Shown one piece after another: positions 1 through 64,000 of a DNA stretch of 64,000 nucleotides. Under the pieces are notes generated by a model. It made no database searches, was not told the origin of the DNA, and saw only the letters and a program-made list of their open reading frames with translations. The DNA comes from Lingula anatina (lineage: Eukaryota > Animalia > Brachiopoda). The stretch is taken from assembly GCA_051362555.1 (NCBI GenBank), contig CM120644.1:7076954-7140953 (forward strand), written 5' to 3'. Position numbers and translations under genes: made by a program. How positions within the stretch are numbered: position 1 is the stretch's first letter; the number at the start of each line of letters is the position of its first letter.

Positions 1-3000
1 CTCGACTATCACTTCTCTCAAGATTCTTTCTGGATCGTCATGGACTTCTGCAATATGGGAGAGATGAAGGAATACTTCGTTGCGCATGCGCCTATTGATT
101 TGGCAACAAAAGTGGATTTCATGCGGCAAATTGCTGCTGCTCTGGTACACTTGCACGAGGCACCGCAGCAGATAATTCACAGGGATCTTAAACCAAACAA
201 CATGTAAGGCAGTGCTTATGCTTTCCCCAAAAGTATTCTTTCTTTAAATAAATAATAGATAAAATCATGCTTAATCCCAATTAATTAAAAAGGAAACGTA
301 TCTGGCGTCAAATTTACGCAAGTAAAACAAAACAAGCATTTGAAATAACATCATTATTCATATTCAGCTGTTTTTTCAACATCATCATAGTCGTCATCAA
401 TATCATTATGAATATCACCAGTAGTGTTATTTTATTATATTTTTGAAGAAAACAATTCACTTTTGTTTGCATCATTTCTCTAAACTCTTCGTTGTCGCCT
501 TTCTTTTGGCCAATACAGCATGGTGTCGTACATCTCAACAGACGATCGGCCCATGATTAAGGTCACCGACTTCGGACTGGCTAAAGTAGCCGAAGAGGAC
601 ATGACAAAGACCTTCCTTCTCTCCACCGTGGCAGGGGCGGTCTGCTATCTTTCCCCCGAGGAGTTCGCCAGGCAGAAGTACACTGTCCTGGTGGATGTGT
701 TTGCGTTGGGTTTGGTGTTTCTAGGAATGATCAACTTTGACGTTCTTGGGGAGTTAATTCCTGTCCCCCCTGGAAGTCAAGGTAAAATAATACAAAAAAA
801 GAAAATCGAACTGTCCGTCCTTTTGGTCAAATATCAGCTCTTAATCTAAATCTGATCTTCGGTTTATGTCAATGGAGTGAAACGTCTACTTTTATTCAGA
901 AATGGGCAGCTCCTTCAAAATTGCTGACACGGTGCTGTTTAATTCCTGTTTTAATGCGTAAATTGTAAAACATTCACCTTCTTTGTTACCTAAAAGATTT
1001 CGCTGTAAAATATAATCCATACAATTTGCTACAGATTCAATGTTGGCTACCATGTTGATGCCCATTGGCATGCAGATGCTTCAAGCAGCCATCGGTGGTG
1101 GCATCCAGCCAACACTGGTGCAGCATGAGCCAGATGACAGCCCGGAAGTGACGCAGCTGAAGGACCTTATACAGCACATGGCGGTATATAAGGTTGAAGA
1201 AAGGTTCACTTCTCGTCAAGTTTACGATACATTGGACAAACTTTACGGTAAAGTAAACGCACAGTTTTTTATCTTTTTGCCATAATGTAACAGGAAGTTC
1301 AACTCTTTTGTTAGCACTTTGTTTATTGACCACATTTTATGAAATAATATTCCTTTCACATATCATTTTCAATAGAAAAAAAGCAGTAGCCACATAGTAG
1401 ACGTGTAAAAGACCTTTCAAGAAACCAGTAGGGGCCTATAAGATGTTTTAAAATGAACCTTGGAAATATTTGTTATCATTCATTCTCTTTCCATATCCTA
1501 TTTCAGAGGGCATAAAACATATCCAATCACCGCCGCCGCCCCGGCCACCAGATCAGCTTGCAGAGGCAGGTAGTCCAATACAAGAACCGGGAGCTCATGC
1601 TGCAGAAGCAGCTGCGCATAAGCAAGACTCATCCGAGCGTGGCGCCGCCCAAAGGGACGGACATCGAGACATAGGTTATAAGCTTCTTAAGGAAGCCATG
1701 GGACAGTTATTAAGAGATGGCATTCAAGACAGAAGACGTGGTAAAGAGAGAGATAAACACCTGCGAGCTTTAGACAGAGGAATGCCTTTGTTAGAGATGT
1801 TACTTGGACATGATGAGAGAGATGACCAACAGGAAGGAAAAGAAAATGAGACAAATGAAAGCGAGGTGTCTTATGTTATTATTATTATTATTACACGTAC
1901 TTCTCTCTCTGGTACTTTCACCCAAGAGTACGCGTGTATATTAAAACATTTAAACTCCTTGCTCTAACGCAGCTGCGCGCCTTCTTTGCTCTTTTTTATG
2001 TTGAAGATATAAGTTATTGCAGATCTATTCTGGTATTTGAAAATCAAAAGTTGTTTTCATTCTAATTCCATTGAATTTAGTGGGTTTAGTTGTTCATTTG
2101 ACTCATATACCGGTATATCTAAACCTTGAAACCCTTTGTGTGTGTGTATTAGATCCAGAATTTCACTAAGACGGGTGGGCGGATTATACAGAATTTAACA
2201 CCTAACAATCTACAGTATTCTTATATCCGACAATGCATCCAAATCTCATAAATAAAGAGATATCATAATTTGACAATTAGCTTTTTATGTTTTAGTTCAA
2301 AGAGGGAGAGACAGTCCAGGTTGTGAAGGTCAGTGTCACCAGAGCTGTGGGGATGCAGGAGAATTATGGAGGCTGGCATAACGAGATGGCACAGGTAGCT
2401 ATTACCTTTGTAGCCGTTTAATTAATACGTCTGTTGCCAGATCATTATTTGAATTATCGATATTGTTCGACTTCTGTTTATTATTATTTTTTTCCGCTTT
2501 CCAAGAAATGCAAGACTAAGCGGTATGGATATTATATGCAATCACAGGTGCTTAAAATGCATAACTTAATTATGGTAAATGTTTTTTGGCAAACTGGGAT
2601 AAGAAACAAAATCACCATGTGAAATCCGAGGCACGTGCACTATGTTTGAATTATTTATGTAAAATGGACTTTTACAGTACCTTGGTAAGACTGGGAAGGT
2701 AGTTGAGCTCGTACTACACGTGGTGAAAGTGAAGTTTGAGGATGGGAAAAAGTAAGTAATTTTTACTGTCAAGAAAAATAAACGTACGTTACTTGTATAT
2801 CTAGTGCTGTACATATGTATGTATGTATGAAAGAAAAACAGATTTTAAGTTGAAATGTCATTGCATAAATGAAATTGTCTATTGTTTTTGATAGAATGCA
2901 TTTTATTCAATAAGAAATTAACAATTGGTACATACGAGTATGACATATAAATTAATGTACCATGCTCATATCAGTATCTTGAAGCATTTCCACTAAAATA

Positions 3001-4811
3001 ATTTTATTATCAGTGAGGTATATTGTCTGCGCAGTGTTCAAACGGATTATACAAAATATAATGAGATGTTTGACATTGTGCACGGATTACTTCAAATGGA
3101 CACGTACGTGTATAACATCAACAACGTCGTGTTCTTCTTCTACTAGTATGTTTCTTCGTCGCCAGGTGGAGCTTCAATCCGGCAATGCTCAAGAAGGTCC
3201 AGGGTGAGGTGTCACCATCCAGTCGGAGGGATAAAAACAAAAGGAGTGCCTTGAGGGCTAGACAGGTTGCTTGCCACTTTAAGCGGATGGACATTGTCCA
3301 GATTGCAGAGGACGAGGAGCTGGTCAAAACGCTACAGAAAGGACATGGGGGATGGAAAGATAAGATGAAACATGTGAGTTTGGTTTTATTGCCGTCAGTA
3401 CCACATTTGTGCCTTTACAGAATCGTAATATTCCTTTTCACGGATATTTAAATGGTATTTTTTTACTCTCATTTCCCTTTTTTCCCCGAGATTCCAGATA
3501 TCATCTCATAATTCTGCACAATTTCATTTATTTATTTAAATTCAACGTGTTTGATACAACCAAAGCTTAAAATAGCAATATGGTTATTTCAAAACGTGTT
3601 GTTTTTGTCCACTAAACCAAGTGAAAACAGAAACACTACAGGTACAGTTTCAAAGTTTTCAAAGTGTCAGTCGAGACAAGAAACTTTGATGTTAAGTGCA
3701 CTCCACCCCCTTCACTACCGCTAAACACTTAAACTCTCGCACGCACACGCACGTTACGGAGAAACCATTTGCCATTGAATGCAAAGATCTTGGTGACCGT
3801 CGGTAGGTAGACCATATGCAACTAATTTGTGACAACGACAAAAGCCAATACATGTAAGTTTACTTACCCCATACTTATTATTGTAGTGTATTGAGTGTAT
3901 TGTGTGTTAATGAGACAAACCGCACGACTCGCCCACATACTCTGTGTCCTTTTGGCTTGGGATTCCCCCCCACCCACCCACCCTTGTATAATGTCTTCGT
4001 ATTTTCAGAGTCTTGGTGTGAAGGGGATCGTACATGGCGTAGACAGGGACGGGGATGTTGTGGTGGAATGTATTAACCAAGACAAGTAAGCTTCGTGTTT
4101 GCCGCTTAAATTTTTTCGTCTGTCCTTTTTTTTCGAATTTTGTCGAACGGAAGAATTTTTTCTACCTTTGATATGGTTTAACATTAATTTTTTAATGTGT
4201 AGTATTTGAAATTTTTTTCCGAGTAGACTTTCCTACAGAGTAGTAATGCCTTTTATCCGAGATGTGCATGTGAAACAAAATTTTTATCGGGTATTTTAAA
4301 GTCACAGTGAAATATTTCATACATCGTAAATCTCCGACCAGGTCCTTTAGGTCCAATAAATCTTAAATTCTGGTAATTTGTTCAGATAAAAAACTCTGGT
4401 TGTGAAGGATTGAACCATGTTGATTACTGCATTGATTGCAAGAGAATTGTTGGTTTAAATCATTGGCAATTGCTGAGTACAATATTTTCATTCGAACTAA
4501 CAAAACTTTATATTTTGTCAATAGATGGTATTTTAACCCTGAATTACTGATCAAAGTGGAACCAGACGAGAACGCAGAGCTGGCAGCCGGAGACGTGGTG
4601 CTCGTGAAGGATTTAGATTTTGAGGTCGCAAAAACGCTGCAGGAAGAAATCGGGGAATGGAACATTGCTATGGCGGAGGTAGGTGACCACCTCGGATACC
4701 CTCGGGTGATTCCGTTTCTCGATCATCTGCCGAGTAACGGAATTTACACCGAATGGTATTCGTAGGCCAGGAAGATTGATTTGAAAAAAAAAACGAAAAC
4801 AATCTCAAAAC

Positions 4812-4860
<49 letters not shown>

Positions 4861-5560
4861 GTAAAGCAATGATTACGTTTTGGATTTCATTTCAAAAAGA
4901 TAAATTCTTTAGTAGGCCTAGTAGTAGTAGTAGTAATAGTAGTAGTAATAGTAGTATTAGTATTAGTTTTGATTCCATGTAAATAGAACAAGATGGATTT
5001 CCTAAAACATTCATTTGCTTTGGAGTGTTTGATACATATTCATCTGCGCTCTAATGTTCCAGTCATTTGGACGCGGCGGCATAGTAAAAAGCGTGCTGTC
5101 TGAAAACAAAATCAGAGTCGAGGTGTCACGTGACGCATGGATATTCCACAGGGCGTTGCTCATTCAGGTGGCCAAATCAGGTGCGTATGCGATCCAGGAA
5201 AAGGTACAGTATCTAGTAAAGCTAGTCGAGGGAATAAATCGAGAAAGAAAACAACTCTAAGTTACTTTTTTTCAGCATATGTCTACTTTCTATGTCAAAT
5301 TTATTTATAAATAACTATGTCTTGTTGGATACCATGTTTGCTTTTAATCGGTTTGAACCCATGTGCCTTTTTACAACGCAAAATTTGGAGCTACTGCGAT
5401 GCAATTAGGTTATGCTAATGAAATAAGTGAGTTGAATTCAATAATTTTTGCTCGTTATATAACTGTTGTGTGAAGTATCTTATGACAAAACGTGGAATTA
5501 ATTATTCTTTCAGATGAACTGATGCATGCCATATTACGAAAGAAGTTCCGTCGAACATAA
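1..5560 (+). CDS. Ser/Thr protein kinase (PDIK1L/STK35-like) fused to three Mind-bomb REP (SH3_15-type) repeats; 5'-partial
   Basis: In-phase GT-AG exons: <1-203, 519-781, 1035-1247, 1507-1865, 2296-2394, 2678-2750, 3166-3373, 4009-4085, 4525-4678, 5063-5180, 5514-5560 (TAA). Kinase motifs HRDLKPNNI, KVTDFGLAK, YLSPE, DVFALG. Three repeats FKEGETVQV..GGWHNEM..LGKTGKV..WSFNPAML, FKRMDIVQI..QKGHGGW..WYFNPELL and LAAGDVVLV..GEWNIAM..WIFHRALL resemble the MIB1/2 REP domain. Confidence 0.85.
4815..4965. repeat. (TA)n and (TAG/TAA)n microsatellites
   Basis: Directly visible intronic simple repeats at ~4815-4857 and ~4919-4965. Confidence 0.9.
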
Positions 5561-6635
5561 CGTCAGCGTTTGAAGCATTCGTGTCGAGGAAAGTCTTAAA
5601 GTACATGGAATAGTTTAAAAACTAGAGGCCTAGGTGTTTTTTTTTTCAATTTCATTTTTACAGTTTTCATAAACTCAATTGATACATCTGGTTTATAGAA
5701 TAGCCATCAAACAAAACAGCACCCACCGGTCTTGTAATGTTCGCAAAGCATCCTTTGTATTTATGAAAAAATAGTTCCTTTACCAACAATGTTTATGGAG
5801 ATTCGCCGATCGTTGACCACCATATTAATTTTCCCTGGATTTAGCCTACAATTGCGTTTATAATAGTACATGGATTCTTTCATTACTCATAACACATGGC
5901 TGCACGATCGTTGTATGAAATGTTTTAAAATTGCCTGCGGAATGTGGCAATTTGTAGTATAAGCTAGCTCACATTTGAGCTTTTCGAATGATGATATGAA
6001 CCAGTTGGATGGCCTATCTGGGAAATGCAAGGAGAATTTCCATGAGGAATCGGAGCGCTTAAGAGCATCATCACGTTATTCTGCGGTTATTTTCAGTATA
6101 TATCATATAATAATATTTGAATCCAATGTGTCAGCACAGAGGCAAATGTACGTGTAAATCAAATGCCTCAATTAAAGCCGATGCTCTCATCATCTCTGTG
6201 TGTGTGCCACTTTTTACGCCTATTCAAAGTTCTGCTGTTTTGATACGCGAATACTTTATCATAATGCAAGAACGTTTTAAGGGCGGTGCACAAATAAACC
6301 ATATGATAATTATATGAAATGTTCTGTCGAATGAATAAAGAATAATGAAAACGACTAGCGTTCAAAATGATAACAGATTGTAACTCAGGAATAGGAAGAC
6401 CTTTGTATTTCTGATCATTCATTGCGAGTTTACATTGAGCTCTCGTGACCTGCACGATATCGCGGTGTGTGTGCGTGCGTGCGCGCACGCGCGCTTGCCT
6501 GTGTGTGTTAGTTGTGCCATTGTATCGAACGTATCATTGAACTTTTAGGTGTCGATCATGTAATTGAAATCCCTGTATAAGTGTATGTGCTCACATAACT
6601 CCTAAGTCTACCCGTACAACTCGTTCTACACAGAC

Positions 6636-7184
6636 TTAGATGTCCTCACGGAGATCATAGTTCTCTTCTCCCTTGGGAGAATGTGGTCTATCGGCGCACT
6701 CGCCGTTGTTTTCAGATCCATTATCACCTGAAAAAAAAAGATATCACTTTGTTTGATTTTGTCGGAATCCATCCTCCAGGAGAAATCTCTCCTGATTTAT
6801 TTACATCAGGGGAGGTTTATATCCCAACGCCATCTGGCGGATAAAGTTTTTTTTTAAGTCTACCAGGGAAACTAAATAGCATTTAAATAATGCTTCACGA
6901 TAAATCGGTTATACTTTTGATACAGAATCATTTGTATGCTAAGTAATACCCATTTTTCCATACATGTTCTAATAAAAAAGCAAAGTCATGTAAACCAAAT
7001 ACTTTAACACTACTTTCTGGTGAATACCGTTAATTTTTTTAGCAATCAAATGGCACTCATGGCGACTGTTTTAAGGCAAGTCTTAAACTGTGGAAAGCAA
7101 TCAAGTCTTAAGCCATTTTTCTTAATTTTTGATTCTCTCTCTCACACACACCCACACACAAACACACACACACACACACACAAA

Positions 7185-7225
<41 letters not shown>

Positions 7226-7346
7226 ACACACACACCCCCACACACAACCACACACACCCACACACACACACACACACACACGCACATACACAAACGTAAA
7301 CTTATATACCTTGTTACATTATTTGATAAATTTCCCATATTAAAAT

Positions 7347-7425
<79 letters not shown>

Positions 7426-9148
7426 ATCTACTATTATATATATTGTATCTACTTACAAGTGAAACTCAAAACTACTGGTAACCATCTTCTTACCTCTAAA
7501 TTTGTTAATTTATGAAGTTTTGCTGCTTTTAACGGGTACGTACGGATAAAATTTAGTCCCAAAATATTACACGTCTCTATACTCCCGTTACCGATAGATA
7601 CATAAAGGAAAAACGGAAAAAACGTCTTTTTAGATTTAAATACCGATAGATCCGATTTTTTCTGCTGTCCTATAGGCCTATATTTGCGTTCCTATAGATA
7701 TGACGTCCTCATAAACCCACGTCCTTTAAATCCGCATACCTATAGATCCACGTATTTTTAGATCCAAATACCGATAGATCCATTACAGGTACACTATTGC
7801 TCGAAATGGTTGGTATACTACTCAGTACATAAAATGCACTTCTTTAAAACGGCAGTCAGCAATATATTATTCTACTAGATCGTTTTCACACAATACTCAG
7901 TGAAAGAACATAAAAAGAACAAAAGTGTGTTCTATATTTCACAACGCTTAATTACTGTTCTAGCGTCAGAACACTGTTTAAAGCGTTCTCAAAATGCAAC
8001 ATTCGAACACGTAAAAAGTGTTCTGAATTTACATGTAAATGTGTTCTAAACAAAACAAAACAAAAAAGAACATAAAAATGTGTTCTAAATTTCACAACGC
8101 AAGTTGATATGGGCCTTTTAGCCGATTACGATGTCAGATAGATGGATCTAGCGGTACCTGGATCTAAAGATACGTGGGTTTATAGGAATCTGTTGGTGGA
8201 TCTATCGGAACGTAAATTTAACGAGACGTAAATCTATTGAGACGTGTATGTATAGAGACGTATCTATCGGGGCGAATATTTTATTGGGACGTTTATCTAT
8301 ATGGCGGACCCCCTTTTAACAATTAATGCATTATTGGGATTAGTGGATTTAGACTATGCCTGGGTTGGGACTGGGCCTGTGACATATATATATAGGCCTA
8401 TATATATATATATATACACACTCGCATGCATAAACAGGTAGCCTACATGTAAATATATGAATGATTAATTTTCTTGAGTGTATAGCTATTATACAAATCT
8501 ACTCGTAAATGCCTTGATAAATATTTCCTTACATTAGCCTATTGGGTGTACTTCAGCACCTTATATTTAAGCGCACTTATATTAATAACTGCTAAAATTC
8601 CTACCGGCTTTCGGACATGTTTGGCTCCCTGCACTGCTTGCACTAGAAGGGCCGCCATTCAGGTCCCTCTTCAGTGCTTCTTCGTCAAGAGTTCCATCAG
8701 AAACATTGGACCCTCCTACAATGTTAAAATGCGTAGGAGGAATTCACTCTCCATCTGAGCATCTCTTGTGAAAATATTCCATTTTCTATACAGACAGCCC
8801 CACGTAGCTAATAACTTACTCCAGAACTTAAATACCTAGTTTTTAGTACATGCACTTCCCGCCTTTGCGGAAGTGTGGCATCAGTGAATCACTGAAACTT
8901 GACGGGAGAGTTATAGCTTTTTGAGTATACACACGCTGCTTTTTACAACTTAGCCCCACCATATTTATACGACCTTATATCAATTAACGCCCCCCTCCCC
9001 CCGCCAGTAACGCTCTTCCCACCATTGACTTTTAACACCGTGTAATACTCGACTTCTCACATATGGTGACAATGCATGTAAGTCGCAGGCCAGAAGGCCA
9101 GATTTAAATCCAGTCAAAATCTTAATTGGCCTAGGCCTTGGCCAGAGC

Positions 9149-9184
<36 letters not shown>

Positions 9185-12100
9185 GATGATGATAATAATA
9201 AAAATAATAATAAACGCGCTGCCAATTTGCTCACCCGAATGGCCCAGCTGTGAATATGAAACTCTTTCCGAATCAGGACGTGCACCAAGAAGTGGATCAA
9301 TACTTTCGGCTCCTGATGGCGGGGTTGGTTGGAACCATCTTCTGCCCACTGAAGAATTTAAAATGACATAAGTTTTTAGCAACTTCTCAGTCCACTGTTG
9401 AAAAGGTCTGAAGCCAAACCTTTCCCCCTAAGTATACACGTACATTTATTTAAACGGTATGCGAACAGGGCCCTTTAAAACTGTAGACTGATAACCGTTT
9501 TAGACATGATAATGTAATTGCCAATAGTGTGACCCTCATTTCACTGGAATCGCCTGTACATATATTATTAAAACTTCTCAGCAAAAGATGCAGTGGAGGC
9601 ACTATTTTATGTCGTTCAATTTCTAGAGCAAAGATACTTGGTAAAAATGCAGGCACCTACCTTTTCGAATGAAACCACCTATAACCAATACAAGTGCAAT
9701 TGCCACTATACCTAAATGGTAAAAAGAAGTGGAGAAAAGGACTTGTATAAAACTTGCCAGTATTTGCAGAGAGAGAGGGGGAAGTGAGAGAGAAAATCTG
9801 CAAAGGAAAGGGGTTTTAAAATTCTGTTCAGATGACTTACCCTTTTGATAATTTTTTAACATGAAAATACACTATGCATTTGTTGCCTCAATTTAATTAA
9901 TAACATTTTGTTGTATTTCAATTGAATTCTTTTTATGATAATTTCACAACAAGAGTTGTTCAAATTGCTCTTTTTGGATGCAAAGGGGATAAGTTACCTA
10001 TTAGTAATTTCACTTGACCTATACAGGGGCGGATTCAGAGAAATTTTATGACAGTCTTCCAAAGTATCTTTGTAGATCCATCCTATATTTTTGGCCGTCT
10101 TCCGACAAAAAATTCGATATCCATCCATGTAAACTTGAAAATCTGACCGTTTTCTGGAAGACCTTGAAGACTGACTTAATCTGCCCTTGCGTAAGTCATA
10201 AAAATGAAAATTTAGAAATGATACAGGAGAGCTAATATGTACAGGAGAAGTGCTTGGAACTAACACATGTGACTATAATGTGAGGAAATGAAATGTGTCA
10301 CTTGTTTGTTTTAGTTTTTCTGTTATACATGTATATGAGAGGTACCTTAATCTATAATTTAGTAGTTATATATGTACCTCCAATAATCCACAACCACCAC
10401 GGATACTTATGTCCTGCCGCAGAATGCTCTTCTTCTACTTCTAGATTGGCAGACGACGCTACTTTACCACACTTTCCCTGCCACGTCACACTATAGACGC
10501 CAGCATCGTCTTTGGTTACGTTGAATATAGTCACCGTACCTGAAACAGTCCAACGTTATGAAATCTGCTTCATAACACGATTTCTCACAAGCACGTGTAC
10601 ATGTGTGCGTGTGTGTGTGTGTGTGCCTGCCCCTTAGACTATTTTCAATCCATCGATTCACTAGGCCGTTAATTTCAAAGCAATGTTGTCGATGCATTGA
10701 TTGGTGCGTATCACCAATGTCCTACGACCCACTGCAAACCCTATATACATGGATATTCTGCCCAGTCCCACCATATCTGGCAGCCATCTGGGGGACATTT
10801 ATACCCCCCCCCCCCTTAGAGAAACAATTTATTTTTATAGTGCGCATGGATGAACACCCATCCTCGGTTTACGCTAGCAATAAACTGCGAATCATTTTTA
10901 CGGAGGGGACCTGCATGTCACATACATAACGCACAATTCATACAGCAATATTTATGTCACCCCCTGTGCATTATTTTATGTTGTTTGAGGAATAATTAAA
11001 TAAACCTTTAAAATGATATCTGGTATACTTACCATTATCATCCACATTAATATGTGGCGATGAAGCCATAAACAAACCATCATGCCACCATTCAGGGGTT
11101 GGTTCCGGGTATCCCTCGGCATACGAGTCAAAAGACACCGTCTCACCAACCTTAACAGTGTGGTTGACAGGGGACTTGTCTAACTTGATAGCTTTCTGTG
11201 CTGCAAGAAGCATGAACAGTTGAGACCAACGCCGTTGCTTGTAATGCCATCAAAGACGATGAAAAACGAGAAAAATAGTGAGAACACTCATATGTATATG
11301 CAAGATAGTTTTGGACAAATAATAATAATAATAATAATAATAATATATTCTAGACTATAAGTAACACAAATCTACACTTATGTGTATGGAAATTTACACA
11401 TCACACATCTTTAAACTGAGAGAGAGAGAGTGAGAGAGAGAGAATAGAAAAATACGCACGCCTAACATTAAGTTTCAACTCTATAGAATTATGATTCAAG
11501 CATTGCGGATGGTGTACAGAACAAGTCCATCTGTCCTCGTCAATCTCTTTCACAGCTCTAATAACGTGGCTTATGCGGCATGGCAAAGTCTTGTTACTTG
11601 GGCAGTCTTGCCGCAGAGGGGAGCAGGGCTGTCTGCAGCTGGCGTACGACAAGTACAACGAGCTACCACTGTCAGCCTGGTCAGATAAATTGCAAAAAAT
11701 CCTTAAATTGCCAAAATATCTGTTGGATCCATTAGGTGGTGCCAGAGGAACCGCAATTCTTTTTCGAAAAATGCAATGGTATATGTATTTTATAGACTTA
11801 CCAGTATGATTCTCAACTTTTATAGTGACACAGCCTCTCAAAAATGAACAATAGATAATAAAGCAAATATTTCGTATGAAATAAAACTTAATTTTGACAG
11901 GAAAGTTGTGTATTGATGAAACTTCCGGGTGTTTGTGAATTTCTTTTCATCTTATTTATATTAACTCAGCAGGTCATATGACATTGGTATTCTGGATGTC
12001 AGATATTTCCATGTGTTCACTCTTTCAAAAAAATCAATTTCGAAATTTTAGATTCATACACGTACAACTCACGCCCACTTTACCTTTGAGGTTTTTCCTA

Positions 12101-14848
12101 GCTTACCGTGTAGTTCACCGTGCAGACAAGAGTAACATTCTCTCCCACGACGGCGTCGTATTTCCAAGCACAATACCTTTCTCTGCAGTGCGGGCTGACA
12201 AAGACCGGTTGGTCGAAGTCACAGCCCTCCTCACCAACTGGAATAAATTCGTAATGAGTACGGTGCTCCAGATACAAGTAGTATCAACTATTATACAGTA
12301 TCTGGGGTAGTTCTATGAATTGTTTTGCTTTAGCCAAATTTCTCTTGGACAATTCATTTTTTTTTAGCCAAACGAAAACTTAATTAGTCAAATTACAAAT
12401 GATGAAGTCAGGCTAATAACTTTACTTTCTTGTAAAATATATTTCTGTTACTATAGTTGAAATTGTTACAAATAGCATCAAATTATTAAAAAAAAAAAGA
12501 TAAACTTGTTAATAAACAACTGCTGAGTTAATATAAATGAAATAAAAATACAAATGCCAGTGTCAAGTAAAAGTTTCGTGTTGCATACCAGGAAGTTCAG
12601 TGCCCCAGTGTGATACTTTATAATATACCGTATACTCTCTGGAATTATCGTCCCAAATCGCATTTGCCTCAAGAAGATAAGCAATTTTCACCTACGGGCA
12701 AATTATTACTTGACCCCACCCTGCCCTTGAATTCGTTTTTAATACAATTATTATGAAATATTTTTATTTTTGAATTCCTGGTTGAACACAAGCACTACCA
12801 TGTCCTACTGAACACTCCAGAAGGTCATATCGACAGGACTGAATAAATGACATAAAAACGTTATCATTTTCATGAAAAAATATACATTTTGGGATTGGCA
12901 ATATCGCCAGAAATGGTGCCTGTATATTTGTAATCCATATTTAATTTATTTATTATTCAAAGTAGTAATAATAATTATACATGTATTTCTTATTTGTTCA
13001 TTTTCCAATTTTGGTTGTGTTTTTTTATTATTATTATTAATTTTCACGGATTTTATTTTTTTATTAACATGGTGAGCTTAATAAAGAATTTTTAAAATGT
13101 CATTTCTGTAATTCTGCAGAGGTGCTATTTCTGTACAGAACATGGACTTCAGTCTCCCATACATTTTATTTATCAACTAAAACATGATTTAAATGATTAC
13201 ATTTGATAACGAAAAGCCCTACAGAGATGACATACTCATTTCGACATGTCAGTTATCGATGTAAAGATAATGCAATAAAACCATGGTAGTTGTTATACAG
13301 CTCTTAATATAACCGCAAATCAAATTTTAAATCTTTTTGCAAGCTGCGACAGAACTTTATAAAACATTTTGACCACTTAATGTTAGTTCAATTACATGAA
13401 GAGACATTCTGTTCTTCGTACTTTAAGAGTGCATTCCCATAGATTTAGATCGTTCCATCTAGTTCTACCTAACTCCCTGGGGGTTCACGCTAAATTGATG
13501 TAAGCCGAGCTCGGCTTACACCCCTTACAGCTTTTACATGTAGTAGGCGGGACAGACGCTTATGCCGGTTAAGCTGACAGTAATCTAGTGAGACTCCCCA
13601 CAGGGATAGATCGATCTAAAATCTGTGGGAATGGGGTCTAAGATATATATTCACAAATTTTAACTGACTTTCAAGTTTTATTTAAAATTATCGCACCTTA
13701 GTGCAGTGGTCATAAAGTGTATAATAACAGTCACGAGCACTGGTCTATTGAAACAAGTAAGTCGATTCTCGGAAGGTCGATAAATAGATGTCGAGTGCAC
13801 TTTGTATTTCAGATATATATATAGCGTTTCATATGTCATACACGAGATGGCGTTGAACATTGACCAGTTAAAGTAATTCACAGGTAGTCAGACTCACCAG
13901 CGCATGATCTACTCAAACTGATAACTCTGTTCTTGGAAAGGTCATCTCAGCCACCATGAACGGAAAATCACCCTGAAGTTCAGAGTGTTGATTGTGACTC
14001 TTTCATACCAAGCATATGTTCATCGTTGTACAGCGCAGGTGCAGGTGCAACAGGAACGGTGGTCTAAGGAATGGAACCCCAGGGTCCCAGAAGATTAGTG
14101 GTTTAGCCTAGGCCCCAACTACGTTTTGGACGCACGGTTTTTAGGTTCCTTGCGTCACCAGTACGTCACCACAAACGTGTGAGGCAAGTGTGAAGCAAAA
14201 CTGACGCAAAAGGGCACTGCTTTTGCCGTGCGTTGCACTCCCTTTGTAAGTGGTTAGTGTGTGCCACGTTCACAGGAAGCAAGACAAACGCAAGAAATGA
14301 GTACAATTTCCACGGCCATCGCTCCTTGCAATTAGCGTCCCTGCTTGAAAGGACAACCCAAGTGGCCCTTGCGACTCGCAAGGCAGACTTTCCTCTACCT
14401 CTGCGACCTCCACGGCCTCCGCAACAATCAAAAATCGCAGGGGACGTACGATCCTGAAATTCGTGCGTCCGGTTGTGACCAAGGCTTTAGTTAAACCCCT
14501 TTATACAGTGGACGGTGCCCTTTCTGCGTCCCTTGTGCGACCATGAAACTGGCAACGCTGTGGTCGCAGAAAAGAGGCAGATTTACAGATTAATACTTCT
14601 CTGGGCGTTGAGTAGAAAAATAGAAAAGCTGTTGATTATCTGAATAAGATTATACGATGACCTCTCCTGTTCCGTCCCTGAAGTTGATTCGATAGACACT
14701 CATATGATTTAGCACAAATAAATCTGGTTTAGCTGCTTATTTAAAGAATCCACCACAGAACTGATGAATTTCAGATCTTACCTGTATCACCCCGACCAAA
14801 ACAGAGAGCAAAAAGAACTGCACATCCGTAAACCAAAGCCGTTGTCAT
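6636..14848 (-). CDS. Type I membrane Ig-superfamily receptor: signal peptide, 2 Ig domains, TM, ITIM-containing tail (~370 aa)
   Basis: Exons 14848-14782, 12237-12107, 11676-11460, 11200-11033, 10539-10378, 9711-9661, 9348-9235, 8715-8605, 6727-6636 join to a 1113-nt open frame. Signal [20 protein letters not shown]; Ig1 GENVTLVC...DEDRWTCSV; Ig2 [25 protein letters not shown]; [24 protein letters not shown]; tail contains VSYSQL. Confidence 0.8.
7143..7421. repeat. (CA)n and (TA)n microsatellites
   Basis: Visible runs at ~7143-7290 and ~7349-7421. Confidence 0.9.
7530..8315. mobile_element. Degenerate foldback/MITE-like element with short subrepeats in inverted arms
   Basis: The left arm repeats CCGATAGATCC/CCTATAGATCCACGT-like motifs (7590-7785). 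The right arm repeats their complements (GGATCTATCGG, 8140-8300). The termini are loosely inverted (GGGTACG..GTCCCAAAATATT vs AATATTTTATTGGGAC..GGACCCC). Confidence 0.5.
9148..9212. repeat. (AAT)n microsatellite
   Basis: Direct; it produces the spurious poly-Ile/Leu ORFs in the track. Confidence 0.9.
13433..13632. mobile_element. ~200-bp MITE, copy 1
   Basis: Terminal inverted repeats ATTCCCATAGATTTAGATCG ... CGATCTAAAATCTGTGGGAAT; a homologous inverted copy lies at 61517-61729. Confidence 0.75.
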
Positions 14849-15590
14849 GGCAGCATCAGTTTATGACTTATGGGTCTTATAGAAAGTGCAAGTTGTCAAA
14901 AACTGTCAAATGAAAGTTGCATGCGGAGCCAATTTATCATGTGACATCATGTTAATGAATAACAGATAGATAGGTTGTAGGTATTTTGCAACTGTTTATA
15001 AGTAACTTATTGATAACTTATCAATTTTGAATTGTGGGGAAATCACCGTTGAAGCCTACATTACATCTGCCACGGGCGCCGTACGATTATATCCTACACG
15101 ATTTCCGTGCGATTTTTTTTTTTTTTACGCTAAAGTTGGTACAGCGAATACGTTGATATTACGTATGGCGGTACGCCGTGCCACTTTACCGACATGACCT
15201 TGAGGTCACGTTTTGTTAAAAAGTTATAGTACAGAGCCTTTTCAGTCCCCGTGCAGTTGCCATACGCTTTCTGTGCGGCTTTCATGAAAATCGGTACGTT
15301 GTCGGTGCAGCCCTCAACGATTTTTTATGCATGTTGTCATAATAAGGAAAATCACAATATCAGATCCGTGCAAGTAAATCACGCTAAGTTTACAACATTT
15401 TTGCTATTGTTATGCCTCCTAGAACCGCAAAAGGTGGAAGGAAAATAGACCAACAACAGGTTCAATCATTTTTCAATGAAATGGAAACTGTGCAATGTCA
15501 TCTACGTTCATGGTACGGCCTAAGGGCTTACCATTTTAAGTTTAAGCTCGATAAAATCGTAGAAACTACGGAGGCCGTGAATCCGTAACG

Positions 15591-15622
<32 letters not shown>

Positions 15623-15720
15623 TATTTATTAACAACTCATAGTAAAAGCGAAAGCAGAAGATCACAGCTTGCAGTCGGAGATCCTGGCGGCCCATACCGG
15701 TGCGAAATCGTAGTCCGGTC
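14100..15720. mobile_element. Probable degraded non-autonomous DNA transposon fragments (CpG-rich, partly inverted repeats)
   Basis: TTAGCCTAGGCCCCAAC..GGACGCACG (~14103) is loosely inverted to CGTGCGTCCGGTTGTGACCAAGGCTTTAG (~14462-14490). A similar CpG-rich segment runs 15050-15720. The interval also spans exon 1 of the Ig receptor. Boundaries are uncertain. Confidence 0.3.
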
Positions 15721-16368
15721 CCCATTACTTGGTACAGGTGAAATTCGCCCCATTTACTATCCCCAATACTCCGACTTACCCTAACCTGCACTAATCAATA
15801 TGGGCTCTATGTAATGTTAATTATCTCCAACAAGGATGCGCCAGAAGCTATTAACATGCTATATAAACTGTATACGTTATCCGTGCTAAATTTGTTGAAC
15901 CACTTTCCGCCTCTCGCCAAGCCCGTGTTACACCGGGAACCCTTAATTTTGGCCCACTCTTGTAAATATGCAACAAAAGAGAAGGCTGTGATACATTAAA
16001 AGGATAACAGCTGTTCATTTTGGCCAAAAAATGAATTTTTCTGGGGTTAACAGCAATTCCCCCGTACTTACCAACGGTTAATGAATCCATTTCTACATTC
16101 AAAGTTAGTCCCTTTTTTTTTTTGTAATAATCTCTTGATCTTTCTTGACGTTGATGGCCATGTATTGTCAAAGCTTCAACTGTCAAGAGGGTGAGAGTGG
16201 GCCAACATTTCTTCCCCAAGCAGTCGCAAATATTTCATGGTGTAAATTTACATAACCTCAACTAAATAAGTGGCTAGAAAGATACACACGCACAAAAATA
16301 AAAAAAGAAAAAAAGAAATAAATCATGGGCATTACCCATCCCAAGCTAATTAACTCGCAAGAAATATC

Positions 16369-16375
16369 TATAAAA
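16369..16375 (+). promoter_or_regulatory. TATA box
   Basis: TATAAAA about 65 nt upstream of the ATG at 16440. Confidence 0.5.
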
Positions 16376-16439
16376 CACTGCATAAAAACCACGACTGCCA
16401 TTTAAAGATCGAGATTAAGCAAGGGCGCGAAAAGAAAAG

Positions 16440-17654
16440 ATGAGCTGGATGTTTTACTTTGCAGTGATCCTAGCAGAGGCGCTCCTCGAAAACGCAGGTA
16501 TTGGTGTTACAGCTGTAATAAATCAGCTCGTATTTCACTTTCGTTAGAGATATTGGTAAAATTTAAATCTGCTGTGGCGTCAGTCGAAAATTCAAAGTGA
16601 CCAGTCAAAGTGATCTTTGCGGTCATAAATCTTTATATTTTTTCTTAAATGGCTCAACCTTCATTGGTAATTTCTGTTCGTTATTAGTGTGTTGGTTCAC
16701 TTTGCTTAATTTTAACCGTGACCCGAGAATGACTAGAATTTATGAATGACAGTCAATGTAGCACATTATTATTCGGAAATCTGACACCTTTTTGTAGTCG
16801 CGCAAAGCTCCAAGAGTTCTTGCGAAAAGTATGGGACTGTTTTCTTCCCGGTGCCGAACACACACTGCCAAGATTTCTCCCAGGAGGCAATAGAGGGCAG
16901 CAGGTACCAGTACAGGCTAAAGAGGTGTGGGGAGCACCTGGCCTTTGACGTCGAAGTATGCGCCTGTAACTGGAAAACAGAATTCTCTTGCCCTCTTAGT
17001 GAGTCTTGTCTCATTTGTTTGGTTTGATAATGAAACTTTTAATAAGCCAATTGATTATGAACTTATTTCATAGCAAATAGTAATATGTATAGGCCTATAT
17101 TTATCCGCACCGGTTTGTATCTTAACGTACGAGTATATGTTATTTCTAATTAATAAATTTATCCATTTACTTAGGCCTATTTATCTATTTCTGACAAAGG
17201 CTTAATAATGATCTTATCCATTTATTCAACTATCCTTTTGTTGGGCCAGGGAATTATATCCGATATAATTCCCTGGTTGGGCATATATTACGTTATCCGT
17301 CTATAAAAATAAAATCAATTAGTTTAATTTTCTCGCTCATTTATTCATTTATAGGCCCTTTATGTTGGCCGGTTGGTTGATGTACAGAAATCAGTTCATT
17401 TTTCAGCTTTCAACTACACGTCTTCGCCAAAATACATCTCATGTGTGGCGAAGTGTATGGGCCTCACTACCGTGGCGGTGCAGAACATATTCAGTGACTG
17501 CGGCACCAGTGCTGGCTGCTGGGCAGGACATGGGGGCAGCTACTGCTACTTTATCTGTCACATTCGACCAGAGCAACCAGGTGCGTCCTCTCCACCCTCT
17601 CTCTCTCTCTCTCTCTCTCTCTCAGAATATCATGTCAGTGAGTGAGTGTTCACT

Positions 17655-17698
<44 letters not shown>

Positions 17699-17999
17699 GG
17701 TGACCAGTGCATACCTGACTCCGGTCAAGTGTGGAGCGCATGTGGCTCCGCCTGTACCAAGACATGCCGCGACCCCAACCCACCTTGCCGTAATAAGCAG
17801 TGTGTAGCAAGATGTCAGTGCCCGCCAAGCAGACCGCTTTCCTTGGGTGGACAGTGTGTCAGCGCAGCCCAGTGCCCCTCACGTAAGCGCCACTCATCTA
17901 ACTAAAAATACGAATACTAACGAATCTCTGGATATAGGCCTACCTGTGTAGCAACCTGCTACATGCGTTTGTAATTTTTATTTATTTATTTATTTATTT

Positions 18000-18046
<47 letters not shown>

Positions 18047-18401
18047 TTTTTGTGGTACAATTATCATTGGCATGTAAACAAAATACATTATACTTAGGCC
18101 TACTGGTACTTTTCAAGTATTTATTCAGATAAGTAAAATAGCTAACTAAAATAAATCAGTGCGTTTATTATTATAAAAAAATGTTTAAATATTTAATATT
18201 TCTCTTTTATTTTTCACAGTCGCGGCGACTAATTGTACAGTGTTTGGCAACAACTACCTGGTGATTGCAAATACCCAATGCAAGCAGTTTGTCCAAGGCC
18301 CGCCAGGTGTCCCCACAACCAAGACGTGCATACCCGGCAGCGCATTCGACCCGCTGAGGTGCGGCTGCGTACGTGAAGGCACATTTCCTTGTCCTAATTA
18401 G
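16440..18401 (+). CDS. Secreted Cys-rich protein: variant CBM14 chitin-binding domain, 6-Cys module, TIL domain, second variant CBM14 (~265 aa)
   Basis: All-phase-1 exons 16440-16497, 16798-16998, 17407-17580, 17700-17882, 18220-18401 (TAG); 798 nt. Signal MSWMFYFAVILAEALLENA; CEKYGTVFFPVPNTHCQDFSQ..CGEHLAFDVEVCACNW..C; 10-Cys TIL CIPD..CGSACTKTC..CRNKQCVARCQC..CVSAAQC; CTV..CKQFVQ..CIPGSAFDPLRCGC..C. Confidence 0.85.
17598..18048. repeat. (TC)n, (TAT)n and (TTTA)n intronic microsatellites
   Basis: Runs at ~17598-17623, 17658-17697 and 17977-18048. Confidence 0.85.
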
Positions 18402-20041
18402 AATCATAAAACCAAATACCGCACACCTGATTCAAAATCCTTCAATACTGCGCATGTGAGGATGAATTATAAGTTTGTATCTAAGAAAAATGATACAAAC
18501 GATGATAAAAGAAAATAGGCCCAAAATAAAATTAAATGATCTCTACACTAGTAAATGATATTCCCCCTGTGCCGGTATTTATTTATTTCACGCTACCTAT
18601 ACTATGTACACTAATGTTTGGCCTGTGGAAAACATATCCTATATTTTTTTATAAATTGAATGCAAAATGACACTCTGTGTCTTTCTAACTTCAAGGGCAC
18701 GAAGATCTCGCTTGACATCATTCTATTTGGCTTTAGGCCTTCATTGTTTTAACCATTGGTACCATACCAAAACCCTATATAAAGGTGCATTTCGCAAGCT
18801 GACAAGTCTAAAATATTCAGAAAAATAAAACTGAATCAATTCTAAATTGTATTCAGTCTTTTTAAACATATGTGATCAGTTGATCTATGTGAGTCTTTAG
18901 TGAAATCAGTCTTAGAAGACATTTCCTGAATGTCGTAAAATACTCTGTGGAAAGTATTTCCTTAACTTGTTTACTGTTTTGAACTTAATGGAGACACGTA
19001 GAATTTCGTGGAATAAACACACCTTTGTTTAACATGACACGTGTCTTCCTGTTTATTATTCATACAGCATCCAAATAACATTAAGGGGTGAAATCTTTTT
19101 TCAAACCAATAACTTGTGTTGTGGACAAGCTAGTAACAACTAAAACACAAACTTAATCTTAGCGTCAAAAGACAAAGATGGGAAGAATAAAAGCAAACTA
19201 TAGATTTATCCCAAAAATATGAATCGTTGAGAAAAATTTAATCTGTTGCCAAATTATTTTTCTTTCTTTAAGGTGAATTTACGAAGTAACAACAGAAGGG
19301 CAATGGGAAATGAAAATAGCTGTTACTAAAGCAGCAGTGTATGTGATTTTGTTGTCTTAATTCTACTTTTCATCTTTCGCATTTCCCGTGCAATTTTATC
19401 CGAAAGAAGGTGTTGATACGGATTTTATTTAAAACAGAAATACAGAGAATAAAAGGCATACATACAATCATTATCCGGTTGCTAGTCTCGCATTTTTAAG
19501 AACCGGTGTTTAAAAAAATGTATTCCAGCGCAGTATCGGAACTAAAAGGCGGGTATCTGTTCGAGCAAATTGTTGTTTTCTAAATAAAGCCAACATAGGT
19601 TTTTTTTTCTTATAGTCCATGATACGTCTTTTAAATAAAACGTACAATATAATCTCTTTAATTCAAATTGCAATGCATGTACCAAACTAATTAATGCAAC
19701 AAAACAATTTGAACAAAGCAGTAAAAAATCAGAAAAATAGGCACTATTGTATCAGTTGTATCCAGGGGGATGTTGCTAAATTTGGGAAACCGTGATTCAG
19801 TCAAATAATTTATGATATACAAAATAAGACTATGTGACTAGCCTGCAAATATACAAGGTTGTATAAGGCTTCCGTCACTCCTGCTCCGGACCAGACTGGT
19901 TTAGTGTGTGCACGTGACGACTGGAAAATTTACCGTTCATAATTTGTATATATATGCAATCCAACTCTCGATCAAAGTCGAGACTGGGAGTGGGGGAATG
20001 TGGGGGGGGGGGGGGGGGGGGGACCCTCTGTCCACCACCAG

Positions 20042-20189
20042 GGCCCCGTATCTCGAAAGCATCGGGTATTGCGAATCGCTATATCAAATAGAGGCTTCAA
20101 TGTATTATATGGGACGAGTAAGGACGAGTTATGGAACAGAGACTCTTGCGAACGTGCGCAACATAGCGAAGCTTTCGAGATACGGGGCC
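20042..20189. mobile_element. PIF/Harbinger-type MITE, copy 1
   Basis: Perfect TIR GGCCCCGTATCTCGAAAGC / GCTTTCGAGATACGGGGCC with a CAG duplication on both sides. Confidence 0.75.
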
Positions 20190-20681
20190 CAGGATCTGCC
20201 AGTGATAAACGTTCATGTTCTACCCAATCACTCTTGGTGCAATGCTAAGATAAGATTTCTTAGTTTAGTCCCAACTGACGATTATATCCTAAGTTGAATT
20301 CCTCCTCAGTTGCGATCACTAGGTCACGTTTACAAGAGAGCAGAGCAACTGGTAACATTGCCCCCCTCCCCCTCCAGTGTTAAACATATAAACATTATCA
20401 ATCATTATACCAGTTATTCAAAATTGTCTCCACCTATGCTGTATCCACCAAGGTGGTACCAGGCGAGTACCAGTATGTATGCCTGTCAGAAAAACAGCGG
20501 AGTTAATACAACTCTTTAGTGTATTATTTATCATTTTAAATGCAAAATCTTCGTGAGTTTCTGTCTGTTAAATTTATGTATTTCCTGGTGTTGCGCTGCT
20601 GGAAAGACATAAAAATGCGCCACAAGTAGAACAGATTCATTCGTCGACGACAGAAGACGGTTTAAGCCTCTGAGGATACTG

Positions 20682-22457
20682 ATGATGGCACGTGTATTTC
20701 TGTTAGCAGTGGTGTTAGTGGTGCAGATTGTAGACTACACAGGTAAGGTGCAACGCACACGTTTTAACTAAGCGACGAGTTACCAAACAAGACGGTGCAT
20801 CGTTTTTATGTCTTGTTCACTGAACTTTTTAAAATTTTTTTAATTATTATTTTTTTTAGAATGAGAGAGAAAGATGTCTGTAAAAATGAGAGGCCTAACT
20901 GTCTGTCGACGCATGGATAAAAGTAAAACACTACACGCAATATTGTATTTTTCCAGTTGCGCAAAAAAGTTCCTGCGAGGAATTGGGAACAGTTTTCTAC
21001 CCGGTGCCTGCCACACGGTGCGAGGAGTTCTCCCAGGAAGCAAAGTTCGGTGCCCCTAGTCAGTACAGAATAAAGAAATGCAAACCGGATCTTGCCTTTG
21101 ACGTCCACGAGTGCGCTTGCAACTGGAAGTATGCATTCACCTGCCCAAACAGTGAGTGATTCGAATTAAAAAAAAAAAAAAGAAAAAAACTTTTTCTGAC
21201 AATTCATTGTTTTCTTTAATTTCTTATGCAACTGGTATTTTTCAACAATATTCTTTATCATGGTGATCACGTCGCTCTTTTAGTTAATATAATGCTTATA
21301 ATAATATTAATGACATGGCGTTTTGCTCCTCTTCTCTTAAAAAAAAATGTACGTTGCAATTTGATTCCTTGGCTAGCAAACACTTCATTAACCTTATTTT
21401 CGATAATCCAGTGCAGATCTCTTTTAGAATAACAAAGATAAAAAATCTGGCAAATGTACAGACCTGTATTTGTACAATTCTGTTTAACACAATTTACATA
21501 TACAAACACATTACGAGTAGGCCTATAGCCAAAAACCTGGAATATCATAATTACCCTAACCAAATTGATGCATAGATAACATACTCGTGGTTAAAGCGCT
21601 ATAGATATTTTAACACAAATTCCCAATAAGGCCAAGGATATGAATAACATTACGTTCACTTAAGATATTATTCTTCTTGTATTTCAGCCCTCAATTACCC
21701 AGAAACACCCAAGTTTATAGCGTGCATGGCGGACTGTATGTATAAAACAAGCCAAGAAATTCAGGACATCTTCAGCCAATGTGGTACCAATTTCGGATGC
21801 TGGGATAGCAGAGGGGGAGGGAGATGTCATTCTCGTTGTAACATAGAACCAGAGGAACCAGGTGCGTACAGGGTGGATATCCGCTTATCTAGCTTGTTCG
21901 TTTATATACTCGGTCTCACCCTCTCACCACTCTACATTTTCTAACTCTACACCTCGATCCCCTCTCCCATCTCTCTCTCCCTGTCTCAAAACATGATTAC
22001 AATTTATGGCGGCTGATCCAGGATTGTTCTAGGGGAGGGTGGCAGAAAAGTCTGGGTGGGAAATGAAAAATTTAAAGGGAGAGACAGGTGAAGGACCAAC
22101 TTGTAGTCACCCAATGGTTATCGTATAGAGACAACAAGTGCAGAACTCTGGTAAAATGACATATGCATACATTGTACGACCGCATATATTGTAAAGACTT
22201 AAGCCCGCATTGTGCCAAAGTGCACAGGCATGAGCCAGGAATTAAAAAAAAAAAAATAAATAAATAAAATAAATCAATCACTATTTGTTATGGGGCCAAC
22301 ACAATTTGGTCGGGGGTCTGGGGGACGCATTTGGAACTGAAATAATTATTCATGGAAAAAGCACATGCCTGAGAGTACAACGGAAATATAACATTTACAG
22401 TGTATTATATGTTGTCTTTTCTTGATTATTTCAGTCACAGGCCTAAACGAGCACTAG
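20682..22457 (+). CDS. Secreted Cys-rich paralog: variant CBM14 plus 6-Cys module (~150 aa)
   Basis: Exons 20682-20742, 20957-21151, 21688-21861, 22435-22457 (TAG); 453 nt. Signal MMARVFLLAVVLVVQIVDYT. Exons 2 and 3 are homologous to 16798-16998 and 17407-17580 with the same intron phases. AATAAA near 22687. Confidence 0.8.
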
Positions 22458-23204
22458 TTTTTCCACAGCCCACCAGATGTCTTCGAAATCAAGATAAGCC
22501 TTCCTAGCAACAGCTTTCAAACCCTCTTGCGTGCCTGTGCATGAAAACTGCATACCACCACGTTTCAGTTGGAAAAAGAAAGAACTATACACTTCTCTTC
22601 TGAACTGAATGGATTGTAGAAAAAAAACTTATCCTGACTGACTCTACTTTTCAGCTATTTTCAAAAATTCAAAAATTTGCACAAAAAATAAATGATCAAA
22701 TTTCTTGATTTTCTTGTTTTATCTATTATTGAAACATGTACTTTGTGGTACTCCTCAAGACAACAAAGCCATGCATATCACAAATGAATAAATATCGACT
22801 GAGCAAAAAAAAAAAAATAGAAAATAAATAAATAAAAACATTTTTGAATATAAAATCTCATGATTCAGAAATAGTTAATATAGCTCGAGATATTCAAATT
22901 TTCAAAACTTAAGACTAGGATTAGTGAATGGTTTGTTAAAGCTATTTAACAGGAAGTATTACAATAGGTACAGACTAAAACAAGTTGAATTTTTTTAAAT
23001 AAAAATGACACAATGTCATGTTCTTCATAAACATAGTACAGTACCCAGAGCTTCACTGCATTCTTCAGCATTGTCAAGCGTTAGATTTGTAGTAGTGCTC
23101 TGCCATTTAATATCAATGGTGTATTATTTGGCTCCTCTTCCCTCAGAGTTAGTTACACCTTCCTCCTTGTCATGAATGAATTTATAAAAATGCCACAGAT
23201 CACA

Positions 23205-29962
<6,758 letters not shown>

Positions 29963-30260
29963 TTGAAACATCTTCGTTTTCAGTCATTCATGAAGTTTAC
30001 ATTCACGGTCCCATTGTTTCTTTCTCCGCTGTTTCTCTCCCACAACTTCAGTTATTCCCTGTTACACAACTTCAGTTATTTCCTGTCACTCTTGAAACGG
30101 GGCGTAAACGAATATAAACATGAACCCCGCATATCAGTGCTTGTGCTCTATGTGGTGTTGTCGGTGTGGTGTCTCAAGGGGGCTGCCATGTTGCTTCTCG
30201 TGATCTCGCGGATTTTCCCGCTTGCAACTTATCAAATTAAGGTTATATCATGATATGAAT
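29963..30260. promoter_or_regulatory. Putative bidirectional promoter (METTL5 / C1GALT1 locus)
   Basis: Divergent ATGs at 29962 (-) and 31084 (+). A locally CpG-rich patch contains a YY1-like GCCATGTT and TCTCGTGA/TCTCGCG motifs at ~30185-30210. Confidence 0.5.
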
Positions 30261-31083
30261 CATTCAGCGAATCATTACATTGTGAAGTAATTAACAAAGT
30301 TATTACTCTAATTCAAGCGATACTTTTCGGTAAATGTTGCCTATATAACATGAAACTTTGTAAATTTCAGGAAAATTTATATTTTCTTGTAAAGCGCCCT
30401 CTAGGACAGAAATAGAAAATATCAAAACATGTCTGCGCCCATGGAGAAGGAGGTGTTTTAGTAAAGCCTAACAAATATCTAGAGTAAGTATTGCATTTGA
30501 TACTATTTACACATTTCTACATTCATGCTCACGTGATTTTGCTTGGAGTGGCTGAAATGATTGGGGAGGAACTGTACGCTTGCGCGTGTGTTTGTGAATG
30601 CATGGTTGTTGGAGTACTGTAGAGTATGAGATGCAGGAAGGAGGGGGGGGGGAGGGCGGGGTCTCCATCGCTATCTTCATGTGCTTTGTTTTTATAGACC
30701 AGCAAACCACCGCTAAATACTGTTATTGAAGAACGATTTGTATTGTGACCAATGTTAAAGCCAAATATGAATAACTAGGTAAACGGTAGCTGAGACTCTT
30801 AAAGTTACTACATTTACTTGTAGGTGTGGCCAGAGTTAATTTTCTTTAAAAACATTTTAATGAAATATAAAAAAGGATAAAAATTCCAGAATCCATGCTA
30901 CTAGCAAAACGGGCTTAACTTGCTGTGCATGATGTCAAGTGCAAACCATCTTGCACAGTTTCCTCTTGCCAAATAGTACTTAATTAATATACATGTATAT
31001 TGCACATTTATAAATACATTTTTTCTCTTTTTCAGTTTTACCGAACACTTAACATGCTAGTACAATAAAAAGGCAATTTACTT

Positions 31084-33196
31084 ATGGCAGCAGTGAGGCG
31101 CTTTCTCTTTTCATCTACAACAGTGACTTTTGTCTTGGCATCCTTGATTGGAGCTCTGTGTGCCTTCATATTCTTGAAATATGACAGCCTAACCCAAGCC
31201 TCAGCTTCTATAAAGAAACAGAAGCTGCCACACACAACACTGTATAAACATTGGTTGAAGAACAGAGGACTTTTTCAGGTTCATGATTTCAAGGTGGAGG
31301 AAAAGGATCTTGCTAAGGTGTGTTTTGTAAGCAATTCTTTACACTAACCTTAAATTAGTCTACACATGTATGCACAGGTACAATGTGTGCCACACTGTGG
31401 TAACTTGCCTGCATTCTGTATTATTGGAAAACGAGATTTGCTTCAGGTGACAAAAATTTTGATGAATTTTTAGTGTAGAATAAATTGAAGAGCAGTTGGA
31501 ATTCTGCCTTTTTTTCTTTTTTTTTCATCTCCTAAGGGAGGATACAGTGTTTAAGTTGATGACTCTTTAAAGGCAATATGGATCATTATTATTATAGTTA
31601 CTGTATGGGTTTCAACATATTCCTCCCGAAGCTGAAGGAAATCTTCATATCTAGATCAGCCCCACCCCCTGCCCTTGAAAACACATTCTGGTTTGTTCTT
31701 CTTGTACTAGCTACTTAAAACCAAAAATTCTGTACTAGTATCTTGCTTTTGCAGACATTAAAGCTGGAAAAAGAAGACAAATACTTGTACGATACCACTC
31801 CCATCCTCTGCTGGATATTATGCACAGAAGAATGTATCTTGGACAAAAAAGTCAAAGCTCTCTGGGAAACCTGGGGAAAACGCTGCAACAAACTGCTCGT
31901 CTTCAAACACAAAAATACTCCTCTAGAGCACAAAGATGTGCCCGTCATCGATCTCAAGCACAAAGTTGACACCTGGAACGCCATGGAAGAGACACTTCAA
32001 CACCTGCACGTGTTCTACAGAGACAAATATGACTGGTTTTACAGGGCCGAGGAAGACACTTTCACTGTTGTGGAGAATCTGCGTTATTTTGTATCTGTGT
32101 ACAATGCCACAAGTCCCCATTATTTCGGCCACGTGTATAAAGAATGGCGGAGTTTATATAACTTGGGTCAGGCTGGCTTTGTGATCAGTAGAGGTGCGTT
32201 AGATATCCTGTATCAGGGCATAGAGAAAGACCAGTTGTGCCCCTACTCAGGCACGGCTGACATCATGCTAGCAAGGTAATTCTTTAAAATATTCATTATT
32301 TGGTAAATGACTGTAAATTGCTTTTTGCATTGAGTATTCTGTGCTGTGTCCATCTTCAGTGTTTTGATTAGCTGCTTTTTGGATAGAAATTTTAATGACA
32401 TGAGCTGCTCTAGTCACCTATGATAATAGTTATATAATTTTTTTCTTCAGAAAACGGGTCATTGATAGGAGGCTAAAATAATTTGTGACATTCAATTAAA
32501 AATATTTACATACATTTTGGAAATGCAATAACTGCATGGCTCTGTTGAACATTACCAAAAGAAAAAAAATTACCTTATCCAAAAGGGTTTTCTAGTTTTG
32601 CTGCATGGGCATACAAGTACATGTACCAGGTTATAAGTGAACAAAAATGTGAGCAATATAACTGAATTGATTGCATATGTTTTTCAGCTTGATACTGGTG
32701 CATTATACATTGGGAAGTTATCAAAATAAAAGTTATCATCAGTTTTATCAGTATGATACAATGTTTTAAATAATATTTTAAAAAATGAAATTATCTCAAA
32801 CCAAAAGCAAACAGTTTTTATCAAATCTATGCATTTATTATACAGGATGATCATATCTCTTAACAAAAGCTTACATTTTGGACATCTTTCACAGCTACTT
32901 GTGATACGTGTAATGGGGAACTTCTTTTTGTACCTCAGTCAATGGATTGGAAGCATCTTGGGGATTTACAGTCATTTACAGTCATTTACCAAATACGTCT
33001 TAATATATACAAATATATTAAATAAGAACTTTCCTGTTCAAGGTGTCTGAAGCAATACCATGTGATCCCAGGGGATACAGTTGACACCCTGGGGCGGGCA
33101 AGATTCCTAGTCTACACCCCTGAAGAACACCTCATTCCGGGTCATATTAACTGGAACAACGCCTACTGGTACAAAAGTCAACATATTAGTAAAAAT
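31084..33196 (+). CDS. C1GALT1-like (GT31) cassette A with degenerate catalytic motifs; predicted to splice to the shared terminal exon 38584-39012
   Basis: Exons 31084-31317, 31755-32275, 33043-33196 give 303 codons ending in phase 0 at a GTAAGT donor. Type II TM; [59 protein letters not shown]. No private CCS/SFHY exon was found before cassette B. Confidence 0.85.
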
Positions 33197-34083
33197 GTAA
33201 GTACTAGTATAATGTAAATACTCTTGTTTTACATGATACACTCAATGTTTTGGAAATCAGCATGCTAGTAATCATAAAACCTTTGAAATTATTGGTTTTT
33301 GCATTTACTGGTAGATTTAAATAGTTTAGCAGTATTGGAATATATCTAATAGAATAAAAAGCAGTGTGTGCCTATCACATCTGTATTAATTAGCCTAATA
33401 ATTTTTTGCTAACTGAATTGCAAGGGAATATGAACCATGTTAAACTTCATAACATTTCTTTTTACAATTATTGTATAAAATTTGAAAAGTCAGTTTTTTT
33501 TTATTATCAAATTTCATCAACTTTTTATGGATTGTGCTTGCATTTCTCTGTGCAAATGGTTATTATTAGTATTATTTTTGTTGTTATTATTATTATTATG
33601 TTGCTGTTGTTGTTGTTGTTAATTGTTGATATCAGGAAGGTGTGTTTGGTTTAATGTGAAATACAGACAGTTAATCTACCATTATATAATGTACATACCT
33701 GTATATATTCCATTACCCTGAGATTCTGATATTATTGTTCAATCTTAAGTAGTAAAAAAGATTTAATGCCTAGTACATACTGGTTTGAAACTACCTTGTA
33801 ATAATGGTCTTCACTCTTCGGCTAGTTAGTCAACCTACTTATTCTGTGGACTTCTACTGGAATTAAGATGACTTTTTTGAGGTAACAGAATTAAAGTTTT
33901 ACCACTCAGCATGATAGTTTGTCTATGTTCCCTTACCAACAATAAAGGCTTTCAGTTGCGGGAGTACTCTGGCAACATTTTACGTTCTGTAAGGGTTGTA
34001 ACCTAGACTGGCACCCATATTCCCATTTATACACTGTACATGTACAAAGATTTCCTTCCCTTTTGATCAACAATTTGAAACAA

Positions 34084-34114
<31 letters not shown>

Positions 34115-34467
34115 ATAGAATTACATTTTAAAAGCCGCACACATATAGACTTTACGTTCAGACCTTTGTGCCATAAAAATGTTATAATTTTAGTCTATCT
34201 TTATTTATAAATTATTCATGAATGCATTGTAATAACACAGTCCAGTATCACGTGAATTAATACAGTTATGTAAATGTATGAAAATTGACAGAGGTTTAGT
34301 TGAATCACATTGAGAGTTATTACAAGCTTCACATCTCTGCATATATGTATTATAGATTTTAACTGTGTGGTAAGTGTCATATTTATTGAAAAGTTGTGAG
34401 TTACCGATTGTTCTCGTCTTGGATATATCGCACTACGTCAAGCGTAACTGTCCACCGATACAACAGC

Positions 34468-37400
34468 ATGTTGAAATGGAGTGGCCGTATTTCTGTGTCA
34501 TTTACGGTGGGCATTTTCTTCGGTTTTGTGGCCACCTACTGGTCTATGTCCTCCGACAGGGCTCATGACAAGAAAACATGGATTAAGTCGTCGAAATTTG
34601 TCCCGGACGACCCTTTCAGCCATCAAGAGCCGGTGGGAGACGATGCGGGACCGAGAGACCCCGTTAAGTGGCACGACGAAGAAATGCACGACTCCGGTAA
34701 GTAATGCTACGGGTCACGACATTCAAATTGAACTACGTGTCAGGTATTGAAGAGGCACAAAATATGCTACTGAGGGATGTGTAGTCCTGCAATTCCTAGA
34801 TATCAATGAAAGGGGCTTCTGTTGGTAGCCACCTCTCCCGTTTCTCAATTATTTGTAACGTCTTCCTTGTTACATAGCACTACAAGAAAGTTTTTATCAC
34901 TGTCAGACGTTAATGCATTAACTAAAGCAAAAACCAGAATTAATATTCAAAGATGCCCTTTATCACAGTAAGATTTCGATTCTTGGCAATGTTCATAAAC
35001 TGCCACATGCAAAGTATATAAATGTGTGTAACTGGGGGCAGAACACGCAATAAGATATAGTCAATTTTCATAACTTACAGGTCTATGCCCCTGCTTCCCA
35101 TTTAATGCCAGTGGGTCACATATCTCACAATTCATATTAAATTATTGCAAGCTTTAAGACTGAATTATTTAAGCCTCAGATAATGACCAATTACATGCAT
35201 TTAGACAGACATATTCTCTATATAATTAAGATATAAATCAGTATCACTACAAATTTCTTTGGTGCAGCATTGCCTTATAATTTCTTAGCAGCCCTACAAA
35301 AATCTTATCTAGCTACTAGTATAGTAGGCCCTTCTTTGTAAAATATTCATGCAACTGTCCTTTGAGAGCACTAGTAATGTTGATAGTGAGTGAGTTTACA
35401 CTGAACACGTATTCAAAGCCTGAACAAACACTGCCACATTTATAGCCCCACAATCAGCCTATGCAAACACAAGGTGGCTGTATCTCTTTCTGTTGAAAAC
35501 ACGACTTGCGGATTTATGACTCAAACATTTTTGTATCACCCTGGTATTTAAGATGTGTAGTAACTGTTTGTGCAGTAAGTCCTCTGAGTCGTGGTGAATA
35601 AATGGTTCTTTGATGTAGTTATGTTTTGTAGGTGTCACATGATTTTAAGTATAGGGTTGAATTAAAAGACTTAGCATGGCTTAATGTACTGCAATTTATC
35701 GAAATTACTTTGAAAATTTAATACTAGTACTATATTTAACAGGTCTAAATAAATTTATTCAAGAAATAGCCTCTATGTCAAGCACTGGGTTAATTGTGTC
35801 TGTCTAAACATTTAACACCTTTATCAAATCACTTAATCATGAACTCATTTAAAAATACAAGGCATTATTATAAATATTTTTGTCAAAAAATAATGGAAGT
35901 GTACATAAACAATAATGTTGCACCCTTCTTGCTTTCACTGATATAAAAATGTTGAGTGGTGCCCTCTACAGGAGGCACCAATGACGGCGCATTCCCCATC
36001 CCCAAGATGCTCCCAATCCCAGGATTCATAATGTGTTTTGTTTGATTTTAGACCCAGACTCGCCCGCCAGGAAACTTTACAATGAGGTGAAAGTCCTATG
36101 CTGGGTGATGACATCCCCAGATAACTTTGAGTCGAAGGCGCAGCATGTCAAGGCCACATGGGGCAAGCGGTGCAATAAACTCCTCTTCATGAGCTCCAAG
36201 GCTGACCTCCTCCTTCCCGTCATCAAACTCCCAGTGGGAGAAGGAAGGTCGAATTTGTGGCGAAAAACTCGTGAGGCTTTCAAGTATGTCTATGAGCACC
36301 ACTTCAAAGACTTTGACTGGTTTTTCAAGGTGGACGATGACACTTTTGTTGTGATGGAAAACTTACGCTTGTTGTTGAAACGTTTCGTCCCAGACAAGCC
36401 TTATTACATAGGCAGGCGGTTCAAGCCTTATATTGATCAGGGTTACATGAGTGGTGGTGCCGGGTACGTCTTAAGCAAGGCCGCCCTGGAGCTCTTTGTG
36501 GTCAAGGGACTGGACGACACGTCTAAATGTCCAGGTGGGACTGGACCAGAAGACCTCAACATGGGAGTTTGCATGGAGAAACTTGGGGTGATGGCGTTGG
36601 ACAGCAGGGACAAGTTGGGTCGGGAAACGTTCCATCCATTTCAACCAGAACATGTGCTGATACCTAATTATATTCCAAGAGGCAACTGGATATTTACCTA
36701 TTCTTATTATCCTTATAAAGAGGTTTGTTATTTTATATATGGACAGTGAATGTGGAGCTAGATTTGTGTAATATGTTTATGAAGAATTTAGATTTTTATT
36801 TTCCAAAAAGTTAATAACCATTACTATTGGTAGCATGATTTATTTTCCTGTCTTTTTATAGATATGAAAGAAATTGAAGGAAGTTAAAGATACACATTAA
36901 ATATCATGGGTAAAACAGGTTTTCTCTTTCTCTTCTAAAGAGATGAACTTCTTACCATTATTATGCCCACCCTTCAAAGAAGTGGGGATATGTTGCTTTG
37001 CACATTTTATTCAGTCTGACAGGTAATCTGTAACAAGAAATTGTCTGACAAATAAACAAAGAACAAATTGGTCTACTGTCCTCATATTTGGGAGAGAGGT
37101 TTGTCATCACATGTAGATGACCACTGAGTAAATTGATTTTGAGATCAGTATGTTTAAGGTATAAGTCACATTGACCTACAACAGAAAAATCTTGTCTGAC
37201 CAATAAATACATAACAATTTGTCCTGCCAGGGAAACATCTGTGTGTGACAAACACCTCTTGTCATGCACTTGCTGTTTATTTGCACTATCAAACCATCAT
37301 TAACATTACTAATGTAATGAAAAGATGCAAATTCACCGCATAACAGCTCATTCCAAATACTAACATTTAGTTATAAAATTACCACAGGACAGACAATAAA

Positions 37401-39012
37401 TATTTAGGGTATTTTATTGTCTGCCCCATGGCAAGTCTAGTCATTTCTTCCTCTTGTCTACGTGTCCAACAGGGCTTCAAGCCTCTGGCATTCTTAAGGG
37501 GTCTTAGTGCAAGTAGGTGATTATACAGAGACAGTGAACTTTGAATTTTATTGCCAGCTTCCTCAATGACCATACAGAGGAAATGCTATGAATATTTCAT
37601 TTAAAAGTTAGATGTTCATTGCATAGTAAAATAAGGTACTATAGGACTGAAACAATTTTCTAAGCACGCACACATCCTGAAAGTATTTACCGATTGTTGG
37701 GGTGGATGTTGGTGGAAAAAAATGAAAAATGTTCAGTTTTTGTTGCTGCAAATGGCTGTCTGTTACAGGTAGATTGCTAAAATTGTATATGTGTTACATG
37801 TTTCATTTGGGTTATATAGAACTGAACTAATATTACATTATCATTTAGTTTACTTGTACATTCCCTTCCTTGTCAAATAAGAGGAAATAAATCCAGTCCC
37901 ATTGCATATTATAACAACTCCAGCCTTACACTGTCACTGGGGGGAATGGGGGGGGGGGGCTTTAGTTCAAACTTACCAGTAAACATTTATTGTTAAATTT
38001 CATTGACTGAATGCAGCCTGGTTCTCTGCCTCTTACAAAGGAGAGGGAAGAGGTTTTCTCCTGTCCTGCTTATAATTAGCTTCAGGTCTTTGGTGTATTT
38101 ATAGATAGATAGCATGTGGGCTTATTAGTGGTGAATATTTTTAGCTCATTGCATGTAAAACATCCATTAATAGAGACTTAAGAGAGATTATGTATGAAAT
38201 GTCTGTTATTGGTGAATTCAGTCAGATTGTGGGTGTAAGGTCCATGAATAATGACTGAGCCCTTAAATGACTGAATATACACTTCATATTTGTTTTGTAC
38301 ACAGGCATTTAATGTATTGAGTATGAATTAGTAATATTATATGGACATTTTATATATTACCATATTATATGCACATTATTCTAAACATTTTGAAAATTTA
38401 AAAGTCAGCTGGAAAATTGTTTTAAATATATATGGTGTTTTTCTTTTCTGTTTTAGATATTGCTCAGTTATGCTGCCAACAAGTCACATCCCCTCAGAAG
38501 AAAAATATCATTTTATTACATTTGTTCTCAAATTTTTAGTATCAGTCTGTAACATATTAATTTTTCTGGTTCTTTTCCCACAGGGTCCAGAGTGTTGCAG
38601 TGACTACGCCATCTCATTTCACTATATCTCTCCCAATATGATGTATGTGATGGAATACTTGATCTACCATTTAAGACCACATGGTGTCAGCACCAAGCTG
38701 GTCCTCCCACAGGAAGGACACACAGACAGACTCACACAGCAGGGGGTCCAAGACAAGCCATCAGTGGTTGATGGAAAATCTGAACAGGATTTAGACAAAG
38801 GCGCTTTAGACAAAAAGACAGACTCTCAAAGTGCTAGTGATAAAGCAAGAGAGGATGTAGAAGATAAACAGGATAACAGGTTGAAGAAAGAAGAAAATCA
38901 ACAGGGTGAAATAAAGTTTAAAAATGCAGGCGACTCACATACATTGGGCAAAAATTCTCCTGAGAAACTAGTGAAAATTGTGTCAAAATCTGTAAATCAA
39001 CATGGCAGTTAG
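34468..39012 (+). CDS. C1GALT1: Core 1 beta-1,3-galactosyltransferase (T-synthase), ~442 aa
   Basis: Exons 34468-34696, 36052-36722, 38584-39012 in phase. Motifs [67 protein letters not shown]. The three-coding-exon layout matches the canonical C1GALT1 structure. Confidence 0.93.
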
Positions 39013-41095
39013 TAGCTCTAGGTGGCAGCTTGATGGACCATTTTATAGAGTAGGGTGGGTGGTGAAATTTCCTAGACATCTCCTTACCATCCCTACTGTA
39101 CACTCATACTACATACACAAACACACACAAAGACTAAAACATGGAAGCACATGTAAAAGTCAAACACACATGCATGCTTATACATGTGAGCCAACATGTG
39201 AATCCCCATGTTTGAACCACTCATATATACCTTGTAGTATCTTCATGCTGGTGTCAGTTTACAGCCCAGTAATTTATTGTTTTAAAGTGGTGAATGATGT
39301 TGAATTAGGCATTGCATTTTTGGTCTACCTTGTTATGGTCTTCACACAATGTTCCCAAAGATGGAAAAATACACTGTCACCATTGTTACAGTTAGGTGGA
39401 ATTCACATGCCTTTAGTTAGCAACCAGCAAGTTGGGTAATGCCATAAAATATATCATCTCACAAAGCATGACACGTTTAACATAGAAGTCAGTGTAATCC
39501 ACCATAGTTGTTCAGTACTGTCACTCCAACTCCCTGTTACAAAGGTAAAGTGCCCAACTGACAGACCATAACAATGTAGTTTTTACTTTATGTAAATTCC
39601 CATGTCTTGGAAATCTCTTTTGAAAAAGGTGATCATTCCAGCTAGATCATCAGTATCTTTTTTGAAAATTGAACTTTCAGGGTGTACTTTGTGTAATGCC
39701 TCTCATATGCAACTGTGTGAAGCTTAAAAAAATTAATTTATTCAAACCATCAGATGCTTGTATACGGGACCAGCATGTGACATGTTATCTCTTCCAAGAA
39801 TTGTGATGATTTTGTAAAATTATTATCTTGAGTGTAAGGACAATATAGGCAGCTATATGAATTTTTTTAAAATGAAACTGTTAACATATTTAGCAGTGAA
39901 GATGTGGAGTAATCTTTCTAAATGAGACATATTGGTGTAACTTATGAAGTTAGCTGTACATACAGAAATATTTTAAACACTATTTTTAATGTATATTTAT
40001 ATTGTATAATTAAATGTTAAAAATATTTACAGAAAAAGTTGAACATGTCCAAATGAAGTACAATGGTTTATTTTGCTGATTAATGCAAGGTGCCCAAAGT
40101 TCTATATCCGTTTTGTAATGTGCCCGCTTTTCTTGTATTAAAAGGGCGACTTTTCTGAAAGCAAGCAAAGATTTGAAAGTAAAAAAAAAGGATGTTGCTA
40201 CATATCAGAATCAAGTCAATGTTGTGGTTCCTCTTTTAAAGTTGCCTGGTGAAAGGGGGATATTTGACGTACACGTTATTTTTTAACAAAGAAAAAATTA
40301 AGTAGTTGAAGAAGAAATTGACTTTAGTAAGAAAATAATTTCGTCAATGAACTATAATTGAAAAAATATATATATTACATATTTATGAGGTATGTAAGAT
40401 GCTGTGTATACACCTATCAAAAAACAAATAATAAATTTGACTCGCTTTACGAGTTAATGATGGTTAAAAATTGCTTTGAGTTTATATCCAGTGCACAGTA
40501 CTCTGTAGACTTAGAACGAAAACTGTTGCCTATTTTCATTTGGATACTCAGACAACAGTATAGGCCATGTAGGCATTAATTTACTACTCATTTAATATAA
40601 AGAAACTCGCTCTGTGCAGACAGAATTAAGAGCTACCCATAAGGGGTGCCTGCAAAAATCCTTGAGGAAATTTGAAAAAGAAAAAAAAAACTGCAGTATA
40701 TCATATGCAATGATGGCTAAAAAAAACAACACAGTCTGCAAAGCTCTACTTAAACGTAAATTTACATGTATTTTTGTACATAATTTGCAAGTGATGTATT
40801 CTAATTACATGTATGTTAATGAGTGTGTTTGGAAGGTGCTTCTTCATCATTGTGTGTCAATTGTCTTGTATTTGCTTATGTGAAATGAAATTTAAAAAAT
40901 GTGTGTGTGTGTGTGTTCTTTGTAAGTTCACGTTTTTTAAAAGATATTTATTTATCTTAACGAGCCACTTGAGTGTTTGTTCGCAGTACACGTGAATCTC
41001 ACAATTTCTTTTACCCTCTCCCTCTCTTTATTTCCTGTTTTAGATATGTTACATCATGAAAATAGTGCCGTCAATGGTTGCATGCATTTTTTCCC

Positions 41096-42586
41096 TTATG
41101 GCTTACACATCAGCTTGAAAATTAAATGAGCGAGAGTTTTCCCAATGTCATTTCTGTACAAGTCCGGGTTATTCATGGCCTTACTACATAAAAAATGGTG
41201 GCTGTCACAAACTTCGTTCATTCTAGGATTAGCCACGTAAAAGCCATCCACAATCTCAACACTGTATTGCTGAAGTTGTCGAGTAAATATTTCATTAACA
41301 GCTGTCAACATGTAATAGTTTGAATCTTGTTCCCCACAAGGACTTGGGAGAATATTAAGATAAATCAAGCGAGGCGCATACGGCCTCATTTTCTTTTGCA
41401 TAATGGGCAGAAATTTGAGGAAAACCGGAACATCCTGTTGCAGAAACTTTTTGCTGCTCTCAAAAACATTTGCCCAAATTCCAAAATTAACCAGAATAAC
41501 TTGATTTGTATTTAGTGCTTGACCTGCAGAATTCATCACAGATGAAATGTGTCTCATTGTATCATTAGAAAAAGGGGACCACTTAAATATCTGTTTTGTT
41601 GCGGTCTCGAATTGTTTCCTTATTTTTCTACTCTCATGACGAACATCCTTTTGAAACTGTTTCAAAATGATGCTTCTCAGATACTCACTAACTCTCCTAA
41701 GGTGAGAATCGCCGATTATTGTTATATTAATTCTGTCATAACACCGTAAGAGGTCTTTATCAGACGTGAACTCAAATGGACAGCCATCAGACGATCCCCA
41801 ATATAACTTCCCGCCATCATTCCACCAGCGTCCCATCATAAAATCGTCGAGGGTTTTAGAATTGCAAGAACTTTGCTTGTAATCTGTCTCCAACACTGCC
41901 CCTTTCTTTTCGGGGCATTTATTAAAAGTAGATATTACCTTGTTGATTCTATTTGGCCAGCATATCTTCTCCCAAAAGCGATGCACACCAATCCGTGGAT
42001 GATGCTTGTATGCCTCAAAACCAGTATAGTCAAAATACACAGTGCCCTTGACACAGCCAGTAATTTTTGGACAAAGAGCGATATAACTGCCGTTGTAAAA
42101 GTCCGTCACTGGACACGTGAGTATTTCTCTTCCATGCAGTTCGATTCGAAACCCACTGCCTCCCAAAGAACTCTGTGGCGGCTTTTCTGAAGTGATAACG
42201 CTTTCCCTGATGAATACCACGAACTCGTTGTCGGAAATAGTGACGGCGATGGTATGGTTCACATTCGGGGACCTAGTCGCATCGCACACATGTTGATTTT
42301 CACAGTGATTCCAAAAATGCAACAATTGCTCGCTCTCTGATGGCCCATTCCTAATCCATAAGTTGCCATTTGTTCCTTTCATTAGGTCAAATTTACCATC
42401 ATTCGCGTATTTTAATCTGACTGAGTTTTCGTCGATTTTTTGGAGATTTTTTTGTCGCGAATTTCTATCCAAACCAATCCCAAAGAGATGTAAATGTTGT
42501 CGATCAAAAATAAAAAGAATACCCACATATATTATTGTTGCAAGACATGCACATCCGATAATCAGGATAATCTTATGCAGTCCCAT
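41096..42586 (-). CDS. NXPE/PC-esterase-like SGNH acyltransferase/esterase, type II membrane, copy A1 (496 aa, single coding exon)
   Basis: N-terminal TM; GGSGFRIEL, VTDFYNGSY, IIGDSHLRR (GDS), NFGIW, and C-terminal CDSHH (DxxH). Confidence 0.8.
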   Translation of the reverse strand: MGLHKIILIIGCACLATIIYVGILFIFDRQHLHLFGIGLDRNSRQKNLQKIDENSVRLKYANDGKFDLMKGTNGNLWIRNGPSESEQLLHFWNHCENQHVCDATRSPNVNHTIAVTISDNEFVVFIRESVITSEKPPQSSLGGSGFRIELHGREILTCPVTDFYNGSYIALCPKITGCVKGTVYFDYTGFEAYKHHPRIGVHRFWEKICWPNRINKVISTFNKCPEKKGAVLETDYKQSSCNSKTLDDFMMGRWWNDGGKLYWGSSDGCPFEFTSDKDLLRCYDRINITIIGDSHLRRVSEYLRSIILKQFQKDVRHESRKIRKQFETATKQIFKWSPFSNDTMRHISSVMNSAGQALNTNQVILVNFGIWANVFESSKKFLQQDVPVFLKFLPIMQKKMRPYAPRLIYLNILPSPCGEQDSNYYMLTAVNEIFTRQLQQYSVEIVDGFYVANPRMNEVCDSHHFLCSKAMNNPDLYRNDIGKTLAHLIFKLMCKP

Positions 42587-42743
42587 GTCTCAAACTTGAC
42601 ACATATATGTATGAACTCGATGGACGTTTGATTCCTGGAAGAAGGAGTGCATATCTCAGCGATGCCTGCCAGACTAATATCCCGTATACACTGTATGTAC
42701 TAGATAGCAGAGAATGTCCTTGATTCAATATGCCAAATCTTAA

Positions 42744-45700
42744 AGAAGGACGGAAGTACATACGTTTTTTTTTTATGTAGTCCGACTGAGTAATTTTTTA
42801 ATATTCGAGTCCCGGGAATCCCGTTTCCGAGCGATAGCCTGATGCGGTGTAATTGACGATAATGCAAAACAACACACCTGAACGCGACTGCATAACACTC
42901 GCTGAAACGGAAATGACGTAACCTGTTTGGTATACTCGCTTCACTGCTGAATGGTTTGAAGCGGTTTGTTTCTCATCATTCTAACTGAAACAAGTTGAAG
43001 AGAGGCAAAGGACGCTATTGTGTGGTGCATGGAGGCAACAGTACTAGTTGCTATATTGACGAAGTTTTGTTTCATTTCTTTCGGGTAAAAAATAGAAATT
43101 GAGAAGACAGTGGATCAATTTTGTTTGCGTGCCACGTAAAGATTTTGATCTGCGGTCGAAGACGATGCGGATATGTGAGAAACAATTTGAGATTCGCGCT
43201 ACCTGATACAGTAACGACAATTGAAAAACATTGAAAAAGAAGAAGAAATGTAAATTTTTGCTGACAGAGATAGTTACGACCACTCGCCTGCATACCAAGA
43301 TATTCATCATACAGAGGCACAAGGTATCATAGATTGTAATGAGAATTCAGTCTTCCATAAGTACTTCCATTACTTTTTTATTTATGATAAGTTTATATGA
43401 TTTGAAACTAAATGATGACATTCAGTTTACCAGTAAAGGGCAGAAGCTGTGGAGATTTATTAAATCACTTGTTCAGATTTTCTTTTTACCTTACCTATAT
43501 AGTTAACTTCTCTGCGTGCGAGCGTATTTTAATAGGAAAGATTTGAATTGTGTTACTAAGCCTGTCCACATATACGTAGAATGTTTTCTTATATTTTCAG
43601 ATACTAGTAACAAGAGGGACCCAGCTGAAGGGAATGAAGGTCCAAGATCATTTGCTGTTCAGTCTAAGCCTAAACTTCAATGTAAAGGTGAGAAAGCTTC
43701 ATTATAAATTATTTCATTTTGTGTGCTTTAACTTATGACAGTTGTATTTATTATTATTGTTATTGTTGCCACAGGTGTCCAGACAAACAGAAATGCAATA
43801 TGTCATATGCAGAATATTCTGGTCACATCATGTATGCCTCTGACAAATCTCTTCAGCAGCACTCGCTCAGGATTTACATTGAATTGAGTTCATAACGGAT
43901 TTGAATTACTTTATTTTAATCATTTTAATTACTTAAAAAGTACATCGTTTTAGGTTTTGTCCACTGACTGCTGACCGTTGAAGACCGTTGAAGAAAATTC
44001 AGTGACATACCTCTGGTGGGAATAGCCCCACCCCCTTTGACAGCACAGTACAGGAGACCACAATTTTGTGAGACTATGTCTCGATTTAACAAGTGAAGGG
44101 CAGCTCTTTTGCAAGCTTTGGAAATTTCTATGTATATTTGACTAAGAACCAAAATGTTATAGGGTCCACAGAGGCACCAAGGGAGAGATTATGTTCATAA
44201 TTAATTTTGACACACTTCAGTATATGAAAGCAAAACATGAAAACATTTTACATGATATGAATATTTTATATGCATTTGTACTATGTGAAACGTAGAGTTC
44301 AAGCCTTAATTTATATGTCATGAAGTCTAAAATCATTGTGCAATAAACTAGAAAATGAAATGTGTATAATAAAGTACGTATACTGTGAGATAATCATATA
44401 AATTCAATTTGAACTTCTTTTATCTTATCCCATAATAGTAGTGTGGAAAAATGAAAAAAAAAACTGACTTAATATAATGGAAAAGCTGGACAAGATTTTA
44501 CTATGAAGGTTTCTATCTGGCACTTGTGATAAATGTGCATATATATTTTTTATTCTTTGATGACTAACCATTTCTTTATACAAGATCAACTCTAGGTCAC
44601 TTCAGTCCTCGTGCAAGTTAATGGAATAGAAGTAAATCCAAGTTAGGCAATTTTAACTCTGAGTGATGTCCACTTGATGTAAGCATGCTTCTAATCTTAA
44701 TCAATGCACAAGCAGTTAGGGGGACCCTGCATTCTTTTCCCCCAAAAAAATCTGCACCGCCACACCACTTGGCAATAAGATATGTTAAGATACCCCTGTA
44801 TTTCCTGAAAGAATATAATACAATTGCCCAGTAAGTTTCATGAAAATAAATGAAAACAAAATATTATATATTCCATTCGGGTGAATAAAAAGCAATGTAA
44901 ACATTTCAATAAAATATAAGACGAAGATTTAGAGAATTTCAGGATTGTGCTGATGGTAGTATTGCTTGAGTAACTGATTGAATATGATTACATGTACCAT
45001 GTGTCTGATTTACTGTATGATTTACTTGAATTACTACTTCCTGTGCTAAAAGTATGCGATTTCCAATGTATAGGGACTTAGACAGGCCTGATCAAATCCT
45101 GAGTGCATGGTGATAAAACAAACACCACCTTTCTACAAAAAATAAATAAATAAATAAAAAACACTGGTAAATTATGTAACACATGGCATATATGTATGTC
45201 AGACATGTAGACATACTTTACATAACTTATTTAATTCAAAATGTTACGTTTTGCTCCTATCCCTGAAGTATTTTGCATAATACTTCTAATGTTATATTAC
45301 TCACCACTAAGGAAGTAAATATAGAACTTGTAAACTGGAAGTGACGCCAGTGGCACCGCCGTCTCCCTCGTCTTCAGAGTCTGACTGAAAGGGTTCAGAT
45401 TTGTAAGGGAGTACCGACTGTGTCAAGCTTCAGACGCTTGCCGTGCTCGCCTCATTACTTTCATCATACTGCGTCGTCCAGACCATAGTCCGACACGTGA
45501 ATCTCCCTACCAACTCGGTCGCAGACAGTGTACATGTAGGCCATACCCCTGACGTCACCTCGCAGTGGCCTCGATTTCGGCTATTTCCAGCCTTCCTCCA
45601 AACGAGCGGTTTTCACAGGTGAGAACCCGTACATTCAATGCGCTATAAATAGGTCACTAGTGTACGTATTGAAGTCGCGCTTTCGGCGAGTTGTATTTAA

Positions 45701-45752
45701 AAAAAATACACCATCGGACTACATAAAAAAACGTATGTACTTCCGTCCTTCT
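42744..45752 (+). mobile_element. Decayed Kolobok DNA transposon (3009 bp)
   Basis: TTAA TSD (42740-43, 45753-56), AG...CT termini and ~40-bp TIR AGAAGGACGGAAGTACATACGT(n)ATGTAGTCCGA. Frameshifted THAP remnant on + at ~43010-43200 (YCVVHG..FHFF..LRRQWINFV..ICEKQF). KolX-like remnants on - (PYKSEP ~45400, ITMHSGFDQACL ~45100, GKECRVPLTACALIKIR ~44720). Confidence 0.85.
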
Positions 45753-46417
45753 TTAAACATCCCGTCACGTGGTAGGCCAGCATGAGGAAAGAAAATACAG
45801 CAAATCCTCACACCTTGCACAACAACTAGGTACTGGTACATGTACATTGTTGATGAGAGGAGTTGGTAAGCCTAGATCAATTGTCATTTGTGAAATAAAC
45901 TTACGTGACGACGACTACTTTGTATAAAATGAAAAACAAATATGCAAATATGAAAAGTTGCGCCACAGAAGTTTTATATGGAAGTGCAACACCTACTGGT
46001 ACATTTTAGAATTGGTCATGAATCTTAATTCGAGCACCCGGGTTTGGGCCAGACTCCTAAAAATTAAACTTTTTTGCAAGAAGGCTACAGTTTTTACTTT
46101 AAAGAGAAGATATGAACCAATACCAACTTATCGTATCCTATTTTATCCACTGCGAGCGCGAGCAATGTCAATTTTCGGCATGCCATCTTTTAAACGTATT
46201 CAACTCTCTTTTAAAGCTGATTTAAACACATCGCTTGACATGGCCCTATAATAAATTCATAATTTTTGTTTTTCTATGAACTGACCACTGATTAACGAAA
46301 AAGTATGTCTCAACGCCACCTATTGGCCAAACTCCAATCTCTAAAGTCTTTTTTGTGACTGTGTGACAATGTGACGTTTGTAACATCTGAGCTCGGTTAC
46401 TATAAATTTGCCGCAGG

Positions 46418-48130
46418 TGGTTTATTTTGCTGATTGATGCAAGGTGCCCAAAGCTCTAGATCCAATTTGTAATGTACCAGATTCTCTCGTATTAAAAAGG
46501 CGACTTTTCTAAAAGAAGGCTTGAAAGTAGAAAAGTATGTTGCCACATATCAGAATCTAGTCAATACTGTGGTTCGTTCCTCTTTTAAAATTGCCAGGTG
46601 AAAGGGGGATGTTTGACATACACGTTATTTTTAACAAAGAAAACATTAAGCAGGTGAAGAAATTTACTTTTAGTAAGAAAATAATTTCATCAATGAATTG
46701 ATAAAAAATTACTATTTACATATTTATGAGGTATGTAAGATGCTGTGTATACACTTATCAAAAAAATAAATTTGACTCGCTTTACGAGTTAATGATGGTT
46801 AAAAATTGCTTGGAGTTTTTATACCTTTCACAGTTGCTCTGTAGACTTAGAAGTAAACTGTTGCCTATTTTCATTTGGATACTCAGACAACAGTATAGGC
46901 CATGTAGGCATTAATCTACTGCTCCTTTAACTAAAGAAACTCACTCTGTGCAGACAGAATTAAGAGCTACCCATTAGGGGTGCATGTAAAAAATCCTTGG
47001 GGAAATAAAAAGAAAATAGTTTTTCAGTACAGACTCCTTGTACCCACTGCACTCGTGAAAAGCAGCTGGTCTAATAACGAGATAGGAAAATGTAGTCATG
47101 ATTTGAAGGTGGTGGTGGGGTTTGTGCTATTTTTATTTACTAAATTTGAAAGAAAAATCTGCAGTATACCATATGAAATGATGGCTATAAAAATCAACAC
47201 AGTCTGCTAAGCTCTACTTAAACATAGATTTACATATATTTTTGTACATAATTTGCAAGTGATGTATTCTAATTACATGTATGTTAATGAGTGTGTTTGG
47301 AAGGTGCTTCATCATCATTGTGTGCCAATTGTCTTGTATTTGCTTATATGAAATGAAATGTGTGTGTTCTTTGTAAGTTCACGTTTTTTAAAGATATTTA
47401 TTCATCTTAACGAGCCACTTGAGTGTTTGTTCACAGTACACGTAAATTACACAATTTCTTTTACCCTCCCCCTCTCTTTACTTCTTGTTTTAGATATGTT
47501 ACATCATGAAAATAGTGCCGTCAATGGTTGCATGCATTTTTCCCTTATGCCTTACACATCAGCTTGAAAATTAAATGAGCGAGAGATTTCCCAATGTCAT
47601 TTCTGTACAAGTCCGGGTTATTCATGGCACTTACTACATAAAAAGTGGTGGCTGTCACAAACTTCGTTCATTCTAGGATTGGCCACGTAAAAACCATCCA
47701 CAATCTCAACACCGTTTTGCTGAAGTTGTCGAGTAAATATCTCATTAACAGCTGCCAACATGTAGTAGTTTGAGTCTTGTTCCCCACAGGGACTTGGGAG
47801 AATATTAAGATAAATCAGGCGTGGTGCACGTGGCTTCATTTTCTTTTGTAAATTGGATAGAAATTTGAGGAAAACCGGAACATCCTGTTGCAGAAACTTT
47901 TTGCTGCTCTCAAAAACATTTGCCCAAATTCCAAAATTAACCAGAATAACTTGATTTGTATTTTGTGCTCGACCTGCAGAATTCATCACAGATGAAATGT
48001 TTTTAATTGTATCATTTGAAAAAGGGGACCACTTAAAATATCTGTTTTGTTGCGGTCTCGAATTGTTTCCTTATTTGTCTACTCTCATGACGATCATCTT
48101 TTTGAAACTGTGATGCTTCTTAGATACTCA
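46418..48130. repeat. Segmental duplicate of 40064-41690 (C1GALT1 3' flank plus NXPE-like 3' half)
   Basis: Collinear high similarity, e.g. TGGTTTATTTTGCTGATT and ACTCAGACAACAGTATAGGCCATGTAGGC. Confidence 0.85.
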
Positions 48131-48565
48131 CTAACTTCTAAGATACTCACTTTCTGAAGTGATAACGCTTTCCCTGATGAATACCACCAACTCGTTTTCG
48201 GAAATAGTGACGGCGATGGTATGATTTACATTCGGGGACCTAGTTGCATTGCACACATGTTGATTTTCACAGTGATTCCAAAAATGAAATAATTGCTCGC
48301 TCTCTGATGGCCCATTCCTAATCCATAAGTTACCATTTGTTCCGTTCACGAGGTTATATTTTCCACCATTCACGTACATTAGTCTGGCTGAGGATTCTTC
48401 GTCGTTTTGAAGATATTTTCTCCGGGCATTTCTTGCCAAATCCTTCTTAAAGAGACCAAGATACTGTTGATCCGAAAATAAAAGTCGAGTGCTCAAGCAC
48501 ACAATGAATACCGTGATACACGTACTTGTACATCCGATAACCAACAAAATCCCATTTAGTTCCAT
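47545..48565 (-). pseudogene. NXPE-like pseudogene: type-B 5' end joined to type-A 3' end, ~490-bp internal deletion, frameshifts
   Basis: MELNGILLV.. start; the deletion at ~48133-48151 removes the GDS motif; single-base insertions near 47629 and 48037; 3' end matches copy A1. Confidence 0.85.
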
Positions 48566-49558
48566 AATTCAAACTCAGTCAGTAATTTTCCTGGATAGAA
48601 GTATAATTCATGCAGTGATGCCAAAGATCACATCTCTTCACTTGGAACATATACAAGTAGATGACTATATGTCTTCACTTGGAACATATGCACGTACATG
48701 TAGAAGGCTATATGTTTTCACTTGGTATATAGATGAAAATTCTTTGGGCAAACTCCTCCCACTATAGTACCAACTATGACGAACGAGTCTATATTGAGTC
48801 AAAGACTGTGGCGCCTGCAGCTTTTTAGAAAATTTATACACAGTTCTTAGCCAAAGATACACGTTAAACCTGAGTATTACGCAATTTTCATTTATCTCCG
48901 TCTTCATCTTAGTCCGGAGGTGGTTTACTCATAATGAATAGGAGGAGATAAATGATTTCAGATTGGAGATTCTACAATCAAAAAGGTTATTGAAAGGACA
49001 AGGAAGGGATTATATTAGTATTTCCAGGTGCTAATGCAAAAGTGGATTTCGACGTAGTAAAAAGTACAGTGAACTCTGATGACAAAGAGATACATGTACG
49101 TACGTATAACCCCGTAATGGTAATGATCAAGATATGATATATGGCTGCCTTAACTCCGTGTTTGGACAGATAGGGTAAAAATAAGAAAGTACTGCTTGGG
49201 ATGAACGAAAGGAAATCTTTGATAGAGATTATCTATAATCGGCAGAAGAAATAGATTGGTCACGTTATGAAACCTCATGAATTGTTGGGGGGGGGGGGGG
49301 GTCTTTGAAGGCAGGTTAAATAGGAAAAGACGCTGTGGAAGAAAGAGAATGACAATGCTCGACCACTGGCATAAGAATTAAGAAAGAAAGTTGTTGTGAG
49401 ATCAAACGAAGGGCTGACGATCGAGAGGGACGCTGAACCTGCCTCACGGCAGACAACAATAACAAAAAGAAGGTGGCAATGCACGTGTGAGCCTACATGT
49501 TGAATTCTCGGTCGATACTGTTTTTATCTGTAAATTAATGCTGTCAACCCAGGGTTAC
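48150..49558. repeat. Recent duplicate of 54620-56098
   Basis: Near-identical sequence, including an almost identical spurious 80-aa ORF in both copies (48665-48907 and 55215-55457). Confidence 0.9.
49140..49440 (+). mobile_element. RTE-clade LINE 3' fragment
   Basis: Translates with disablements to WTDRV..KVLLGMNERKSLIEII..IGHVM..FEGR..KRRCGRKRMTMLD, typical of the RTE ORF C-terminus. Confidence 0.65.
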
Positions 49559-49560
49559 GC

Positions 49561-49991
49561 AAAGCCTGTTGCGGCTTTTCTGTAGTGAGTACGCTTTCCC
49601 TGATGAATACCACCAACTCATTGTCGGAAATAGTGACGGCGATGGTATGGTTCACATTCGGGGACCGAGTCGCATTGCACACATGTTGATTTTCACAGTG
49701 ATTCCAAAAATAAAACAATTGCTCGCTCTCTGATGGCCCATTCCTAATCCATTAGTTACCATTTGTTCCGTTCATGAGGTTGTATTTTCCACCATTCACA
49801 TACATTAGTCTGGCTGAGGTTTCCTCGTTGTGTTGAAGATATTTTCTCCGGGCATTTCTTGCCAAATCCTTTTTAAATGGACCAATATATTGTTGATCCA
49901 AAAATAAAAGTCTAGTGCCCATGCACACAATGAGTACCGTGATACATGCACTTGTACATCCGATAACCATCAAAATCTTATTAAGTTCCAT
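49561..49991 (-). pseudogene. NXPE-like type-B 5' fragment
   Basis: MELNKILMV..; in-frame TAA replaces Leu at ~49752; truncated after TTEKPQQ. Confidence 0.85.
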
Positions 49992-50023
49992 AACTCAATC
50001 TTTTCTGCCTTGTTTTTAGTCAG

Positions 50024-51088
50024 ATTGCATGTATAACATCCATTAATAGAGACTTAAGAGAGATTATGTATGAAATGTCTGTTATTGGTGAATTCAGTCA
50101 GATTGTGCGTGTAAGGTCCATGAATTATGACTGAGCCCTGAGTGACTGAATATTTGAATATTAAATATTTGATTTGTACACGGGCATTTTATTTTTACAC
50201 ATTTAACATGAAAGTCAATGTAATCCGCCATGGTATTTCTGTAGTGGCTCCCCAATTCCCCGTTATAAGGACGAAGTGCCCAACTGACTGACTGACTGTA
50301 AGAATTTCAATAAGAATGTAGTTTTTACTTTGTGTAAATTGCCTTGGAAATCTCCTTTGGAAATAGTGATCATTCCAGCTAGATCACCAGTATATTTTTT
50401 GAAAATTGAACTTCAGGGAGTACTTTGTGTAATGCCTCTCATATGCAACTGTGTGAAGCTTAAAGTTGATTTTTTCAAACTAACAGATGCTTGTAAGGGA
50501 TGCTTGCAAAAGTCCTTGGGGGGAAAAACATGAGAAAATAGATTTCAGTCCTTGTGCCCACTGGTCTCGTAAAATGCAGCGGGTCTAATACAGACATGGA
50601 AAAATGTAGAAAAAGTCTTGATATGATTGGAAGGTGATGGTGTTTGTGCTATTTTCATTTACTAAATATTAAAAAAATCTGCAGTGTAACATATACAGTG
50701 ATCGCTATAAAAATCAACACAGCCTCCTAAGCTCTACTTAAACGTAAATTTACGTGCATTTTTGTACATAATTTGCAAGGGATGTATTTTATATTAATTA
50801 CACGTTTGTGAATGAGAGTGTGGAAGGTGCTTTGTCAATATTGTGTAGCAAAGTTATTTGCATGAAATGGCATTTAAAAACCATGTGTGTGTGTTCACTT
50901 TGCAAGTTCACTTTTTAAAGACATTTCCTCATCTAAACGAGCAACTCACGCGTATCACAATGTCAAGCTTGGATAATCGCAGTACGCATCTACCTCAATT
51001 TTTTACCCTCTCCCTCTATTTATTTCCAGTTTTAGATTTGTACTATCATAAAAAATGAAATGCCATCATTGGTTGCATGCATTTTTCC
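50024..51088. repeat. Older duplicate of the C1GALT1 last intron and 3' UTR/flank, lacking the coding exon
   Basis: 50024-50190 matches 38148-38312 and 50196-50495 matches 39471-39762; the remainder matches the 46975-47540 / 40640-41095 region. Confidence 0.75.
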
Positions 51089-51664
51089 TTATGGCTTACA
51101 CATCGGCTTGAACATTAAATAAGCAAGTGTCTTCCCAACGTCATTTCTGTACAGTCTGGATTACTTATGACCTTATTACATAGGATATGCTGGCTGTCAA
51201 AAACTTCGTTCATTCTAGGATTGGCGACGTAAAAACCATCCACGCATCGCATGTGGGTTCACTTTCTTTTGCAAAGTGGATAGAAATTTGAGAAAAACGG
51301 GAACATACTGTTGCAGAAACTTTTTGCTGCTCTCAAAACGTTTGCCCAAATTCCTAAATTTACCAGAATAACTTGATTTTTATTGTGTGCTTGACCTGTA
51401 GAATTCATCACAGATGTGATGCGTTTAATTGGATTATTAGTGAACGGGGACCACTTAATTATCCGTTTTGTTGCGGTCTCGACGATCATCTTGCTTCAAA
51501 ACAAAGTTTCTCAGATGTTTTGAAAATATTTTTGTCGTGAATCTCTCCAAATCAATCCCAAAGAGACCAAAATGTTGTCGATTCAAAATAAAAATAATTC
51601 CTACGTATATAACTATTGCAACACATGCGCATCCAATAATCGGGATAATCTTATGCAGTCCCAT
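51089..51664 (-). pseudogene. NXPE-like type-A pseudogene with multiple deletions and frameshifts
   Basis: MGLHKIIPIIGCAC start; remnants ETATKRIIKWSPF and NLGIWANV, plus the C-terminal end; most of the middle is deleted. Confidence 0.85.
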
Positions 51665-52119
51665 GTCTCAAACTTGACATATACTTGTATGAACTCGATG
51701 GATGTTTGATTCCTGGGTGAAGTAGAGTATTTCACAGCGATGCCTTCCAGCTTGGTTACTTTAAATTTGCCGCAGTCTGCCTGCTCCCTTTGATTTCAAT
51801 TTATAAATCATCTAAAACTAAACCGGAATGTCAACTTGTATCCGTTTTAAATAATGATTTATTTATTATTAGAATCTGATGCACGATGAGTCAATGAACA
51901 TAAAGGACGAGAAAAAAATCTCGATTTTTTATTTTTTGCCAGTTTCACCCTTGAATAAAATTGAACACCGTCGGTGATATTAAAGGTATATTATCCGCAT
52001 TTTAAATATATCACAAAGATATGCTTTCTATTTCTACATAACCTGCAAAGCAGCAGGGAAATAGTATTTTTCCAAGAAAATTTACAGTGATAAAAATATC
52101 ACGAATAGAATACCTTATA

Positions 52120-52980
52120 CACTCTTGCCCAAAATGGTTGGTGCACGGAAATTTTGGGATGCATATCGCCCTGTTTCTTTCATTATTATTGATATTACCA
52201 AATTAATACTGTTTATATTGTTAAATATGTGAAGCTGGAGGATTGGTTAAGTCAAGGAGAAACAACCAATGCAAATGTGAAAAAAGCGTTAATTTATTTA
52301 GGTTTTTTTTTCTCATGCCCCCAAAAAGATTATTTTTTAACATAACAGTACCAAGTGAAAAATTAAACATAAATTTATACTGTGATTGACAATTAATATG
52401 AAATTAGGGGAAATTGTCAAGAAACATCTTCAGAGTTCATTATTAATCTCAATAGCGGGTATGCCCACCCCAAGCTTGGATAATGGCCGCCAAACGGCGT
52501 GGCATACTGTGAACTAGAGTCACAACACTTTGGAGAGGAATTCTGGTCCATTCATCTTGAAGGGCATCTCGCAGTTCATCTAGATTTGCAGGGGGAGGGT
52601 TTCTCCTCTGAATAGCACGACCAAGTTCGTCCCACATGTGCTCAATTGGGTTTGCATCTGGGCTTCTTGCTGGCTGTGGCATCAGCTGAATGTTGTTTTG
52701 TCGGATAAGCTATTGTTTCCTGGATATTTTCAGTTAACAGCCTCCCCCCAGGGAGCCTACGCACTCTCATAGCTGGAGGAGGTGGTTCTGTACAAGTTTT
52801 GGGGTGCCATTTGCAGAAAGGGCATTTGCCCATTGCTTCCTCTGGATGAAAACCTTAACACTGCCAGATACAGAGACATTCTCCAGGAGAACCTGGAGCC
52901 GTTCGCAAGAGGGATATACAGAGACAATTTTAGATTGCAACATGACAATGCAACTCAACACACAGCCCGCTTAATTGCAT
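52120..52980. mobile_element. Truncated copy of the palindromic Tc1 derivative
   Basis: TA followed by the CACTCTTGCCCAAAATGGTTGG terminus; transposase C-terminus on - (SPDANPIEHMW..GGHTRY); + strand core up to QHDNA; second arm missing. Confidence 0.85.
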
Positions 52981-53260
52981 CACCAGAGTGTCATAGAAAG
53001 CGTCACCTACCGCCATACAAGAATGTATCTTTCATATCCAGGACACTGTGATCAAATGTAAAAGTCTCGCAAGTTTCTCCTTGACTCCCTCTACAGCCGC
53101 CACTGCGTTAGCTGCTACCAAGTGCTCTGTACCGTACTAGTGCATGTACATGTGATGAATGTCACTGTGGGATATTACCAACGGACTATATGAACGTAAG
53201 CATTTACTAGCGGGCAATACACTTACAGTGTACAATGGTTTTTAAATATGAAAGTTATCC

Positions 53261-53455
53261 CAGGGCCGTAGCCTGACCAAAATGCCAGGGGGGCAGTAAG
53301 CGGACACGAGGGGGCGAAGCCCCCGAGGGGGGAGGGTGTAGGAGGGGGATGAATGTCTAGTGGCCATGAGTGCATTTTCTCACAGAATTGACACCAACTT
53401 GTGACAGCCCCCCCCCCCGCCCCCCCCCCCCCTTCCCCCGGAGGCTATGACCCTG
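53261..53455. mobile_element. GC-rich hAT-like MITE
   Basis: TIR CAGGGCCGTAGCC / GGCTATGACCCTG with G- and C-runs; no convincing TSD. Confidence 0.5.
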
Positions 53456-53578
53456 GTGATTGTCATCTTGGATATAAATTGGTTTCCCATTCCCTACCGA
53501 CTTACATGTACTTGCATGGCCTGTGTTGGTTGATACCTCAAATCATGGCTATCATCACAAAATATATGTATTTCCCTG

Positions 53579-55033
53579 TTATAGCTTACACATCAGCTTG
53601 AATATTAAATGAGAAATTGTCAATCCAATTTCATTTCTGTACAAGTCCGGGTTATTCATGGACTTACTGCAAAGAAAGTGGTGGCTGTCACAAACGTCAG
53701 TCATTCTAGGATTGGCCACGTAAAAACCATCCACAATCTCAACACCGTATCGCTGAAGTTGTCGAGTAAATATCTCATTAACAGCCGCCAACATGTAATA
53801 GTTTGAGTCTTGTTCCCCACAGGGACTTGGGAGAATATTAAGATAAATCAGGCGTGGTGCACGTGGCTTCATTTTCTTTTGTAAAGTGGATAGAAATTTG
53901 AGGAAAACCGGAACATCCTGTTGCAGAAACTTTTTGCTGCTCTCAAAAACATTTGCCCAAATTCCAACATTTAACAGAATAACTTGATTTGTATTTTGAG
54001 ATCGATTTTGAGAGTTCGCCACAGATGAAATATGTGCTGGCATTTCTTTGGCGTATGGGGACCACCTGAATATCCGTTTTGCTGCTCGAGACTGTTTCAA
54101 AATGATGCTTCTTAGATACTCACTAAATCTCCTAACATGAGAATCGCCCACTATTGTTAAATCAATTCTGTCATAACACCGTAGAAGCTCTTTATAAGAC
54201 ATGAGTTCAAATGGACAGCCATCAGACGATCCCCAGTATAACTTCCCCCTATCATTCCACCAGCGTCCCATCATGAATTCATCCAGCGTTTTAGACTTGC
54301 AAAAACCTGACTTGTTATTTGTTCTCAGACCTGTTCTTGTTTTGTCGGGGCATATTTCAAAAATACGTATCACCTTGTGGATTTTTCTTGGCCAACATAA
54401 ATCCTCAAACCGCATATGCTTCTTAGGCCGTTGGTGATGCCTGTATGCTTCAAATCCAGTATAGTCAAAATACACTGTGCCTTTGACACAGCCAGTAATT
54501 TTTGGACAAATAGCGATATAAGTGCCGTTGTAAAAGTCCGTCACTGGACACGTGAGTATTTCTCTTCCATGCAGTTCGATTCGAAACCCGCTGCCTCCCA
54601 AAGAACTCTGTGGCGGCTTTTCTGAAGTGATAACGCTTTCCCTGATGAATACCACCAACTCGTTGTCGGAAATAGTGACGGTGATGGTATGATTCACATT
54701 CGGGGACCTAGTTGCATTGCACACATGTTGATTTTCACAGTGATTCCAAAAATGCAATAATTGCTCGCTCTCTGATGGCCCATTCCTAATCCATAAGTTA
54801 CCATTTGTTCCGTTCATGAGGTTATATTTTCCACCATTCACGTACATTAGTCTGGCTGAGGATTCTTCGTCGTTTTGAAGATATTTTCTCCGGGCATTTC
54901 TTGCCAAATCCTTCTTAAAGAGACCAAGATACTGTTGATCCGAAAATAAAAGTCGAGTGCCCAAGCAAACAATGAATGCCGTGATACACGTACTTGTACA
55001 TCCGATAACCAACAAAATCCTATTTAGTTCCAT
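53579..55033 (-). CDS. NXPE/PC-esterase-like SGNH acyltransferase/esterase, copy B1 (484 aa, single coding exon)
   Basis: N-terminal TM; GGSGFRIEL, DFYNGTY, IVGDSHVRR, NVGIW, CDSHH; close paralog of 41096-42586. Confidence 0.8.
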   Translation of the reverse strand: MELNRILLVIGCTSTCITAFIVCLGTRLLFSDQQYLGLFKKDLARNARRKYLQNDEESSARLMYVNGGKYNLMNGTNGNLWIRNGPSESEQLLHFWNHCENQHVCNATRSPNVNHTITVTISDNELVVFIRESVITSEKPPQSSLGGSGFRIELHGREILTCPVTDFYNGTYIAICPKITGCVKGTVYFDYTGFEAYRHHQRPKKHMRFEDLCWPRKIHKVIRIFEICPDKTRTGLRTNNKSGFCKSKTLDEFMMGRWWNDRGKLYWGSSDGCPFELMSYKELLRCYDRIDLTIVGDSHVRRFSEYLRSIILKQSRAAKRIFRWSPYAKEMPAHISSVANSQNRSQNTNQVILLNVGIWANVFESSKKFLQQDVPVFLKFLSTLQKKMKPRAPRLIYLNILPSPCGEQDSNYYMLAAVNEIFTRQLQRYGVEIVDGFYVANPRMTDVCDSHHFLCSKSMNNPDLYRNEIGLTISHLIFKLMCKL

Positions 55034-55098
55034 AATTCAAACTCAGTAATTTTCCTGGATTGAAGTATAATTCATGCAGTGATGCCAAAGATCACATC

Positions 55099-55280
55099 TC
55101 TTCACTTGGAACATATACAAGTAGATGACTATATGTCTTCACTTGGAACATATACACGTACAAGTAGATGACTATATGTCTTCACTTGGAACATATACAC
55201 GTACAAGTAGAAAGCTATAAGTCTTCACTTGGAACATATGCACGTACATGTAGAAGGCTATATGTCTTCACTTGGTACAT
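55099..55280. repeat. ~38-43 bp minisatellite (TCTTCACTTGGAACATAT...)
   Basis: Five units here versus three in the duplicate at ~48634-48730. Confidence 0.8.
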
Positions 55281-55689
55281 AGATGAAAATTCTTTGGGCA
55301 AACTCCTCCCACTATAGTACCAACTATGACGAACGAGTCTATATTGAGTCAAAGACTGTGGCGCCTGCAGCTTTTTAGAAAATTTATACACAGTTCTTAG
55401 CCAAAGATACACGTTAAACCTGAGTATTACGCAATTTTCATTTATCTCCGTCTTCATCTTAGTCCGGAGGTGGTTTATGGAACACTCATAATGAATAGGA
55501 GGAGATAAATAATTTCAGATTGGACGTTCTACAATCAAAAAGGTTACTAAAAGGACAAGGAAGGGATTAGTATTTCCAGGTGCTAATGCAAAAGTGGAGC
55601 TCGACATAGTAAAAAGTACAGTGAATTCTGATGACAAAGAGATATATGTACGTACGTATAACCCCGTATTGATAATGTTCAAGATATGA

Positions 55690-55980
55690 TATATGGCTGC
55701 CTTAACTCCGTGTTTGGACAGATAGGGTAGAAATAAGAAAGTACTGCTTGGGATGAACGAAAGGAAATCTTTGATAGAGATTATCTATAATCGGCAGAAG
55801 AAATAGATTGGTCACGTTATGAAACCTCATGAACTGTTGGGGGGGGGGGGGGGTCTTTGAAGGCAGGTTTAATAGGAAAAGACGCTGTGGAAGAAAGAGA
55901 ATGACAATGCTCGACCACTGGCATAAGAATTAAGAAAGAAAGTTGTTGTGAGATCAAACGAAGGGCTGACGATCGAGAGG
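55690..55980 (+). mobile_element. RTE LINE 3' fragment (duplicate of 49140-49440)
   Basis: Same degenerate RTE C-terminal translation. Confidence 0.65.
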
Positions 55981-56339
55981 GACGCTGACAACAACAACAA
56001 CAAAAAGAAGGTGGCAATGCACGTGTGGGTCTACATGTTGAATTCTCGGTCGATACTGTTTTTATCTGTAAATTAATGCTGTCAACCCAGGGTTACATGT
56101 CAACCAGAAAAGCTTCACCGATGTTTTCATTTAAGATGCACAACGTTAACATCAGTGGGCATACAGCTATAGCTAGCCGCCAGCTACAGTACATATGTCA
56201 GTTGGCCAGACGGAAATTGTCCCCGGGGGCCCACTTCATTTGCCCAGCTGACAAATGTTGGCAAGCCGGCGATGAATGACCCCGCGGCTATAATTCTATG
56301 CTATGAACTGTCTCTTTGGCGATAATTCATTTGACTAAT

Positions 56340-56795
56340 AAAAGCACCTAGTGCGCAAACAGCCGCGAAAGCAACTCGGTTCTCGTCGTTATTTTTAAAG
56401 CATTAGTTAGTTAGTAAATTTATTGATTTAACGAATACCATCAAAATCTAGCCCATTCCTAACCTATCTTGGAAATTCCACATTTTCATAACATTTTGCA
56501 TTATATTGTAAACAGACGGACAAATAATCAAATTTAATTAACCATCATTTAAACGTCAGATATCCACCAAAATCTCATCACTTTTGAGTTTATTCCAGAT
56601 CTATTGTATAACTTTCAACAAAATCCAGTCCTTAATATTTGAGTTACGCTTATGACAAACAGAAAAACAATATATTAATGGCTTTTATTGACACAATTAT
56701 ACAATCATTAAATTACGTTGCAAGATCATCACTGTATACATAGATCAACAACCAGTTGAAGAAAACATTATAACATGCCTCGGATTTGAAGAAAT
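56340..56795 (-). mobile_element. HINE/Helentron-like repeat
   Basis: AAAAGCAC..GCGCAAAC end; ~220 bp similar to 62268-62500; related to 59980-60215. Confidence 0.5.
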
Positions 56796-57151
56796 TAAAA
56801 AAAGCAGGAACTTTAAGAAATACGTCGATCATGAGAATGCAAAATATCCAACAAAGTAGCAGGTGTTAAGCGTGAAACACTGTAGAAAGTCACTGAAATA
56901 TGAAACTGTGCGCAGGCACTGTACTGACACCTATAATGCGCATAACGCGAGAGATGCTAACCATGTTAAAACGTCAAAGTGGAGGCAATATAATTCACTG
57001 GTATATCAAAATCACAGTAAATCTATTTAGAGGTATTCCTTAACAACTTTGATAAAGTATGGTAAAAGATGATAAGGTTGACTCAAGTTGTAATTTAAGT
57101 AATATAGTAAATAGCTATGGAGCAATAAATGGATTATTAGAATGCAAACAA

Positions 57152-60100
57152 TTACACTGGCATTGCTCCAGCTAATGCTACCGCAAAGATGCTTTCAAAC
57201 TTTGGTATTACTAACTCCCTTCTAGAATTCATTAACCGGATGGGTTCTTCGTGCATTTTGGCAAAGGTCCGTTTGTTCTTCTCGAGAAGCAGTTTAAAAG
57301 TTGGGTTTTCCACACGTGCGTACATGTCAACCTCGGAACCCTCTGGGATGTAGGTGAGGAGAGATCTCAGAAGAAGAATCATGGCGTCATTTGTGTCTGC
57401 ATATAATGGTGAAATGAAAAACGTTTCTGGCGCTGAGCGAGCGACGCCATACCCAATTACTTCATCGTTGTCTCCAAGAGCCGCCAGTGCGATGGCGGTA
57501 GGTTTTGCCAACCAAAACTGGATGGTTCGGGGTCTTGAAAATGTACAGACGGATTTATCGTATCTTCCCAAGGCTTCAGCATTGACGTCACTGGCTGGAA
57601 CGATTCGGATTGGTTTTGTGCCTGTAAATAGAGGAAAATTGGATCTGGTTTCGGATTACCGTTACTGGACGAAACGTATTTTTGGTGTCACTGCTGAATA
57701 AGATCACCTGCGTGTAATCTGTCCTATGACAAAAACAGTCTTTATAATATGTACGGTCTTTTAATAGACTAAGACATGAACAATCAAGAAAGTTATTTGC
57801 AAAAACGTACATAACATACCCACCGAATATATATTTAAAATTACTCCGACCAATTTAATTCTTTTAAACTAGATACTTTTTAAAATGCACATCTGATTAC
57901 ATCTGCATTTAAATATCAGTCCTCCCCCCCCCCCCCCCCCCCCAACAATGCTTCTGGAACTAAAACAGTTTTTTTTAATCAATGCAACAATAAAAATCAT
58001 GAAACCCCAGGACTTCATTTTATATTGTCATCCCCCAAGGGTCAACAGAGAATCATTATACACTCTTGCCCAAAATGGTTGGTACACAGAAATTTTGGGA
58101 TGTATATCGCCCTGTTTCTTTCATTATTATTAATATTACCAAATTAATACTGTTTATATTGTTAAATCTGTGAAGCTGGAGGATTGGTAAAGTCAAGGAG
58201 AAACAACCAATGCAAATGTGAAAAAAAGCGTTAATTTATTTAGGTTTTTTTTCTCATGCCCCCCACTAGAGTACTTTTTTACATAACAGTACTAAGTGAA
58301 AAATTAAACATAAATTTATACTGTGATTGACAATTAATATGAAATTAGGGGACATTGTCAAGAAACATCTTCAGAGTGTACTATTAATCTAAATAGCGGG
58401 TATGCCCACCCCGAGCTTGGATAATGGCCGCCAGACGGCGTGGCATATTGTGAACTAGAGTTACAGCTCTTTGGAGAGGAATTCTTGTCCATTCATCTTG
58501 AAGGGCATCTCGCAGTTCATCTAGATTTGCAGGGGGAGGGTTTCTCCTCTAAATAGCACGACCAAGTTCGTCCCACATGTGCTCAATTGGGTTTGCATCT
58601 GGGCTTCTTGCTGGCTGTGGCATCAGCTGAATGTTGTTTTGACGGATATAGTCTGCAATTAAGCAGGCTGTGTGGGGAGTTGCACTGTCATGTTGCAATC
58701 TAAAATTGTCTCTGTATATCCCTCTTGCGAACGGCTTCAGGTTCTGCTGGAGAATGTCTGTGTATCTGGCAGCGTTAAGGTTTTCATCCAGACGAAGCAA
58801 TGGGCAAATACCGTTGCTGCAAATAGCACCCCAAACAGGTACAGAACCACCTCCTCCAGCTATTGTTTCCTGGATATTTTCAGTTAACAGCCTCTCCCCA
58901 GGGAGCCTACGCACTCTCATAGCTGGAGGAGGTGGTTCTGTACATGGTTCTGAAAATATCCAGGAAACAATAGCTTATCCGACAAAACAACATTCAGCTG
59001 ATGCCACAGCCAGCAAGAAGCCCAGATGCAAACCCAATTGAGCACATGTGGGACGAACTTGGTCGTGCTATTCAGAGGAGAAACCCTCCCCCTGCAAATC
59101 TAGATGAACTGCGAGATGCCCTTCAAGATGAATGGACCAGAATTCCTCTCCAAAGAGCTGTAACTCTAGTTCACAATATGCCACGCCGTCTGGCGGCCAT
59201 TATCCAAGCTCGGGGTGGGCATACCCGCTACTTAGATTAACAGTAAACTCTGAAGATGTTTCTTCACAATGTCCCCTAATTTCATATTAATTGTCAATCA
59301 CAGTATAAATTTATGTTTAATTTTTCACTTAGTACTGTTATGTAAAAAAGTACTCTAGTGGGGGGCATGAGAAAAAAAAACCTAAATAAATTAACACTTT
59401 TTTCACATTTGCATTGGTTGTTTCTCCTTGACTTTACCAATCCTCCAGCTTCACATATTTAACAATATAAACAGTATTAATTTGATGATATCAATAATAA
59501 TGAAAGAAACAGGGTGATATGTATCCCAAAATGTGCGTGTACCAACCATTTTGGGCAAGAGTGTATATTAAATACACCTACAAGCACCCGCTGGACATTC
59601 TGGGGACAGTGTTGTAAGGTCCAGTTTTCCTCGGCAGTAGTATAAACGACAATAATTTCCAGTGCTCAACTGCATCCCAACTTTAATATTTACGGCTATC
59701 CTAGGTACCAAGGACCACAGTATAAGGTTCCGCTCCCCTATAATACTCTGGACACGGGCTGCTATTTGCTTGGCTGGAACCAATCAGAATCCATGCATAC
59801 ATATAGTACTATACATTTACACACATATATATATATACATAAACAGACGTAAGAAGATTACCAGCTTAAATAAGCAGGTATAAAAATACCACACGTTTGC
59901 CGCTGACCCATTTAGATATGTGTGCATAATCCTTGCTTAATACAGATAGATAACCGCACACTGCATATTTCAATGTAAATTACCTCCGCCAAGGAGGTGA
60001 CACGTTTGCATTTGGTTCAGTTTGTCTCTCTGTTAGCAACATTATGCAAATAGCTCTGGACGGATTTTGATGAAATTTTCAGGACAGCTAGGTCATAAAT

Positions 60101-61033
60101 GGGCTGAATTAAATGTAATTTGGTTTTAGTGATGGTCCATTGATTAATAAATAGTTGATTATTAATAAATTATTTGTCTTGGCGGAAGCCTGTGCTCCCT
60201 AAGTGCTTTTCGAGCTTGATTATATTTTTTAAAAGAAAAAGTTTTAAAAACAACCTACTCTATGCAGGCTACCCACCAACAGTCTTTCCTCGATATTCAG
60301 ATTTTACAACGAAAAACCCAACGGACGCAGTCTCGTGGTCTAGTATGAAGACGACACGAGCACCTGGATAATGCAAATGATAAGTTATTCGTCTGTTTTC
60401 AACGGAAATTGTGTTCTAGTACTCAAAGACCCGAAGTGCTATATACTTAGATATAGAATGCTTAAATAAGATATACTTCTTATACTAAATTTAAAGTGGT
60501 CATTTGTTTTAGTAAATTTTCTCTGGAATCAAGATTTTTAAGAACTTTGTTGAAATTATTAATGCTATTGTGAAAGTCTTCATGTAAATTTTTGACTTTG
60601 AAAAAAATATAAATAATAACAATAATGCTTTTATCGGCATTAAGTAGTAGTAGTAGTAGTGGTAGTAGCAGTAGTAATGTTACTTTCTTATCATTTTTAA
60701 GTAGAATACCCGATAAATTTAGCTACCTCTTTTGAAGGCGTTCACAGAACATCGGACTTCAAGACAGTTTTCATGGCTCCTGAACGAAACCTGACACAGA
60801 GAGACAGAAAGAGAGAGAGTGCCCTTACCAATAACCCTTCCTTTCAGGTCTGCAACTAGGAACTGTCCGCCTTCTTCAACGATTTTCAACAAAGTGGCGA
60901 TAGTGTCTTGACTTATATTCCATTGCACTTCCTTCGTGAGGTTGAAGATCCCAGTTACATCGTTCATTTGAGCTTGTCTTATGACAACTTCAGACGTCCA
61001 GTCGTGCTCCAATTTTGGGGTTTCGTCAGCCAT
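57152..61033 (-). CDS. Tandem-GNAT acetyltransferase (YitH/HolE, Acetyltransf_18-like), ~315 aa
   Basis: Exons 61033-60829, 60363-60277, 59773-59588, 57621-57152 give 948 nt in frame. VGFFVVKSEYRGKTVA (GNAT motif A), YDKSV..R, GYGVAR..ISPLYAD. The exon 3 donor (GTGCTT) is weak. Confidence 0.8.
58061..59563. mobile_element. Palindromic (foldback) Tc1/DD34E derivative, 1503 bp, TA TSD
   Basis: TA|CACTCTTGCCCAAAATGGTTGGTACAC ... GTGTACCAACCATTTTGGGCAAGAGTG|TA. The ~585-bp inverted arms each contain the transposase C-terminus. QHD-x34-E spacing in QHDSATPH...NPIEHMW. Confidence 0.9.
59980..60215 (+). mobile_element. Short HINE/Helentron-like element
   Basis: TACCTCCGCCAAGGAGGT 5' hairpin/subTIR, CTTGGCGGAAG 3' subTIR, and GTGCTCCCTAAGTGCTTTTC end. 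Confidence 0.6.
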
Positions 61034-61516
61034 TCTGTAATCTGTATATTATAAAACTTCAAATCAAAGGACGGCGATGACCCAGATCTGTACACCGTAA
61101 CCTTACACTGCTATGGCGCAACTATCTGTCGCTATTTTATTTATGCAGGAATTTTTAAGATAACTTACACAGCCGCAAAACTAATAAACACGTGTTATAA
61201 TGCACGTACATTTTACAGCCTCAGTGTTGATTTAAATAAGATCGTGAACTAGAGCTATTTATGTCTCCTCCATCCCAGTGTAACACAAATTTTCATTATC
61301 CCATTCACAACAAGAAAGAAGGCAATATCGATTGTTCGAGATTTGGCCCAAAAAGGACACTTTTATTGTATAACGCCACTATCCTTATCATTTTAACAAG
61401 GTAACAAATTGTTGCCTGTATTAAATGTTATGGCCTTAGGGATGAAAAATATATATCAAATAACCAATAAGACTCAGCATCTTTAAAATGTTTATGTCAG
61501 CAAAAGTTATTACCCC

Positions 61517-61729
61517 ATTTCAATAGATTTTAGATCGGTCTATCCTTGTGGGGAGTCTAACTAGATTACTGTCAGCTTAGCCGGCTTAAGCGTCTGTCCC
61601 GCCTACTGAAAGCTGTAAGGGGGTAATTAACTATGGTGCCCGCTCGGCTGACTGCAATTTAGCGTGAACCCTCAGGGAGTTAGGTCGATCTAAATCTTAA
61701 TCTCTGGGTCGATCTAAATCTCTGGGAAT
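61517..61729. mobile_element. ~200-bp MITE, copy 2 (inverted relative to 13433-13632)
   Basis: Reverse-complement match including GGGGAGTC..AGATTACTGTCAGCTTA..GCGTCTGTCCCGCCTACT. Confidence 0.75.
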
Positions 61730-62267
61730 ACATCCTTAGAGACAATATTTCGCTTGTTTCGTATGGAGTTGACGCTTGCACTCAGCTGTCCTCTGGTTCA
61801 CAGTTACAGACTGGACCATGTTGCTGAAAGGTTTATTATTCTAACTATTGCTACAGTTGAGATGAAGACAGCAATTGCTACAGTCGAGTGTAAAGACAGT
61901 TGAGATGGAGAAGAGGACTACAACATCTTTATTATCAAGACTAAGCCTTGTTTATACCCTGCATTGTCGTATAGATTTTTCTCTTGGCATATTGGTCTGC
62001 CCCCTCAAATAATTAAAACAGAAGGCGGTTATTATTTAAACACAGAACAATATTTATTGGGAAGAAATATCAGTATTAATGCATAAATGAAAAGTAAAAG
62101 ACATTATTGCTACAAAAAGTTCGCGCACTGAACGTACTAAGACGTGCTCAGAGCTATTTTTACAATTGCATGCGCACACATCTTGTTTGTACGATAATAA
62201 TGCACATAAGAACCATTGCGTGACAAAACAAAAACCCACAAAGCAATTCTCGCTTTGGAACTATTTA

Positions 62268-62500
62268 AAAGCAGTGAGAGCGCAAACCTCCGCTAAGGCA
62301 GCTCAAATCTCTTCTTTATTTTTAAAGCATTTATTAATTAGTTAGTTAATTACTTAATTTAATAAATACCACCAAAATCTTGCCCATTCCTGGCCTATCT
62401 TGGAAATTCCACCTCTTCATAACATTTTGGATAATGTTGTAAACAGACGGACAAATCATTAAATTATAATTAACCATTATTTAAACATCAGATAACCACC
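62268..62500 (-). mobile_element. HINE/Helentron-like fragment abutting the LINE
   Basis: AAAAGCAGTGAGAGCGCAAACCTCCGCTAAGG end; similar to 56340-56560. Confidence 0.55.
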
Positions 62501-62504
62501 TAAC

Positions 62505-63358
62505 GTGGTTGTTAAAAAGTTTGTATGACAATGCCAAAGAAGTGATAAGGGTAAACAACCAGCACACAAAAGAGTTTCCATTTGAAGAGAAGTCTTGGAA
62601 AGGCTCGATGAAAGACCGGGCAAAGTCCTTGTGTGGAGAACTGTATGGAACAATGGATATGCAGACTATACAACAATGGTGGCCAATTCCAGAGAAGAAT
62701 GCAATGAGATGGAAGATACTTTGAATGTTTGCAGAGCAGTGGGCCTCGACATCCATAGAGCCAAACTATCTGCAATGACACTGCATGGGGGAGGGACATG
62801 TGGAGATGGGGGGGGGGGGAGGATTGAGAAAGTGAAAAAGGTGAAGTTCCTGGGCTCATGTGTCACCCAAGACGGGGATAGCATTGTAGACATCAAGAGC
62901 AGAATTTCGCAACCAAGATCTACCACCAACAAAATGGAAGAATTATGGAAGGCGAGAGAATTGTGTACATATCTGAAAGTAAGGTTAGCCAAGGCTGTGG
63001 TATGGAGTGCACTTCTGTACGGATGTGAAACATGGACCCTCGGGAGAAAATGAGAGGAGAAAATGATCCACACCTTTGAGATGTGGTTGTGGAGAAGAGT
63101 GTTGAGAGTGAAATGAACAAATGAGAGGGGTAAGAGAACAAGTAGGAATAACTGAAGACCATAGTATGCTGAAGGAAGTCCAAATGCGAAAGATCAGAAA
63201 GTAAAGGCATCGGAAGAGGAGACGTGGGAGCATGATCCTAGCATCTTTCGAAGGAGAAACGCATGGCAGGATGGAGTGGAGCAAGATCATAGACATGCTT
63301 GTGAAAGGAGACCAACGGCTCATTAATGGACTATGGCCAAATTCATTCATTCATTCAT
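62505..63358 (+). mobile_element. 5'-truncated, decayed RTE-clade LINE
   Basis: RT/C-terminal remnants YADYT, KFLGS..DG, LLYGCETWTL, FEMWLWRRVLRV with stops; ends in an (ATTC)n tail. Confidence 0.85.
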
Positions 63359-63899
63359 AAGCGCTATTAGGGATACCAGTAGTGACAAAATAATTATAAT
63401 TGATAAATAATAATAATAATGAAAAAATTATAATGATGAAAATAGTACAAAGTATACATAGATGACACATACATGTAGCTAACTAATACATAACTTAACG
63501 ACTAATGTGAATAAAGTGAGAAAGAAATAATCAAAAAGATAGAAAGACAAAATATTGATGCATACGTTAAGGATGAGGACACACAATTCCTTTTATTATA
63601 CAGGATACTATGCTAAGAATAACAGAAATGTTAATAAGTGATACAGAGACATCAACAGAAAACCGACGCTTTCCCTATTTCTACTTTATCATATGTGTAA
63701 CCCATGTCAATATATGTATATAGTACAAATACATACATGTATACCCACATAATTTCTTTACTTTGAAAACTTTGAAAAGTCATGTTAAAATATGAAATTG
63801 TTGATTCAAGTTGTAATTTTTTCAGGCTCTATATAAACATTTGAGACTATGGTAAAATGTAAATATGGAGCAATAAGTGCATTATTGGGATGCAAACAA

Positions 63900-64000
63900 T
63901 TACACTGGCATTGCTCCAGCTAATGCTACCGCAAAGATGCTTTCAAACTTTGGTATTATTAACTCCCTTTTAGAATACATAAACCGGACGGGTTCTTCGT
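63900..64000 (-). CDS. 3' end of a second tandem-GNAT paralog (partial)
   Basis: EEPVRFMYSKRELIIPKFESIFAVALAGAMPV* is nearly identical to the end of 57152-61033; the 3' flank is also similar. Confidence 0.8.
   Translation of the reverse strand, partial: EEPVRFMYSKRELIIPKFESIFAVALAGAMPV

What the first reader, a model, noticed from the sequence alone, without database searches (positions are those of the whole stretch)
34468..39012. The intact T-synthase has no N-glycosylation sequon, the vertebrate Cosmc-dependent pattern
Seen: I checked every Asn in the predicted 442-aa B product and found no N-x-S/T. Cassette A carries one (YNAT) and an N-terminal RR (MAAVRR). Known: vertebrate T-synthase lacks N-glycans and needs Cosmc, whereas the characterised nematode and fly enzymes carry sequons and fold without it. 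Inference: this enzyme may need a dedicated folding partner, and cassette A is the obvious candidate. It could be an independently evolved or ancestral Cosmc equivalent.
Basis: partly seen in the sequence, partly recalled or inferred. Interest (0 to 1): 0.7.

Follow-up and report, generated by a model that had tools for sequence, protein, structure and literature searches.

The report
Cosmc-like paralog sharing T-synthase's last exon
In the lamp shell Lingula, the gene for the enzyme that starts the common O-glycan shares its last exon with an expressed, degenerate paralog that likely belongs to the lineage of the vertebrate chaperone Cosmc, which would mean that protostome animals carry a Cosmc relative that most papers say invertebrates lack; a chaperone role is untested.

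Summary
B (442 aa, RefSeq Lingula anatina isoform X2) is an intact T-synthase with no sequon among 14 Asn. That absence is weak evidence: 20-23% of shuffles, and 6 of 46 other named invertebrate T-synthases, also have none.

The real finding is cassette A. RNA reads show A and B are both expressed, and both splice into the same last exon. A differs from B at about nine positions that are invariant in 57 T-synthases. It is not a Lingula-specific copy of B (AU p=0.0005). It sits in a wider protostome clade (96/89), on the same side of the tree (88/89, long branch) as the amphioxus protein that Petit et al. class as C1GALT1C1. In one RefSeq annotation that amphioxus protein also shares a 260-residue tail with its own T-synthase.

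Best reading: A is an ancestral Cosmc-lineage pseudoenzyme, not an independent invention, and probably a folding or dimer partner of B. Binding, localisation and need are untested, and vertebrate Cosmc was in none of my trees. The N-terminal RR is polymorphic and uninformative. The scan's earlier notes held nothing similar.

The parts
30281..30483 (+). 5' non-coding exon of transcript A; end fixed by the splice joint, start only approximate (lower edge of the depth bin)
   Evidence: joint 30483->31036, GT..AG, in X1 (5 reads), X7 (8) and X2 (6)
31036..31317 (+). A exon with ATG at 31084: cytosolic tail MAAVRR (R5 polymorphic with W), type II transmembrane helix with one Cys, stem
31755..32275 (+). 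A exon 2: degenerate GT-A core; E177-E178-D179 (32049-32057) in place of DDD, sequon N195-A-T (32103-32111), clade signature H204/W209/N214, D247 (catalytic-base position) retained
33043..33196 (+). A exon 3; phase-0 donor that splices to the shared last exon; no last exon of its own was found in the window
   Evidence: one CCS/ISFHY exon in six frames of 64 kb; loose ends at 33197: 8 reads X1, 22 reads X2
34380..34467 (+). inferred internal promoter and 5' UTR of B, inside A's last intron
   Evidence: CpG observed/expected 1.2 over 34380-34760 against 0.26-0.34 in the flanking introns; reads start in this bin and no joint from A exons into B exon 1 is listed
34468..34696 (+). B exon 1: ATG, transmembrane helix, stem
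   Evidence: joint 34695->36051: 21 reads X1, 23 reads X2
36052..36722 (+). B exon 2: intact T-synthase core (D171-D172-D173 at 36333-36341, YMSGGAG, E243-D244)
38584..39012 (+). last exon shared by A and B: CCSD motif, metal-binding His and Tyr (H313/Y314 of B), dimer-interface helix, acidic low-confidence tail, stop
   Evidence: interface assignment from PMC9065035

Best explanation
The locus makes two type II membrane proteins that end in the same exon: B, an intact T-synthase by sequence, and A, a likely non-catalytic member of the Cosmc (C1GALT1C1) lineage that probably acts as B's folding or dimer-assembly partner. Shown: both transcripts are spliced and expressed, share the last exon, and A has lost most UDP- and acceptor-binding residues. 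Inferred: A and B start from separate promoters; A and B descend from an old tandem duplication that predates the split of protostomes and deuterostomes; A's own last exon was lost in Lingula; A's private exons correspond to the client-binding part of Cosmc, and the shared exon supplies the oligomerisation helix that T-synthase uses for its obligate dimer, so A would pair transiently with nascent B in the ER. Estimated odds: A is of the Cosmc lineage 0.7; A acts on B's folding or assembly 0.45; B strictly needs A 0.25.
For: RNA: A exon 3 and B exon 2 both continue into the first 30 bases of the last exon, a 30-mer unique in the window (A: 8 and 22 reads; B: 22 and 22 reads, in X1 and X2). Depth is of the same order for A and B. 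RefSeq lists both as isoforms X1 and X2. Residues (roles from PMC9065035 section 10): positions invariant in 57 of 57 T-synthases are changed in A, namely K158->A, K(-2 of DxD)->R, D181->E, D182->E, M->N and S220->L, a glycine-loop G->Q, E254->A, W300->A, and R152 (alignment loose there); Y304 (Y in 54 of 57) is K. The same positions vary freely across 26 A-like proteins. Tree of the region without the shared tail: A lies in a 12-row protostome group (96/89), and that group plus amphioxus XP_019636087 is split from all 19 DDD enzymes at 88/89, in 92% of 200 bootstrap trees; the 69-row quick tree agrees. A+B as sisters is rejected, p-AU 0.0005. Petit et al. label that amphioxus protein C1GALT1C1 (supplement file 1 row 66). 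Its 260-residue tail is identical to that of T-synthase XP_019636086, a consecutive accession on a contig of the same length, while the heads are about 32% alike. A Glandiceps gene model joins an A-like domain directly upstream of an intact T-synthase domain. For the mayfly member, Atlas ranks two vertebrate Cosmc clusters 3rd and 4th. Cosmc's N-terminal 256 residues carry chaperone activity and its C-terminal part mediates oligomers (PMC5493369).
Against: No vertebrate Cosmc sequence was in any tree; the link runs through one long-branched amphioxus protein (branch 2.7), the tree is unrooted, the 88/89 split is not starred and the bootstrap had not settled. The H/W/N signature of the A clade is only partly shared: amphioxus and most vertebrate Cosmc rows have the His but not the Trp or Asn. 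A keeps D183, Y218, D255 and, through the shared exon, H324 and Y325, so it is less degenerate than human Cosmc. For A itself, Atlas ranks T-synthase clusters first, TM 0.92 against 0.83-0.85 for Cosmc (the query included the shared tail), and for the mayfly protein Cosmc and T-synthase tie at 0.97. Tested invertebrate T-synthases were active without an added chaperone, the C. elegans one even in Cosmc-deficient LSC cells (PMC2500138, PMC11005171). Exon sharing is not universal: mayfly, other arthropod-like members and a second amphioxus annotation have their own last exon. The A-to-last-exon reads come from two runs of one study and were seen as loose ends, not full joints; none was listed for X4 or X7.
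Confidence: 0.5

Rival explanations
1. A is an active glycosyltransferase with a different donor or acceptor, for example one that makes an invertebrate-specific O-glycan; it borrows the last exon only because it needs the His, Tyr and dimer helix there.
For: D183 is kept in 22 of 26 A-like rows, D255 in 19 of 23, an aromatic Y218 in 26 of 26; the clade has its own conserved His (25 of 26), Trp (23 of 25) and Asn (24 of 26) near the acceptor site. The fold is intact (pLDDT 77, best match 7q4i).
Against: UDP-binding K158, R152, D182 and the Mn ligand D181 are not conserved in the clade. Vertebrate Cosmc, which is inactive, also keeps an ED at the catalytic-base position (read by eye).
Confidence: 0.25
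2. A is a stable non-catalytic subunit that travels with B to the Golgi as a heterodimer and tunes or lowers its activity, as CHPF does for CHSY, rather than a transient ER chaperone.
For: A and B have an identical last exon that includes part of the T-synthase dimer interface. CHSY3-CHPF heterodimers are the next fold matches. A's sequon position is kept in 14 of 23 A-like proteins and no fixed ER signal was found.
Against: The closest characterised relative, Cosmc, is ER-resident (PMC2500138). Much of the T-synthase interface lies in N-terminal elements where A and B are only about 28-30% alike.
Confidence: 0.15
3. A belongs to an old protostome pseudoenzyme family unrelated to vertebrate Cosmc; the amphioxus grouping is long-branch attraction and the shared exon arose twice or is read-through splicing in amphioxus. 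B needs no partner.
For: Long branches and an unstarred split. A second amphioxus annotation gives the Cosmc-like protein its own last exon. Sequon absence is common by chance.
Against: Same gene order or linkage in brachiopod, amphioxus and a hemichordate model. Arthropod-like members share short motifs with vertebrate Cosmc, by eye: CI(I/V)LVK, a G-x-x-WK insertion before the ED, and TF(H/N)G..MH..YRL in the tail.
Confidence: 0.1

Closest known systems
Vertebrate Cosmc (C1GALT1C1), ER chaperone of T-synthase
   Same: GT31 paralog of T-synthase with a broken DxD, His after the motif III Gly, retained CCSD region, type II topology, expressed alongside the enzyme.
   Different: Vertebrate Cosmc has one coding exon and its own degenerate C-terminus (PMC8022947). 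A has three private coding exons and B's intact last exon, keeps one Asp of the DxD, has a core sequon, and has no tested chaperone activity or ER location.
Branchiostoma belcheri XP_019636087/88 (XM_019780528), labelled C1GALT1C1 by Petit et al. 2021
   Same: Degenerate core, a sequon at the same position, and in RefSeq a last exon shared with the T-synthase isoform XP_019636086.
   Different: About 33-35% identical to A. Another amphioxus annotation gives it a private last exon; Lingula A has none in the window. The paper's main text has no occurrence of 'isoform' or 'retro'.
Drosophila C1GalT1 (PDB 7q4i) and the mollusc T-synthases of Biomphalaria, Pomacea and Crassostrea
   Same: B keeps all the active-site residues checked against 7q4i; A has the same predicted fold.
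   Different: The characterised mollusc enzymes carry 1-2 sequons and were active in Sf9 cells with no added chaperone; B has none.
CHSY3-CHPF heterodimer (PDB 9q8z, 9o4g)
   Same: An active GT31 enzyme paired with a degenerate paralog.
   Different: Separate genes, a different pathway, 18-19% identity to A.

Membership tests
T-synthase (C1GALT1), for B | DxD, glycine-rich loop, xED catalytic Asp, C-terminal His, CCSD | tested here: met
   all present, E 4.5e-107 to 7q4i
T-synthase (C1GALT1), for B | groups with canonical T-synthases | tested here: met
T-synthase (C1GALT1), for B | core 1 galactosyltransferase activity | not testable with these tools
   needs an assay
T-synthase (C1GALT1), for A | intact DxD and UDP/acceptor residues | tested here: not met
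   EED; K158, S220, E254, W300, Y304 equivalents changed
Cosmc (C1GALT1C1), for A | degenerate DxD and donor-binding motifs | tested here: met
   the loss is partial, D183 and D255 equivalents remain
Cosmc (C1GALT1C1), for A | orthology to vertebrate C1GALT1C1 | tested here: inconclusive
   groups with the amphioxus member at 88/89; vertebrate sequences not in the tree; Atlas mixed
Cosmc (C1GALT1C1), for A | single coding exon and own C-terminal domain, as in vertebrates | tested here: not met
   the amphioxus member has at least alternative last exons, so this is probably a vertebrate feature
Cosmc (C1GALT1C1), for A | ER residence through the transmembrane and cytosolic parts | tested here: inconclusive
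   one Cys in A's membrane helix, not conserved across the clade; RR polymorphic
Cosmc (C1GALT1C1), for A | binds non-native T-synthase and is needed for its activity | not testable with these tools
   needs co-expression and binding assays
Cosmc-dependent T-synthase, for B | no N-glycosylation sequon | tested here: met
   not discriminating
Cosmc-dependent T-synthase, for B | Cosmc-binding region like the vertebrate one | tested here: inconclusive
   B matches a bird enzyme at 11 of 15 positions; 62 of 112 homologs match at 10 or 11, so it does not discriminate

The most novel reading that the evidence does not exclude
Cosmc is not a vertebrate invention. The bilaterian ancestor had one locus in which a Cosmc-type cassette lay upstream of the T-synthase and could share its last exon; Lingula and amphioxus keep this state, arthropods keep a free-standing copy, and intronless vertebrate Cosmc is a retrocopy of the A-type transcript. 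These proteins chaperone their own T-synthases, and some reports of chaperone-independent invertebrate enzymes would reflect help from an unrecognised insect-cell homolog.
Probability: 0.25. Interest if true: 0.85.

Novelty: new variant of a known kind. Interest (0 to 1): 0.7.

Why it matters
Papers from 2008 to 2025 state that no Cosmc homolog is known in invertebrates or in their study animal (PMC2500138, PMC9865085, PMC11005171, PMC12467441); only Petit et al. extend the family to amphioxus and Hydra. A protostome clade filed under the name 'C1GALT1 isoform' or 'C1GALT1-like' would change that picture. A locus where enzyme and pseudoenzyme differ only in their 5' exons makes an open question directly testable: how a private chaperone arose from its client, and whether glycans, the dimer interface or the partner explain Cosmc dependence.

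Tried and rejected
Sequon absence as evidence of chaperone need: rejected. N-terminal RR as an ER signal: rejected as uninformative. A as a pseudogene or as a protein ending at its exon 3 read-through stop: rejected, since RNA shows splicing to the last exon and almost no depth beyond exon 3. A private last exon for A: none in six frames of the window. A as a recent copy of B: rejected. No whole genome is held, so other T-synthase or A-like genes of Lingula could not be listed. The run search listed no indexed RNA holder; the runs laid were added by species label. RNA was laid on 30000-38400 only, so the last exon was seen only as loose ends. Word-based homolog searches reached few A relatives: 1 of 145 candidates and 4 of 2197. 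No Cosmc chain in the PDB searches. A metagenome scan for a vertebrate Cosmc motif gave 1 hit, a chance match in bacterial-looking DNA, dropped. The careful 69-row tree did not finish; 32 of those 69 rows were used for the careful tree and the AU test. Aryal et al. 2014 was not held. Ten literature searches listed no paper on a shared Cosmc/T-synthase exon or a protostome Cosmc; subscription journals were not searched.

Full report
Gene models. The window is eukaryotic DNA of about 37% GC. B has three coding exons (34468-34696, 36052-36722, 38584-39012) and gives 442 aa. Cassette A has three coding exons upstream (31084-31317, 31755-32275, 33043-33196). It ends on a phase-0 donor at the point where B's last intron lies, and the window holds only one CCS/ISFHY exon in six frames. 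Joined to that exon, A gives 445 aa. The gene structure is therefore already annotated, though both forms carry the name T-synthase.

The observation. B has 14 Asn and no sequon; A has one, N195-A-T. The absence is ordinary. It occurs in 20-23% of residue shuffles, and in 7 of 47 named invertebrate T-synthases, Lingula included; 21 of the 45 whose core could be delimited have none in the catalytic core. Among 10 vertebrate sequences, 6 snakes have one. PMC2500138 proposed the glycan explanation with a 'may suggest', and PMC9065035 says it may not be the explanation. The RR is polymorphic: R5W in 11 of 18 and 13 of 21 reads of two runs, absent in two others.

RNA. Four runs of the same species label were laid on 30000-38400. 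All A and B introns in that range are spliced, GT..AG. Reads leaving A exon 3 continue into the first 30 bases of the last exon (8 in X1, 22 in X2), as do reads leaving B exon 2 (22 and 22). That 30-mer is unique in the window. X1 and X2 belong to one study; X4 and X7 are shallow and list no such ends. A has a 5' non-coding exon ending at 30483, head to head with a METTL5-like gene. B appears to start in a CpG-rich patch inside A's last intron; separate promoters are inferred. All 17 listed variants in B exon 2 are synonymous, against 5 non-synonymous of 13 in A (62 further variant rows were not shown).

What A has lost and kept. Residue roles come from the Drosophila structure (PMC9065035). 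B keeps every landmark. A changes K158, D181, D182, S220, a glycine-loop Gly, E254, W300 and probably R152, all invariant in 57 of 57 canonical enzymes, and Y304. It keeps D183, Y218 and D255, and gets H324 and Y325 from the shared exon. The model folds as a GT-A domain (mean pLDDT 77; best match 7q4i).

A has relatives. A full HMMER scan with A exon 2 returned 2292 hits, of which the best 150 were listed. About two dozen of these score as well or better against A than against B and share a broken DxD with a His, Trp and Asn signature. Most are unnamed. Named ones are mayfly KAF4519281, Branchiostoma XP_078655588 and XP_019636087, and the N-terminal domain of a Glandiceps model. In a careful tree of the region without the shared tail (32 of 69 rows), A lies in a 12-row group at 96/89. 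That group and the amphioxus protein are split from all 19 DDD enzymes at 88/89, in 92% of 200 bootstrap trees. A and B as sisters are rejected (p-AU 0.0005). The tree is unrooted, the amphioxus branch is long, and the bootstrap had not settled.

The link to Cosmc. Petit et al. label the amphioxus sequence C1GALT1C1 (supplement file 1). Vertebrate Cosmc could not be put in the tree, because no stored copy was obtained. By eye, arthropod-like members share short motifs with the vertebrate rows of that supplement. Lingula A shares fewer, so its link is through clade membership. Atlas is mixed: T-synthase first for A, and a near tie with Cosmc clusters ranked just ahead for the mayfly protein.

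The architecture recurs. In B. belcheri RefSeq, the Cosmc-labelled isoform and the T-synthase isoform XP_019636086 have identical 260-residue tails and heads about 32% alike. That is annotation; I saw no amphioxus RNA or DNA. Against universality, a second amphioxus annotation gives the protein its own last exon, with an accession close to the T-synthase's on a contig of the same length, and the mayfly gene is separate. Of 28 non-DDD proteins with a tail, only Lingula A and this amphioxus isoform had a tail matching a T-synthase in my set, but same-species partners were mostly absent from the set. Ten unnamed A-like exon products stop at the same intron position, so sharing is mechanically possible throughout the clade.

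Mechanism. The cut between private and shared exons falls near the boundary that Hanes et al. found in Cosmc: an N-terminal domain with full chaperone activity and a C-terminal part for oligomers (PMC5493369). In T-synthase the shared part holds helix 9 and the C-terminal loop of the obligate dimer interface. I infer that A pairs with nascent B through these identical elements and helps it fold or dimerise. This was not modelled or tested. Evidence against need: the C. elegans enzyme is expressed normally in Cosmc-deficient cells, and mollusc enzymes were active in Sf9 cells. A lead the other way: the Biomphalaria enzyme was inactive from yeast and E. coli.

Papers seen. Passages only: PMC11005171, PMC9865085, PMC2500138, PMC5493369, PMC12467441. 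Passages plus section 10: PMC9065035. Passages plus supplement rows (files 1-4 searched, 21 of 125 and 23 of 30 matching rows of file 1 shown): PMC8022947; its supplementary tree figure was not seen and bears on the amphioxus label. Ju 2006, Aryal 2014 and Morio 2023 are known only second-hand through these. That basic residues before a membrane helix are common in type II proteins is recalled, not from a call.

Verdict. The stated observation is true but weak. The neighbouring cassette is the find: an expressed, probably Cosmc-lineage paralog that shares the enzyme's last exon, in a protostome. New variant of a known kind; interest 0.7.

Noticed in passing
window 29861-29962 (-): First coding exon of a METTL5-like gene (PDB 9ohl/6h2u, E 7e-6), transcribed head to head with cassette A; RNA on the opposite strand at 30000-30280 suggests a bidirectional promoter.
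   Followed up: partly
window 41096-42589 (-): Intronless 497-aa ORF with an N-terminal hydrophobic stretch; only a weak NXPE4_C match (E 0.004, below cut-off).
   Followed up: partly
window about 41450, 47900, 51300, 53900 and 48300, 49750, 54800: Near-identical translated stretches recur at these places, suggesting tandem segmental repeats downstream of the locus.
   Followed up: no
window 32294-32327: A short intronic stretch of A collects reads with loose ends on both sides in all four runs, probably a match to a transcript from elsewhere.
   Followed up: no
P0150 (XP_077978998.1, Glandiceps talaboti): 719-aa model joining an A-like domain to an intact T-synthase-like domain; either a true fusion or two tandem genes merged.
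   Followed up: partly
P0008 and P0286 (unnamed ENA proteins): A T-synthase exon product and an A-like exon product both list a longest contig of 2,985,016 bases, so they may be linked in another animal.
   Followed up: partly
P0196, P0198, P0245, P0254, P0272, P0273, P0292: A well-supported subgroup that includes the mayfly protein carries the motifs most like vertebrate Cosmc; a candidate arthropod Cosmc family, relevant to insect-cell expression experiments.
   Followed up: partly
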